A DNA stretch of 47,025 nucleotides. It comes from an uncultured Candidatus Saccharibacteria bacterium (GTDB lineage Bacteria > Patescibacteriota > Minisyncoccia > Ryanbacterales > GWA2-47-10b). Below, in pieces: positions 1 through 47,025 of this stretch. The translations under genes and the position numbers were made by a program. The notes under the pieces are model-generated. The model saw nothing but the letters and a program-made list of their open reading frames with translations. It had not been told where the DNA came from and ran no database searches. Each line of letters opens with the position of its first letter. Positions within the stretch are counted from its first letter, which is position 1. The stretch is from NCBI GenBank assembly GCA_964356915.1, contig CAYHJF010000003.1, forward strand, positions 83,579 to 130,603, in the 5' to 3' direction.

Positions 1-342
1 GAGAAAGAAAATCAAAGCAAGTGACTGATCAACCAAAAAAAGTGGCGATTCAATTCCTTTTTTTATTGATATAGCGTGCGATTCAAATGTGATAAATCCA
101 AATAACGAAATCAAAATATTAAAAGCCATAAACCAAATGTGAGCTGGACTTGTCATGCCGGCAGCAAGACCAACCACTACAACCCCAATCACAATAGTGA
201 ATGAAGCGAGTGGTAAACGATCTTTAAAAATTGGTAATGCTACAAGCATAATGACGCATGCCGTCACAAATAACCGACGTACCGTATCGCCATAATAATG
301 AAAGAGTGGTCCATACGGTTTTACCCCCTGCTGATCATCCAT
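1..342 (-). CDS. Hypothetical multi-pass membrane protein, truncated by the window edge
   Basis: Manual translation from ATG 342 (MDDQQGVKPYGPLFHYYGDTVRRLFVTACVIMLVALP...VDQSLALIFFL) stays open to position 1 and has hydrophobic segments. Confidence 0.75.
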   Translation of the reverse strand, partial: MDDQQGVKPYGPLFHYYGDTVRRLFVTACVIMLVALPIFKDRLPLASFTIVIGVVVVGLAAGMTSPAHIWFMAFNILISLFGFITFESHAISIKKGIESPLFLVDQSLALIFFL

Positions 343-360
343 GGCCACATTGTCTCATAC

Positions 361-1488
361 CTAGGGGGTACCGCCAAGCTTCTTTGACCATATACTCACC
401 CCGTTCGGTTCTTTGCCAACCTGAATTGTAGCCACTACTTCATCTACAGACGTATCAATCACCGTCACACTCTCATCTAATAAGTTTGTAACATACACAA
501 AGGCACCATCTTGAGAAACAACGACTCCGTGAGGTGCTGCCCCTGTACGTATTGCTTTTATAACAAGACCACCTGCTATATCTAGCTTATATACTTCATC
601 ATGCGTTCCTTGATTAAAGTAATACCCTTGGTCTGCAAGATACACAAATTTTGAATCTGGAGTTGGATACATTTGTACTGGCCCTCGCGCACCATCAGGT
701 AGCGCTACTGAACTCGTCCCTCCATCACTCGTACGATAAATTCCGAGAGACTTTGTATCATAGAGGGAAACAAGCGCATATTTACCGTCAGCCGTCACTC
801 CCGTCTGAACCGCAGCTCCTCCCATTGGCACTTGCTTCAAAGTACCGCTCGAAAGATCGAGCATGCCAATACTTTTTGATCCCAACATCGCTACGTACCC
901 AATCTTTCCGTCGACAGAAAGACGCACTCCGTGAGGTTCATCTTTGAGATCCATAGTGGCCAATCTTTCTATTGAAAAGTCGGCGATACGTACTCGATAG
1001 ATTGTTCCTTCTTTTTGCGCTGTTACATATGCGTATTCCCCTTTCGCGTCAACAACCACGTGCGCAAGGTGAATTCCTGCAGCAACCGGTATCCGATGTT
1101 CAATCTGATCGGTATATGGATTTATAACAATAATTTCGTCTGGTTTTGCACCACCGATTTCTTCTCCGTGTGCAAAAGCTTCCGGAATATGCAGGAAACT
1201 ATGACCTTCATGAGTCCCACTATTTGCCGTCACCCAAATACTCTGTCCGTCTGGCGCAACTTGTACATTGTGAGGACGGAACAATACCGTTCCTCCATCA
1301 TGTTCTACAGATAAATCAATTTTTCTAATCACCTTCCTTTTTGCTGTATCAATAACAGCAATAGCTCCTTCCCCCTCTACGGCTACGTATAATTTTTCAT
1401 TGGGAATAAAAATATCTACCGATGAACTAATGAAGTATGCGGCGCCAACGATACCAAAAAGACAAACCATCCAAAATATCTTTTTCAT
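361..1488 (-). CDS. YncE/YVTN-family beta-propeller protein with N-terminal signal/anchor
   Basis: Repeated YVTN-type blades (PHGVVVSQDGAFVYVTN, YAYVTA, LYVAV) and a His-rich insert. Likely start MKKIFW at 1488, because the ORF-track extension overlaps the upstream gene. Confidence 0.85.
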   Translation of the reverse strand: MKKIFWMVCLFGIVGAAYFISSSVDIFIPNEKLYVAVEGEGAIAVIDTAKRKVIRKIDLSVEHDGGTVLFRPHNVQVAPDGQSIWVTANSGTHEGHSFLHIPEAFAHGEEIGGAKPDEIIVINPYTDQIEHRIPVAAGIHLAHVVVDAKGEYAYVTAQKEGTIYRVRIADFSIERLATMDLKDEPHGVRLSVDGKIGYVAMLGSKSIGMLDLSSGTLKQVPMGGAAVQTGVTADGKYALVSLYDTKSLGIYRTSDGGTSSVALPDGARGPVQMYPTPDSKFVYLADQGYYFNQGTHDEVYKLDIAGGLVIKAIRTGAAPHGVVVSQDGAFVYVTNLLDESVTVIDTSVDEVVATIQVGKEPNGVSIWSKKLGGTP

Positions 1489-1498
1489 AAACACGTGT

Positions 1499-1879
1499 TT
1501 ATCGAAGCCAGTCTCGCATACTCTGAGGCTTGCCATGGATAATAAGAAGTGCGAGCGGAGCACTCCAGTTTGCCCATCGCTCCACAAAATCCCAAACGGG
1601 CATACCCACGATAGGACGTAATAAGGCAGTCCAAAAACCCCAAAATACCATCCATAAAAGCGCAAGACGAACCGGCTTCAACAGAACAAGTACGGCTAAA
1701 GCGATATCCACAACTCCGATAAAAAATAACACCTGCGTCGCTATTCCTACATCTGAAATCCCAAATTTAACAAACCAACCTATCCAATCTTTTTTGCCCT
1801 GTAACGCAAAAACACCATGCCCAAGAAATTCACCCGCAACACCAACTCTCAATACCCACTCGAGTAGCTTTATATTCAT
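1499..1879 (-). CDS. Small membrane protein, DoxX-like
   Basis: About 4 hydrophobic helices; LRVGVAGEFLGHG N-terminal pattern. Confidence 0.65.
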   Translation of the reverse strand: MNIKLLEWVLRVGVAGEFLGHGVFALQGKKDWIGWFVKFGISDVGIATQVLFFIGVVDIALAVLVLLKPVRLALLWMVFWGFWTALLRPIVGMPVWDFVERWANWSAPLALLIIHGKPQSMRDWLR

Positions 1880-1926
1880 ATACTATATTTAAATATGCGT
1901 AAAAAATAACATAAATAATGACCTTT

Positions 1927-1954
1927 AAAAAAATAAACTCGCCTGTGCGAGCTT
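1927..1954 (-). terminator. Intrinsic terminator downstream of the Com-like gene
   Basis: Minus strand AAGCTCGC-ACAG-GCGAGTTT followed by a U-tract. Confidence 0.6.
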
Positions 1955-1980
1955 CTTGAGCTTCTTTAACTACGCTTTTA

Positions 1981-2178
1981 TTATAAACCCCTGCTACCAA
2001 AAGCACCAACTTGAACTCTATGCGGACAATCTGTTACCCCGCATAACAACTTACAACTAAGCGTGGGTCCGTAAATATTCAACGCATGACATGCCCTGCA
2101 TTTAATTTCCACCTCTCCTTCAAAAAGCGTCGCTTTCATGAGAAGCTTGCCGCAATCTTTACATCGAAACTCTTGCAT
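1981..2178 (-). CDS. Com-family (Mu Com-like) zinc-ribbon regulator
   Basis: EFRCKDCGKLL...EVEIKCRACHALN matches the two-CxxC Com pattern; extra Cys/His C-terminal tail. Confidence 0.8.
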   Translation of the reverse strand: MQEFRCKDCGKLLMKATLFEGEVEIKCRACHALNIYGPTLSCKLLCGVTDCPHRVQVGAFGSRGL

Positions 2179-2229
2179 ATCGCAACCATAACACTGCTCT
2201 ATAAAAAATAAAAACCCCGCGAAGCGGGA

Positions 2230-3132
2230 TTATGCTGCACGCGCCCCTGAAGGCTTGTCAGCGGTTACGATAATATACTCACAAAGGCCAGCTTTAAAAA
2301 TACTATAGACGGCGCGATCGATAATATACCCTCCTACGATACCCTTCCAAAAACCACGAACTCGCGCGGCTCCAATCATCATTTCAAGCCTCCGATGATT
2401 TCGATAGTACCCGGGGATTACATACTCACCGACATATCGTATTTCAATATTGCAAAAGCCGATTTGCTCCATGATGGCACGCAACGTATCAGGACCATAA
2501 ATATTCGCGCGAGGAACTTGCCATACCTTAGCTCCAAAGTTTACTGCCCACTGCTCAAGCGTACCTCGCGGATCTCGCATGAGCGCAAAATCAGAAAATG
2601 AGATTCGCCCACTCGGCGCTAGTACGCGATACATTTCTCGTAAAAATTCTTCGCGCGTATTAATGTGCTCGGGCACTTCGATGGACATTGCATGAGTCAT
2701 ACTGTGATCTTGCAGTGGCAAATGAGTACCCGTGCCATGATTGAATGCTACCCGGGTTTCAGGAATACGCTGTCGCTGGGCGCGCTCTCGTGCACGCTTC
2801 ACATGAACATATGTTACGTCATACCCAATCAATCTTGCCGGACGATACTCCCAATACACCTGACACTCGGGCGCACCATTCCCAAAACCAATCGATAAAA
2901 GCTTACTACTACTAGTCAAACCGAGCGGATCAACTATTTGGCGCACCAAATTCTCAGCGCGCTCAAGATAATCAGCATCGGGACAACCCACAAGGTCATA
3001 TCCAAACCCCAAATGCCCTCGATTGAAATTGTGATAGTGTTGTATGCCCGCTCCGTAAAACTGCTCTACTGCGTGTTCATGACTTTTTATAGACCATGTT
3101 CGGCGACCACGCGCCAAATCTCCCGCATTCAT
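2230..3132 (-). CDS. Class I SAM-dependent methyltransferase (sterol/tocopherol/cyclopropane-type)
   Basis: LLSIGFGNG SAM motif I variant, SIEVPEH, EMYRVLAPSGRI, N-terminal GHLGFGY. Confidence 0.8.
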   Translation of the reverse strand: MNAGDLARGRRTWSIKSHEHAVEQFYGAGIQHYHNFNRGHLGFGYDLVGCPDADYLERAENLVRQIVDPLGLTSSSKLLSIGFGNGAPECQVYWEYRPARLIGYDVTYVHVKRARERAQRQRIPETRVAFNHGTGTHLPLQDHSMTHAMSIEVPEHINTREEFLREMYRVLAPSGRISFSDFALMRDPRGTLEQWAVNFGAKVWQVPRANIYGPDTLRAIMEQIGFCNIEIRYVGEYVIPGYYRNHRRLEMMIGAARVRGFWKGIVGGYIIDRAVYSIFKAGLCEYIIVTADKPSGARAA

Positions 3133-3195
3133 GAAAGCCTCCGTACTTTATTCTGAAATTGTTTTACAGGAGGGAAGAAGTCATGTCAATCTAAG

Positions 3196-3238
3196 ATAAA
3201 CAAAAACAAGAGATTCAATGTCTCTTGTTTTTGTTTAT
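3196..3238. terminator. Intrinsic terminator after tRNA-Gln
   Basis: 18-bp perfect inverted repeat ATAAACAAAAACAAGAGA / TCTCTTGTTTTTGTTTAT. Confidence 0.8.
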
Positions 3239-3240
3239 AG

Positions 3241-3311
3241 CTCCGGGACAGGGACTCGAACCCCAATTTCTTGATTCAGAGTCAAGCGTCCTGCCATTAG
3301 ACGATCCCGGA
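3241..3311 (-). tRNA. tRNA-Gln(CTG)
   Basis: Acceptor TCCGGGA/TCCCGGA, anticodon loop CT-CTG-AA, T-loop TTCGAGT. Confidence 0.95.
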
Positions 3312-3366
3312 ATATACTACCTGATTATTCCCTGCCGGCAGCAAACATCACCAAATAGTTTTCCGA

Positions 3367-4275
3367 TTATAGCTTAAGATACCGTCGAGTTGCAACGAAA
3401 CTTGAGAGTACGCCCAAAACTATACCTATAAACAACAACGTGAAAAATATCGAGAAAATATGTGACGTATAGTATTGAAATACATCAACGTTGCCAAAAA
3501 AATCTTTTGTCTTTGGTCCAAGCCACAATGTCAGCGGCCAAAAAATCAATATCGTAACAATAGTTGCCAGAACTCCATAGAGTGCGCCTTCTACAAGAAA
3601 TGGCCCTCGCACAAACCAGTTGGACGCACCAACAACACGCATCACCGCGATTTCATCACGCGCAGTGTAGATTGCAAGCCGAATTGTATTAAATGCGACA
3701 AGAAATGCGATGACACTTAACACTGTCACAACCCCAGCTCCTACGCGACGTGACACTGATAAAATCATCGTTAACTTATCAAAGATCGCCTTATTCTGAC
3801 GATAATTTACTTTATCGATACTCAAGAAACTTCCGTCTTCAATAAACTTAGCGATTGACTCATATTTCCCAGGATCCTTCGCTCTCACTTTCAGTGTTGC
3901 ATTCAATGGATTCTCCCCTAACTCTTCGAGTGCGCTTGTAATAAGCGCGTTCCCCTCATGATTTTTCTTGAATGCTTCGAGTGCTGCTTCTCGAGATACG
4001 TATTCAACATTCTTTACTTCGGGTAATCCCAATAAAAGATCTCGCACACTAACAATTTCTTGCTCTGTGGCATCAATCTTAAAATACACGCTCACATCTA
4101 CCTTACTCTCAATATCAGCAAGCGTAGACGACAAGAGTACTTGGAAAAACATTAAACTACCTACTACAAAAAGAGCGAGTACCATCACTGAAACCGTAGC
4201 GACAGAAACCCACGCATTTCGAGAAAAGCTTAGAAGTGCATTTTTGAATACTCGTCGAAGATTTGTTGCCAGCAT
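3367..4275 (-). CDS. ftsX: Cell division permease FtsX
   Basis: NTIRLAIY...EIAVMRVVGASNWFVRGPFLVEG motif; directly follows ftsE. Confidence 0.93.
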   Translation of the reverse strand: MLATNLRRVFKNALLSFSRNAWVSVATVSVMVLALFVVGSLMFFQVLLSSTLADIESKVDVSVYFKIDATEQEIVSVRDLLLGLPEVKNVEYVSREAALEAFKKNHEGNALITSALEELGENPLNATLKVRAKDPGKYESIAKFIEDGSFLSIDKVNYRQNKAIFDKLTMILSVSRRVGAGVVTVLSVIAFLVAFNTIRLAIYTARDEIAVMRVVGASNWFVRGPFLVEGALYGVLATIVTILIFWPLTLWLGPKTKDFFGNVDVFQYYTSHIFSIFFTLLFIGIVLGVLSSFVATRRYLKL

Positions 4276-4287
4276 ATATATAGTTTA

Positions 4288-4968
4288 CTACAAAACGTAA
4301 CGGCCGTGCTTATCATCTCTCGTGATACGTCCGTTTTCCATCGTAAGCACGCGCTTCCCTATCGTATCAATAATCTCTTTATCGTGAGTAGCAAGAATCA
4401 CAGTCGTACCCAGTTCATTAATTTTCTGAAGTAATCTGATAATTTCCCAGGTATTTCCTGGATCAAGATTGCCCGTTGGCTCATCGGCCACTACTACTTC
4501 GGGGCGATTCACGAGCGCGCGCGCAATTGCAACACGTTGCTGCTGACCACCTGAAAGTTCGCGCGGAAAATAATCCATCTTATCACCAAGACCAACCAGC
4601 TCGAGCACATGCGGTACATCTGCCGCGATCTCTGCATCCTCACGTCCTGAAGCTTCAAGCGCAAACGCGACATTCTCAAATACTGTCTTCGTCGGCAATA
4701 AGCGAAAATCTTGAAAGACCGTGCCTATGCGCCGTCGAACGTGTGGAATCTGTGTACGAGAAAGTTGGTGTACGTTGAGTGATTCAAAAAATACCTCGCC
4801 TGAGGTTGGCTTTTCTTCCGCCAGAAGCAATCGAATGACTGTTGATTTACCCGCGCCCGACTGCCCCACCAAAGAAACAAACTCTTTTGGTTCCACTGAA
4901 AACGTTACGTTATCAAGCGCAACCAAATGTGAATTATAAATTTTTGTTACGTTATTGAAGTAGATCAT
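4288..4968 (-). CDS. ftsE: Cell division ATP-binding protein FtsE
   Basis: Walker [36 protein letters not shown]; start MIYFNNV at 4968. Confidence 0.95.
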
Positions 4969-6023
4969 GTTCGATACATTCATCGAGATCGCCATCGAGC
5001 ACTGCGTCCACATCATTCGTCTCATAATTATTGCGATGATCTTTTACCATCATATATGGATGAACAACGTATGAACGAATCTGGCTCCCCCATTCAATCT
5101 TAACGGGACTCTCGCCTTTGAGCCCTGCGATTTCTTTCTTTTTTGACTCTTCACGCATTGTAACTAATTTTGAACGAAGAATCGAGAGCGCGATATCACG
5201 ATTTGCCGCTTGTCCGCGCTCAGAGTCAACGTGTATTTGAATTCCTGTCGGTACGTGCACAATACGCACTGCGGTTGAACGCTTGTTAACATTTTGCCCT
5301 CCCGGACCCGAAGAGCGCGCGAAACTAATTTCAATATCATCATCTCTAATTTCAACGTCAGCGGTTTTTGGTAACACGGGCAATACTTCTACATATGCAA
5401 AACTTGTATGCCGTAATTTTTTTGAAGAAAAGGGCGAAATACGCACGAGACGATGCACGCCCATTTCGCGACGCAAATATCCATATCCGTATGTCCCATC
5501 GATCTGAACTGTCGCATTCTTGATGCCACCATGTTCATTCTCATGCTTATGCAATATTTCAAAGCGCCAATTCTTTCGTTCGGCATATCGTGTATACATA
5601 CGAAACAAAATACGCGCCCAATCTTCCGCGTCTTGACCGCCAGCCCCTGCAATAATAGTGAGCACCACTCCAGACTTATCATACGGCCCAGATAAAAGTG
5701 CTTTTTTTCGCTCTTTTTCAAAAAGACGCTCAAGTGTTGCGCACTCGGACTCAATACCAGCGTCATCAGAAATTTGAGCAAGCTCTTTAAGTGACCCGAC
5801 ATCACTCAAAAGCTTATCCCATAATCCAATATCATCTTTAAGTTCTTTAATTTGAGCGCCGACATCTCGCGCGCGCTCGTGGTTACGCCAAAAATCTTCC
5901 GACTGAGTTTCGGCCTCGAGCTTCAGTAATTCTTCTTTTTTAGCGCGCAGGTCAAAGATGGTCCGCGACTTCGCGGACCCGAGTCTCCAGTTCTTGAATA
6001 CGATTCAAAAATTCAGATGTCAT
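4952..6023 (-). CDS. prfB: Peptide chain release factor 2 with programmed +1 frameshift
   Basis: SPF (RISPF) and GGQ motifs. A 23-codon ORF from ATG 6023 ends at CTT TGA C (5957-5951), and the +1 frame continues [22 protein letters not shown]. Confidence 0.96.
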
Positions 6024-6061
6024 AACAAAAGACTATCAAAAATCAAACGCCCTGTACATTG

Positions 6062-6134
6062 AGCCACCTCCCGGATTCGAACCGGGGACCTCTGCTTTAC
6101 GAAAGCATTGCTCTACCAGCTGAGCTAAGGTGGC
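6062..6134 (-). tRNA. tRNA-Thr(CGT)
   Basis: GCCACCT...AGGTGGC acceptor, loop TT-CGT-AA, TTCGAAT. Confidence 0.95.
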
Positions 6135-6161
6135 ACGCGCGATTATAGGATAACCGCGCGA

Positions 6162-6710
6162 CTAGCTTATCATGTCTTTTTGCTCTTGGCGAGATATAAC
6201 AAAGCCCAATCCGAGTGCCATAATCGTCTGCCAAACACTTAAAAGTGCTAGCAAGTTTACACTAGCATCATCTCCGCCAAACAACCCCTTCAGTGGTCCT
6301 CCGATAAACCAGCTGAGCCCAAGAACGCCACCTACTGCGACAAGTGCAAAAAAATGTTGCGCTCGCAATCGAACAAGAAAAAAATGGAACCCTACAAGCA
6401 TGAGGAACGACCCAATACCGCCACCTATCAAAAAAGCAACGTACTGCGCAGCTCCACCATCTCCACCTATATCAATAGCCCGCAACGTCGTATAAACAGC
6501 GGCATAATAGCTAGCAGTAGAAATGAGAATCCATGGGATCCCCCACAAGATATTAACGCGTCGTGATACAAAAACTACCAAACCCACACAAACTCCAAAA
6601 ACAACACCTGGGACATAAAATAAAAGTGCCAAACTTTGATAAGAAGTAACGAGATAATAGGAAATTACTCCAGACACAAAACCGCTCAGAGCAAAAAATA
6701 ATTGAGACAT
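6162..6710 (-). CDS. Hypothetical multi-pass membrane protein
   Basis: 182-aa Gly-rich hydrophobic ORF with about 6 TM segments. Confidence 0.75.
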   Translation of the reverse strand: MSQLFFALSGFVSGVISYYLVTSYQSLALLFYVPGVVFGVCVGLVVFVSRRVNILWGIPWILISTASYYAAVYTTLRAIDIGGDGGAAQYVAFLIGGGIGSFLMLVGFHFFLVRLRAQHFFALVAVGGVLGLSWFIGGPLKGLFGGDDASVNLLALLSVWQTIMALGLGFVISRQEQKDMIS

Positions 6711-6735
6711 CGTTACTATAGTATACCAGTATTTT

Positions 6736-6753
6736 GTGCGGACAGGGAGAATC
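6736..6753 (-). repeat. Duplicate of the tRNA-Gly(CCC) 3' end (att-like)
   Basis: gtgcggacagggagaatc vs gtgcgggcagggagaatc at 7535-7552 (17/18 identical). Confidence 0.7.
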
Positions 6754-6844
6754 TCGCTCGCCCCACAGCGCCCTGAGCTCTACTCTCCTATAAATAAACC
6801 CAAACTTAAAGCCTAGTATCCTCTCATTGTAAAATGCTGTTCAG

Positions 6845-7435
6845 TTAGAAATCTTCCGGCTCAACGATTCGCAATTTGGAAATAGTATCATCTGGGATAG
6901 GATACGGTACTATCAACTTATCTTCTCCCGTAACTAAATCTACCTCATACAGTCCATATCCTTCTTTCTTTGCTTCTCTTCTTAGATCTTCTTCGGAATA
7001 TCCATACGGCTCATGAAATCCAGTTTTATAATAAATCTTAGTCTTATCATAAGATAAACCTATTAATCCAAATCCCTTTCCAAATATTGGGTAATAAGTA
7101 AAATCATTAACTGCACTATCAAATAAACATATTGATTGTTCTTCTTTATCCCAATAAATAGTATATTTTCCTTTGGGATACTGGGTTTCGTAATAGTATG
7201 AATAACTTCGAGGACAACCAAATTTCTCATCAGTAATTTCTTGATTTTTCTGCAAACTAGACGTAGATGTTTGATTGGATACTTGTAGCGGCTTGTCTGT
7301 TATTGTAAAAGATGAATTTAATGGCGTACTAGTAAGTGACGCTTGTTTTTTCAAAAAAATAAAATATCCTGCCACGCTAGCTATACTAATTACTAGTGCT
7401 ATTAATCCAAGATTTATAAGCAATTTTTTGTTCAT
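6845..7435 (-). CDS. Hypothetical membrane-anchored exported protein (AT-rich)
   Basis: N-terminal TM, Ser/Thr linker, Tyr-rich domain; visibly lower GC than the backbone. Confidence 0.75.
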   Translation of the reverse strand: MNKKLLINLGLIALVISIASVAGYFIFLKKQASLTSTPLNSSFTITDKPLQVSNQTSTSSLQKNQEITDEKFGCPRSYSYYYETQYPKGKYTIYWDKEEQSICLFDSAVNDFTYYPIFGKGFGLIGLSYDKTKIYYKTGFHEPYGYSEEDLRREAKKEGYGLYEVDLVTGEDKLIVPYPIPDDTISKLRIVEPEDF

Positions 7436-7532
7436 AATGAAAGATTTTTTCTTTCATTGTACTTCAGAAAAGGACAAGCTGGAAGAAGCAACCTCTCTTA
7501 TTTTGAGTAGCCAAAACTTACAAATTCATAGT

Positions 7533-7606
7533 TGGTGCGGGCAGGGAGAATCGAACTCCCATCTGTTGCTTGGGAAGCAACCATTCTGCCACTAAACTAT
7601 GCCCGC
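7533..7606 (-). tRNA. tRNA-Gly(CCC)
   Basis: GCGGGCA/TGCCCGC acceptor, loop TT-CCC-AA, encoded CCA. Confidence 0.96.
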
Positions 7607-7621
7607 AAAAAAAGAAATCTT

Positions 7622-7667
7622 CATTCTGCCACTAACCCGCCTACCGGCGGGCAGGACTATGCCCGCA
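7622..7667 (-). repeat. Duplicate of the tRNA-Gly 5' end interrupted by a 20-nt GC-rich insertion
   Basis: cattctgccactaa[cccgcctaccggcgggcagg]actatgcccgca vs uninterrupted 7582-7607. Confidence 0.85.
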
Positions 7668-7695
7668 TATCGTGAATCAATATTGTAGTTGTTCT

Positions 7696-8268
7696 CTACT
7701 TGTTTTCAAGTCGCCCATCGCGCCACACATATGGCAAGAAAAAAACTTTTACATCCGCACTCTTGGCACGCCCCTCGATCCACGCACTATAACCACTACT
7801 TGTCTTTGCCTCCACTCGCTCCCGAAGTACAACCTCCGTCATGCTGGGTATAATCATCGTGCGCTCAAATTCCTTATAATTCATATTATAATATTTTTTT
7901 AGTGTCCGCTCGATCGATGTGCGCCCATCACCTGAAGCAATATTTTGTACTTCCTTTTCTACACGCGCCTCGATATCAGCTCGTCCAAACTCATCCAGAG
8001 ACCGCTCAATTAAAGAACGTACAATAATCTCATGGAGTGCGGCGCGACGAGGATCTTGCATACTCTGTAACAAAGGCGAGACCATCTCTGACCCAACCGT
8101 TTCCTGCATGGCTTTTGCCGCACGTGTAAGCGGCATAATCTCTCGATACCATATAAATTTTCCGTCCACGCGCGCAACAGGAAAAAAACCAAGTGCAATG
8201 GCGCTAAAACAAAAAATAACTCCAACGCCTAGAATAACAAAAGCTTTTTTATTTAAAATCCAAGCCAT
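7696..8268 (-). CDS. SurA/PrsA N-terminal-like exported chaperone-type protein
   Basis: N-terminal TM, PVARVDGKFI, helical body, C-terminal WIEGRAKSADVKVF. Confidence 0.6.
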   Translation of the reverse strand: MAWILNKKAFVILGVGVIFCFSAIALGFFPVARVDGKFIWYREIMPLTRAAKAMQETVGSEMVSPLLQSMQDPRRAALHEIIVRSLIERSLDEFGRADIEARVEKEVQNIASGDGRTSIERTLKKYYNMNYKEFERTMIIPSMTEVVLRERVEAKTSSGYSAWIEGRAKSADVKVFFLPYVWRDGRLENK

Positions 8269-8597
8269 GTCTGTATTCGTTTCATAATACTCTCTCGCCG
8301 TATATCTTCTTTCTCTTTCTGTGGCGTCTTGTCATCAAGTATAATTAATACTTTTTCATCAGGACGCTGCAAATTCAAACGACTCCGAGCTTCAAGCTCT
8401 AGTCCTTCTCCAGACTCAAAGTGTCGAAGTTTCTCCTCGAGTGTCGCCACCTCCCGCTTTCGTTCATCGATCTGTTTTATGACTGTTTCGTGTTCATGGA
8501 GTGCGCTTTGCCTGTATCGATAAGCACGTACAGCCCCAAAAAGTGCTACAAAAAGAATTATACCGCCAAAACCAAAGACACTTTTCATTCTTCGCAT
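8253..8597 (-). CDS. Septum formation initiator family protein (FtsB/DivIC-like)
   Basis: TM plus coiled coil plus LELEARSRLNLQRPDEKV motif. Confidence 0.8.
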   Translation of the reverse strand: MRRMKSVFGFGGIILFVALFGAVRAYRYRQSALHEHETVIKQIDERKREVATLEEKLRHFESGEGLELEARSRLNLQRPDEKVLIILDDKTPQKEKEDIRRESIMKRIQTWLGF

Positions 8598-8728
8598 GTC
8601 ACTTTATAGTAGTCATATGTCTAAAAAAAGAAAGACGCGAAATCAAACGATTATATCTATCGTTGCCATTATTGCCATTATCAGTATGTTTGTATTCTTA
8701 CTTCCTTCGAATCTCTTCCTCTAGCCAC

Positions 8729-10507
8729 CTACATCCCCAACAACTTAATGTAGACATCTGGCTCAATATCAACGCGCCCCTGTTCTTTGAGTCGCTTTTT
8801 ACCTTCTTGTTGTTTTTTCCAAAGTTTCATCTTTCGAGAGCGATCTCCACCATACAGATACCCTGTCACATCCTTGCGCATCGCTTTGAGTGTTTCGGAC
8901 GCGACGATGCGCCCCTCCACCTCTCCCTGAATTTTTAATTGAAATAATTCTTGCGGCAATACATTTTTTACCCGCTCAACAATTCGTCGCGCTTCGCGCT
9001 CAGCATCGTTGGCACGGATAACCCGAGAAAGCGCCTCTACTCGCTCATCGTGTACCGAAACATCGAGACGCACGAGATCAGCAACGCGCCACTCTCCGAT
9101 CTCATAACTAAACGATGCGTACCCGTGTGTCGCACTTTTCAACGCATCAAAAAAACCATTAACCATCTGCCTCAATGGCACCTCAGCATTACACAACAAT
9201 CGCGTCTCACCGAGTACTGCTATCTCACCCACAATACCTTCAAACGCCTCAACCGTACGCACAACGTCCTGCAAATTATCTCGAGGCGCCACTACCTCAA
9301 GCTTCATCCATTGTTCTTCCACAAGATCTCGCTCGTGACGACGCGGAAATAATGAAGCCGAAGAAACAATTGAAACTTCCTCTCCCTTTGTAATACGATA
9401 ACTCACTGATGGTTGGGTTACGACAAACTCAACATGAAATTCACGTTTCAGTCGTTCTGCTGTAATTTCGAGATGTAATGTGCCCAAAAAACCACATTCA
9501 AACCCACGACCAAGCACCATGCTCGCCTTCTCCTGAAAAGAAAGTGAGGAGTCATTAAGTTTTAATTTTGACAACGCATCAAAGAGTTGAGCGAATGCTC
9601 CTTGTTCGGTTGGGAAAAAACTTGCCCACACGACTGGCTTCGGCTCCTGATACCCAGGCAACGCCTCAATATTAGTATCTTTATCTTTTCTTAAGATAAC
9701 CGTATCACCAACACGAACCTCTCCCGGTTCCTTAACACCCGTTACGATATATCCCACATCGCCAGCAACAATCTCTTCTCGCTGCATAAGACTTGGCGTC
9801 ATGTATCCAACTTCTTTCGCGATACATTCGCGTGAGCGTGCTTTCAAAAATATTGAATCATTTTTTTTCACCACTCCATCCATTACTCGTACATACGCCA
9901 CAATTCCTTTGTGACTTTCAAAAAATGAATCGAAAACAAGCGCGCGAGACTCTCCCTTTGAGACGCGAGGCGCAGGAATACGCTCAATAATTGCATCAAG
10001 AAGTGCCTCAACGCCCGTACCGTCTTTCGCGGACACGGCTATGATTTCTTCTGGTCGAAATCCGCCAAGCTTCTCAAGCTCTAATTTCACCTCATCAACT
10101 CGCGCATGAGGTAAATCAATTTTATTGATAACCGGAATGAACGTAAGACCGAGCTTACGAGCAAGAAAATAATGAGAGAGCGTCTGTGCTTCGATTCCTT
10201 GAGTTGCATCAACTAATAGAAGCGCGCCCTCACAACATAACAACGCGCGCGATACTTCATAAGAAAAATCCACGTGCCCCGGCGTATCAATAAGATTCAT
10301 AATATGTCCGTAGTACTCCATGCGTACGGGCTGCATCTTAATCGTAATCCCCCGCTCACGCTCAAGATCCATCGAATCAAGCACTTGCTCTTTCATCTTA
10401 CGTTTCTCTATAGCACCCGTACGCTCAAGTAACCGATCAGCAAGTGTCGATTTTCCGTGGTCAATATGAGCAATAATAGAGAAATTGCGGACGTTTAAAA
10501 TATTCAT
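8729..10507 (-). CDS. lepA: Translation elongation factor 4 (LepA)
   Basis: RNFSIIAHIDHGKSTLADR, DTPGHVDF, GFLGTLHLEI, RKDVT...KQQEGKKR. Confidence 0.98.
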   Translation of the reverse strand: MNILNVRNFSIIAHIDHGKSTLADRLLERTGAIEKRKMKEQVLDSMDLERERGITIKMQPVRMEYYGHIMNLIDTPGHVDFSYEVSRALLCCEGALLLVDATQGIEAQTLSHYFLARKLGLTFIPVINKIDLPHARVDEVKLELEKLGGFRPEEIIAVSAKDGTGVEALLDAIIERIPAPRVSKGESRALVFDSFFESHKGIVAYVRVMDGVVKKNDSIFLKARSRECIAKEVGYMTPSLMQREEIVAGDVGYIVTGVKEPGEVRVGDTVILRKDKDTNIEALPGYQEPKPVVWASFFPTEQGAFAQLFDALSKLKLNDSSLSFQEKASMVLGRGFECGFLGTLHLEITAERLKREFHVEFVVTQPSVSYRITKGEEVSIVSSASLFPRRHERDLVEEQWMKLEVVAPRDNLQDVVRTVEAFEGIVGEIAVLGETRLLCNAEVPLRQMVNGFFDALKSATHGYASFSYEIGEWRVADLVRLDVSVHDERVEALSRVIRANDAEREARRIVERVKNVLPQELFQLKIQGEVEGRIVASETLKAMRKDVTGYLYGGDRSRKMKLWKKQQEGKKRLKEQGRVDIEPDVYIKLLGM

Positions 10508-10517
10508 AATCTTATCT

Positions 10518-12206
10518 TTAGAGATGCTCTATTTCAGGCTGTAAAACACCCCTATGCGAAAACCGAGCATGCACAGCATCAAGCACTTCAAGAAACTCCC
10601 TAACACGCAAAACGTAGCAAACACCGACCCCAACAGCAAGGGCAACAAAGAGCGCGAGTGCTCCCTGAATTAATATTCCTGACGCGGTTTCCAAAGAAAC
10701 GAAGGTACCCGCGATAATAAGCGCCCCGTATGCCGCAAAACCCATAGCAACACTTACAATCATAACCATGCGCAACGTAACAGTCAGCGGTACCCATACA
10801 TCTTTACCATTCATACGAAAAAGACCTGTACCCAACAATACCGCATTTACACACGAACCAAATACGTACGCGAATGGAATACTTAAAAATTCGATAACGG
10901 CGATCTTTTGACCGTGCCCGAGATTTTCAAGACGAAAAAGTGACTCAAGAAAAGTCTTAAACGCGCTGTCCGGACCCAACAACCAGATCGATGACCCAGC
11001 AACGGCAAGCGTAAGAAATGAGGCGACCATATTATATAGTATCGGCTCACGCGCTCGTCCAAGTGCATAATACGCACGAACAAATAATGTCACGAGACTC
11101 TGAAATACGAGTGCGATAGCAAAAAGAGCAAGACTTGCTGCAGTCAATCTCGTATCAAGCCACTCAAACGAACCGGACCCAAGAATGATACGGACGATCT
11201 GCGCCCGCATTACAATAAAGAGTGCGGCAACTGGCATGGTCCAAAATAAGATATGTCGCGCACCCGATACTACGTGCTCAAAAAAAACCTGCTTCTTATC
11301 TTTCAATGCGAGCTCGGCCATCGTAGGAAATGCGGCAACACTATATGAAAGCCCAATGACAACAAGTGGAAGCGAGTGCAAATTATATGAAAAATTAAAA
11401 ACAGAAATTGCGCCCGCACCAAGCACTGAAGCAATCGATGTCAAGAAAAGCATCGTTATCTGATTCCACGAAAGAGCCAGCGCGCGAGGAAATGAATACA
11501 TAATAATCTCAAACGACCGAGAAACTGACGCGAGTGAATATCGGGGGCGCACACCAATACGTAAAAGTGTTGGGAGCTGAACCGACATATGTAAAAAGGC
11601 GCCGAGTGCCACTCCCCACGCAAGCCCCGTAATCCCAAACCGCGGAGCGAACACGACAGCCCCAAAAATAATACCTATGTTGTACGCGATCGGAGACAAC
11701 GCATACGCTAAGAATTTTTTTCGCGATTGCGATACTCCTGAGATAAGACTCGAAAATCCAAGAAAGATTGGGGAACACAACATAATGCGCGCGAGCATCA
11801 TCGTAGCCATCTGATCTTCAGCACGAAACCCGGGTACCGCAAAACGTACAAAAAACGGCATGTATATAAAAGCAAAAATGCTCATGATGCTCATGACCGC
11901 AAAAAATATCAATATAATCGCCCCGAAAAACTCCTCTCCTCTACGTGCATCATGCTCACTTCGCTCCAGAAAAAGTGGGATAAAAGCAGTGGACGCAACA
12001 AAAAAAAGCGAGAGCGTAAAAATAATATCTGGCACTCGAAATGCCGCGTAATAAATATCGAGTTCGCGTGACGCGCCATATGAGCTTGCGAGCAACCGAT
12101 CGCGCAGCAAGCCCAGCACTCCATTTGCTGCGCTCGAAAGCGCCAAAAGGAGTGCTGCTTGGTGCACTCCTTTTGGTTCAAAGCGAAAAAAACTTAGTAT
12201 TGCCAT
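10518..12206 (-). CDS. murJ: Lipid II flippase MurJ (MviN)
   Basis: LGLLRDRLLA...YYAAFRVPD, AFIPLF, FVRAYYALG motifs. Confidence 0.92.
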   Translation of the reverse strand: MAILSFFRFEPKGVHQAALLLALSSAANGVLGLLRDRLLASSYGASRELDIYYAAFRVPDIIFTLSLFFVASTAFIPLFLERSEHDARRGEEFFGAIILIFFAVMSIMSIFAFIYMPFFVRFAVPGFRAEDQMATMMLARIMLCSPIFLGFSSLISGVSQSRKKFLAYALSPIAYNIGIIFGAVVFAPRFGITGLAWGVALGAFLHMSVQLPTLLRIGVRPRYSLASVSRSFEIIMYSFPRALALSWNQITMLFLTSIASVLGAGAISVFNFSYNLHSLPLVVIGLSYSVAAFPTMAELALKDKKQVFFEHVVSGARHILFWTMPVAALFIVMRAQIVRIILGSGSFEWLDTRLTAASLALFAIALVFQSLVTLFVRAYYALGRAREPILYNMVASFLTLAVAGSSIWLLGPDSAFKTFLESLFRLENLGHGQKIAVIEFLSIPFAYVFGSCVNAVLLGTGLFRMNGKDVWVPLTVTLRMVMIVSVAMGFAAYGALIIAGTFVSLETASGILIQGALALFVALAVGVGVCYVLRVREFLEVLDAVHARFSHRGVLQPEIEHL

Positions 12207-12209
12207 CGC

Positions 12210-14627
12210 CTAACGCTCAGGCACGGGCTTCACACTTTCACTAACAGGAGGCGTTGCCCGATCTTCTGGAGGCGTCTCAACACTTTCAAGCGCAGGCTTC
12301 CCTGCTTCAAGATTTGTGATAATTGTCTGAATCTCTTTATTATTCGCATTCAGCGAAGCAACTTTTCGGAATGTTTCTAGCGCCTTTTCTTTCGCTCCTT
12401 CCTTGTCATAAATTAAGCCGAGGAAATAGAGCGCATTAGAGTAATCGGAGTTTTGCTCAACGGCGCGTTCAAAAGCAACTTTTGCTCGCGCAAAATCATT
12501 TTTCTGATAATAAAGAACGCCAAGCTGAAAGAGCACACCAATATCATTTGGACGAAGTTGAAAGGCGGATTCAGCTCGTGCAATCGCATCATTCGTCTTA
12601 CCCTGCTGTTGATAAATTTGTGCAAGTAAGAAATGAGCCTCGGCAAAATCTGGTTTCAAACTTACCGCTTTCTCAAGAGCCTCTACTGCTTTATTCTGCG
12701 CAGTAACTGCGCGATTTTGATTTTCCTTTGAGTTATCCTGCAACAAAAGCGCATTTGCATACCCAATATGGGTACGAGCAATATTGAGAGGAATTTGCGG
12801 ATTCGTTGGAGCAAGTTGTGCTGCTTTATCATAATATTCAAGCGCGAAATCGTACGATCCCGGCATAAAAATTACCGTCTCATATACCTGAGCGATCGCA
12901 GTCCAGTTTGCCGAGTCTTGTGGCCCCGCATCTGTTGCATGCTTTCCATAGTCAATCGCTGAAGAAAGCGCCAAACGAAAACGCTCCTGCAACTCATTTT
13001 GAGGTACATCACGAGTTGAGATAATCCGTTGTAAGTTAACAGTCTCAAGCTGAGTGAGCGCTCGCCAATATTGATCCTGTCGTGAGTCATACTGTGCCGC
13101 ACGCGTCATCGAAATACGTGCAGTATTAATTCCCTCACCTGCGTTGTACGCATTAACTCCCTCGGCAAAGGCGACTTGTGATACATAGCGCATCGCCTCG
13201 TAATACACACCTGCAACGCTTCCTATAAGAAGAAGAATAATCGCAAGTGACGTAATAAACCCACGTTCGGTACTCGAAAAAAGATTAATTTCACTAACTC
13301 GAGCGAGTCCTGCAACATTCATCGCAGAGACAAAAAGTCCAAGTATAAATAGCGTCAGAATCACAAGCGTCCCGTTGAGCGGATGCATCCACCACAAAAA
13401 GAGCATTACAACGAGAGCCCCGGCGAGTGAGCGAAGAAGCATCGTATCACCTTCGTGATCAGTGAACGCCGCGAGTCCGCGGAACACAAACGCAAACACC
13501 GTAAAATAGAAAAACAATAACGTGATAGCAGCTAGGAGACCACCGCCAGCAATAATAGTTGGAGCAAGTGCTGACCCCGCTGTAAAGCGCACGGCCCAAA
13601 GCGGCGTCGAGTTTAATTCAACTGGCTTATATCGATCCCACAAAACGCCAAAGGTATTTGGACCATGACCAAATAAAAGCGACTCGCCAAATGCTTTCTC
13701 AATTAAACTTGTTGTTACGGTCCAGTTTGGACTTGCTTCTACTGGAGCCCCAAGACGTCCTGAAACTTCTCCGAGCGGACCTCTCATCAAAATAATAAGC
13801 GTGAGTACGATCAACATGATGAGTGACGCACCAAACATCACCGAACGCCCCATGCGTCGCGATAATAAAAGCGCGAGCATGAGAAGTAATACGAGACCCA
13901 ACCCCATCGCACTATACGTAAAGTTTGTGAGCGCGATTCCAATCACGGCGCTTGCAAACAATATTCCTACAACAACACGTACTGACTTTTTTTCTATATT
14001 GAGAAATGGCAACAAGAGCGCAGCACTCATCGCAAAAAATGCTCCGACAATACTCCATCCTCCAATCAAATTTGCTGATCGCCCAGAAGACCATTCAAAC
14101 GGATTGATATTAAAAATACTTCGCACGATAAAGAAAAGCATAACGACTGCGAACGCTCCGACAAGTCCGAGGATGGCACGATATACCCACACGCGATCAT
14201 TAATGAGCGCGGGGATAACAATAAGAAACAATCCTCCAATTAAAAATGTGAGAAACGTATCCGTCTCTCCCCCAACACCAACCAAAGAAGCAATTGGGTT
14301 TTGAGAAAAAAGCGATGCTAATAATATCGAACCTAAAAACAAAACGTACGTATAAATAATCCACGTACGTGGCAATCGAATAGACCCTTCTTGCAACGCT
14401 CCTCCAAACCAGAGCATCACCGCCAACGCCACCATGAATGCGGCGAAGTATCCTTTATTCAAATCTATCGGCGAGAGCGTCCATGGTAAAACAAACACCG
14501 GCATCAAAAACGCAAAGGCAACTAATGCCCAACGCCCGAGCACCGTTAATAATGTAGGTTGATCGGTAGACGTCGGCTCCTGATACTCCTCAACGACCAT
14601 TTCCTCCTCAAAATAAGCTTCCTGCAT
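12210..14627 (-). CDS. Multi-TM O-antigen-ligase-like protein with C-terminal TPR repeats
   Basis: About 12 TM segments, LLFGHGPNTF loop, C-terminal TPRs (AEAHFLLAQIY, ALYFLGLIY). Confidence 0.8.
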   Translation of the reverse strand: MQEAYFEEEMVVEEYQEPTSTDQPTLLTVLGRWALVAFAFLMPVFVLPWTLSPIDLNKGYFAAFMVALAVMLWFGGALQEGSIRLPRTWIIYTYVLFLGSILLASLFSQNPIASLVGVGGETDTFLTFLIGGLFLIVIPALINDRVWVYRAILGLVGAFAVVMLFFIVRSIFNINPFEWSSGRSANLIGGWSIVGAFFAMSAALLLPFLNIEKKSVRVVVGILFASAVIGIALTNFTYSAMGLGLVLLLMLALLLSRRMGRSVMFGASLIMLIVLTLIILMRGPLGEVSGRLGAPVEASPNWTVTTSLIEKAFGESLLFGHGPNTFGVLWDRYKPVELNSTPLWAVRFTAGSALAPTIIAGGGLLAAITLLFFYFTVFAFVFRGLAAFTDHEGDTMLLRSLAGALVVMLFLWWMHPLNGTLVILTLFILGLFVSAMNVAGLARVSEINLFSSTERGFITSLAIILLLIGSVAGVYYEAMRYVSQVAFAEGVNAYNAGEGINTARISMTRAAQYDSRQDQYWRALTQLETVNLQRIISTRDVPQNELQERFRLALSSAIDYGKHATDAGPQDSANWTAIAQVYETVIFMPGSYDFALEYYDKAAQLAPTNPQIPLNIARTHIGYANALLLQDNSKENQNRAVTAQNKAVEALEKAVSLKPDFAEAHFLLAQIYQQQGKTNDAIARAESAFQLRPNDIGVLFQLGVLYYQKNDFARAKVAFERAVEQNSDYSNALYFLGLIYDKEGAKEKALETFRKVASLNANNKEIQTIITNLEAGKPALESVETPPEDRATPPVSESVKPVPER

Positions 14628-14856
14628 ATATATGAACTAGTGTGAAAATATCTAATGTAATAATGGAAGTACGTTATATATAGTATAGTCAGCTTGTTTT
14701 AACGTTCGCAATAGCACAACCCGATACGACATCGGATAACCATATTCTCGCAGGTTTTGACTAAAAACCCCCTCCGTGCTGAAAAAAGTAATAAACAGCT
14801 CCCGAGAAAAAAATTTACTCCTTAGGGTACCTATGCTACGATAAACATTACTAAAA

Positions 14857-15081
14857 ATGGAAAAACAATACATCACTATTAAGGAGGCTTCTGAGATGCT
14901 TGGCGTAACCCCCCTTACACTTCGTAACTGGGACAAGAAAGGCAAGCTTGTCGCCTACCGACATCCTCTCAACAACTATCGAGTCTATAAACCCGAAGAT
15001 ATCCACGCGGTTCTCGACAGACTTGAAAAATCACTCAACGTACCAAAAAAACTCAACATCACAATGGTAGAAGAGTCATAA
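14857..15081 (+). CDS. MerR-family / helix-turn-helix DNA-binding protein
   Basis: ITIKEASEMLGVTPLTLRNWDKKGKL...NNYRVY. Confidence 0.88.
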   Translation: MEKQYITIKEASEMLGVTPLTLRNWDKKGKLVAYRHPLNNYRVYKPEDIHAVLDRLEKSLNVPKKLNITMVEES

Positions 15082-15112
15082 CATAAAACCCCGCGTACGC
15101 GGGGTTTTATGT
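15081..15112. terminator. Bidirectional intrinsic terminator
   Basis: ACATAAAACCCCGCG-TA-CGCGGGGTTTTATGT between the convergent HTH gene and rnpB. Confidence 0.85.
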
Positions 15113-15120
15113 TTTTATAG

Positions 15121-15495
15121 GATACATCCGTAAGCCGGATTCTGTTTTATGCAATCATCTCTCTAGGCCAAGGATTACTCGCTTGGCTCAAGCCTGCGAA
15201 TCTGCAGTTGCACCGGACAAGAGTTTTCCTCTGCGCGCGATTACTCACGCACACTGTGGTCTCTTACACCACTCTTTTCACCCTTACCTCCTTCAACCTC
15301 TCAAGTGTTTAGCTCAAGATGATGACGATCGGCGGTATGGTCTCTGTGGCACTATCTCGTATCTTAATCGTGTCTTGCGACACGACAGACTGGGTGGCCG
15401 TTAGCCATTGTCACTTTCTTTCATATACATATATGAAAGGGTGTCCGGACTTTCCTCTAAAGCGCATGTGCACTTCAGCGATTGCTCAATGTATC
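15121..15495 (-). ncRNA. rnpB: RNase P RNA
   Basis: Minus strand GAGGAAAGTCCGGAC near the 5' end and AACAGAATCCGGCTTA near the 3' end; terminal P1 GATACAT/ATGTATC. Confidence 0.95.
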
Positions 15496-15582
15496 GTCTG
15501 TAAATTATAGCACAATCTCACAAAAAATCAAGAATTAAAAAAACTCCCACAAGGAAGTTTTTTATCGCACAAAACTATACTC

Positions 15583-15801
15583 TTACATCGATGCGCTCGT
15601 GTTGCACATTTTGCAATTACTCTTGTGTGTTGCAATCTCTACGATTGCTGACACCCCGACAAGAATATAAATAGTTCGAGCAAGCATGGAATCCATGCCA
15701 CCAAGCCATCTACTAACATCCCACCCCACTACACCAACAAGAAGCCAATTCAAGCCTCCAATAACAAGTAAAGTAAACGTAACCATGTGTAATCCTTTCA
15801 T
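15583..15801 (-). CDS. DUF378 domain small membrane protein
   Basis: LLVIGGLNWLLVG...ARTIYILVGVSA; start MKGLHM at 15801 (the ORF-track extension runs into the tRNA-like gene). Confidence 0.88.
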   Translation of the reverse strand: MKGLHMVTFTLLVIGGLNWLLVGVVGWDVSRWLGGMDSMLARTIYILVGVSAIVEIATHKSNCKMCNTSASM

Positions 15802-15871
15802 ATAAAAAATATTGATGGAAACAAAACGACCTTTTTCTTTTTCTATAATACCGTTGTCTCGAAGGTAAAAC

Positions 15872-15900
15872 AAAAAGCCGCCAGCATGAAGCATGGCGGC
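15872..15900 (-). terminator. Terminator downstream of the tRNA-like array
   Basis: GCCGCCA...TGGCGGC stem with U-tract on the minus strand. Confidence 0.65.
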
Positions 15901-15938
15901 ACAATATAAGGAGAAAAGAACTGTATATAAGGGAAACA

Positions 15939-16012
15939 TTGGCCCGAGAGGATTTGAACCTCTGACCTCTTGCCCTGAAGGCAAGCGCTCTCCCTGACTG
16001 AGCTACGGGCCT
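15939..16012 (-). tRNA. Atypical tRNA-like gene: Ala(GGC)-type body with TCA (UGA-reading) anticodon
   Basis: AGGCCCG TA GCTC AGTCAGGGA GAGC G CTTGC CTTCAGG GCAAG AGGTC AGAGG TTCAAAT CCTCT CGGGCCA A; A1.A72 mismatch, no G3.U70, no long variable arm. Confidence 0.8.
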
Positions 16013-16015
16013 GCA

Positions 16016-16101
16016 TGGTCCCGAGGGGACTCGAACCCCCGTTACGAGTATCGGAGGGGGGGTCTCCTAAACTCGCGTCCTAGCCACTAGACGACGGGAC
16101 C
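16016..16101 (-). ncRNA. tRNA-like RNA: Glu-type body with elongated anticodon arm
   Basis: GGTCCCG TC GTCTAGTGGCTAGGAC G CGAGT [TTA GGAG ACCCCCC CTCC GAT] ACTCG TAAC GGGGG TTCGAGT CCCCT CGGGACC A. Confidence 0.8.
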
Positions 16102-16102
16102 A

Positions 16103-16176
16103 AGTCGCGGGGCGGAATCGAACCGCCGCTTGTCGGATCAGGAATCCGATGCCTTAGCCAACTTGGCTACCGCGAC
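16103..16176 (-). tRNA. tRNA with CCT anticodon (nominal Arg) on a Cys-like body
   Basis: GTCGCGG TA GCC AAGTTGGCTAA GGC A TCGGA TTCCTGA TCCGA CAAGC GGCGG TTCGATT CCGCC CCGCGAC T; U73, C rather than A after G18G19. Confidence 0.8.
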
Positions 16177-16198
16177 AAGACCTAGACGAGAAGTATCA

Positions 16199-16280
16199 AG
16201 TACCCGGGAGGATTCGAACCTCCGACCTCTTATGCCACACTCGGGTAGCACAAGCGCTCTCCCAACTGAGCTACGGGCAC
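16199..16280 (-). ncRNA. tRNA-like RNA: Ala-type body (G3.U70) with 10-bp anticodon stem and 6-nt loop
   Basis: GTGCCCG TA GCTC AGTTGGGA GAGC G CTTGTGCTAC CCGAGT GTGGCATAAG AGGTC GGAGG TTCGAAT CCTCC CGGGTAC T. Confidence 0.8.
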
Positions 16281-16315
16281 AAAGAAAGAACGACAAAATC
16301 GAGATTAGCAACAAA

Positions 16316-16353
16316 TAAAAAACCGGTCAAGCGTCTAGCGCACTCGACCAGTT
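16316..16353 (-). terminator. Terminator-like hairpin just upstream of the tRNA-like array
   Basis: Minus strand ACTGGTCGAGTG-CGCTAGA-CGCTTGACCGGT then TTTTT. Confidence 0.55.
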
Positions 16354-16500
16354 TTCTTATAGAGTCGCCAAATGGGAAGCCAATCATCTCTCTCCACCAC
16401 GCAAGGTATTAAAAAATTCTTTAAAAGGCCGCAGGAAATGAAGATCAACTCACTAGTAAGGTTTTCGTCTTTTGAAAAAGAGTGGATAAGAAGGAGCTTG

Positions 16501-16524
16501 AAAAACAAAACCGCCCGAAGGCGG
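16501..16524 (-). terminator. Terminator after the small hydrophobic peptide gene
   Basis: Minus strand CCGCC-TTCG-GGCGG-TTTTGTTTTT. Confidence 0.75.
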
Positions 16525-16532
16525 CCTTGGAG

Positions 16533-16589
16533 TTACCTTCTGATTTCTCGGATCAGGAGAATCAAAAGAATAAGAGTTAGACTTTCCAT
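16533..16589 (-). CDS. 18-aa hydrophobic peptide MESLTLILLILLIREIRR (type I toxin-like)
   Basis: Manual translation; upstream TG-a-TATAAT (16636-16644), start codon inside a hairpin, terminator immediately downstream. Confidence 0.55.
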   Translation of the reverse strand: MESLTLILLILLIREIRR

Positions 16590-16692
16590 ATTTTATGGAA
16601 TTTCCTAGCACCTCTAACAATTTTTACGCTCTTAAATTATATCATTATTTCTCGCTCTTTCCCACTTAACGCAAAAGAGTAAAATAAGCGAT

Positions 16693-17178
16693 ATGTTAAG
16701 ACAAAGACGCATACTTTTCTACCTCAGAGAAGCTCAAATTGTATATGATAAAAAATTAAACGAAGAGATGGACGCCCACATCATTCCTGATATATTTGTA
16801 GGCACTGGCGAGGGAGTTCCAATTTATCTCTTAGTGAACTTTATTCTTGAAAAAGAAAAGAAGGATAAGACATATAGAAAAGATCTAGAATTCCAAATAA
16901 AAGACTGCGTACCAAGTGGTCTTTTAGGACACCCATACTCTTATGACCCATTTAATGGCACCGCCAGAAGAATTGATTATTTTGTTTGTATGACGCCTAA
17001 AGGAAGGAAGTTGGTTACTGAAAATTTTATTTTTAGGTGGCTTTATTTTTTCGAATTTTTTCTAAAAGAGTTTGATAGAACGAATGCTCTTATCGTTACA
17101 CTGTTACTAAGTAGCGTTTTCTGGGGAGGTATTCTTCTTTTTAGTGAGCACCTTAAGAGTATATTCGGTATATCGTAG
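16693..17178 (+). CDS. Hypothetical protein with C-terminal TM (AT-rich)
   Basis: 161-aa ORF; TAAAAT 7 nt before ATG. Confidence 0.65.
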   Translation: MLRQRRILFYLREAQIVYDKKLNEEMDAHIIPDIFVGTGEGVPIYLLVNFILEKEKKDKTYRKDLEFQIKDCVPSGLLGHPYSYDPFNGTARRIDYFVCMTPKGRKLVTENFIFRWLYFFEFFLKEFDRTNALIVTLLLSSVFWGGILLFSEHLKSIFGIS

Positions 17179-17275
17179 ACTAATTTTTAGTATTTTTTAT
17201 ATTAAAACGTTATGGTAAAAAATAAAACAAGATGGCAACGGGCGACAAACTAACAAAAAATGTTTTTCTCTTCCC

Positions 17276-18130
17276 TCAAGATAATATCTCTCCGAGAAGC
17301 CCCCAAAACTGTGGCCAGCTTTTAGTAACTGCTTCGGGATGTTCAAACTGCACTTCTTTTTTCTCCACCTTCCCTTTCATCGCAAGCGCCTGTACCACGC
17401 GATGATCCCACGACGTAATTGGCTTCCCTGCTTCAAAATTTTCTAACTCCACCTCCATCACTTCTATCCTATTGCTCTCATGGCCCTCTAGATTGGGCCA
17501 ACGCTCTTTTCCCTCCTTCTGAGTAATATATCCAAAGGCTCGGGCAAAACAATAATCCTCAGCTTGGTGTGGTACAAACTCTGGCTGCTCACCTCGCATA
17601 AGCGCTATAAACGTCTCTGCTTGGCGCAATATCGTCTCATCATATCGTAGCTCCCACGTCATCCCTTTGGCACGTCTTTCGCGCCAGTGACTTACCGCTT
17701 CATATGTAAGCTTCAACTTAAATGACGAATTTTTTATTACTTCATCTCTACCACACAACAGTGCAGCACTCGCCCATTGTGACGTACCATGATCAAGTTC
17801 AAGAAGCTTTGAGAGTGAATATGAAATAATGCCCGCATCGTTTGTGATGGGACGATCTTTGAGAGTTCCTTGTTTGATAAAAACTTTATTGAAACCAAAA
17901 TGCCAAGAAGCAAATTGCAAAAATCGATAGAGCGTTCCCGACTCCCCTACATCGATCGCTTCATCTGTATGCCACGCGCGAGCTGCACGTAACAACGCCT
18001 CCAAATCATCGGAAAGATTATTCTGCACCTCAAGAAATATCTCGATATCAGAGTATCCGTTGACGATATCGAGCACGCCAACTCGCATCATCCACGACTT
18101 ATCGAGCGGAATATATTCTTTAATATTCAA
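17276..18130 (-). CDS. Shortened EPSP synthase (AroA)-like / enolpyruvyl transferase-fold protein
   Basis: PLDKSWMMR, DVGESGTLYRFL, TSQWASAALL, ESNRI, DHRVVQAL and VTKSWPQFW mirror AroA motifs; likely TTG start at 18130 after AGGAGAGG. Confidence 0.75.
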   Translation of the reverse strand: MNIKEYIPLDKSWMMRVGVLDIVNGYSDIEIFLEVQNNLSDDLEALLRAARAWHTDEAIDVGESGTLYRFLQFASWHFGFNKVFIKQGTLKDRPITNDAGIISYSLSKLLELDHGTSQWASAALLCGRDEVIKNSSFKLKLTYEAVSHWRERRAKGMTWELRYDETILRQAETFIALMRGEQPEFVPHQAEDYCFARAFGYITQKEGKERWPNLEGHESNRIEVMEVELENFEAGKPITSWDHRVVQALAMKGKVEKKEVQFEHPEAVTKSWPQFWGLLGEILS

Positions 18131-18641
18131 TTCCTCTCCTCGCTTTTTTGCCTTCATAAAATGGATGCTTAACATCTTTGATCTCACTGACAAGATCGGC
18201 CTCATCAATCAAGGATTGTTTAGCTCCCCTACCCGTCAAAATCAAATCTACTTTTTTCTCTCGACTTGTACGAATTAACCGGAGCGCATCTTCTTCGGCA
18301 ATCAAACCTAGATCAATCGCATTGTGTATCTCATCGGCAATAATAATATTCCATTGTTCACCTTCCACTTCACGAATCAATTCTGCGAGCGCATCTTTCG
18401 CCGCCCCCTCATGTTCCTCACGCGGAAGCGTATCATTTAAAATTCCGACGAATCCTTTGCCGCGCTTTCGTAATTCAAAATCCGGAAGCAGACGCTTGTG
18501 CGATTCGTCTTCGCCCGACGGCCACGGCCCTTTGATAAACTGAATCATCAATACTTTTTTACCATCTCCGACCGAACGAAGTGCTTGCCCCAACGCCGCA
18601 GTCGTCTTCCCCTTTCCATCGCCAGTAAAGATATAAATCAC
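18120..18641 (-). CDS. btuR: Cob(I)yrinic acid a,c-diamide / cob(I)alamin adenosyltransferase (BtuR/CobO)
   Basis: IFTGDGKGKTTAALG, QFIKG, DLILTGR, KHPF...ARRGIEY. Confidence 0.93.
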   Translation of the reverse strand: MIYIFTGDGKGKTTAALGQALRSVGDGKKVLMIQFIKGPWPSGEDESHKRLLPDFELRKRGKGFVGILNDTLPREEHEGAAKDALAELIREVEGEQWNIIIADEIHNAIDLGLIAEEDALRLIRTSREKKVDLILTGRGAKQSLIDEADLVSEIKDVKHPFYEGKKARRGIEY

Positions 18642-18904
18642 ACTCGGTCTTTATTCTCCGAACGAATGTGCCCGAAAAAAACCAAAAGAACAGACACGCT
18701 TACAACAAACAAAAGAATCAAATCGTACCCACTCAAATGCACTCCGTATGCTTCATTACCTATGAGCTCCGGTTCAAGCCAGCGTTCATTGAATACATTA
18801 CCATCTAAAACAAGTGTTGCGACGCCCAAAATAAGCGTCATAAAAAATGCTACGGGAATCGCCGCCACAACTGCGAAAAGCAATGCGCGAAAAAATCTTC
18901 TCAT
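18638..18904 (-). CDS. Small hypothetical membrane protein
   Basis: Two hydrophobic segments; its stop overlaps the btuR start. Confidence 0.6.
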   Translation of the reverse strand: MRRFFRALLFAVVAAIPVAFFMTLILGVATLVLDGNVFNERWLEPELIGNEAYGVHLSGYDLILLFVVSVSVLLVFFGHIRSENKDRV

Positions 18905-18938
18905 ATATTCATAGTACCAACTCATCGAACTAGAAGAA

Positions 18939-18974
18939 ATACAAAACCCCTCGGTTGCCCTTGGGGTTTTGTAT
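18939..18974. terminator. Terminator after nrdJ
   Basis: ATACAAAACCCC ... GGGGTTTTGTAT inverted repeat. Confidence 0.75.
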
Positions 18975-19025
18975 CCTTATCTACTTACTCTAGTCTGGCA
19001 CGCGAAGTGTGTGTCGCCTAGAGCT

Positions 19026-21785
19026 CTATCCACAGGAACCGAGATTTTCTCCGCAGCTCGCACATGTGTAACACGATCCTGTACGGACCATGATCGCTCC
19101 ACATCGACATGCCGGCGCATCTTGGTACGCAGAGACAGTTAATTTTTCTGTCGTCTGTAATTCAATTGTTGTTCGCGCTACTGGAGTCTCTGCTTTTACT
19201 ACGGTATTCGCGTTTTCGGCAGCTGCCTCTTGCGCTTCTACATAGATACCGAACGTGCGCTGTTCATCGGGCGTCAAAAATTTAATCGCGAGGAATTTAC
19301 CAAGATAATCAAGAATTGATTTTGCAACTGGCACATCTGAATTCTCAGTAAAACCTGCCGGCTCAAAGCGCGTGTGAACAAACTTACGTACAATAGTCTG
19401 AACGGGCACACCATATTGAAGTGCAACGGACATCAGCACACCAATTGAATCAAGAAGTCCTGAAATCGTACTACCTTCTTTTGCCATTCGAATAAATACT
19501 TCGGCGAGTTTACCATCCGGATAAATACCGTAGTGCAAATATCCTTCATGACCCATGACTGTAAACTTGTGACGGAACGATACGACATCTGCAGGAAGCT
19601 GTTTGCGCTCAAGTCGCATTGGTTCATCTTTTTCATCTTGCCCTGACCCTTTTGTGCGCCCTGTATTTAGTGGCTGAGCACCCTTTGATCCATCACGGTA
19701 TACCGCAACGGCCTTGAGTCCGAGCTTCCATGAATCCGTATAGACATTCATGATATCTTCGATTGTTACTTCGGCAGGAAGATTTACTGTTTTAGAGATC
19801 GCACCAGAAATAAATGGTTGCGCGGCAGCCATCATACGGATGTGACCCATATAATGAATAGAACGCGCGCCACCAGGAGCATTCACCGCGCAGTCGAACA
19901 CCGCGAGATCTTTTTCTTTTATGTGTGGCGCTCCCTCAATACGATCGTTATCTGCAATATATTGCACAATTGCATCGATCTCATCTTGCGCGTACCCAAG
20001 ATTTTTAAGTGCTGCGGGAACGGTCTTGTTTACGATTTTGAGAAATCCGCCGCCAACCATCTTTTTATATGCAACGAGTGAAAACCCTGGCTCAACGCCA
20101 GTCGTATCACAATCCATCATAAATGCGATTGTACCGGTTGGCGCTAACACGGAAGCCTGCGAATTACGGACGCCGTGCTTTTCAGCGTTCGCGACAGTTT
20201 TATCCCATACATCATGCGCGGCATCCATCATATCTTTGGGTACATAGCGTGACTCTATGTCTTCTACAGCGTCACGATGCATGCGCAATACCTTCTGCAT
20301 TGGACGCTTGTTTACCTCGTAGCCAGCAAAGGTACCTACACGCTCTACAAGCCTCGTAGACGTTAGATACGCCTGTCCCGTCAGAATAGCGGTGATCGCC
20401 CCCGTCAGAGCTCTCCCCTCATGTGAGTCGTACGGAAGACCCTTATACATAAGAAGTGCCCCAATATTGGCATACCCGATTCCAAGCTCACGAAACGCCT
20501 TTGCATTCTCTGTAATACGCTCTGTTGGATAGTGTGACCCTGCAACGATAATATCCATTGCAGTCGTCATAATCTCTACTGTGTGCCGAAATGCCTGCAC
20601 ATCGAATGAATCATCCTCGCGCAAATACTTCATGAGGTTGAGTGAGGCGAGATTACATGCAGAGTTATCGAGATGCATGTATTCAGAGCACGGGTTTGAT
20701 GCATTAATACGACCCGTTACTGATGCAGTGTGCCAGCGATTGATCGTCGTATCATATTGCATTCCTGGATCTGCACAGTGCCATGAAGCCTCCGCGATTA
20801 AATATAGTAAATCTCGTGCTGGCGTTTTCTCAACTGTCTCTCCATTCATAACTGCTTTCAATTCCCACTCTCCCCCTTCAATTGCGCGCTGCATAAAATC
20901 ATCCGTTACGCGCACTGAATTGTTCGCATTCTGAAAAAATATATTATTGTATACGTTACCATCGATCGCATCATCATATCCCATCGCGATGAGTGCTTTT
21001 GCTTTTTCTTCTTCCTTCCATTTGCACGTAATGAACTCTCGAATATCTGGATGATCGATATTCATTACAACCATCTTTGCTGCGCGTCGCGTCTTACCTC
21101 CTGACTTGATCGTACCTGCGATTGCATCCGCTCCTTTCATAAATGAAACAGGACCGCTTGAGCGTCCACGTCCACGAATTTTTTCTTTTGATGATCGAAG
21201 ATTGGAAACATTAATACCCGCACCAGAACCTCCCGCAAAAATAAACATTTCATCGTGATACCATCGCATGATTGATTCTTTGTTGTCTTCGACGGAAAGA
21301 ATAAAACATGCCGAGCACTGCGGCTTCTCTTCAACGCCAACATTAAACCAAATCGGTGAGTTAAATGCCGCATTCTGATTTACTAGGATCCACTTCAGTT
21401 CTTCGTTAAAAATTTTCTCTTCCGATTCGTCAGCAAAATATTTATATCCACGCCCCCATCCCGTGATTGTGTCTGCAACACGATCTACGAGCTGTCGTAC
21501 ACTCGACTCGCGTCCCTCTTTACCCACATGTCCGTAAAAATATTTCTCTGCAACAATATCAGTCGCTGTTTGCGACCAAAACATTGGCACCTCTACATTG
21601 TCTTGTTCAAAAACCACATTACCCTTTGAGCCAGAGATTACTGCACGACGTTTTTCCCATGTAATTTCATCGTATGGATGAATATTTTCGTGCGTAAAAA
21701 ATCGCGCTAGACGAAATGCGCGCTTTGAATCCTGTGCTCGGCCTTTCTTTGCTACTGCTTTTACCGCGGGCGTTGTAGTCGACAT
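19026..21785 (-). CDS. nrdJ: Vitamin B12-dependent (class II) ribonucleotide reductase
   Basis: FNSPIWFN, QCSACFI, GGKTRRAAKM, NPCSEY...SACNLAS, LAPTGTI, GAISKTVN, C-terminal TSCPD domain and Cys zinc ribbon; start MSTTT at 21785. Confidence 0.96.
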   Translation of the reverse strand: MSTTTPAVKAVAKKGRAQDSKRAFRLARFFTHENIHPYDEITWEKRRAVISGSKGNVVFEQDNVEVPMFWSQTATDIVAEKYFYGHVGKEGRESSVRQLVDRVADTITGWGRGYKYFADESEEKIFNEELKWILVNQNAAFNSPIWFNVGVEEKPQCSACFILSVEDNKESIMRWYHDEMFIFAGGSGAGINVSNLRSSKEKIRGRGRSSGPVSFMKGADAIAGTIKSGGKTRRAAKMVVMNIDHPDIREFITCKWKEEEKAKALIAMGYDDAIDGNVYNNIFFQNANNSVRVTDDFMQRAIEGGEWELKAVMNGETVEKTPARDLLYLIAEASWHCADPGMQYDTTINRWHTASVTGRINASNPCSEYMHLDNSACNLASLNLMKYLREDDSFDVQAFRHTVEIMTTAMDIIVAGSHYPTERITENAKAFRELGIGYANIGALLMYKGLPYDSHEGRALTGAITAILTGQAYLTSTRLVERVGTFAGYEVNKRPMQKVLRMHRDAVEDIESRYVPKDMMDAAHDVWDKTVANAEKHGVRNSQASVLAPTGTIAFMMDCDTTGVEPGFSLVAYKKMVGGGFLKIVNKTVPAALKNLGYAQDEIDAIVQYIADNDRIEGAPHIKEKDLAVFDCAVNAPGGARSIHYMGHIRMMAAAQPFISGAISKTVNLPAEVTIEDIMNVYTDSWKLGLKAVAVYRDGSKGAQPLNTGRTKGSGQDEKDEPMRLERKQLPADVVSFRHKFTVMGHEGYLHYGIYPDGKLAEVFIRMAKEGSTISGLLDSIGVLMSVALQYGVPVQTIVRKFVHTRFEPAGFTENSDVPVAKSILDYLGKFLAIKFLTPDEQRTFGIYVEAQEAAAENANTVVKAETPVARTTIELQTTEKLTVSAYQDAPACRCGAIMVRTGSCYTCASCGENLGSCG

Positions 21786-21857
21786 ATATGTGCCAAAATT
21801 TGCTCTAATAATTTTTAACGTACAGCTAGTGTACCCCCCACCCAAAGTAGGCGGAAG

Positions 21858-21866
21858 TGTGGATAA
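21858..21866. promoter_or_regulatory. Perfect DnaA box upstream of nrdJ
   Basis: TGTGGATAA (reverse complement TTATCCACA) in the ftsZ-nrdJ intergenic region. Confidence 0.45.
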
Positions 21867-21980
21867 GTGAAAAAAAATATAAAAAATTACTCAATCAGTC
21901 GCACAACGTAAAAAGTGAAAAATGCCTTGCTCAGTCAAAACTATTAGAAACTGAAAGTTATCATGACGCAAGGGCTTCGC

Positions 21981-22010
21981 GAAAAACACTCCTTGCGAGG
22001 AGTGTTTTTC
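21981..22010. terminator. Terminator after ftsZ
   Basis: GAAAAACACTCCT-TGCG-AGGAGTGTTTTTC. Confidence 0.85.
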
Positions 22011-22049
22011 TGTGTCCTTTTATAAATTTTGCCGCTACTCGGGTAAAAA

Positions 22050-23159
22050 TTATTTTTTCGCTCGTCGTAGAAACGCCGGAATAGCATCCCACTCTTCTGT
22101 AGACTCGGGTGATGGTTCTTGCACGATCTTTGGACGAGCAACCGGAGCAAATTCTTCTTTCTTTTGGACTGGAGCACTAAATAAACTTACTGGTTTTACT
22201 GAAGGCTCGCCAAAACCAGAAGCAACAACTGTAATTTTTATTTCTCCTTTCTTAAGACGCTCATCTTTTACTGCTCCAAAAATTACACGAGCATCTTTTG
22301 CGATTGGCTCAGTGATTACACGAGCCGCTTCATTTACCTCCCACATCGTTAGATCATCACCCCCGGCGATTGAGAAGAGTACTCCGCGTGCGCCGTCAAT
22401 TGAAACGTCGAGAAGTGGTGAAGAGATGGCAAGCTTGGCAGCCTCTGCTGCACGATCTTCACCTGACGATGTTCCGATACCCATCAATGCTGAACCTGCA
22501 TTCTGAAGCACTGAACGAATGTCAGCAAAGTCAACGTTGATAATACCAGGGAGCGTAATGAGATCTGAAATACCCTGCACTGCTTGGCGCAAAATTTCAT
22601 CACACATTGAAAATGCATTCGTGAATGTTGTCTTGCGATCAATAATATTTAGCAAGCGATCATTTGGAATAACGATCATCGCATCAACTGCCTCCTTGAG
22701 TCGCTGTAAACCTTCTTCCGCGATTCGCGCGCGCTCAGAACCTTCAAACGTAAATGGCTTTGTCACGACACCAACTGCGAGCGCTCCTTCTGATTTCGCA
22801 ATGTTCGCAATCACCGGTGCTGCGCCCGTGCCCGTACCGCCACCAAATCCGCACGCGATAAAAACCATATCCGTTCCGCGCATAACTTCCGTAAGCTCTT
22901 CACGAGACTCCTCTGCTGCTTGCCTGCCAACTGATGGCTCCATGCCAGCACCGAGTCCGCGTGTTGTATTTTTTCCAATATGTATTTTACGAGGCGCAAG
23001 AGAATGATGAAGGTCTTGGGCGTCAGTATTTACGCCGACAAAATCCACACCGTGAATTTTTGACTTAATCATGTGATCCAGCGCGTTAAGTCCAGAACCT
23101 CCGCAGCCTATTACTTTGATTCGGGCAAATGTTTCGACATCGGGATTAATCCGTGGCAT
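22050..23159 (-). CDS. ftsZ: Cell division protein FtsZ
   Basis: NTDAQ, GGGTGTG, INVDFAD, C-terminal IPAFLRR. Confidence 0.98.
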   Translation of the reverse strand: MPRINPDVETFARIKVIGCGGSGLNALDHMIKSKIHGVDFVGVNTDAQDLHHSLAPRKIHIGKNTTRGLGAGMEPSVGRQAAEESREELTEVMRGTDMVFIACGFGGGTGTGAAPVIANIAKSEGALAVGVVTKPFTFEGSERARIAEEGLQRLKEAVDAMIVIPNDRLLNIIDRKTTFTNAFSMCDEILRQAVQGISDLITLPGIINVDFADIRSVLQNAGSALMGIGTSSGEDRAAEAAKLAISSPLLDVSIDGARGVLFSIAGGDDLTMWEVNEAARVITEPIAKDARVIFGAVKDERLKKGEIKITVVASGFGEPSVKPVSLFSAPVQKKEEFAPVARPKIVQEPSPESTEEWDAIPAFLRRAKK

Positions 23160-23259
23160 GGCACTACTCTAGCGTCATCGTGCCGTGAGGGTCAAGAGAA
23201 AAAAAGAATCCATCTAAAGCAAACCAAAGACATCTATATGTCAAGATTTTTCTGCGAGC

Positions 23260-23670
23260 TTAGTCGCAATATTTATACCGAACGCCAACGGAACACCCGA
23301 CAATAGAGCAGATCGGCGCTGTCTTTGCTTTTTTATCTTCTGCTCTGATCTTTTCGATATCATCTCCCCTTGCATGATATAGACATCGCTCTTCAACCTT
23401 CTCTACTCCTCCTCCACAACATCCGCATCCGCAAGCCATATAAGGCTCGCTTACTTCTTCAATCTCACGAACCTCTTCCTTCGTCGCTCGCTTATGAGCA
23501 CTTGCGATCGACGAGGCATATGACGCCTGCGCTTCTATATATTCGATTTCTTGTTCGATTGAATACACTTCAATCTGCCCCCATAAAAAAAGAGTGGCTG
23601 CGCACGCAAGACCAATCGTCCATGGCAACCAGCGATCATGATAAAGTTCTTTAGTAAAAAAATTCCACAT
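23260..23670 (-). CDS. Hypothetical membrane-anchored protein with Cys-rich C-terminus
   Basis: N-terminal TM; ACGCGCC...CLY...CSIVGCS...YCD. Confidence 0.7.
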   Translation of the reverse strand: MWNFFTKELYHDRWLPWTIGLACAATLFLWGQIEVYSIEQEIEYIEAQASYASSIASAHKRATKEEVREIEEVSEPYMACGCGCCGGGVEKVEERCLYHARGDDIEKIRAEDKKAKTAPICSIVGCSVGVRYKYCD

Positions 23671-23711
23671 AACTCTTTTTATTATATAAGGAAGTGCGCC
23701 AAATCTAAAAC

Positions 23712-23734
23712 AAAACTCGCATCATGCGAGTTTT
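23712..23734. terminator. Terminator after ftsA
   Basis: AAAACTCGCA-TCA-TGCGAGTTTT. Confidence 0.75.
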
Positions 23735-23735
23735 A

Positions 23736-24962
23736 TTATGGGATAAGAGAGCGTAAAAATTTTGATATACGTTTTGAAATCGGAAGGGAGAACATACTAT
23801 TTGATCTTCCCGAAGAGACATATTCGCTTGCGGCATACTTCACAAGCCCCACTGCAGTTGCCCACTCAGGGCCAACAACCAATTCTTTATGATCGCTAAT
23901 GCCTGATGGCGAACCACCAATCTCAACTGGTAAATGGAGTTCTTCACGCGCCATGCGTTGAATATCAAAAAGGCGTGCCCCACCACCAACAAGCACTACT
24001 CCTCCCGGCAACAACTCTGAACGGCCAATGCGTTTCAAATGTTTTTCTACAAGCTCAAAGACATCGCCCAACCGTGCTGATACAATTTCTCGAAGTTTTT
24101 TTGGAGAAAAAGTTTCTTCAAAGTTTTTTGGAAAATCTGCGAGACGAATTTCTTTTTTTCCTTGTTCTAAAAATACACCGAGATTTCGCTTCACGCGCTC
24201 AGCTGAAGCAAGATCAATCTCAAATCCAAGACCGATATCATACGTAATATGTCCGGAACCAACAGGTAAAACGTCCAATGACACGAGCGTCCCTTCTTCA
24301 AATACTGCGAGATTGGTTGTCTGTGCTCCAATATCAAGTAGCATCGAACCAACTTCTTTTTGTTTTTTTGAGAGCGTATGAAAAGATGCTGCGTATGGAG
24401 AAACGAGTACATCGTCGACCGAAAGACCTGCGATCTCCATCGCCTTAAAAATATTCTTAATATGCGTCGTAAAGCCAGCGATAAAAAGCGTTTCCGCTTC
24501 AAGCTTCATACCATTGAGGCCTACTGGCTCACGAATCCCTGAATCACGATCAATACTATAAAAGAGTGGGAACGTATGGATAACCTCGCGATTCCCAAGT
24601 CGCGGGAGCGCAGCCTCACTCGCCTCAATAACACGAGCAACATCTTCTTTGGTTACCTCTCCGTCTGCACGCGATACGGATACCGCACCCTTGCCAATAT
24701 GCGTCTGTACACGGGGCTCACCAAGCGATACATATGCATGGTCTACATCTATAGAGGTCTGTTTTTTCAGATCTGCGAGTGCACGCTGAATGCTGCGGGC
24801 GACAATGTCCGGATCTGCAACAGCGCCTTTTCGTACACCGTCCGCAGGGGCTTCACCAACACCAAGAACCGAAAGGGCATATTCCCCCTTCTTCTCGGCA
24901 ACAACAAGCCGAATCGTACTCGATCCGATATCAAGACCGACAAGATAGTCTTGGTGCGCCAT
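23736..24962 (-). CDS. ftsA: Cell division protein FtsA
   Basis: VGLDIGSSTI, GVRKGAV, LLDIGAQTT, GVVLVGGGA; start MAHQDY at 24962. Confidence 0.95.
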   Translation of the reverse strand: MAHQDYLVGLDIGSSTIRLVVAEKKGEYALSVLGVGEAPADGVRKGAVADPDIVARSIQRALADLKKQTSIDVDHAYVSLGEPRVQTHIGKGAVSVSRADGEVTKEDVARVIEASEAALPRLGNREVIHTFPLFYSIDRDSGIREPVGLNGMKLEAETLFIAGFTTHIKNIFKAMEIAGLSVDDVLVSPYAASFHTLSKKQKEVGSMLLDIGAQTTNLAVFEEGTLVSLDVLPVGSGHITYDIGLGFEIDLASAERVKRNLGVFLEQGKKEIRLADFPKNFEETFSPKKLREIVSARLGDVFELVEKHLKRIGRSELLPGGVVLVGGGARLFDIQRMAREELHLPVEIGGSPSGISDHKELVVGPEWATAVGLVKYAASEYVSSGRSNSMFSLPISKRISKFLRSLIP

Positions 24963-24972
24963 TCCTACTATA

Positions 24973-25434
24973 TTATGAAAGTTTAACGAGTGCTTCGCGC
25001 GCGAGACGAGAGATGCGCTCTCCAGACGCACGGCCTTTGAGTGTCGGGGTAATTGTCTTCATCAGAACGCCAAATGATTCAACTCCCGTTGCCCCAGACT
25101 CGCGAATACCATCCTGAACTATTCGCATAATTTCTTCATCTGGAAGTTCAGCAGGTAAGTAGACTCCAAGTATCGCAGCCTCTCTCGCTTCCTGCGCTGC
25201 AAGCTCTGGACGTCCCCCCTTCTCAAATTCCGTAACCGCATCCTTGCGCTTCTTTACTTCGCGCTGAATAACTTGCAAAACTTCATCATCACCAAGTCCA
25301 ACATCTTTTTTGCGCTCTTCGATTTCTTTATTTTGGATTGCCGCAAACAAAAGGCGGAGTGTACTAAGACGCTCCTTGTCGCCGCCATGAATCGCCTCTT
25401 TCAAATCATCGCGAAGCTTCTGGGCAAGGGACAT
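24973..25434 (-). CDS. GatB/YqeY domain protein
   Basis: LSTLRLL...EVKKRKDA...GRPELAAQE...YLPAEL. Confidence 0.92.
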   Translation of the reverse strand: MSLAQKLRDDLKEAIHGGDKERLSTLRLLFAAIQNKEIEERKKDVGLGDDEVLQVIQREVKKRKDAVTEFEKGGRPELAAQEAREAAILGVYLPAELPDEEIMRIVQDGIRESGATGVESFGVLMKTITPTLKGRASGERISRLAREALVKLS

Positions 25435-25437
25435 GTA

Positions 25438-25653
25438 TTAGGCTTCCTTACCTAACTTGCGCAAGCGGTCGTAATGCTTTCGTTTTTCAAGACGCTTAAG
25501 CGCGTCCTTTTTCTTTTTTGTCTTTGATTTCGGGCGCGTGCGATATGCCGAACCTCGAACATCGAGCAAAATGCGACTCTGCTGTACCTTGCGTGTAAAT
25601 CGACGCAAGAGAGATCCGGTTGTTTCTTTTTCTCGTTTTCGTACTTCTACCAT
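25438..25653 (-). CDS. rpsU: 30S ribosomal protein S21
   Basis: VEVRKREKETTGSLLRRFTRKVQQS; basic 71-aa protein upstream of yqeY. Confidence 0.85.
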   Translation of the reverse strand: MVEVRKREKETTGSLLRRFTRKVQQSRILLDVRGSAYRTRPKSKTKKKKDALKRLEKRKHYDRLRKLGKEA

Positions 25654-25676
25654 ATATATTTCTCCGAGTATTGATC

Positions 25677-27026
25677 TTAGGAAAATTCCTTCAATCGTGA
25701 CTTTATTGTACCAATAAATTTATCCATGGGAAGGGTTTCTTGAATTCCCGTTTCCATACTCCGAACTCCGACCGTTCCATCAAGTGCCTCTTTCTGCCCA
25801 AGAATCACTGCGAGTGGAATTTCAAGTTTAGAAACAATGTTGAGTTGTGCGCGAAGCGAATCTTTCGAGAGTGAGTGAGCGATTGGTACGCCAATCTTGC
25901 GGAGCTCTTCCATGAGCACAAGACTTTTCTTCTTCGCCGCAGGACCGAGCTGGATGAGAAAAAGTTTCGGATGCGTCTCGGGTCGTGACTTGATCGATTT
26001 CTTTTTCATGAGTTCGGCAACGCGATCAACACCGAGCGCCCATCCGACAGCCGGAATTTTTCGATTACCGATCAATTCACCTAAATCATCGTACCGACCT
26101 CCTCCTCCAAGTGCGATCTTCGTAAACGTCGCCACCTCTGGCTTTACCCCCTGCTCATCTCCCTCCTCCACAACTTGCGGAGGAGACATAATTTCAAAAA
26201 CCTCGAATACAGTCTTTGAATAATAATCAAAGCCTCTTACAAGGTGTACGTCAAGAAAATATGGAATACCCATCTCATCAAGATATTCGAGCACTTCGGA
26301 AAAATGCTTCTTACAAACCTCACACAAGTGATCCATCATTTGAGGAGCGTCCTTACGAAGCGCAACACACGTCTCTTCTTTACAGTCGAGCAAACGCAAC
26401 GGATTGTCCTTAAACCGTTGTTTGCAATCCTTACATAGTTGATTGAAATGGCGCTTATAGTACGCGAGCAATTCTTTACGAAATGCCGGACGACACACCC
26501 GGTCTCCAAGGCTATTTACATTAATAACAATATCTTTTAAACCAAGTCCCTGTAGTGCTGAAAAAAGCACTCTAATAGAAATAGCATCGTTAATCGCGTC
26601 ATCATCACCAATGATCTCAACGCCGACTTGGCGAAATTCTCGAAATCTCCCTTGCTGAGGAGTTTCATGTCTAAAAAATGAACCCCCGTAAACTAACTTC
26701 ACTGGCTGTGGGAGGGATTGCATGCCATGTTCAAAATATGCGCGCATAACAGACGCCGTTCCCTCAGGACGAAGCGACAACTTATCACCTCCTCGCGTAC
26801 GAAGGTTGTACATCTGCTTTTCTACAACGTCCGACTCCTCACCAAGAGGGCGCTCAAATAACTCTGTTTTTTCAAGATGTGGGGTCGTAATCGGTTGAAA
26901 TCCGTAAAATTCAGCAACACGCCGTACCTCTTTCATCACACGCTCAACATAATGCACATCATCAAACATGATATCGTGCATTCCTTTTACACTCATGACT
27001 GGTTCTTTTTTAATTGGCTTTGCCAT
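25677..27026 (-). CDS. hisS: Histidine--tRNA ligase
   Basis: LRPEGTA, FRHETPQQGRFREFRQ, LVRGFDYY, GGGRYD. Confidence 0.97.
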   Translation of the reverse strand: MAKPIKKEPVMSVKGMHDIMFDDVHYVERVMKEVRRVAEFYGFQPITTPHLEKTELFERPLGEESDVVEKQMYNLRTRGGDKLSLRPEGTASVMRAYFEHGMQSLPQPVKLVYGGSFFRHETPQQGRFREFRQVGVEIIGDDDAINDAISIRVLFSALQGLGLKDIVINVNSLGDRVCRPAFRKELLAYYKRHFNQLCKDCKQRFKDNPLRLLDCKEETCVALRKDAPQMMDHLCEVCKKHFSEVLEYLDEMGIPYFLDVHLVRGFDYYSKTVFEVFEIMSPPQVVEEGDEQGVKPEVATFTKIALGGGGRYDDLGELIGNRKIPAVGWALGVDRVAELMKKKSIKSRPETHPKLFLIQLGPAAKKKSLVLMEELRKIGVPIAHSLSKDSLRAQLNIVSKLEIPLAVILGQKEALDGTVGVRSMETGIQETLPMDKFIGTIKSRLKEFS

Positions 27027-27034
27027 ATGAAAAA

Positions 27035-27628
27035 TTAATTACCTAGAAGCACTGAAATCTTTGAAATTGGCCACATGCGAATAAATGCGCGTCCGACAAT
27101 ATCTACCTTTGGCAATGGCCCCCATGAGCGTGAATCTAAACTATTTGATCTATTGTCTCCCATCATGAAATATTCTCCACTCCCTAATGTTCTTTCCATA
27201 TCTGGAGTAGTCAGCTCTTGATTATCCACGTATGTTTCATTGAGAGATTCAAGAGCTCCTGAAGCGGTACGAATCGCAACACGTCCTCCACTAATGACAA
27301 CGGTCTCACCGGGAAGACCAATAACTCGCTTAATGAAGAACTCTCTGGGATTATTTGGATACCGCATAATAATCACCTCGCCGCGCTTTGGATCAGTAAA
27401 CTGATAAGATAACTCGTCAACAACCAAATATTCACCATCATGATATGTCTGCTCCATCGACTCCCCTCTGACAATAAATGGCTGTGCTACAAAAAAACGA
27501 ATCGGGATTACGATTGCGAGTGAGATGACAACAATTCGCAACGTCTCAAAGATTTCGGAGCGAATCGTTTTTGACTTTTCGTCCGCAACTCCTTGATTTT
27601 CAACGATTTCTTCGTTTTCTGGGAGCAT
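27035..27628 (-). CDS. lepB: Signal peptidase I
   Basis: GESM, IKRVIGLPGE, MGDNRSNSLDSR. Confidence 0.96.
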   Translation of the reverse strand: MLPENEEIVENQGVADEKSKTIRSEIFETLRIVVISLAIVIPIRFFVAQPFIVRGESMEQTYHDGEYLVVDELSYQFTDPKRGEVIIMRYPNNPREFFIKRVIGLPGETVVISGGRVAIRTASGALESLNETYVDNQELTTPDMERTLGSGEYFMMGDNRSNSLDSRSWGPLPKVDIVGRAFIRMWPISKISVLLGN

Positions 27629-27716
27629 AACGTAACCAAATTATATACGAAAAATACCTCCCTCGCAAGCCCCGTGCGCGTGATATAGCAATGAAAAACC
27701 GCTACACTACAAATGC

Positions 27717-28259
27717 ATGAAAACCATCATAGGTCTTGGGAATCCAGGCAAAGAATATACGGGAACGCGCCATAATGTAGGACGCGACCTTGCGCTACGT
27801 ATCGGCACATATTTTGAACTGAGCGATTTTGAAGAAAATAAAAAATACCTCGGACTACTCGCTAAAGGCGAGATTGAAAAAGAAAAGGTAACGATACTCC
27901 TTCCGGATACATTTATGAATAAGTCAGGCAAAGCAATCGCAGCGCTCGCTCCGAAAGCAAAGGGACTGATTGTCCTTCAAGATGACACGGACATCCCGCT
28001 TGGGTCAGTAAAAATTGCCTTTGGAAGAAACTCTGGAGGACACAAAGGAATCGAATCAATCATGCGAACTCTAAAAACAAAAGATTTTTGGCGTATTCGT
28101 ATCGGCGTTCAAAAGAAAAAACGAATAGACGCGATGGACCTTGTACTCAAAAAATTCTCACCTGAAGAACAAAAAATCATTAAAAAAATCGAAAAACGCA
28201 TCCTCGCCATGTTTGAGGCGAGCTTGGACTTGCAGGTAACCACATTCAACGTACTGTAA
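27717..28259 (+). CDS. pth: Peptidyl-tRNA hydrolase
   Basis: IGLGNPGKEYTGTRHNVG, TFMNKSG, SGGHKG, RIRIGV. Confidence 0.95.
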   Translation: MKTIIGLGNPGKEYTGTRHNVGRDLALRIGTYFELSDFEENKKYLGLLAKGEIEKEKVTILLPDTFMNKSGKAIAALAPKAKGLIVLQDDTDIPLGSVKIAFGRNSGGHKGIESIMRTLKTKDFWRIRIGVQKKKRIDAMDLVLKKFSPEEQKIIKKIEKRILAMFEASLDLQVTTFNVL

Positions 28260-28264
28260 GAGGC

Positions 28265-30184
28265 GTGGACGAACTCTTAATCGCCGCTCGTATACCCGAA
28301 TTTGAGAATAAACCTTCTTCGTGGTTCCGTGCGAACACTCACAATATCGATAAAGGAAGAGTACAACACGACTTCTGGGCTCGAAACACGCTCCGACTCT
28401 CAAAACGCTGGCCTCACGGGCTCTCAACACTCGCCGAAAAACTAATCGACCTCGGGTATGAAGCGGTCTCGTGGCCCAATAACAAAGGTGAATTCTCAAT
28501 TCGAGGTGGAGCAATTATCATTTCTCCGATTAACGACCATACGCTCTGGCATGTTGAATTTTTTGGTCAATTAATTGATAGAATCGCAAAACTCTCTGAG
28601 GCAACTCCATCAAATCGCGAACGAAAGCGCTCTTTACACGAATATTTACGAGACGGAGATTATATCGTACATGAAGACCACGGCGTGGGTATCTGGAGAG
28701 GCATCACCGAAGAGCGAGGAACTAAGTATTTTTTAATTGAATATCGTGGGCCAAAACATGGATCCCCCGACACACTCATGGTTCCTCTCACCGAAGAAAA
28801 ACGAGTAACACCCTATATCGGATTTCGCGTTCCTCCTGTTACCCGCCTCGGCACGCCACTATGGGGTAGAACGGTCAAACAAACAAAAGAAGAGACTATC
28901 GTATTTGCTCGCAAACTCCTCGAGCTTTATGCATCGCGCGAAACTATAAAACGGCCTCCTCTCAAACCGGTACCCGAGCTAGAAGAAAGTGTCCAAACAG
29001 GGTTTCCATTTGAAGAAACTCCTTCCCAACGCACAGCGCTTCGTGATATTTGGCATGATTTTTCATCAGATATCCCGATGGATCGAGTTTTAATGGGCGA
29101 CGTTGGATTTGGAAAAACCGAAATCGCTCTTCGCGCCGCAGTACGCGCCGCGGGCAATGGCTTACAGGTAGCAGTCCTTGCTCCGACAACACTTCTTTGT
29201 GACCAACACTATCAAGTCTGGTCACAAAGACTTGCCGCGCTACCTCTCTCAGTAGCGCGCCTCTCTCGACTTGAAAGTGGCATGGAAGAAAAAAAGATTC
29301 TCAAAGACATAAAAGAAGGCCGCGCAGATATCGTCATTGGCACTCATCGAATCCTTTCAAAGGATGTCTCATGGAAACGCCTTGGATTTCTTATTATCGA
29401 TGAGGAACAACGCTTTGGAGTACGTGCCAAAGAATATCTAAAGGAATTGAAAAAAGACGTCGATATCCTCACATTGTCAGCGACACCACTCCCACGCACT
29501 TTCTCGCTCTCCGTCTCGGGGGTAAAGCATATGAGCACCCTCGAGGAACCTCCTGATGGACGTCGTGCAACGCAAACAATCGTCCTACCATTTCAGAAAA
29601 AAATCGTAGAGAGCGCGCTCAACCAAGAGCTATCGCGCAAAGGACAAATCTATGTCCTTGAAAGTCGCATTCGCGCTATCCCGAAAACTATGGAACTACT
29701 TAGTTCCATGATATCCCCCTCCCGCATCGGGTATATCCACGGGCAAATGTCCGAAAAACAACTCGTGGAAACAATGGAAAAATTCCGTGAGAAAAAAATA
29801 GAAATTCTCATCTCTACCACTATTATCGAAAACGGTATCGATCTTGCAGACGTCAACACGCTGGTTGTCATGGACTCGACGCTTTTTGGACTTTCCGAAA
29901 TGCATCAACTTCGTGGCAGAGTTGGACGTGGATCCGCTGAAGCATTTGCGTATTTTCTATACAATCCAAAAAAACTAAAAGATAAAGCTCGCGAACGTCT
30001 CGACATACTCGCCAGTATGCAGTTTCTCGGCTCCGGAAGATTTATCGCGGAAAAAGATATGGAAATGCGTGGCGCAGGAAATATCCTAGGCAAAGAGCAA
30101 TCAGGCGTTGCCCGCGCCGTTGGACTTAACTTATATTCGCAATTTTTAGCGGAAGCGGTAGAGAAATTACGCCGTACGATATAA
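28265..30184 (+). CDS. mfd: Truncated transcription-repair coupling factor (Mfd-like: RID/CarD-like plus SF2 translocase)
   Basis: GDYIVHEDHGVG, GDVGFGKTE, DEEQRFG, LSATPLPRT, QLRGRVGR, RGAGNILG; only 639 aa. Confidence 0.85.
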   Translation: MDELLIAARIPEFENKPSSWFRANTHNIDKGRVQHDFWARNTLRLSKRWPHGLSTLAEKLIDLGYEAVSWPNNKGEFSIRGGAIIISPINDHTLWHVEFFGQLIDRIAKLSEATPSNRERKRSLHEYLRDGDYIVHEDHGVGIWRGITEERGTKYFLIEYRGPKHGSPDTLMVPLTEEKRVTPYIGFRVPPVTRLGTPLWGRTVKQTKEETIVFARKLLELYASRETIKRPPLKPVPELEESVQTGFPFEETPSQRTALRDIWHDFSSDIPMDRVLMGDVGFGKTEIALRAAVRAAGNGLQVAVLAPTTLLCDQHYQVWSQRLAALPLSVARLSRLESGMEEKKILKDIKEGRADIVIGTHRILSKDVSWKRLGFLIIDEEQRFGVRAKEYLKELKKDVDILTLSATPLPRTFSLSVSGVKHMSTLEEPPDGRRATQTIVLPFQKKIVESALNQELSRKGQIYVLESRIRAIPKTMELLSSMISPSRIGYIHGQMSEKQLVETMEKFREKKIEILISTTIIENGIDLADVNTLVVMDSTLFGLSEMHQLRGRVGRGSAEAFAYFLYNPKKLKDKARERLDILASMQFLGSGRFIAEKDMEMRGAGNILGKEQSGVARAVGLNLYSQFLAEAVEKLRRTI

Positions 30185-30418
30185 AATCCTCTGGATACAA
30201 AAAACTAAGAAATACCCTACTAAGAAATACAACAAAACCCCCACGAATAAAGGACCAAGACTATAACTAAAAAAATCTAATCTTTCTAAGGGGTTGAGTA
30301 AGAAATCGCGAGTAGGGCACCCCGTTGAATGTGAGGCACAATTTTGAGTTGCTTCATAGAAAAATTCTATGGCAAATGATAGTCCTAAAAAAATTCTTAT
30401 TAGAGTCTGTTTATTCAT
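30167..30418 (-). CDS. Small hypothetical membrane protein (AT-rich)
   Basis: Two TM segments with a Cys pair in the loop. Confidence 0.55.
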   Translation of the reverse strand: MNKQTLIRIFLGLSFAIEFFYEATQNCASHSTGCPTRDFLLNPLERLDFFSYSLGPLFVGVLLYFLVGYFLVFCIQRILYRTA

Positions 30419-30443
30419 GACAAATTATATTAAAGGAGAAAGC

Positions 30444-30980
30444 TCAGATGTGAGAAATGCTACGTGAAAAAATACTTAAAAATTTATGAAGAATAGCTAT
30501 AAAGATAATAAGTACTACCGGCCAAATGATATAAAATATCATAAAATTACCACCTAATCTGAGAATTTCCTCGATACCTTGATAAAAATACTGAGGAAAT
30601 AATTTTATAGAACATTCTTTCAGAATGAGACAATCATCTATAATACCTTTAATGGGACTTAAAATAAAACGAAAAAAGAAAGTTGTTAAAAAAATAGTTG
30701 TAATAAAACGTAGGAACGATTTTTGAGCATGAATAAAAAAATCTAATAGCCACCACGTTATAATAATTAGCGCCGGACCAATGATTAGGCCCCCAATAAT
30801 ATGCGCTGGTGTAGAAAAAACACTCCAAAACCCCAGTCTGAACGCATAAAAATTATAGTTTTGTATACAGAAAAGAATAGTCTTGTTACAAGCAGCCAAC
30901 GTAATAGCTGCTGGAAAAAATAAAAATATACTAAAAAGATAGGCACAATAGCCAAGAAAAATCTTATAGATCAAATTCAT
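30444..30980 (-). CDS. Hypothetical multi-pass membrane protein (AT-rich)
   Basis: About 4 TM segments; start MNLIY with TAGAAT 7 nt upstream. Confidence 0.6.
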   Translation of the reverse strand: MNLIYKIFLGYCAYLFSIFLFFPAAITLAACNKTILFCIQNYNFYAFRLGFWSVFSTPAHIIGGLIIGPALIIITWWLLDFFIHAQKSFLRFITTIFLTTFFFRFILSPIKGIIDDCLILKECSIKLFPQYFYQGIEEILRLGGNFMIFYIIWPVVLIIFIAILHKFLSIFSRSISHI

Positions 30981-31004
30981 GATTTTTATTCTACACTCAA
31001 CCAA

Positions 31005-31118
31005 CAAAAACATAAAACCCCGCTTTCGCGGGGTTTTATGGCAATGAATGTTCTTGTGGACCGTTCTACATCTCTATAGCGCGGCGGCTCGTGTATATTG
31101 GAGCCATTCATCAGTACG
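31005..31118 (-). ncRNA. Putative small structured RNA with its own promoter and terminator
   Basis: Closing stem TGATGAATG/CATTCATTG, internal GCTC/GAGC and CCG..CTATA/TGTAG..CGG hairpins, then terminator 31011-31040. Confidence 0.45.
31011..31040. terminator. Intrinsic terminator
   Basis: CATAAAACCCCGC-TTTC-GCGGGGTTTTATG. Confidence 0.85.
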
Positions 31119-31124
31119 CTATCC

Positions 31125-31152
31125 ATTATATCATAGGCGATTCATGAGTCAA
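31125..31152 (-). promoter_or_regulatory. Sigma70-type promoter
   Basis: TTGACT, 16 nt spacer, TATAAT, with extended TG. Confidence 0.7.
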
Positions 31153-31176
31153 GGGGCTAGGTCGCGATAACCCACT

Positions 31177-31219
31177 AAAAAACAAAAACTCGTTGCTAGG
31201 CAACGAGTTTTTGTTTTTT
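31177..31219. terminator. Terminator after rpsA
   Basis: AAAAAACAAAAACTCGTTGC-TAG-GCAACGAGTTTTTGTTTTTT. Confidence 0.85.
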
Positions 31220-31231
31220 AGACTATATATA

Positions 31232-32428
31232 TTACTCTTCTTTTTTATCTTCTACTGCGTCTGTTTTTTTCACTTCTTCCTGTTTTGCCTTTTCTTCATT
31301 ACCCAAGAAAGATAGGGAAAGCTTATGTGTCTCTGGTTGAAATACAACGATCTGGAATGGATATGTCTTACCAATATCGATCGTTTCGCGCATCTTCTGC
31401 GCCGTACCGAATTCGGAGATATGAGAAAGGCCGGAAATTCCCTCGTGATCAACAAGTCTTACAAATGCGCCGTAGCGATTGAATTTCATGACGATGCCCT
31501 TGGTAATATCGCCCTTCTCAATCTTTGCGATCTTCCATGGGTCAGGCTTAAGTGCCTTCACTGAAAGGGAAATCTTATCACCCTCGATTTCGATAATCTT
31601 AACGCGTACGGTATCACCAACCTTGTACAAATCTCCGGGATTTTCAACGAGTGTCCAGTCAATTTCAGAGATATGAACGAGACCTTCAAGACCATCTTCC
31701 AATTTTACGAAAATACCGAACTCAACCACGCCTGAAACCTCTCCTTCGTACTCTGTGCCGATCGCGTATTTTGCTAATCGTTCTTTCATTTCATCTGGCT
31801 CTGAACCACGTTCAGTGAAAATAATCTTATCTTCTTTTGGATCAATATTCATGATCTGCAAGGAAAAATCCTGACCGACAAATTTTTGAAGCTCGTCCAA
31901 AATACGAGCCTTGTCTCCCCCTTCTACGCGAGGATAATGTTTCTGCGCTAACTGAGAAACTGGCAAAAAACCTTTGGTTGTCTTCCATTCAAACACAAGA
32001 CCCCCCCGATTTGCCTCGAGCGCACGCAATACGAGCGCTGATTTTTCAGCCATAACCTGTGAAGCTTCTTTCCAAAACTTCTCCCGGCCTGCTTCACGAA
32101 CTGAAAGCTCCACATACCCCTGTTCATTTTCTAATTCAATGATTTTGGAAACCAATTGATCCCCAGAATCCTTTTGCTTTAAAATATCCCTGCCATCCTG
32201 AAACTCCTTTCCATAAATGATACCTGTACCAAAACCAAGGTTTACGAATACTGCCGAACCTTCTTTTGAAATAATGGTTCCTTCGACGATATCGCCAACA
32301 CGTGGAAGCTTCCACTGTGGAATCGCACGAAAAAGAACGTCCATAAGACGCTCCTTGCGGGCATTTTGGTTTAGCTCTTGCTCAGAAGTCATGACGCCGA
32401 GTATAGGCGACTTTTCTGAGGTTGGCAA
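31232..32428 (-). CDS. rpsA: 30S ribosomal protein S1-like (four S1 domains)
   Basis: GDIVEGTI, GFLPVSQL, FGIFVKL..GLEGLVHISEI, YGAFVRL...GLSHISE. Confidence 0.88.
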   Translation of the reverse strand: MPTSEKSPILGVMTSEQELNQNARKERLMDVLFRAIPQWKLPRVGDIVEGTIISKEGSAVFVNLGFGTGIIYGKEFQDGRDILKQKDSGDQLVSKIIELENEQGYVELSVREAGREKFWKEASQVMAEKSALVLRALEANRGGLVFEWKTTKGFLPVSQLAQKHYPRVEGGDKARILDELQKFVGQDFSLQIMNIDPKEDKIIFTERGSEPDEMKERLAKYAIGTEYEGEVSGVVEFGIFVKLEDGLEGLVHISEIDWTLVENPGDLYKVGDTVRVKIIEIEGDKISLSVKALKPDPWKIAKIEKGDITKGIVMKFNRYGAFVRLVDHEGISGLSHISEFGTAQKMRETIDIGKTYPFQIVVFQPETHKLSLSFLGNEEKAKQEEVKKTDAVEDKKEE

Positions 32429-32484
32429 GGGGTCTCAAGCGTTGCCGAGGGCCAAAAGAAAGGCTATACTAAATCCACTTTCAT

Positions 32485-33063
32485 ATGGTTATCTCATATT
32501 ACGGTATTACCTGTTTTAAGCTCCAGGCAGGAGAAACGGTTCTTGCGATTGATCCGTACGGCAAAAATTCAGGTCTCACACCCCCGCGCTTTGAAGCGCA
32601 CGCCGTCCTCCTGTCAGGCAAAAAAAGCTCTCAGGATTTTTCGATAACCGGTGACCCCTTGGTCTGCGCCTCTCCCGGAGAGTTTGAAACAAAAGACATC
32701 GTCATCACAGGGCTTGATACTCCCGAAGGCACTGCATTCTATATTGAATGGGAAGGTTTGCGCATGCTTCATCTTGGAACAATTAAAAACGTATCCTCAG
32801 TAGAATCAATCCTCGAACACATTGACACGATCGATATTCTCTTTGCTCCAGCGGACGGATCATCGAGTGATATGCAAAAAATCATTTCATCGATTGACCC
32901 TCGCATCATTATTCCTATGCAAGGAGAAGGAAAGAAAGGAGCAATTGATACTCTTGTAAAAGAAATTGGCGAAAAACCAGAAAAACTCGATAAGCTTACG
33001 ATTAAGAAAAAAGGACTCCCGGCCGAAGGACAACGACTTATCGTTTTAGATTCACCGCAATAA
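32485..33063 (+). CDS. MBL-fold metallo-hydrolase-like protein (degenerate metal site)
   Basis: ISYYGITCFKL..IDPY, PGEFE, LHLG, IDILFAP, PRIIIPM; several metal-ligand His/Asp residues appear lost. Confidence 0.75.
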   Translation: MVISYYGITCFKLQAGETVLAIDPYGKNSGLTPPRFEAHAVLLSGKKSSQDFSITGDPLVCASPGEFETKDIVITGLDTPEGTAFYIEWEGLRMLHLGTIKNVSSVESILEHIDTIDILFAPADGSSSDMQKIISSIDPRIIIPMQGEGKKGAIDTLVKEIGEKPEKLDKLTIKKKGLPAEGQRLIVLDSPQ

Positions 33064-33068
33064 TCATC

Positions 33069-33329
33069 ATGTCTATCTTGGGTCGCATCGAAAACCTTCA
33101 GCAAGCACCTCCCAGAAAAAAAATGATTGTGCTAACCCTCTCTGTACTTATCATTATGAGTGCTATCATCGGTCTTTGGGTTATGCAGCTCGACTACCAA
33201 TATAAGCGTACGGCCCCAACACAGACACACGAAGCATCCATTACTGAACCGTTCCTCATTATCATGCGATCAACGAGCGAAACGGTACAAAAAGGATTTT
33301 CTGATGGACTACACAGCATTTTTCGATAA
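33069..33329 (+). CDS. Small hypothetical single-TM protein
   Basis: 86 aa with one TM, in the operon before gyrA. Confidence 0.65.
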   Translation: MSILGRIENLQQAPPRKKMIVLTLSVLIIMSAIIGLWVMQLDYQYKRTAPTQTHEASITEPFLIIMRSTSETVQKGFSDGLHSIFR

Positions 33330-33342
33330 TATTTAAGAATTC

Positions 33343-35808
33343 ATGAAATCAAAGGAACCGAAACCAGAGCAAGAAGTAGCACACGTTCAGCTGCGTGATA
33401 TCGCGCGCGAAATGCGCGAATCATATCTCGACTATGCAATGTCGGTTATTGTTACGCGCGCGCTACCTGATGTACGTGATGGACTCAAACCAGTACATCG
33501 TCGCATCCTCTATACAATGCGTGGGATGGGGCTCCGTCATACTACAAAACATCGCAAATCTGCCGCAGTCGTTGGTGACGTACTTGGTAAATATCACCCG
33601 CACGGTGACGCTCCAGTGTACGATGCGCTCGCGCGCATGGCTCAAGATTTTTCTATGCGCTACCCGCTTATTGATGGACAGGGAAACTTTGGATCGATCG
33701 ATGGCGACTCTCCTGCTGCGATGCGTTATACCGAAGCTCGCATGGCCGCGCTCTCTGACGAGCTTCTTCTTGATATCGACAAAGAAACAGTTGATTTTAT
33801 GCCGAACTATGATGGCACCCGAGAAGAGCCAACGGTATTCCCCGCTCGCATCCCCTATCTTCTTCTCAATGGCTCCTTAGGAATTGCAGTTGGTATGGCG
33901 ACCAATATTCCTCCCCATAACCTTACAGAACTCATCAATGCGGCTCTTACGCTTATCGAAAATCCAAAAGCAACGACTGAAGATTTACTTGAACACATCA
34001 AGGGTCCTGACTTTCCTATGGGAGGGATTATTTTCAATAAACAAGATATTCACCAAGCATATTCAACTGGCAAGGGTAGTATTGTAGCCCGCGGAGAAGC
34101 AGAGATCATCGAAAAAGAAACGGGACGCGGACACGCAATTATCATCACCTCCATTCCATATCAGGTAAACAAGGCGGAGATGATTGAAAAAATGGCTGAT
34201 TTGGTACGAGAGAAAAAAATCGATGGCATCAAAGATATTCGCGACGAATCGGATAAAGATGGGCTTCGCGTTGCTATTGAGTTGAAAAATGACGCGTACC
34301 CTCAAAAGGTACTCAATAATCTCTACAAACATACTGATCTCGAAAAAGTATTCCATTTAAATATGCTCGCCCTTGTAGGCGGTATTCAACCTCAAACACT
34401 CTCTCTCAAACACTATTTTGAGGAATTTGTCGCCACTCGCCGAATCATGGTTGATCGACGAACCCGTCACGACCTACGAATCGCCGAGGAACGCGCTCAT
34501 ATTCTTGAAGGACTCAAAAAAGCTCTCGACCACATCGATGAGATCATCAGTACAATCAAAAAATCTAAAGACCGAGAGAGCGCGCACACAAACCTCATGC
34601 AAAAGTTTAAGCTCTCAGAAAGACAATCGACCGCAATTCTTGAAATGCGCCTCCAAACACTCGCTGGGCTTGAACGTAAAAAGATTGAGGATGAACTCGC
34701 AGAAAAACGCGCGATTATTAAAGATTTGAAAGCGATTCTCGCCGACCCTAAGAAACTCTTGGCGGTGATAACAAAAGAACTTATCGAAATTCGTGATAAA
34801 TACGGGGACGAACGACGTACAAAAGTTGTCGCTACAGGCGTGAGCGCAATGGCGACAGAAGATCTTATACCCGAGGAAGAGCAGGTTGTACTAATGACGC
34901 AGGGCGGGTATTTGAAACGTGTACGACCTCAAGAATTTCGTGCTCAACGAAGAGGCGGCAAAGGTACTATTGGTGGTGAATGGAAAGAAGAAGATGTAGT
35001 TTCTCAATTCGCTACCGCAAATACCCACGACTCCCTTTTGTTCTTCTCAAGTCTTGGAAAAGTATACGAGTTACGAGTCTTCGAGATCCCCGAGAGCTCG
35101 CGCACGGCAAAAGGACGCCCCGTCGTCAACTTCCTTCCCCTTGCAGCCGGTGAAGAGATCACTTCTTTCCTTTCAGTACCAAAGAAAACAAAAGGAGAGA
35201 AAGACCAAGCGCTCATCATGACAACCCGCAAAGGAATCGTTAAAAAAACAACATTTAGCTCGTTTGCTGGAGTCCGTAAATCGGGCATCATCGCCATGAA
35301 ACTACAGAAAGGAGATGTACTGGGCTGGGTACGAATTCTAGATCTTGGAGCCGATATCATGCTGTTCTCAAAGAAAGGACAAGCTATCCGTTTTAAAGAG
35401 AAGCAACTGCGCGACATGGGACGTCAGGCTCAGGGTGTACGTGGTATGAGGCTTAAATCGGGCGATGAAATCATCGGCTGCGAAGTAATTGGCAAAGAAA
35501 GAAAAGACGCCGAAGTCTTTGTTGCAAGTACGCTTGGATTTGGTAAACGCAGTAAAGCAAGTGAATTTAAAGCACAATCTCGCGGAGGCTCTGGCGTAAA
35601 GACAATGAACGTCGGAGAAAGCACAGGACCTCTTGTTGCGGCATGCGTACCCGATCCTGCCGCCGAAGAATTTATCGCAATCTCAGCAAAAGGAAAAACA
35701 CTCCGTAGTCATATAAAAGAAATCCCAACACTCAAGCGCGCAACTCGCGGCGTCCGCATTATGCGCTTTGAATCAGGTGACCGCCTCACGAATATCGCAC
35801 TTTTGTAG
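33343..35808 (+). CDS. gyrA: DNA gyrase subunit A
   Basis: [29 protein letters not shown], GyrA box QRRGGKG. Confidence 0.98.
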
Positions 35809-35821
35809 TACAATGGAAGCC

Positions 35822-36358
35822 ATGAAAGGCTTCTCGAATCCGGAAGAAGTAGTTGAACATCTTAATTTATATGGGGCAATGAAAATTGCTGACTTTGGTG
35901 CACATGCGGGATTTTGGGCACTTCCACTCGCTCGACATATTACATCAGAGGGAGTTGTCTACGCGCTCGATGTTCAACGAGAACCCCTCCGGCTCCTCGC
36001 TAAACGTGCGGGTGAAGCAAATCTCCACAACATTCGAGTTATGCACGCTGATCTTGAGCGGTCTGAGGGTAGTAAACTCAAAACAGATTCTATAGATCTC
36101 GTACTCGTGGCTCATATTCTTTTTCAAGTCAGTGAAAAAATGCATATACTAAAGGAAGCGCATCGGATTCTAAAAAAAGGTGCTCGCATTGTACTTGTGG
36201 AATGGGATACTGTTGAACCGCGCCCAATTGGGCCCGCACGTGAACATCGAATTGATAAAAAAGAGTTGGAACGTTTGCTTATCGAGGCTCAATTCGAGAA
36301 TATTTCCCACTTCAATCTTAGCAATCATCATTACGGTATTATCGCTCACAAAAAATGA
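35822..36358 (+). CDS. Class I SAM-dependent methyltransferase
   Basis: IADFGAHAG, VYALDV, EAHRILKKG; start MKGF with TACAAT 7 nt upstream (35813 is an alternative). Confidence 0.85.
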   Translation: MKGFSNPEEVVEHLNLYGAMKIADFGAHAGFWALPLARHITSEGVVYALDVQREPLRLLAKRAGEANLHNIRVMHADLERSEGSKLKTDSIDLVLVAHILFQVSEKMHILKEAHRILKKGARIVLVEWDTVEPRPIGPAREHRIDKKELERLLIEAQFENISHFNLSNHHYGIIAHKK

Positions 36359-37644
36359 ACATCGTTCAAGTTATCGTTATCGGGCTTTGCATCATCGCAG
36401 TTATTCTCGCAATACTTTTTTGGTCCGGAATTATTGGACCTCAAAGAGGTACTGTTGACCCAGGTGGAGGCCAAGCATTTTCAGGAGAAGTACGTGTCTG
36501 GGGCACATTACCCTCTGATAGCTACATAGACTTTTTTACTGAATATGAAGCTTCAAAAAATATTCGAGTGAGCTATTCCCAGCACGCACCAGAAAAATTT
36601 ACCGAAGAAATCGTTCGCGCGATTGCTCGTCGCGAAGGACCTGATGTGGTACTTATCGACATTGACTGGATTACTTCAAATTATGACATCTTGACCCCTA
36701 CTCCGCCCGAAGTCATGCAACCCCAAGAATTTCGTAACACGTTTATCGATGCCTCCGAAGTAGATCTCGTACGAGAAGATAAAATTTGGGGATTCCCGAT
36801 TGGTATCGATCCGCTGGTACTGTACTGGAACAAAGATATCTTTAATGCAAACTCTATCCCCCTCCCACCAAAAAATTGGAATGAAGTACTCACACAGTCA
36901 AACACTATTAAACGGATTAAAGATGGTGGCGTAGTAGGACAGGCTGGTATCGCGCTCGGACGATCGCGCAACATACCGCTCTACAAAGAAATCGTATCGC
37001 TCCTTTTACTCCAACTTGGGGGCTCAATTGAGAATCAAGCAGGAGAACTCATACTCAACTCGCCCTCAAACCAAGATGTTGGTGGACGTGTATTTAGATT
37101 TTTTACAGATTTTGGAAAATCTGGAACAGAGGCATACTCATGGACAACCGCTCTCCCACCACCGCGCGTTCTTTTTAGCCAAGGAAAACTTGGCATGATG
37201 CTCGACTATCTATCTTATGAATCACAACTTCGAGAACAAAATCCTCATATTTCTTTTGACATCGCTCCTCTACCCCAACCTCAAGGCAACGAAGTGCCAA
37301 TTTATTACGCAACGACAAATGCCGTAGCTGTACTTGTTGGATCGCCGAACATCGCACCTGCCTGGCAATTTGCAAAATCTATATCAGGAGCAGGAGGAGT
37401 ACAGCGCCTTCTTGTACAGCACGTGATTAATGTACCTGCGCGACGAGACCAGCTTAATACGCTCGCGTTTACCGAAAATCCTCGACACGAGCTCCTACGT
37501 ACGATCGCACTCAACACGCGCCGCCCTATTAATACCCACACTCAAAGAAACTCAAACCTCATCGCTGATATCATAGAAGCTATCGCGAATGGACAACTAT
37601 CTTCAGAAATTGCCATATCTCAGGCACTTGAAAAAACAAAATAA
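36355..37644 (+). CDS. Extracellular solute-binding protein (ABC SBP family 1 type)
   Basis: N-terminal TM, VWGT, GPDVV, WGFPIGIDPLVLYWNKDIF, PPKNWNE, FDIAPLPQ. Confidence 0.88.
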   Translation: MNIVQVIVIGLCIIAVILAILFWSGIIGPQRGTVDPGGGQAFSGEVRVWGTLPSDSYIDFFTEYEASKNIRVSYSQHAPEKFTEEIVRAIARREGPDVVLIDIDWITSNYDILTPTPPEVMQPQEFRNTFIDASEVDLVREDKIWGFPIGIDPLVLYWNKDIFNANSIPLPPKNWNEVLTQSNTIKRIKDGGVVGQAGIALGRSRNIPLYKEIVSLLLLQLGGSIENQAGELILNSPSNQDVGGRVFRFFTDFGKSGTEAYSWTTALPPPRVLFSQGKLGMMLDYLSYESQLREQNPHISFDIAPLPQPQGNEVPIYYATTNAVAVLVGSPNIAPAWQFAKSISGAGGVQRLLVQHVINVPARRDQLNTLAFTENPRHELLRTIALNTRRPINTHTQRNSNLIADIIEAIANGQLSSEIAISQALEKTK

Positions 37645-37645
37645 C

Positions 37646-38092
37646 ACCACATGACCCGCCTTCTCTCACTTACTCTCCTTCTCTTCCTCATCCCTCTCAC
37701 ATCATTTGGCGCAACAACACTCGTACCAACAGGATGTCAGGCAGGATGTCCGTGTACACTCTGTGACTTCTATCTTCTCGCGCACAATATCATCACCATA
37801 CTCTTTGAGTTGATGGCGATCATCGCCGTTCTTTCATTTTTGTATGGTGGTATTTTGATCATGACATCTGGAGGGAGTGAAGGAAAAGTAAAACAAGGGA
37901 AAGATGCGATCACAAGTGCTGTCATTGGCGCACTCATCGCGGGGCTTGCATGGCTCTTTTTTAGTGCCGCGCTAAACTCACTAACATTTGGAATTAAAAC
38001 CGTTACGCTCGACGGGTTCTTTAAACCGCTTGCGTGCAATACGGGAGGAGGAGAATCATGTAACACGACATTTAAACCGAAGCCGCCTCCGG
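37646..38092 (+). repeat. 447-bp direct repeat, copy 1
   Basis: Identical by eye to 38719-39165 (offset 1073). Confidence 0.95.
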
Positions 38093-38727
38093 ACCCCGCG
38101 ATCGCACGCCTCATGCAAGAAATGGACCAAGGAACGTTTCGAAATGGTTTTGATACAAGCGACCCTGCATTTGCACGCTGCCAAGGAACTGAAGCTGCAT
38201 CCTGCTCATGGAAAGGTGCGGGGGTTCCACCAGACCCCAATGCAGTAAATAACGTCATTAATAACTATAAAGACGAAATTATTGCAGCTCTTGGAGCAAA
38301 CGCTACTCCAGAAAACATCGCGGCTGTAGCAGCAATTATGGCAACGGAATCTGGAGGAAGACCAAATGTTTCAAGCCCAGCAAATGCGCATGGTCTCATG
38401 CAAATGATTCCGAGTACTGCGCGCCTTGTTGACCCATCGCTACGAGGAATGTCGGACGCACAAATTGCAGCAAAACTAAAATCAGACCCTGCGTATGCCG
38501 TAACTCTTGGTACTCAACACTACATGGCACTTCAGAATAAATATGGCCCTGACCTTGCTGCTGCCGCGTACAATGGTGGAGAAGGAGCACTCCGTAAAAG
38601 TAAAACGTGCCCCGGACAAATGTACTGGGAATGTGAAGCAAACGCTGGTTATAGAGAAACGCGCAACTATGTTGCAAAGGTAAAGGGAGCTCGCGACGAG
38701 GTACGAAGACGACTTGGAACCACATGA
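37651..38727 (+). CDS. CPR-type pilin (TrbC/VirB2-like) fused to a soluble lytic transglycosylase (SLT) domain
   Basis: Signal peptide, CxxxCxCxxC, YGGILIMTSGGSEGKVKQGKDAITSAVIG pilin motif; C-terminal AAIMATESGG, GLMQ, AAYNGG, ETRNYV. Confidence 0.9.
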   Translation: MTRLLSLTLLLFLIPLTSFGATTLVPTGCQAGCPCTLCDFYLLAHNIITILFELMAIIAVLSFLYGGILIMTSGGSEGKVKQGKDAITSAVIGALIAGLAWLFFSAALNSLTFGIKTVTLDGFFKPLACNTGGGESCNTTFKPKPPPDPAIARLMQEMDQGTFRNGFDTSDPAFARCQGTEAASCSWKGAGVPPDPNAVNNVINNYKDEIIAALGANATPENIAAVAAIMATESGGRPNVSSPANAHGLMQMIPSTARLVDPSLRGMSDAQIAAKLKSDPAYAVTLGTQHYMALQNKYGPDLAAAAYNGGEGALRKSKTCPGQMYWECEANAGYRETRNYVAKVKGARDEVRRRLGTT

Positions 38728-39165
38728 CCCGCCTTCTCTCACTTACTCTCCTTCTCTTCCTCATCCCTCTCACATCATTTGGCGCAACAACACTCGTACC
38801 AACAGGATGTCAGGCAGGATGTCCGTGTACACTCTGTGACTTCTATCTTCTCGCGCACAATATCATCACCATACTCTTTGAGTTGATGGCGATCATCGCC
38901 GTTCTTTCATTTTTGTATGGTGGTATTTTGATCATGACATCTGGAGGGAGTGAAGGAAAAGTAAAACAAGGGAAAGATGCGATCACAAGTGCTGTCATTG
39001 GCGCACTCATCGCGGGGCTTGCATGGCTCTTTTTTAGTGCCGCGCTAAACTCACTAACATTTGGAATTAAAACCGTTACGCTCGACGGGTTCTTTAAACC
39101 GCTTGCGTGCAATACGGGAGGAGGAGAATCATGTAACACGACATTTAAACCGAAGCCGCCTCCGG
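38719..39165 (+). repeat. 447-bp direct repeat, copy 2
   Basis: Identical by eye to 37646-38092. Confidence 0.95.
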
Positions 39166-39617
39166 CAGCCCTCCCCTCAAGTAATCCTGGCGAACCTTCA
39201 GCCGACGCAATTCAAAATGAAAACGCCGCGCGAGCAGCATTGGGAGGCATACCAGTTAACAACCCGCCGTGCCCTGCAGGCGTGAGCTTCCAGCAATATC
39301 GCTCAACTCATGGTGGGCAAGGATGCACCACGGTCGCGGGACTCTCAGCTCAAACGCTCGCAACCCTTAAAGACATCCACTCCCGCACTGCATTTACCAT
39401 CTCTGGCGGCACAGAGGCCGGACACGCATCCCATGGCACCGACCATCCCAGCACTATAGACGTTACTTCTGGCAATTATGCTGGCCTTTTTAGAGAGCTT
39501 CGAGCAAAGGGCTATAACGAAAGTAATTTTGGACGTGGCTATACATGTGAAGACTCAGCGGGGCACCGTATTGCATGCTCAAGCGGATCAATCCACCACG
39601 CTCACCTCGAACTCTAA
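38724..39617 (+). CDS. CPR-type pilin fused to a putative LAS/M15-like zinc peptidase domain
   Basis: Same first 147 aa as the previous gene; C-terminal ISGGTEAGHASHG..IDV and terminal HAH. Confidence 0.75.
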   Translation: MTRLLSLTLLLFLIPLTSFGATTLVPTGCQAGCPCTLCDFYLLAHNIITILFELMAIIAVLSFLYGGILIMTSGGSEGKVKQGKDAITSAVIGALIAGLAWLFFSAALNSLTFGIKTVTLDGFFKPLACNTGGGESCNTTFKPKPPPAALPSSNPGEPSADAIQNENAARAALGGIPVNNPPCPAGVSFQQYRSTHGGQGCTTVAGLSAQTLATLKDIHSRTAFTISGGTEAGHASHGTDHPSTIDVTSGNYAGLFRELRAKGYNESNFGRGYTCEDSAGHRIACSSGSIHHAHLEL

Positions 39618-39643
39618 TAAAACTCCGTGATATAATAAAAACC

Positions 39644-39985
39644 ATGAAACGCGCCCGCCTATTTACACTATTTCTCTTAATCGGGGTCTCTGTCCCTCTC
39701 CTATCTCTCGCGGCTGGAGATTATGGAGACCTACTAAAGCTTGGCTGCAACTCTATCCCCGCCTGTCTTCGACAATTTGCAAATTTCATACTAGCAAAAG
39801 TCCTCGTACCGTTGAGTGTCGTAACTATATTTTATGCGGGTTTTTTGTTCGCGACAGCAGGCGGATCTGATGCAAAGATCACGAGTGCAAAAAAAACCCT
39901 CACGTACGGGGTTATCGGCATTGCTGTAGCGTTTGGAGCGATCGCTCTCGGTGAAGCACTAAAGGACTTTATCGACCATCTATAA
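39644..39985 (+). CDS. TrbC/VirB2-like pilin
   Basis: YAGFLFATAGGSDAKITSAKKTLTYGVIG; start MKRARL after TG-a-TATAAT. Confidence 0.85.
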   Translation: MKRARLFTLFLLIGVSVPLLSLAAGDYGDLLKLGCNSIPACLRQFANFILAKVLVPLSVVTIFYAGFLFATAGGSDAKITSAKKTLTYGVIGIAVAFGAIALGEALKDFIDHL

Positions 39986-39989
39986 AATC

Positions 39990-40373
39990 ATGTATATCCA
40001 CAAGAACTTTACCCGAAACATCATTTTTACTATACTAGTATCAGCGCTCGTTTTATGCGCAGACGCTGCGTTTGCCGCTACTCCCCCAAACTTCACCAAC
40101 CCAGTCGCCTCAAACGACTTTGGAACGGCCCTCAAAAAGATCGCGAATGCGGTCATGAAAATAGGAATCCCCGTTCTCACTGTCGCCATCGTCTATACCG
40201 GCTTCCGGTTTGTCATGGCGCAAGGGAACGAAAAGGAACTAGAGGACGCAAAGAAGATGTTGTTTTGGGTTGTCATTGCAACCGCGGTCATTATGACGGC
40301 GCCAGTCATCGCCAATATTGCATGTAATTTCTCGAAGGCTCTTGACCCGAGCGCGACGTTCACCTGTCCGTAA
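39990..40373 (+). CDS. TrbC/VirB2-like pilin
   Basis: Signal peptide, FTNP, YTGFRFVMAQGNEKELEDAKKMLFWVVI. Confidence 0.88.
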   Translation: MYIHKNFTRNIIFTILVSALVLCADAAFAATPPNFTNPVASNDFGTALKKIANAVMKIGIPVLTVAIVYTGFRFVMAQGNEKELEDAKKMLFWVVIATAVIMTAPVIANIACNFSKALDPSATFTCP

Positions 40374-40447
40374 TGCGCGTATACATCTAAAAAAGGTCGG
40401 TTTCACTCAACATATAACTAGTCGTTATTAGTAAACATATAAATACC

Positions 40448-40792
40448 ATGAACAAAGCATTAAAATATTCACTGCGAGCACTCTTACTTGCATCTCCGAC
40501 ACTCGCATATGCAGCAACATTGAACACGTACTTTACAAATACAATTAAGCCATTCTTAAGCTTACTTGTTAACATTCTTATCGCAGTTGCAGTATTCGTT
40601 CTTATCCTCGGTATCTTTAGCTACATTACTGCAGCTGGAGACGAAGAAAAGATGAAATCTGCACGCAGCTACATTCTCTACGGAGTTATTGGTGTTGCGC
40701 TTATGATCCTTATCCGTGGGTTCATCGATATCGCAGTCAATACGATCTCCCCTGGTCTTGTCACAACAACGCCAACAGCAGCTGGACTCTAG
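40448..40792 (+). CDS. TrbC/VirB2-like pilin
   Basis: GIFSYITAAGDEEKMKSARSYILYGVIG. Confidence 0.88.
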   Translation: MNKALKYSLRALLLASPTLAYAATLNTYFTNTIKPFLSLLVNILIAVAVFVLILGIFSYITAAGDEEKMKSARSYILYGVIGVALMILIRGFIDIAVNTISPGLVTTTPTAAGL

Positions 40793-40798
40793 ATCTTA

Positions 40799-41047
40799 AT
40801 GGCGGCGACATTCAATGGTATTCTAAATACCATCAACAAGGAACTGATCAATCCTTCCCTTCGGTTTCTTCTCTGGCTTGCAATTGCGGTATTCGTGTAT
40901 GGCGTGCTTAAAATCATCATGAATCCGGACAATCCAGACATACTCTCGGAAGGTCGTCGTCACGTATTATGGAGTCTCGCAGGCTTTGTGATTATGCTTC
41001 TCGTTTTTGGGATCATCAATCTCATCAAAGCAACGCTTACTCCGTAG
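40799..41047 (+). CDS. Pilin-like small membrane protein
   Basis: FVYGVLKII...EGRRHVLWSLAGFVIM. Confidence 0.8.
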   Translation: MAATFNGILNTINKELINPSLRFLLWLAIAVFVYGVLKIIMNPDNPDILSEGRRHVLWSLAGFVIMLLVFGIINLIKATLTP

Positions 41048-41058
41048 TATTAGAATAG

Positions 41059-41097
41059 AAATCAAAAAACCACCTACGACGGTGGTTTTTTGATTTT
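41059..41097. terminator. Bidirectional terminator
   Basis: AATCAAAAAACCACC-TACGAC-GGTGGTTTTTTGATT. Confidence 0.85.
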
Positions 41098-41103
41098 TCA
41101 TTA

Positions 41104-42375
41104 CTATACAAATAAATACGATGATTGAAGAAAAAACGTCGTGCTCATCACCATGATCAAAAGCACGGTGACTCGATTAAATAATCGTTCAGACATCACC
41201 TTAGTTCCCAACGAAATAAGCACGAGATACCCAAACAAAACCGATGGAAAATAATGATAAATAAATAAACTCCGAGGTAGAAAAAATAACGGAGCGAGAG
41301 AAACCACGTAGCAAACAAAAAATAACTGCTCAGACAAAGAAAACTTTTTTACTGAATACCCAAGCAAACCAAAAAGAAAAAGAGCCGCTGCTCCAATAAC
41401 TGCAACGAGAATCAATCCCCACCCAAACCCACTCATCACCGCTAGACAATGATCTGGACACACGCCCCATACATTCATTTCACCTCCCCCCGCTATCCAC
41501 GTAAGAGGAGTACTCCGTGCAGGATGATAAAAAAGATCACTGCCAATCGAGTACGTGACTTTTGTATATGCTGGCAAAAAATTTATAATCGCAGCGAGCG
41601 ATTCACCTCCCGGGTACTCAACCCCCATAAGCTTATCTGTGTATTCAGCCGCACTAATTGGACCTGGAGGAAATTGCACTAAAAACGCAACCCACAAAAA
41701 TATATATATGCTGGCAACCCCGCTCAAAAAATATAATGCGCTTTTCATGGTACGCGTAGAAATTATATATACCAGAATACCCCCCACAAGTGCGAGCGCG
41801 GTCCACTTAATAGACAACGCGAGCCCCGCCATTAGAGCGGCCGCCATGAAAAATGAATCCCGTCGCGTTCTATCCGCGTACACAATAAAAAATATCGAGA
41901 AAGCAGAGAAAAAAAGCAAAAGCGTTTCCGGTAACATAAGACGCGAGTAAAGCGTAAGCGCGGGGTCAAGTGCGATGAAAATTCCGCCGAGAGCTGCGGG
42001 CAACGTCTTTTGCCCCGCTCCCCGCAAAATACCCATTACTAACACGGCAAGACCCGATCCGATAAAGGCATTAAAAAAACGAATGCGCCAATATGGGAAA
42101 TCACCGAACGGCATTCGTATCACATTAAGATTTCTATAAGGCTGATATATCGGATGCGCGCCCGCAACGATCGAAGCAAATGTAAGTTTTACGAGAGGAG
42201 GATGGATATCAAATACAGGTCTTGCGTAGATTGTATTGAGCGTTGTCGCCGCATAAAGACCTTCATCAAAAACTATCGAGGGTGGATTAAAAATAAATGG
42301 CAATCGTACTCCAAGAGCCAGCGTAAAAACCGCTAGTAAAGCGATCGTGTCTCGTGCATACCAAGAGTTACTCAT
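41104..42375 (-). CDS. PMT/GT39-like phospholipid-carrier-dependent glycosyltransferase
   Basis: VFDE, FDIHPPLVKL, SRLMLPE, ALSIKWT, FIYHYFP; start MSNSWY at 42375 (the ORF-track extension overlaps tRNA-Leu). Confidence 0.85.
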   Translation of the reverse strand: MSNSWYARDTIALLAVFTLALGVRLPFIFNPPSIVFDEGLYAATTLNTIYARPVFDIHPPLVKLTFASIVAGAHPIYQPYRNLNVIRMPFGDFPYWRIRFFNAFIGSGLAVLVMGILRGAGQKTLPAALGGIFIALDPALTLYSRLMLPETLLLFFSAFSIFFIVYADRTRRDSFFMAAALMAGLALSIKWTALALVGGILVYIISTRTMKSALYFLSGVASIYIFLWVAFLVQFPPGPISAAEYTDKLMGVEYPGGESLAAIINFLPAYTKVTYSIGSDLFYHPARSTPLTWIAGGGEMNVWGVCPDHCLAVMSGFGWGLILVAVIGAAALFLFGLLGYSVKKFSLSEQLFFVCYVVSLAPLFFLPRSLFIYHYFPSVLFGYLVLISLGTKVMSERLFNRVTVLLIMVMSTTFFLQSSYLFV

Positions 42376-42381
42376 AATAAG

Positions 42382-42464
42382 TGCCGCGGGTGGGATTCGA
42401 ACCCACAAGCCCTTTCGAGCCAAGGATTTTAAGTCCTCTGCGTAAACCGTTCCGCCACCGCGGC
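42382..42464 (-). tRNA. tRNA-Leu(TAA)
   Basis: GCCGCGG acceptor, loop CT-TAA-AA, long variable arm. Confidence 0.95.
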
Positions 42465-42554
42465 AAGTAAACCTAGCGACATCATACTCTAAAAATACTG
42501 GAATGAAAATGGGGGGTGCGCCCAAATACATACAAAATAAAAGCGCCTCAACTA

Positions 42555-42869
42555 TTATGATATTTTTATGCGTAGATGTATCAAAGCCTTTTTGATGATG
42601 TCAGCAACAGTTTTTCGATTTATGTTTTTCTTTTTACAATAACTAGACTCTAACCAATAAGATAATTCTTTCGACCCCTTACTCGCATTACATGACCAAC
42701 AACAAAGCGCGATATTATTATTAGTAATAATCTTCGCATTATTAATTATATGCTCCCACGTTGGTTTAGATGTATAATCGATACCAAATGGAGTACCACA
42801 ATATACACAACGCTTATCTCTTGCGCGAACTTCATCTTCAAGCCAGCGCGGAATATTCCATCTATTCAT
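42555..42869 (-). CDS. HNH endonuclease
   Basis: RDKRCVYCG...WEHII...NIALCCWSCNASKG. Confidence 0.88.
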   Translation of the reverse strand: MNRWNIPRWLEDEVRARDKRCVYCGTPFGIDYTSKPTWEHIINNAKIITNNNIALCCWSCNASKGSKELSYWLESSYCKKKNINRKTVADIIKKALIHLRIKIS

Positions 42870-42911
42870 GAGAAATATGTACTATCAAGTTTTCTATCAA
42901 AAAAAAATTTG

Positions 42912-42983
42912 TGCGGTCGGCGGGAGTCGAACCCGCGTCTCGTCCTTGGCAAGGACGCATAATAGCCGTTATACGACGACCGC
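42912..42983 (-). tRNA. tRNA-Gly(GCC)
   Basis: GCGGTCG/CGACCGC acceptor, loop TT-GCC-AA. Confidence 0.95.
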
Positions 42984-42995
42984 ATAGTATCTCAA

Positions 42996-43078
42996 TGCTG
43001 GGGGGGAGACTTGAACTCCCACGGGATTTCTCCCACTAGCTCCTAAGGCTAGAGCGTCTGCCATTCCGCCACCCCAGC
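42996..43078 (-). tRNA. tRNA-Leu(TAG)
   Basis: GCTGGGG acceptor, loop CT-TAG-GA, long variable arm. Confidence 0.95.
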
Positions 43079-43105
43079 ATGACGCTCACTACTGAAACTG
43101 ACCTG

Positions 43106-43177
43106 AGGCCTGAGCGGGAATCGAACCCGCGTGTAAGAGTTTTGCAGACTCTTGCCTTACCACTTGGCTATCAGGCC
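43106..43177 (-). tRNA. tRNA-Cys(GCA)
   Basis: GGCCTGA/TCAGGCC acceptor, loop CT-GCA-AA, U73. Confidence 0.95.
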
Positions 43178-43470
43178 AAGCCTTCTTCAGATACTACAAA
43201 ATGAATACTGGGCGAATATTTCGTTCGCAGACGAGCACGCAAAAAGTGTGCTGCCCTATTTTCGCTCATCTCTAGAATTTTTGCAATATCAGCACGTAAG
43301 TTATCAGGAAAAATGCTCACGTATACAGTTACACGCGTACCGCTTGTCATAGACTCTGCATACAATACTGATATTAAAACGCCATTTGGCAAAATAAGCT
43401 CCTGACGGAAAAAAGCCGGGAGAATTTCTTTTATAACCGCCGACAAACGCTCTCTACGCCTCTCGTTCAT
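43171..43470 (-). CDS. rbfA: Ribosome-binding factor A
   Basis: RRRERLSAVIKEIL...LRARLRTKYSPSIHF; directly follows infB. Confidence 0.85.
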   Translation of the reverse strand: MNERRRERLSAVIKEILPAFFRQELILPNGVLISVLYAESMTSGTRVTVYVSIFPDNLRADIAKILEMSENRAAHFLRARLRTKYSPSIHFVVSEEGLA

Positions 43471-44932
43471 AAAAGAACTGTAAGACGTCCCGCTCTTCGA
43501 TCGCCCGTGATACCTCTACAAGAAGTCCTCCTTCATTCCCCTCTACTAATTCTTCCGCCTCTGCTTTATTTTTCTGCAATCCCTTTATATGTCCGCGCGC
43601 TACTACTTCATCTCCGCGCAAAACTTCAAACTGCGCGTCCTTGGGCACCCTACCTTCACGCACACGCCCTCCGACCACGCGCCCGTGCGAATTTGATTTA
43701 AATACTTTCAATACAATCATTTTGCCAGTTGGTACGCGCATAATTTTTCGTGGGCGTAACTCATCAAAACGCTCCTTCGTCCAATCAATGGCCTCATAGA
43801 TAATATTGAACAACTTAACTTCTACTTTCAATCGCTCGGCAAGCTCTAAAATATTTGATTTTACCTTTGTGTGAAATCCTATGATAATTGCGCGCTTTGC
43901 CGCTGAAATTAACTTTACATCAGCTTCACCAATCTCTCCCACACCCCCATCAAATATCGTAACTTCGAGCCCCTCAGGTATAATTTTCTTAAATTCTGCC
44001 TCAAGAGCCTCGAGTGAACCAATTACATCGGCTTTTACAAGAATACCTACCTCCCCTGCTTTTGCGACTTCTTTTTTACGCTTGAGCGCTTCTACTACTT
44101 TAAAATCTTTTTCGAGTTCCGCCTTTGATTCAAAGGTCTTCATCAAAGTCCCTACCCTAGGCACTTCATTAAACCCAGCAACACGTACCGGCGTAGAAGG
44201 CCCCGCTTTCTCGATCGCCTCACCATTTACACTCTCAAAAATACGAACAGGTGCAAATGTCTCCCCACATAAAATAAATGAACCTCGTGTGAGCGTGCCA
44301 TTCGTCACAAGAATAGTCGCGGTTGGACCACGTCGAGAATCTAAGTGTGCCTCAAGAATAACGCCTTCGGCAGGCACATCGAGCTCAGCTGTCAGTTCTT
44401 CAAGCTCTGCGGCAAGTAAAACCGTATTCAAAAGTTCATCAACATGCTCGCCTGATTTTGCAGAGATCGGAACACATGGCACCGTACCCCCCCAACCTTC
44501 TACCAATACCTCCGCCTCTGCGAGAGTCCCTTTTACTCGTTCAATATCAGCGCTCGTCTTATCAATCTTATTAATCGCGACGATAAAAGGAATACCTGCT
44601 TTTTTAATTGCCTCGAGAGCCTCTTTTGTTTGTGGCTTTACTCCATCATCAGCAGCAACAACAAGAATCGCGAGATCCGCGACATGCGCCCCTCGTTCAC
44701 GCATCAAAGAAAATGTCGCGTGTCCTGGCGTATCTAAAAACGTAATCTGCTTACCATTCCAATTAATCTCGTAGGCACCAAGGTGTTGAGTGATTCCTCC
44801 AGCCTCGCGCGCTACGATATTTGTCTTACGAATATAATCAAGGAGTGTCGTCTTTCCATGATCAACATGCCCCATAATAACAACGATGGGATGACGAACG
44901 ACATGTGGTTGTTTCGTATGTGTGTTTGTCAT
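43454..44932 (-). CDS. infB: Translation initiation factor IF-2 (short form lacking the N-terminal domains)
   Basis: VVIMGHVDHGKTTLLD, EAGGITQH, DTPGH, NKID, KADVIGSLEA. Confidence 0.97.
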   Translation of the reverse strand: MTNTHTKQPHVVRHPIVVIMGHVDHGKTTLLDYIRKTNIVAREAGGITQHLGAYEINWNGKQITFLDTPGHATFSLMRERGAHVADLAILVVAADDGVKPQTKEALEAIKKAGIPFIVAINKIDKTSADIERVKGTLAEAEVLVEGWGGTVPCVPISAKSGEHVDELLNTVLLAAELEELTAELDVPAEGVILEAHLDSRRGPTATILVTNGTLTRGSFILCGETFAPVRIFESVNGEAIEKAGPSTPVRVAGFNEVPRVGTLMKTFESKAELEKDFKVVEALKRKKEVAKAGEVGILVKADVIGSLEALEAEFKKIIPEGLEVTIFDGGVGEIGEADVKLISAAKRAIIIGFHTKVKSNILELAERLKVEVKLFNIIYEAIDWTKERFDELRPRKIMRVPTGKMIVLKVFKSNSHGRVVGGRVREGRVPKDAQFEVLRGDEVVARGHIKGLQKNKAEAEELVEGNEGGLLVEVSRAIEERDVLQFFYEREA

Positions 44933-44952
44933 ATTGAATTGTCTTGTGATAC

Positions 44953-45408
44953 CTATTCACGATTTGTCGCTTTTCCAAGCGCTTGCTTTTCTTCATCTGA
45001 TAGCGCGTATCGCGGAACGCCTGCCTCAATCGGCTTTGCATATACCATAGGTTGTCCGTGCAGATAGAGACCAGAAATCACGAAACCATTATCACTGCCA
45101 TCAAGTAAGGCAATCGCGAAACTCTGATCTCCACCCGTATTTGAAAACGGATTAAATCGAACCATGCCAATCTTTTGTACCGCGAAAAGAAACCGTTCAT
45201 CAAAATCCTTGATTGCACTCTGAAAAACTAGACTTTCTTTCTGTAACACCTCGATGGATGTCGCATGCTCATATACAAGCCCTTCCACAGACTGTGCATC
45301 GCGTCCGCTAAATAATTTTTTTAGCTTCTTTTCAACGAGATAGAGACGAGCTCCGATCACGACACACAAAAGAGCAACGATGCTCGTGAACAAAAGGTCC
45401 GTCTGCAT
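44953..45408 (-). CDS. DUF4446 family protein
   Basis: VRFNPFSNTGGDQSFAIALLD...YAKPI...LSDEEKQA. Confidence 0.85.
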   Translation of the reverse strand: MQTDLLFTSIVALLCVVIGARLYLVEKKLKKLFSGRDAQSVEGLVYEHATSIEVLQKESLVFQSAIKDFDERFLFAVQKIGMVRFNPFSNTGGDQSFAIALLDGSDNGFVISGLYLHGQPMVYAKPIEAGVPRYALSDEEKQALGKATNRE

Positions 45409-45413
45409 AGACC

Positions 45414-46148
45414 TTACACTACCAATTCTTTGGGGTTATGTAAAGCAAAAACACCAATATATGAAAGCACGGCAGCTACTAAACTACCGAGTCGAGCAGC
45501 AGTTACCGCCCATCCATATACAAGCCCCGCCTCATCGAGGAGGCCCGCAACACCAACAAGAAGTAACGATGCGGAACTAAATAACAAAAAATTAGCCACT
45601 TGTTTTTGAATGCCTGTTCGACGATAAAAAGTCTCAAAAAAAAGTTTTATTCCGAGCAACCACAAGGGAGTAAACATCGCGACAAAAACAATGAGAGCTT
45701 CGTTTGGACTTGTGATTTGTCGTGCAAAAAAATTGCGAGTCCACGGCTGTACGCCATACGTAAAAAGTGCCAATAAAAAAATTCCGTATAACGCCCAGTA
45801 TCCGTACATAAACGAAGTTAATCCCTTTTGTCCGATCGCCGTAATATAAATAAAGCGAGCGATCATAACAACAGAAAGCCCCACAAATACTTGAAAAGCG
45901 TAGGCCATGATGATAGGAGCAAACACAAATGCCTCCGGCAAAGCCGTCTCACCGGTTAAATAACTTAAAAAATCCATCGATGCGATGAGAACCCAGACCG
46001 CAGACATAAAAAACCAAAATAACCCGAATGATCGTAGTGGCAATATCTCATAATCAATCTCAACGATGCGAGAGCTTCGATAGACAAGAAATGAGACTAT
46101 TCCTACAGAAAAAGATACAAGAACATTTAAGAGAATACCGATGAACAT
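45414..46148 (-). CDS. Hypothetical ~7-TM membrane protein (paralog 2)
   Basis: About 7 hydrophobic helices; similar to 46175-46873 (FWF.M..VW, QVFVG, DE.G.V.GWAVTA.RL, KEL.V). Confidence 0.8.
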   Translation of the reverse strand: MFIGILLNVLVSFSVGIVSFLVYRSSRIVEIDYEILPLRSFGLFWFFMSAVWVLIASMDFLSYLTGETALPEAFVFAPIIMAYAFQVFVGLSVVMIARFIYITAIGQKGLTSFMYGYWALYGIFLLALFTYGVQPWTRNFFARQITSPNEALIVFVAMFTPLWLLGIKLFFETFYRRTGIQKQVANFLLFSSASLLLVGVAGLLDEAGLVYGWAVTAARLGSLVAAVLSYIGVFALHNPKELVV

Positions 46149-46165
46149 AGCTTTAGTATATCACG
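46132..46165 (-). repeat. 34-bp direct repeat covering promoter and start codon (second copy at 46857-46890)
   Basis: agaataccgatgaacatagctttagtatatcacg at both positions. Confidence 0.9.
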
Positions 46166-46174
46166 CCATACATG

Positions 46175-46873
46175 CTATACGATTAATTCTTTCGAGTCGT
46201 GCAAAGAAAGAGTTGCTGCATATGCAGTAATCGCAGCGACCATGGATGCAAGACGAGAAGCGGTCACAGCCCATCCAGCAACAAACCCTATCTCATCAGG
46301 CGCGCCGGCGATACCAAGGATCAATAGTGATAGCGCACTAAATATATAAAACGTACGCCCTCCCTCAATTGAAATTTTTTGATCGCGTATCGCTCGTACT
46401 AAAAGTATGAGCGACCCAACCCACAACGGGATAAACATGCCGATAAAAATAAAAAGAGTCGTATCAGGGCTGATATTCTGCGTTGAAAAAAAACTCTCCC
46501 CTCGTGGGCGAACTTCAAATGTAAAAAGCGTGATGAGAAAAAAACAATACGCGATGCCGTATGCCCAGGCAATCTCTTTGCGTCGCCACGCATTTAGTAC
46601 GTACGTTGCTAAAAAATATGCTGCTGCGATGAGCGATGCTCCAACAAAGATTTGAAGAACGTATGTTGCTTTAAGTGAAAGATCCCGTCGATCAGCATAA
46701 GAAAGAAAATCAGCAACTGCAGTTGCAAGCCACACAAAACCCATAAGAAACCAAAATATTACAAACGCTCGCTGCCCCGACGTGAGTTCACGTGGACGTA
46801 CTGCAAACGTAAGAAAAGAAAACATGCTCACTGAAGCCGAAACAATAACAGAAAAAAGAATACCGATGAACAT
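46175..46873 (-). CDS. Hypothetical ~7-TM membrane protein (paralog 1)
   Basis: About 7 hydrophobic helices; tandem paralog of 45414-46148. Confidence 0.8.
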   Translation of the reverse strand: MFIGILFSVIVSASVSMFSFLTFAVRPRELTSGQRAFVIFWFLMGFVWLATAVADFLSYADRRDLSLKATYVLQIFVGASLIAAAYFLATYVLNAWRRKEIAWAYGIAYCFFLITLFTFEVRPRGESFFSTQNISPDTTLFIFIGMFIPLWVGSLILLVRAIRDQKISIEGGRTFYIFSALSLLILGIAGAPDEIGFVAGWAVTASRLASMVAAITAYAATLSLHDSKELIV

Positions 46874-46976
46874 AGCTTTAGTATATCACGTTCTACCTAC
46901 TAAGCTTTTACTGCGGTGTTTGTTGGACAAAGTTCGAAACTATTTCGAGCAAAATCCAAACGATTAAAATGGACTC

Positions 46977-47020
46977 GGCAGGGCGAAACAATTTGTCTGG
47001 GGGAAAGGATTCGCCCTGCC
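46977..47020. repeat. 11-bp GC-rich inverted repeat at the window edge
   Basis: GGCAGGGCGAA (46977-46987) / TTCGCCCTGCC (47010-47020). Confidence 0.6.
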
Positions 47021-47025
47021 TCGGC

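What the first reader, a model, noticed from the sequence alone, without database searches (positions are those of the whole stretch)
15870..16290. Polycistronic array of four tRNA-like RNAs with remodelled anticodon arms: a candidate tRNA-mimic/decoy system
Seen: four cloverleafs are packed with 22-, 1- and 3-nt spacers and end in their own terminator. All four keep a paired D stem with GG, a canonical TTC-R-A T-loop and a paired acceptor stem (one terminal mismatch in the first). None has an anticodon arm matching its body: Ala-type body with UCA loop, Glu-type body with a 21-nt structured insert, Cys-like body with CCU, and Ala-type body with a 10-bp stem and 6-nt loop. The altered arms are still base-paired, which random pseudogenisation would not favour. 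Known: the elbow and acceptor are what RNase P, CCA-adding enzyme, EF-Tu, AlaRS and tRNA-sensing factors read, whereas anticodon nucleases (PrrC, RloC, VapC, colicins D/E5) and decoding use the anticodon loop. Inference: these may be non-decoding tRNA mimics, for example nuclease-resistant decoys, aminoacyl donors for non-ribosomal transfer, or regulators of tRNA-binding proteins.
Basis: partly seen in the sequence, partly recalled or inferred. Interest (0 to 1): 0.9.

Follow-up and report, generated by a model that had tools for sequence, protein, structure and literature searches.

The report
Array of four disarmed tRNA look-alikes
A tiny groundwater bacterium carries, besides a full set of normal tRNAs, a lineage-specific row of four tRNA-shaped genes whose decoding arms are rebuilt or mismatched; they are probably useless for ordinary translation and may be either working mimics or young relics.

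Summary
Four tRNA-shaped genes lie on the minus strand: A 16280-16199, B 16176-16103, C 16101-16016, D 16012-15939. The spacers are 22, 1 and 3 nt, and an intrinsic terminator follows. All four pass Rfam tRNA (50.7-65.5 bits).

A has a 10-bp anticodon stem with a 6-nt loop. C carries a 14-nt structured insert. B (Cys-type body, CCU) and D (Ala/Arg-type body, UCA) have ordinary 7-nt loops but anticodons that do not fit their bodies.

The 0.88-Mb genome has canonical Ala, Glu, Arg and Cys tRNAs elsewhere. It uses the standard code, and AGG and CGA still align with Arg.

Contigs from three other studies carry the array, so it is not an assembly error. It sits in a ~1.75-kb insertion that five family relatives lack. 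It was not found in 40 relatives, 400 class genomes or 39 metagenome loci.

A sister strain reads UCG where this one reads UCA. No partner enzyme, recognisable promoter or RNA data was found. Single tRNA look-alikes with enlarged anticodon arms occur in about 1.5% of genomes, both in this phylum and in a control phylum.

Best reading (0.42): an accessory set of non-decoding tRNA mimics. Main rival (0.33): a young decaying relic of an acquired tRNA operon.

The parts
16199..16280 (-). tRNA-like A, 82 nt. It has an Ala/Arg-type body, G3.U70, U2:A71 and discriminator U. The anticodon arm is replaced by a 10-bp helix with the 6-nt loop CCGAGU.
   Evidence: 51.4 bits; the MFE fold is a cloverleaf, z = -3.24; 97 of 5000 shuffles fold as well; comparison with tRNA-Ala and tRNA-Arg of class relatives.
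16177..16198 (-). 22-nt spacer between A and B.
16103..16176 (-). tRNA-like B, 74 nt. It has a Cys-type body (A13.A22, discriminator U), the loop UUCCUGA (anticodon CCU, G37) and no A20.
   Evidence: (65.5 bits); the only exact D-arm plus T-loop match in the species collection is a tRNA-Cys(GCA).
16016..16101 (-). tRNA-like C, 86 nt. It has a Glu-type body (U11:A24, U13.G22, 4-nt variable region UAAC). The anticodon arm is a basal stem, a 3x3 internal loop, the helix GGAG/CUCC and the loop ACCCCCC.
   Evidence: (50.7 bits); 158 of 5000 shuffles fold as well; loop length and discriminator vary in run X11.
15939..16012 (-). tRNA-like D, 74 nt. It is a paralogue of A, with an A1.A72 mismatch, G3:C70, the loop CUUCAGG (UCA, G37, C32:G38) and no A20.
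   Evidence: (61.5 bits) and 59: C32:G38 occurs in 0 of the 43 canonical tRNAs of the genome. UCG in run X11.
15870..15900 (-). Intrinsic terminator after the array: hairpin 15900-15877 followed by a U-run.
   Evidence: z = -4.16. In one search the one difference here in run X6 (15887) falls in the loop.
16317..16357 (-). Terminator-like hairpin whose T-run ends 36 nt upstream of A.
16506..16644 (-). Upstream unit. It holds an extended -10-like TGaTATAAT (16644-16636), an 18-codon hydrophobic ORF (16589-16533) and a strong terminator (16529-16506). It is the only promoter-like element upstream of the array.
   Evidence: (repeat D1 matches the -10 region of the RNase P RNA promoter).
15540..17275 (.). 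Lineage-specific insertion of about 1.75 kb, between the RNase P RNA promoter and the AroA-like gene. It holds DUF378 (15583-15789, -), the array, the upstream unit and the ORFan hyp161 (16693-17178, +).
   Evidence: five family relatives have CobA-(AroA-like)-rnpB directly adjacent. Pfam; hyp161 has no homologue.

Best explanation
The locus is an accessory set of four tRNA-derived, translation-disabled RNAs. They arose from ordinary tRNA genes of Ala/Arg, Cys and Glu type; the C-D pair still resembles a canonical Glu-Ala operon of a class relative. They sit on a small insertion that is specific to this lineage.

Shown:
- All four keep every feature that makes the L-shaped tRNA body.
- A and C carry long closed hairpins where the anticodon arm should be.
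- B and D carry anticodons that do not fit their bodies and lack the A20 found in every Arg tRNA of this genome.
- The cell does not need them for decoding and has not changed its code.

Inferred:
- They are transcribed as one precursor, probably by read-through from the promoter-like element about 350 nt upstream.
- The precursor is cut by RNase P, trimmed at the 3' end and given CCA, since none is encoded.
- A can probably be alanylated through G3.U70.
- They then act through the acceptor/T/D body, not through an anticodon. The likeliest role is as decoys or competitors for proteins that read the tRNA body, such as tRNA-directed nucleases or toxins, or processing and modification enzymes. 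Less likely, they are amino-acid carriers outside the ribosome.

The anticodon arms only need to be stable hairpins that keep the RNA out of the decoding centre, which would explain why they vary between strains.
For: 1. The tRNA body is intact in 4 of 4. Rfam scores are 50.7-65.5 bits, against 49-78.8 for the genome's other full-length tRNA matches. The only flagged non-standard stem pair is 1:72 of D. The MFE folds of A and C are cloverleaves.

2. The lesions are concentrated in the anticodon arms and are still paired. For A, 97 of 5000 shuffles fold as well; for C, 158 of 5000.

3. The paralogues A and D differ by changes on both sides that keep pairing, at 2:71 (U:A against G:C) and at 49:65 (G:C against A:U). 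This is read by eye.

4. The array is not an artefact and is kept in other samples. Run X3 (another study) is identical over 15907-16179 and 16210-16382. Run X6 (a third study) spans 15749-16344 with 2 differences.

5. In run X11 the three differences within 15923-16074 all fall at unpaired positions: the third anticodon base of D, the discriminator of C, and the C-run in the loop of C.

6. A diverged partial copy in run X12 keeps the junction between the 3' half of C and the 5' half of D (59 nt, 4 differences and 1 gap). It has other hairpins in place of both arms: a 13-nt stem-loop in D and a related GAG/C-rich-loop/CUC arm in C. I read this from the loose ends.

7. The array has its own terminator.

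8. The canonical tRNA set is complete for these amino acids. The code is standard: TGA ends 138 of 645 ORFs. AGG aligns with R 45% and K 23% (n = 44), and CGA with R 71% (n = 388), in 87 orthologue alignments.
Against: - No promoter-like -10 lies within 80 nt upstream of A (best hexamer 3 of 6). Many tRNA genes of this genome have one 5-20 nt upstream. A terminator-like hairpin lies directly upstream.
- No RNA-level data exist.
- The array is confined to one genus-level lineage. It was not found in 40 relatives, next to RNase P RNA in 29 relatives, in 400 class genomes, or in 39 metagenome loci anchored on the neighbouring DUF378 gene.
- It sits in an insertion together with an ORFan.
- Run X6 carries a change in A (16252, U29 to C) that breaks a stem pair. 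It comes from one contig at depth 3.87.
- If the X12 pieces come from one strain, the array (4 differences and 1 gap in 59 nt, arms unalignable) has diverged faster than its flanks (2 in 174 nt and 3 in 93 nt).
- No candidate partner was found. FemAB, Acetyltransf_6, LPG_synthase_C, TROVE, Colicin_D and PIN all gave 0 hits in the 99% complete genome.
- Single tRNA look-alikes with enlarged anticodon regions are no more common in this phylum (7 of 400 other genomes match the pattern, one of them not a real case) than in a control phylum (2 of 124). The one case followed up has a counterpart in only 1 of 60 relatives.
Confidence: 0.42

Rival explanations
1. The array is a young relic. A tRNA operon was duplicated or acquired from another small-genome bacterium, became redundant, and is now decaying. 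The anticodon arms were hit first, either by chance or because disabling a foreign or mis-identified tRNA is favoured. The bodies look intact only because little time has passed. There is no present function.
For: - Lineage-specific insertion together with an ORFan.
- No promoter, and a terminator directly upstream.
- Polymorphic anticodon (UCA/UCG), polymorphic discriminator, and a stem-breaking variant.
- A1.A72 mismatch, and loss of A20 and of G3:U70 in D.
- The same genome holds other tRNA fragments next to tRNA genes.
- Aberrant tRNA look-alikes occur sporadically at about 1.5% of genomes in two phyla and are poorly conserved.
- No partner enzymes were found.
Against: - Uniform neutral decay should hit stems, which make up about 57% of positions. 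Instead 4 of 4 genes are altered in the anticodon arm while only one canonical stem pair is broken.
- The inserts are base-paired beyond shuffles.
- The arm of A holds G.U pairs, which only make sense at the RNA level on this strand.
- A and D differ by changes on both sides that keep pairing.
- The remodelled state is shared with a diverged copy in X12, so it is not brand new.
Confidence: 0.33
2. The array is a mixed set. B (CCU) and D (UCG in some strains, UCA here) are working accessory decoders: extra AGG and CGA readers, or in this strain a weak UGA suppressor. A and C are dead copies.
For: - B and D have normal 5-bp stems, 7-nt loops, U33 and a purine at 37, and the two best Rfam scores of the array.
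- AGG is the rarest Arg codon, at 2.7 per 1000.
- The X11 form of D reads UCG with G37, like the genome's own tRNA-Arg(UCG) loop.
Against: - Both lack the A20 present in all five Arg tRNAs of the genome.
- B has a Cys-type body and discriminator U.
- B has G37 after U36, whereas the canonical tRNAs of this genome whose anticodon ends in U have A37 (my count).
- D has C32:G38 (0 of 43 canonical tRNAs) and an unpaired 1:72.
- Canonical CCU and UCG Arg tRNAs already exist.
- AGG and CGA align with Arg or Lys, not with Cys or Ala.
- TGA ends 21% of ORFs, so an efficient suppressor would be costly.
Confidence: 0.12
3. A and C are intron-bearing tRNA genes. The inserts are cut out and the halves are joined by one of the genome's two RtcB ligases, giving normal tRNAs.
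For: - Two tandem RtcB genes lie in the genome at G000:C3:66258-69007.
- The last 7 nt of each enlarged loop could be read as a loop with U33 and a purine at 37 (by eye).
Against: - There is no bulge-helix-bulge motif: A is one continuous helix and C has a symmetric internal loop.
- No splicing endonuclease family hit was found.
- No group I intron hit was found, and the inserts are only 9 and 14 nt.
- The anticodons that would result (GUG and CCG) do not fit the bodies.
- Tandem RtcB is just as common in relatives without the array: 15 of 20 relatives have RtcB and most have two copies.
- Canonical Ala and Glu tRNAs already exist.
Confidence: 0.05
4. They are aminoacyl carriers for a non-ribosomal transfer reaction. 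In particular, A would be charged with Ala through G3.U70 and kept off the ribosome by its long arm.
For: - G3.U70 in A, with a paired 2:71.
- The long anticodon helix excludes decoding.
- From general knowledge, AlaRS does not read the anticodon.
Against: - No FemAB, Acetyltransf_6 (Fem-like) or LPG_synthase_C (MprF) domain was found in the genome.
- D, the paralogue of A, has lost G3.U70.
- Glu-type and Cys-type bodies normally need their anticodons for charging (general knowledge), so B and C would stay uncharged.
Confidence: 0.05

Closest known systems
Ordinary bacterial tRNA operons, for example the Glu(UUC)-3 nt-Ala(UGC)-7 nt-Arg(GCG) operon of class relative G229 (L096)
   Same: Tight head-to-tail packing and cloverleaves with all tertiary nucleotides. 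A blastn hit spans the 3' part of C, the 3-nt spacer and D at 76% identity.
   Different: Here the anticodon arms are enlarged (A, C) or carry anticodons foreign to the body (B, D). The genes are redundant with the canonical set.
Known tRNA mimics that keep the acceptor/T part but not the anticodon arm: the tmRNA tRNA-like domain, YrlA-type Y RNAs and mascRNA
   Same: An acceptor stem and T arm are retained without a decoding loop. A has G3.U70, like the tmRNA domain (a property recalled, not tested).
   Different: There is no mRNA-like part. The genome has its own tmRNA. The YrlA and mascRNA models score far below threshold: 32.7 against 69 and 23.1 against 42.5. No Ro protein was found. The four genes here keep a full D arm and the normal topology.
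Phage tRNAs with anticodon-loop changes that escape anticodon nucleases (PMC10264068, PMC11464382 and PMC11555353; seen as search listing and abstracts only)
   Same: Extra tRNA genes whose anticodon loops differ from the host's. They are thought to matter in conflicts over tRNA cleavage.
   Different: Those tRNAs still decode their codons. A and C here cannot. The array is in a bacterial chromosome with no phage genes beside it. No match to phage records goes beyond single-tRNA similarity.
Long tRNA gene arrays carrying some undetected or pseudogene members (PMC8421152; passages read)
   Same: Accessory, apparently mobile tRNA gene clusters that are redundant with housekeeping tRNAs. Some members are not expressed, and non-canonical roles have been proposed.
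   Different: In that operon 23 of 26 members are detected and aminoacylated. Here 0 of 4 looks like a normal decoder, and the array is only four genes long.
Sporadic tRNA look-alikes with enlarged anticodon arms in other genomes: G586, G903, G526, G736, G432 and G589; two in a control phylum; 16 viral contigs
   Same: A cloverleaf with a long hairpin in place of the anticodon arm, and Rfam tRNA scores of 38-49 bits. G589 has a 7-bp stem with a 6-nt loop, like A. G903 keeps G3.U70.
   Different: These are single genes, or one pair in G586. None is a four-member array of different body types. There is no sequence relation to this array.

Membership tests
Canonical decoding (elongator) tRNA | Cloverleaf with the conserved D/T tertiary nucleotides and a 7-bp acceptor stem. 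| tested here: met
   RF00005 scores are 50.7-65.5 bits against a gathering score of 29. Only 1:72 of D is flagged.
Canonical decoding (elongator) tRNA | A 5-bp anticodon stem closing a 7-nt loop with U33 and a purine at 37. | tested here: not met
   A has a 10-bp stem and a 6-nt loop. C has 21 nt between the basal pairs. B and D do meet this feature.
Canonical decoding (elongator) tRNA | An anticodon that agrees with the identity elements of the body. | tested here: not met
   B has a Cys-type D arm, A13.A22 and discriminator U, but anticodon CCU and no A20. D has UCA or UCG without A20, with G3:C70 and A1.A72. What each identity element means is taken from general knowledge.
tRNA-Sec (ARAGORN's label for D) | A long variable arm and an extended acceptor stem. 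| tested here: not met
   D has a 7-bp acceptor, a 5-bp T stem and a 5-nt variable region. The label comes from the UCA triplet alone.
tRNA-Pyl (ARAGORN's label for A) | A CUA anticodon presented in a 7-nt loop. | tested here: not met
   The CUA triplet lies inside the 10-bp helix of A.
tRNA with an archaeal/eukaryal-type intron | A bulge-helix-bulge motif at the exon-intron borders. | tested here: not met
   A is one continuous helix. C has a symmetric 3x3 internal loop, a 4-bp helix and a loop.
tRNA with an archaeal/eukaryal-type intron | A splicing endonuclease in the genome. | tested here: not met
   PF01974 gave 0 hits, while the control rang in 4 archaea. The ligase RtcB is present but is equally present in relatives without the array.
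tRNA interrupted by a group I intron | A catalytic intron of about 200 nt or more in the anticodon loop. | tested here: not met
   The inserts are 9 and 14 nt. There is no Intron_gpI match in the window.
tRNA pseudogene or relic | Loss of stem pairing or of conserved tertiary nucleotides. | tested here: not met
   One mismatch (1:72 of D) across the four genes.
tRNA pseudogene or relic | No expression signals, and evolution at the neutral rate. | tested here: inconclusive
   No -10-like element within 80 nt upstream, but the array has its own terminator. The strain data are mixed: X6 has 2 differences in 596 nt of the array against 4 differences and 1 gap in 231 nt of flank, while X12 shows the opposite pattern.
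Non-proteinogenic aminoacyl-tRNA donors (Fem/MprF-type systems) | A tRNA-dependent aminoacyl transferase in the genome. | tested here: not met
   PF02388, PF13480 and PF09924 each gave 0 hits.
Non-proteinogenic aminoacyl-tRNA donors (Fem/MprF-type systems) | The RNA is aminoacylated. | not testable with these tools
   Only the G3.U70 pair of A can be read from the sequence.
Y RNA-like (YrlA) / Ro system | A match to the family model and a Ro (TROVE) protein. | tested here: not met
   YrlA scores 32.7 bits against a gathering score of 69, and the match straddles two genes. TROVE gave 0 hits.
Target of a diversity-generating retroelement | A template repeat elsewhere in the genome that matches the variable region. 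| tested here: not met
   Three reverse transcriptase genes exist on other contigs. The array's only other match in its own genome is a 26-nt T-arm hit.

The most novel reading that the evidence does not exclude
The array is a purpose-built set of 'disarmed' tRNAs. Several different tRNA bodies (Ala/Arg, Cys, Glu) are kept under selection, while their anticodon arms are closed off and evolve fast. They would work as molecular decoys, or as an RNA-based immunity, against tRNA-directed nucleases or toxins of phages, competitors or the host cell. Alternatively they would be tRNA-scaffolded small RNAs whose variable hairpins are the active part. This kind of accessory RNA module has not been described in bacteria; my five full-text searches found no description.
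Probability: 0.15. Interest if true: 0.8.

Novelty: new variant of a known kind. Interest (0 to 1): 0.5.

Why it matters
If these RNAs are made and stable, they would be a natural case of a cell keeping several tRNA bodies while deliberately removing their decoding ability. That would bear on three questions:
- how tRNA-binding enzymes and toxins are buffered;
- how tRNA genes turn into new non-coding RNAs;
- how ultra-small symbiotic bacteria handle conflicts over tRNA.

If they are relics, they are still useful. They would be a clean snapshot of how redundant tRNA genes are first inactivated, with the anticodon arm going first. They also warn annotators: ARAGORN calls them tRNA-Sec, tRNA-Pyl, tRNA-Pro and tRNA-Arg, which would wrongly suggest recoding in a genome that uses the standard code.

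Tried and rejected
**Assembly artefact: rejected.** Contigs of three other studies carry the array.

**Recoding (UGA sense, AGG or CGA reassigned): rejected.** All three stop codons are used. AGG and CGA align with Arg or Lys in 87 orthologue alignments against 259 kb of relative G004.

**Sec or Pyl tRNAs: rejected** on structure.

**Archaeal-type or group I introns: rejected**.

**A link to the tandem RtcB pair: rejected.** RtcB is present in 15 of 20 relatives without the array.

**DGR target: rejected.** There is no template copy.

**Leader-peptide attenuator upstream of the array: not supported.**
- Phe_leader scores 27.8 bits against a gathering score of 55.
- By eye I saw no alternative pairing with the terminator.

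**'B and D have closed triloop arms': dropped.** Nine of 43 canonical arms fold the same way.

**'Cognate anticodon paired with an inserted codon' in A and C, and 'all four contain Arg-like triplets': dropped.** My own rough estimates put both patterns at chance level.

**The 13-of-14 direct repeat between the arm of B and the small ORF:** about chance level by my estimate.

**Phage origin: no support**.

**Searches for orthologous arrays that found nothing:**
- metagenome pattern;
- 39 DUF378-anchored metagenome loci;
- 40 relatives;
- 29 RNase P loci;
- 400 class genomes.

**hyp161:**
- no Pfam or NCBIfam family;
- no homologue;
- the single-sequence AlphaFold model is poor, with pLDDT 48.9, so no fold search was run;
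- the Atlas gave only weak winged-helix look-alikes below its bar.

**Expression:** no RNA holder is listed among the sequencing runs.

**Coverage:** parts of the stretch have no cover in the laid runs (16402-16524). This says nothing either way.

**Literature:** five full-text searches and passages of PMC8421152 gave no description of such an array. Supplements were not consulted.

Full report
**What is there**

The stretch 15870-16290 holds four tRNA-shaped genes on the minus strand. ARAGORN lists them as 'SeC(tca)' 15939-16012, 'Pro(agg)' 16015-16102, 'Arg(cct)' 16103-16176 and 'Pyl(cta)' 16199-16280. Rfam's tRNA model finds the same four at 61.5, 50.7, 65.5 and 51.4 bits against a gathering score of 29.

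I call them A to D in the order of transcription:
- A: 16280-16199
- B: 16176-16103
- C: 16101-16016
- D: 16012-15939

The spacers are 22, 1 and 3 nt. After D comes a hairpin (15900-15877) with a U-run. It folds far better than shuffles (z = -4.16). No CCA is encoded.

**Anatomy**

The alignments to the tRNA model show complete acceptor, D and T arms in all four. Only one pair is flagged as non-standard, A1.A72 of D. Free-energy folding alone returns a cloverleaf for A and for C.

- **A.** The anticodon arm is one continuous 10-bp helix capped by CCGAGU.
- **C.** The arm is a basal stem, a 3x3 internal loop, a 4-bp helix (GGAG/CUCC) and a 7-nt C-rich loop.
- **B and D.** Both have ordinary 5-bp stems and 7-nt loops, UUCCUGA and CUUCAGG.

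I shuffled the inner part of each arm. Only 97 of 5000 shuffles (A) and 158 of 5000 (C) folded as well as the real sequence. For B and D the figures were 718 and 307 of 5000. I had thought B and D might be 'closed' into triloops. However, 9 of the 43 canonical arms of this genome fold that way in silico, so I dropped that idea.

D does stand out in one respect: it has C32:G38, which is seen in 0 of 43 canonical tRNAs. B has G37 after a U-ending anticodon, whereas the canonical tRNAs of this genome with U36 have A37 (my count).

**Which tRNAs they come from**

- **B.** Its D arm plus T loop has a single exact match among 185,579 species genomes, a tRNA-Cys(GCA). It shares the D arm, A26, T loop and discriminator U with the genome's own tRNA-Cys.
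- **C.** It has the Glu-type D arm and a 4-nt variable region.
- **A and D.** They are paralogues of each other. Among 400 genomes of the same class, the only matches at E <= 1e-8 are single tRNAs aligned to D at 76-84% identity. Of the nine such loci I inspected, most are tRNA-Arg and some are tRNA-Ala.

One relative, G229, has a normal Glu(UUC)-3 nt-Ala(UGC)-7 nt-Arg(GCG) operon. The blastn match to it runs from the 3' part of C, across the 3-nt spacer, into D. The C-D pair therefore looks like a derivative of such an operon.

A keeps G3.U70 and has U2:A71 where the Ala tRNAs of relatives have G2:C71. D has G3:C70 and A1.A72. Neither has the A20 that all five Arg tRNAs of this genome carry.

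The one qualification is that 'Ala-type' for A and D could equally be 'Arg-type'.

**The rest of the genome**

The window lies in a 0.88-Mb, 44-45% G+C assembly of nine contigs, rated 99% complete. ARAGORN finds 47 tRNA genes and a tmRNA. Besides the array they include Ala x3, Glu x2, Arg x5 (including CCU and UCG) and Cys. The canonical tRNAs of the genome look quite different from the array members.

The code is standard:
- Of 645 long ORFs, 337 end in TAA, 170 in TAG and 138 in TGA.
- In 87 orthologue alignments against 259 kb of family relative G004, AGG aligns with R (45%) and K (23%) (n = 44).
- CGA aligns with R (71%) (n = 388).

Nothing suggests that B or D has changed the meaning of a codon.

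**Is it an artefact?**

No.
- Contigs from run X3 (another study) are identical over 15907-16179 and 16210-16382.
- A 596-nt contig from run X6 (a third study) spans 15749-16344 with two differences. One lies in the terminator loop. The other is U29 to C in A, which breaks a pair; it rests on one contig at depth 3.87.
- A contig from run X11 (a fourth study) covers 15923-16074 with three differences. The third anticodon base of D changes, so UCA becomes UCG. The discriminator of C changes from A to G. There is one C fewer in the loop of C. All three are unpaired positions.

Run X12 (a fifth study) has a 212-nt contig at depth 2. It matches only the 3' half of C, the spacer and the 5' half of D (59 nt, 4 differences and 1 gap), and then departs on both sides. 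I read the loose ends as follows:
- D there has a 13-nt stem-loop (5 bp plus 3 nt) instead of a 17-nt arm.
- C has a related but different arm (GAG, a C-rich loop, then CUC...).

This rests on one thin contig and on my own reading of 30-letter and 23-letter consensus strings.

**Distribution**

The array was not found in any of these searches:
- 40 nearest relatives by blastn. Only single tRNA hits appeared, and they are ordinary Arg, Val, Lys or Leu genes.
- Next to RNase P RNA in 29 relatives.
- 400 class genomes.
- 39 metagenome loci fetched through the neighbouring DUF378 protein at 45-76% identity.
- Two specific patterns, which found nothing in viral or metagenome contigs.
- Phage records, which gave only single-tRNA similarity.

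Synteny explains why. Five family relatives (G001, G004, G005, G006 and G007) have CobA-(AroA-like)-RNase P RNA-hyp97-TPR directly adjacent. This genome has about 1.75 kb more between the AroA-like gene and the RNase P RNA gene. The extra DNA holds:
- DUF378;
- the array;
- a small upstream unit;
- a 161-aa ORFan.

The ORFan has no homologue in 400 class genomes or in the 5.8-billion-protein collection. The array is therefore part of a lineage-specific insertion.

**Expression signals**

The scan finds no sigma-70-like promoter between the array and 16530. It does find a terminator-like hairpin at 16357-16317, whose T-run ends 36 nt before A, and a second at 16529-16506.

Within 80 nt upstream of A the best -10-like hexamer matches 3 of 6 positions. 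Many tRNA genes of this genome have TATAAT-like boxes 5-20 nt upstream.

The only convincing element is TGaTATAAT at 16644-16636. It closely resembles the -10 region of the RNase P RNA promoter (repeat D1; sequence). It would drive an 18-codon hydrophobic ORF (16589-16533) and would have to read through two terminators to reach the array.

No RNA run was on offer, so whether the array is expressed remains open.

**Partners sought**

The genome gave no hit for:
- FemAB, Acetyltransf_6 and LPG_synthase_C;
- tRNA splicing endonuclease;
- TROVE/Ro;
- Colicin_D;
- PIN.

It has two tandem RtcB genes about 30 kb away. However, 15 of 20 relatives without the array also have RtcB, most of them two copies. 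It has three reverse transcriptases on other contigs, but no second copy of the array sequence that could act as a template.

**How common are such things?**

I used one pattern for an Ala/Arg/Val-type D arm followed by an enlarged anticodon region.
- It hit 8 of 401 genomes of the phylum, including this one.
- Six of the seven others are real tRNA look-alikes of 76-100 nt with a long hairpin in place of the anticodon arm, scoring 40-49 bits. The seventh is an odd join at a contig end.
- The same pattern hit 2 of 124 genomes of a control phylum.
- A related pattern hit 16 viral contigs.

Single look-alikes of this kind are thus a low background, about 1.5% of genomes, and are not special to this phylum.

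I followed up one case, G586. It has a counterpart in only 1 of 60 relatives. That is a same-genus genome (G903), whose copy has the same D arm but a wholly different enlarged arm and acceptor stem.

What remains unusual here is the combination:
- four members;
- three body types;
- all altered in the decoding arm;
- tightly packed, with their own terminator.

**Weighing**

For a working, non-decoding RNA set:
- the bodies are intact;
- the lesions sit in the arms and stay paired;
- A and D differ by changes on both sides that keep pairing;
- the array persists in several samples;
- the X11 changes are confined to unpaired positions;
- the remodelled state is shared with the X12 copy.

For a relic:
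- there is no promoter;
- the distribution is narrow, and the array lies in an insertion with an ORFan;
- the 'anticodon' is polymorphic;
- X6 has a stem-breaking variant;
- the X12 array seems more diverged than its flanks;
- other tRNA fragments lie in the same genome;
- there is a general background of such look-alikes;
- no partner was found.

Uniform neutral decay does not easily give four anticodon-arm lesions with one broken stem pair. For that reason I put the mimic reading slightly ahead, at 0.42 against 0.33. A mixed reading (B and D decode, A and C are dead) gets 0.12. The intron and aminoacyl-donor readings get 0.05 each. Which protein the mimics would act on is pure inference.

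**Limits**

- No orthologous arrays could be fetched, so no covariation test was possible.
- The strain evidence comes from short contigs of low depth.

Noticed in passing
G000:C3:66258-69007 (outside the window; L103 6172-9014): Two tandem RtcB (RNA 3'-phosphate ligase) paralogues sit inside a glycosyltransferase region of a 0.88-Mb genome. Fifteen of 20 nearest relatives also have RtcB, most with two copies, often side by side. No splicing endonuclease was found, so their substrate in these tiny genomes is open.
   Followed up: partly
window 16506-16644, minus strand: A promoter-like TGaTATAAT (16644-16636) is followed by an 18-codon very hydrophobic ORF (MESLTLILLILLIREIRR, 16589-16533) and a strong terminator (16529-16506). 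It could be a small RNA or a toxin-like membrane peptide. Rfam Phe_leader matches only below threshold (27.8 bits against 55).
   Followed up: partly
window 7623-7666, minus strand; also G000:C1 just upstream of tRNA-Ile(UAU) at 58565 and of tRNA-Pro(CGG) at 179682: Partial 5' copies of the downstream tRNA gene lie directly upstream of three canonical tRNA genes. The tRNA-Gly(CCC) fragment is interrupted by a 20-nt G+C-rich hairpin-forming insert that occurs only once in the genome.
   Followed up: partly
G000:C1:283482-284123, C2:64397-65020, C2:183262-183873: Three reverse-transcriptase genes with open frames of 353-372 aa lie in a 0.88-Mb genome. They may belong to diversity-generating retroelements. 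None is near the array.
   Followed up: no
window 17276-18208, minus strand: A 310-aa protein matches only the last ~45 residues of EPSP synthase (AroA/MurA fold). It is conserved at 57% identity next to CobA in two family relatives (L032 and L038). It is a truncated or strongly diverged enolpyruvyl-transferase-like protein.
   Followed up: no
window 16130-16143 and 16545-16558: A 13-of-14 direct repeat links the anticodon loop and 3' stem of tRNA-like B with the coding sequence of the small upstream ORF. By my rough estimate this is about chance level for a 2-kb region.
   Followed up: no
L138 (G460:C6:24740-27801): A tRNA-Ile(GAU), a 78-nt tRNA look-alike with an enlarged anticodon region, and a group I intron all lie inside the span matched by the bacterial 23S rRNA model.
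   Followed up: no
L135 1393-1583 (G586) and L146 1422-1601 (G903): Two genomes of one genus carry 90-nt and 91-nt tRNA look-alikes with an identical D arm but different enlarged anticodon arms and different acceptor stems. The G903 copy has G3.U70 and follows a normal tRNA-Val. The G586 copy follows a second, degenerate tRNA look-alike (33.8 bits).
   Followed up: partly
L104, L106, L109, L111, L116 (viral contigs): tRNA-like genes read CUGUAG at the start of the anticodon loop, followed by an insert of about 23-24 nt. This resembles intron-bearing tRNA-Tyr(GUA) genes, here in viral contigs.
   Followed up: no

Follow-up and report, generated by a model that had tools for sequence, protein, structure and literature searches.

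The locus at 15939..16012 raises the question of whether a bacterium that stops translation at UGA carries a tRNA able to read this codon and, if so, where that tRNA came from and whether it is used. The window, i.e., the whole stretch of 47,025 nucleotides that was analysed, belongs to a tiny groundwater Patescibacteria bacterium (genome of 0.88 Mb in 9 contigs, rated 99% complete) with 47 tRNA genes, which include a normal tRNA-Trp(CCA) and, outside the cluster described below, three tRNA-Ala, three tRNA-Pro and five or six tRNA-Arg genes. The features are collected in Table 1; the four genes of the cluster are numbered #1 to #4, the UCA gene being #4.

Table 1. Coordinates of the features in the window that bear on the UCA tRNA gene.
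Feature	Coordinates	Strand	Basis and remarks
prfB (RF2), programmed +1 frameshift	4952..6023	-	translations; Pfam PCRF and RF-1; SPF motif
Lineage-specific stretch, ~1.8 kb	15498..17275		between RNase P RNA and 310-aa gene; gene order in relatives, composition
DUF378 gene	15583-15810	-	inside the 15498..17275 stretch
G+C-rich hairpin with U run, likely terminator	15866..15900	-	fold of 15860-15940, z -4.35; 39 nt past the UCA gene
tRNA gene #4, anticodon UCA	15939..16012	-	ARAGORN; Rfam tRNA 61.5 bits; fold z -3.3
tRNA-like gene #3, Glu/Arg-type body	16015..16102	-	ARAGORN 'Pro agg', 88 nt; Rfam 50.7 bits, 19 nt in place of 5 in the loop
tRNA gene #2, CCU anticodon followed by G37, D stem of 3 bp, D arm of Cys/Gln type, U73	16103..16176	-	ARAGORN; Rfam 65.5 bits
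tRNA-like gene #1, Ala-type body with G3.U70	16199..16280	-	ARAGORN; Rfam 51.4 bits, 16 nt in place of 7; fold
17-pair hairpin with T run, terminator-like	16317..16357	-	terminator scan; fold z -6.3; just upstream of the cluster
Orphan ORF	16372-16608	+	inside the 15498..17275 stretch
Orphan ORF	16693-17178	+	inside the 15498..17275 stretch
ORF ended by TGA	35768-36358		in the window
ORF ended by TGA	37651-38727		in the window
rbfA, ended by TGA	43171-43470		in the window

The UCA gene is a real and structurally intact tRNA gene. ARAGORN returned a 74-nt cloverleaf with the anticodon tca; the Rfam tRNA model (RF00005, gathering threshold 29 bits) was exceeded with E 5e-11 over model positions 1-71 of 71, the score lying inside the range of the window's other 10 tRNAs (50.7-69 bits). 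The full gene reads AGGCCCG-UA-GCUC-AGUCAGGGA-GAGC-G-CUUGC-CUUCAGG-GCAAG-AGGUC-AGAGG-UUCAAAU-CCUCU-CGGGCCA-A: acceptor AGGCCCG/CGGGCCA with G2-C71 and G3-C70 paired and A1xA72 unpaired; D arm GCUC-AGUCAGGGA-GAGC with a stem of 4 bp; anticodon stem CUUGC/GCAAG with the 7-nt loop C32 U33 U34 C35 A36 G37 G38; variable loop AGGUC of 5 nt; T arm AGAGG-UUCAAAU-CCUCU; discriminator A73; CCA is not encoded. The pair 1-72 was the sole non-standard one flagged in the Rfam alignment, all four stems being otherwise paired, and by direct reading the tertiary positions U8, A14, G18, G19, G15-C48 and U54-U55-C56, and also U33, are standard. Relative to its paralogue #1, the T-stem pair G49-C65 is changed to A-U and 2-71 from U-A to G-C, both compensated; judged from its letters, the gene looks well kept and without the look of decay. 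The sequence-only reading had placed a UCA-anticodon tRNA here, with the loop CU-UCA-GG on CUUGC/GCAAG, without G3.U70 and with A1.A72 mismatched, and is borne out in each of these points. G37 following A36 is unusual in bacteria; it is found in one of the eight host tRNAs with A36, namely tRNA-Phe.

The host keeps the standard code with UGA as a stop. Its prfB gene contains the frameshift site CTT TGA C at 5951-5957 (in-frame TGA 5952-5954), and this autoregulatory site makes sense only if RF2 reads UGA as stop. Genes called crudely over the whole genome, as longest ORFs, numbered 886, of which 465 ended in TAA, 233 in TAG and 188 (21%) in TGA. Coverage rose no further than from 0.895 to 0.897 when TGA was treated as sense; frames stayed open for at least 40 codons past the stop in 19% of cases for TGA, vs 23% for TAA and 20% for TAG. 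Sixteen long or gap-filling read-throughs were translated with table 4 and scanned with Pfam; no domain crossed a TGA, and the two sides were separate genes or domains (e.g., LigA + GatC, pilin + prepilin peptidase, YchF + S6). Read-through of its TGA would extend the product of the 310-aa gene by 22 residues. The conserved in-frame TGA codons for which a genome-wide scan had been proposed were not found in any of these 16 cases, nor was a local code-4 region across the genome; a hidden code-4 prophage was rejected, the segments with the top code-4 gain being rRNA, non-coding DNA or adjacent gene pairs. The TGA share of 21% at 44.6% G+C compares with 28% (52/185) at 49.7% G+C in a 194-kb sample of a relative (G004); this difference goes with G+C and is no sign of purging. 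TGA depletion was set aside as a candidate, the sample of another relative (G005) being too small (2/22 ORFs) and that of G004 differing in G+C. Code 4 was rejected on the missing in-frame TGA conservation and coverage gain, and code 25 on the presence of RF2 with SPF motif and frameshift site and on the 188 of 886 ORFs that stop at TGA; the earlier reading had likewise excluded both codes, from the RF2 gene and the genes ending in TGA listed in Table 1.

The isotype of the UCA tRNA was considered next to its form. The ARAGORN label 'SeC' follows from the UCA triplet alone, which is shared with selC; the cloverleaf is of the 7/5 type with a 4-bp D stem and a 5-nt variable loop, and has no 8- or 9-bp acceptor, no 6-bp D stem and no long variable arm. 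Profiles for SelA, SelD and SelB (PF03841, TIGR00476, PF09107) gave 0 matches in the host genome (G000, 99% complete) and matched the control genomes. tRNA-Sec was ruled out on both grounds, in agreement with what had been concluded earlier from the lack of a long variable arm and of an extended acceptor.

Known identity sets were compared with the gene as follows: tRNA-Ala is marked by G3.U70, which alone suffices for alanine charging, and G3-C70 is found here, the G3.U70 pair being present in the sibling #1; tRNA-Arg is marked in E. coli by A20 in the D loop and C35, of which C35 is present and A20 is not (the D loop AGUCAGGGA gives G20), GGAUA standing in the D loop of all host tRNA-Arg genes outside the cluster (counted as five or six); tRNA-Pro is marked by G35, G36, A73 and G72, of which only A73 is present, with anticodon UCA and A at position 72; bacterial TrpRS requires G73, A1-U72, C35 and A36, of which A1, C35 and A36 are present, position 72 being A (mismatch) and 73 being A; tRNA-Gly and tRNA-Cys are expected to carry U73, and A73 is found. 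The UCA tRNA appears to be a poor fit to every known charging rule, as these are generally given. The host tRNA-Trp has G1-C72 and G73, and two Trp/Tyr-type synthetases were matched in the genome, none of them extra. By analogy with the 1-72 mismatch of initiator tRNA, A1xA72 should weaken EF-Tu binding of the UCA tRNA.

Four tRNA-type genes follow each other closely on the minus strand (spacers 22, 1 and 3 nt), the UCA gene being the last of them. Gene #1 is its paralogue (74% identical, the closest in-genome match; direct repeats D1, D8 and D12); its anticodon arm folds as a 10-bp helix with a 6-nt loop, and ARAGORN named it, depending on mode, 'Pyl cta' or 'Thr tgt with 7-nt intron'. Gene #2 resembles the host tRNA-Cys and phage tRNA-Gln, not tRNA-Arg, and matches a Ralstonia phage tRNA-Gln with 84.7% over 58 nt. 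Gene #3 folds with a two-storey anticodon arm (6 bp, 3x3 internal loop, 4 bp, 7-nt loop). Ordinary-looking loops stand ahead of the 3' stem strand, GUGUGGC in #1 and CUCCGAU (CCG) in #3, and from the letters and the folds the extra 5' segment, 9 nt in #1 and 14 nt in #3, is predicted to pair with the apparent former anticodon loop (in #3 with part of it). Introns in #1 and #3 were rejected: no archaeal-type splicing endonuclease (PF01974) was found, the helices have no bulge-helix-bulge, and the intron mode of ARAGORN is arbitrary. YrlA (Y RNA-like) was rejected as well, with 32.7 bits over the #3/#4 junction against a threshold of 69; two adjacent tRNAs cause the match. Two tandem RtcB RNA ligases are encoded in the genome.

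Downstream, the folded hairpin with its U run is likely the intrinsic terminator of the cluster; it was not listed by a simple terminator scan. No sigma-70 promoter was found between the upstream hairpin and gene #1; the same rule finds only 10 of 39 host tRNA units, and the absence is therefore uninformative.

The cluster is not part of the tRNA set of the lineage. The stretch that contains it, carried by this species-level lineage only, is missing at this site from all 21 relatives in which rnpB was detected, none of which has a tRNA within 1.5 kb of that gene; in G005 and G006 the order is CobA, 310-aa gene, rnpB, 97-aa gene and TPR gene, with nothing interposed, and a synteny search by the 310-aa neighbour gave 2 loci (53% identity), both without tRNAs. 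The four genes are unlike the host's own tRNAs, whose D loops are of the short AGUGGUA type. Comparison of the cluster with 60 relatives (blastn) returned ordinary tRNAs only, at no more than 84% identity; the UCA gene matched none of 9 family genomes (E<=1e-5), and against 400 genomes of the class (blastn) again ordinary tRNAs only, none above 84%. Genes #2 and #3 had no match in the class, the 7 of 401 genomes matching (G000 included) having matched #1 alone. No orthologue of the UCA gene was found in the genomes, IMG/VR or JGI metagenomes searched. The UCA gene being outside the lineage's tRNA set, the suggested tie to the UGA reassignments of other CPR lineages is unsupported.

Around the cluster, the G+C content falls to 33-36% at 16450-17350, and the 161-aa orphan ORF had no homologue among 5.8 billion proteins. 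The five ORFs in or beside the stretch gave no match to phage proteins (PHROGs), and neither an integrase nor a convincing flanking repeat was found at the stretch; no toxin, nuclease or Fem-type transferase gene adjoins the cluster, and no 'code-change module' of TrpRS or RF1 lies near the UCA gene. DUF378 was tried as a donor marker and rejected: it is a single-copy gene elsewhere in relatives, and no tRNA lies close to it at 22 of 24 loci. Because the group normally carries DUF378 in single copy, the 'insert' may in part have arisen by rearrangement.

Logan contigs that contain the cluster with little or no change come from runs of three studies, which excludes an assembly artefact. No difference was seen in X2, a run of the study with the likely source, or in X3, a run of a second study, over the parts that they cover. 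In X8 (third study) one 596-nt contig spans 15749-16344 with two changes, none in the UCA gene; the only one of them within the cluster is A16252G, which disrupts a base pair of the long #1 helix and is uncompensated. Runs X8-X15 contain only part of the stretch, and no RNA run was among the 15 runs listed for this DNA. Over 15468-15732, X8 differs from the window by 7 letters and 1 gap; zero changes over the 74-nt UCA gene in X8 is not significant and gives no argument on selection. By their overlaps, the contigs join the cluster with RNase P RNA and DUF378 at one end and with the 310-aa gene at the other. The UCA gene, unchanged in contigs of two further studies, is thus kept in natural populations.

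Among 34 look-alikes of the UCA gene in the class, 17 were tRNA-Arg(CCG/GCG/UCG), from other families, and 7 tRNA-Ala, followed by Val and Lys. The likeness to Paceibacteria-class tRNA-Arg(CCG/GCG/UCG) reaches 84% (62/74 positions), with C35 and G37 in common and with T arm and lower acceptor identical, the T arm and 3' acceptor CAGAGGTTCAAATCCTCTCGGG being that of several tRNA-Arg(CCG/GCG) genes; A36 vs G36, G20 vs A20 and the acceptor top differ, and the tRNA-Arg(UCG) loop of relatives, CUUCGGA, differs from CUUCAGG at two positions. The anticodon arm points elsewhere: the pattern GCGCTTGCCT-NNN-GGGCAAGAGG was matched 46 times in GTDB species representatives, 43 times by tRNA-Pro(GGG), and with this tRNA the frame GCGCUUGC-CU-NNN-GG-GCAAGAGG, including C32, G37 and G38, and A73 are shared; the anticodon is UCA and not GGG, A1xA72 stands against C1-G72, and the D stem is GCUC/GAGC vs GCGC/GCGC in most arm-matching tRNA-Pro genes. 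With the anticodon left free, TCA was not found in this arm pattern in the GTDB representatives, a scan in which the window's own genome was possibly not included. The tRNA-Ala(GGC) flanks claimed earlier apply in part: the neighbour #1 is Ala-like with G3.U70, but the UCA gene itself is nearest in body to tRNA-Arg and only then to tRNA-Ala, and its arm is that of tRNA-Pro(GGG).

In viral data, the D arm of #3 was found in 73 IMG/VR contigs, and 38 of 40 loci checked were tRNA-Glu, nearly always in a multi-tRNA array. A single IMG/VR contig has the 22-nt D arm of the UCA gene; there it belongs to a tRNA-like gene of 117 nt whose acceptor is of the Trp type and whose anticodon arm is replaced by a long hairpin. 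The anticodon arm of the UCA gene gave 0 matches in IMG/VR and 0 in JGI metagenomes. GenBank phage records matched at best with 84% over ~60 nt, and only such short matches, to phage tRNA-Arg/Pro, were obtained. No donor of the cluster was found in IMG/VR, phage records or JGI metagenomes.

Tentatively preferred, and perhaps correct, is the explanation that the UCA gene lies in an acquired fragment, probably of a phage-type tRNA array, and that its suppression in this host is weak or absent. The array of four non-standard genes would most likely derive from a mobile element or a phage-type tRNA array, in which a UCA tRNA would read through UGA; in the present host it would act as a leaky, weak opal suppressor at most, without recoded targets. 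For a foreign origin speak the lack of a match in the family, the absence of the stretch from relatives, the array-like build and the low G+C; against it, the lack of a phage or mobile protein, of an integrase or flanking repeat and of a donor. As UGA is still an ordinary stop read by RF2, the UCA tRNA is probably poorly charged, little used or little expressed; against low activity stand the intact stems, the compensated changes, the terminator hairpin and the persistence in wild populations.

Two known kinds of UCA tRNA are nearest to this explanation. UCA suppressor tRNAs of TGA-recoded (code 4) phages are described also in standard-code relatives (Borges et al., bioRxiv 10.1101/2021.08.26.457843). 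As far as that description goes, a UCA tRNA amid a compact tRNA array, foreign to a UGA-stop host, is the common feature, whereas surrounding phage genes, TGA-recoded genes and a TrpRS/RF1 'code-change module' are not seen here. The bacterial Trp marks A1-U72 and G73 are missing from the present gene as well. The second kind is the tRNA-Gly(UCA) of code-25 Absconditabacteria, Gracilibacteria and their phage RSA-ATP1 (bioRxiv 10.1101/2024.03.08.584096). Phylum and anticodon are shared with the tRNA of that account; the present genome, in contrast, has RF2 and TGA stops, and the bodies nearest to that of the UCA gene belong to tRNA-Arg and tRNA-Ala rather than tRNA-Gly. With A73, A1xA72 and a 5-nt variable loop, the acceptor is not of the glycine type. 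A limited literature search, which is no proof of absence, brought up work on the code-25 lineage and, among the papers listed, nothing on a UCA tRNA in a Patescibacterium of standard code.

Rather unlikely is a working opal suppressor, conditional or of low level, that the host uses. A host synthetase that recognises C35 and A36 (TrpRS being the most plausible, with ArgRS and CysRS as alternatives) would charge the tRNA, and suppression would extend C-termini or tune RF2 synthesis at its UGA frameshift site. The intact cloverleaf with U33 and a 7-nt loop, the terminator downstream and the unchanged gene in contigs from two further studies are what such a function would lead one to expect; the loop is not alien to a cell whose tRNA-Phe also has G37 after A36, bacterial tRNA-Trp likewise begins with A1, and the phage tRNA-like gene sharing the D arm has a Trp-type acceptor. 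Yet the charging is where this explanation suffers: A1xA72 and A73 misfit the bacterial Trp, Cys, Gly and Pro rules, the A20 of Arg is missing, the host tRNA-Trp itself has another acceptor end, and a partner synthetase is absent from the genome. Nor does the genome look suited to it, with 21% of ORFs ending at TGA, no selection against TGA seen, no gene that requires read-through, and the UCA gene missing from every relative searched.

Equally doubtful is that all four genes give tRNA-shaped RNAs not meant for codon reading, which could be decoys against toxins that cut tRNAs or against defence nucleases, or could donate amino acids outside the ribosome. The arms of #1 and #3 (10-bp helix with 6-nt loop; two-storey arm) cannot present a normal anticodon, their 5' inserts pairing with the apparent former anticodon loops, and #1 keeps the G3.U70 sufficient for alanine charging; the weakened EF-Tu binding expected from the 1-72 mismatch would point the same way. 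Genes #2 and #4, however, have ordinary 7-nt loops with U33. Their minimum-energy folds close the anticodon loop to three bases, and the pair C32-G38, earlier suggested to narrow the loop of the UCA gene to 5 nt, can form; but 32-38 is pairable in 11 of 43 host tRNAs, and tRNA-Pro(GGG) has the same arm with C32...G37 G38, so the closed fold carries little weight. Against such RNAs count also the lack of a toxin, nuclease or transferase gene beside the cluster and the X8 change, which breaks a helix pair of #1 without compensation. Phage tRNA arrays with altered anticodon loops are described as evading tRNA-targeting defences (eLife 2023, PMC10264068), and the tight array with anticodon arms departing from those of the host resembles them. 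Unlike the arrays of that account, as far as it goes, in which normal codons are still decoded, two arms are here too large to be of use and one arm reads a stop codon, and no defence or phage context was found.

Very unlikely is a dead copy, i.e., a young neutral pseudogene of a duplicated or imported tRNA-Arg(UCG)-type gene, changed by G36A and by hits at A20G and position 72. The tRNA-Arg bodies are indeed the nearest in the class, several tRNA-Arg(CCG/GCG) genes have the identical CAGAGGTTCAAATCCTCTCGGG, the tRNA-Arg(UCG) loop of relatives is only two positions away, and the siblings #1 and #3 look disrupted. The stems of the UCA gene are, however, fully paired with compensated changes; the changes are non-random and fall at places read by synthetases (acceptor top, D loop, anticodon); A1xA72 plus A73 takes several hits from either G1-C72 or A1-U72; and no parent gene was found in the family (0/9 genomes).

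Just as improbable is that a Patescibacterium of standard code has acquired, with the four genes, a functional 'code-tampering' cassette, either a mobile mistranslation/read-through module or a living example of the 'ambiguous intermediate' that came before UGA reassignment in other Patescibacteria; its members would include a tRNA that reads UGA by means of a new identity set and a CCU tRNA on a non-arginine body, while the anticodons of #1 and #3 would be masked by the complementary inserts and freed only on processing (cf. the RtcB pair).

The observation of the UCA gene is more than chance, and its interpretation is narrowed, tentatively towards a suppressor-type tRNA carried on foreign DNA. 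The automatic labels 'tRNA-SeC' for this gene and 'tRNA-Pyl' for its neighbour are both wrong and could mislead predictions of genetic codes. Caution is due, as the gene is an add-on amid aberrant tRNA genes that does not characterise the lineage, and no adaptation to read-through is seen in the genome. Suppressor tRNAs in standard-code cells are the proposed first step to the reassignment of stop codons; if charged and used, the UCA gene would be a natural test case in a phylum with UGA-reassigned lineages.

Two of the siblings of the UCA gene in the atypical tRNA cluster, genes #1 and #3, carry an insert located 5' to the anticodon loop: 9 nt in #1, paired with GUGUGGC (7 nt), and 14 nt in #3, paired with CUCCGAU (7 nt). 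GUGUGGC and CUCCGAU look like normal 7-nt anticodon loops; since the inserts pair with them, the anticodon is predicted to be masked in both genes. G3.U70 is retained in #1. The ARAGORN labels 'Pyl cta' (#1) and 'Pro agg' (#3) were rejected as wrong.

tRNA-like and neighbouring genes considered here (window positions unless a contig is named)
Feature	Position	Strand	Remark
tRNA-like gene #1	16199-16280	-	elongated anticodon arm
tRNA gene #2	16103-16176	-	anticodon CCU
tRNA-like gene #3	16015-16102	-	elongated anticodon arm
310-aa protein gene	17276-18208	-	next to RNase P RNA
phage tRNA-like gene, 117 nt	L128:1495-1614	+	IMG/VR contig

The body of gene #2 is unlike that of host tRNA-Arg (3-bp D stem, no A20, U73), and its U36 is followed by G37, whereas A37 is found in 11/11 host tRNAs with U36; body and anticodon are mismatched under the usual rules. 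A second terminator-like hairpin was located at window 16506-16529 (-), adjoined by a 14-nt stretch (16545-16558) identical to the anticodon arm of #2 at 13/14 positions; the stretch may be the remnant of another tRNA copy, or may be due to chance.

The 22-nt D arm of the UCA gene is identical to that of a phage tRNA-like gene on L128, a 61.8-kb IMG/VR contig with 15 tRNA hits. The phage gene has a Trp-type acceptor end (A1-U72, G73, CCA) and a long irregular hairpin in place of the anticodon arm; ARAGORN gave no call for it, and the gene that follows it was read with a 4-base anticodon (ctat). Among the 46 matches to the anticodon arm of the UCA gene, with any anticodon, a single one (L063, Bryobacterales MAG chromosome) placed CGA (serine codon UCG) in a tRNA whose body and anticodon arm are typical of tRNA-Pro.

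Two RtcB RNA-ligase paralogues stand in tandem at G000:C3:66258-69007, and the window starts ca. 15 kb downstream; an archaeal-type tRNA splicing endonuclease was not found in this 0.88-Mb host genome (G000) with its two RtcB. The 310-aa protein is family-conserved (57% identity in the relatives' genomes G005 and G006); its sole Pfam match, a weak one, is with the final 44 positions of EPSP synthase.

ARAGORN, run on all 9 contigs of the host genome, found neither tRNA-Asn(GUU) nor tRNA-Lys(UUU), which may be located in assembly gaps; tRNA-Ile was found in two forms, UAU and GAU. Host tRNA-Phe(GAA) (G000:C1:238890-238962) follows the archaeal/eukaryotic pattern at position 37, with G and not A.
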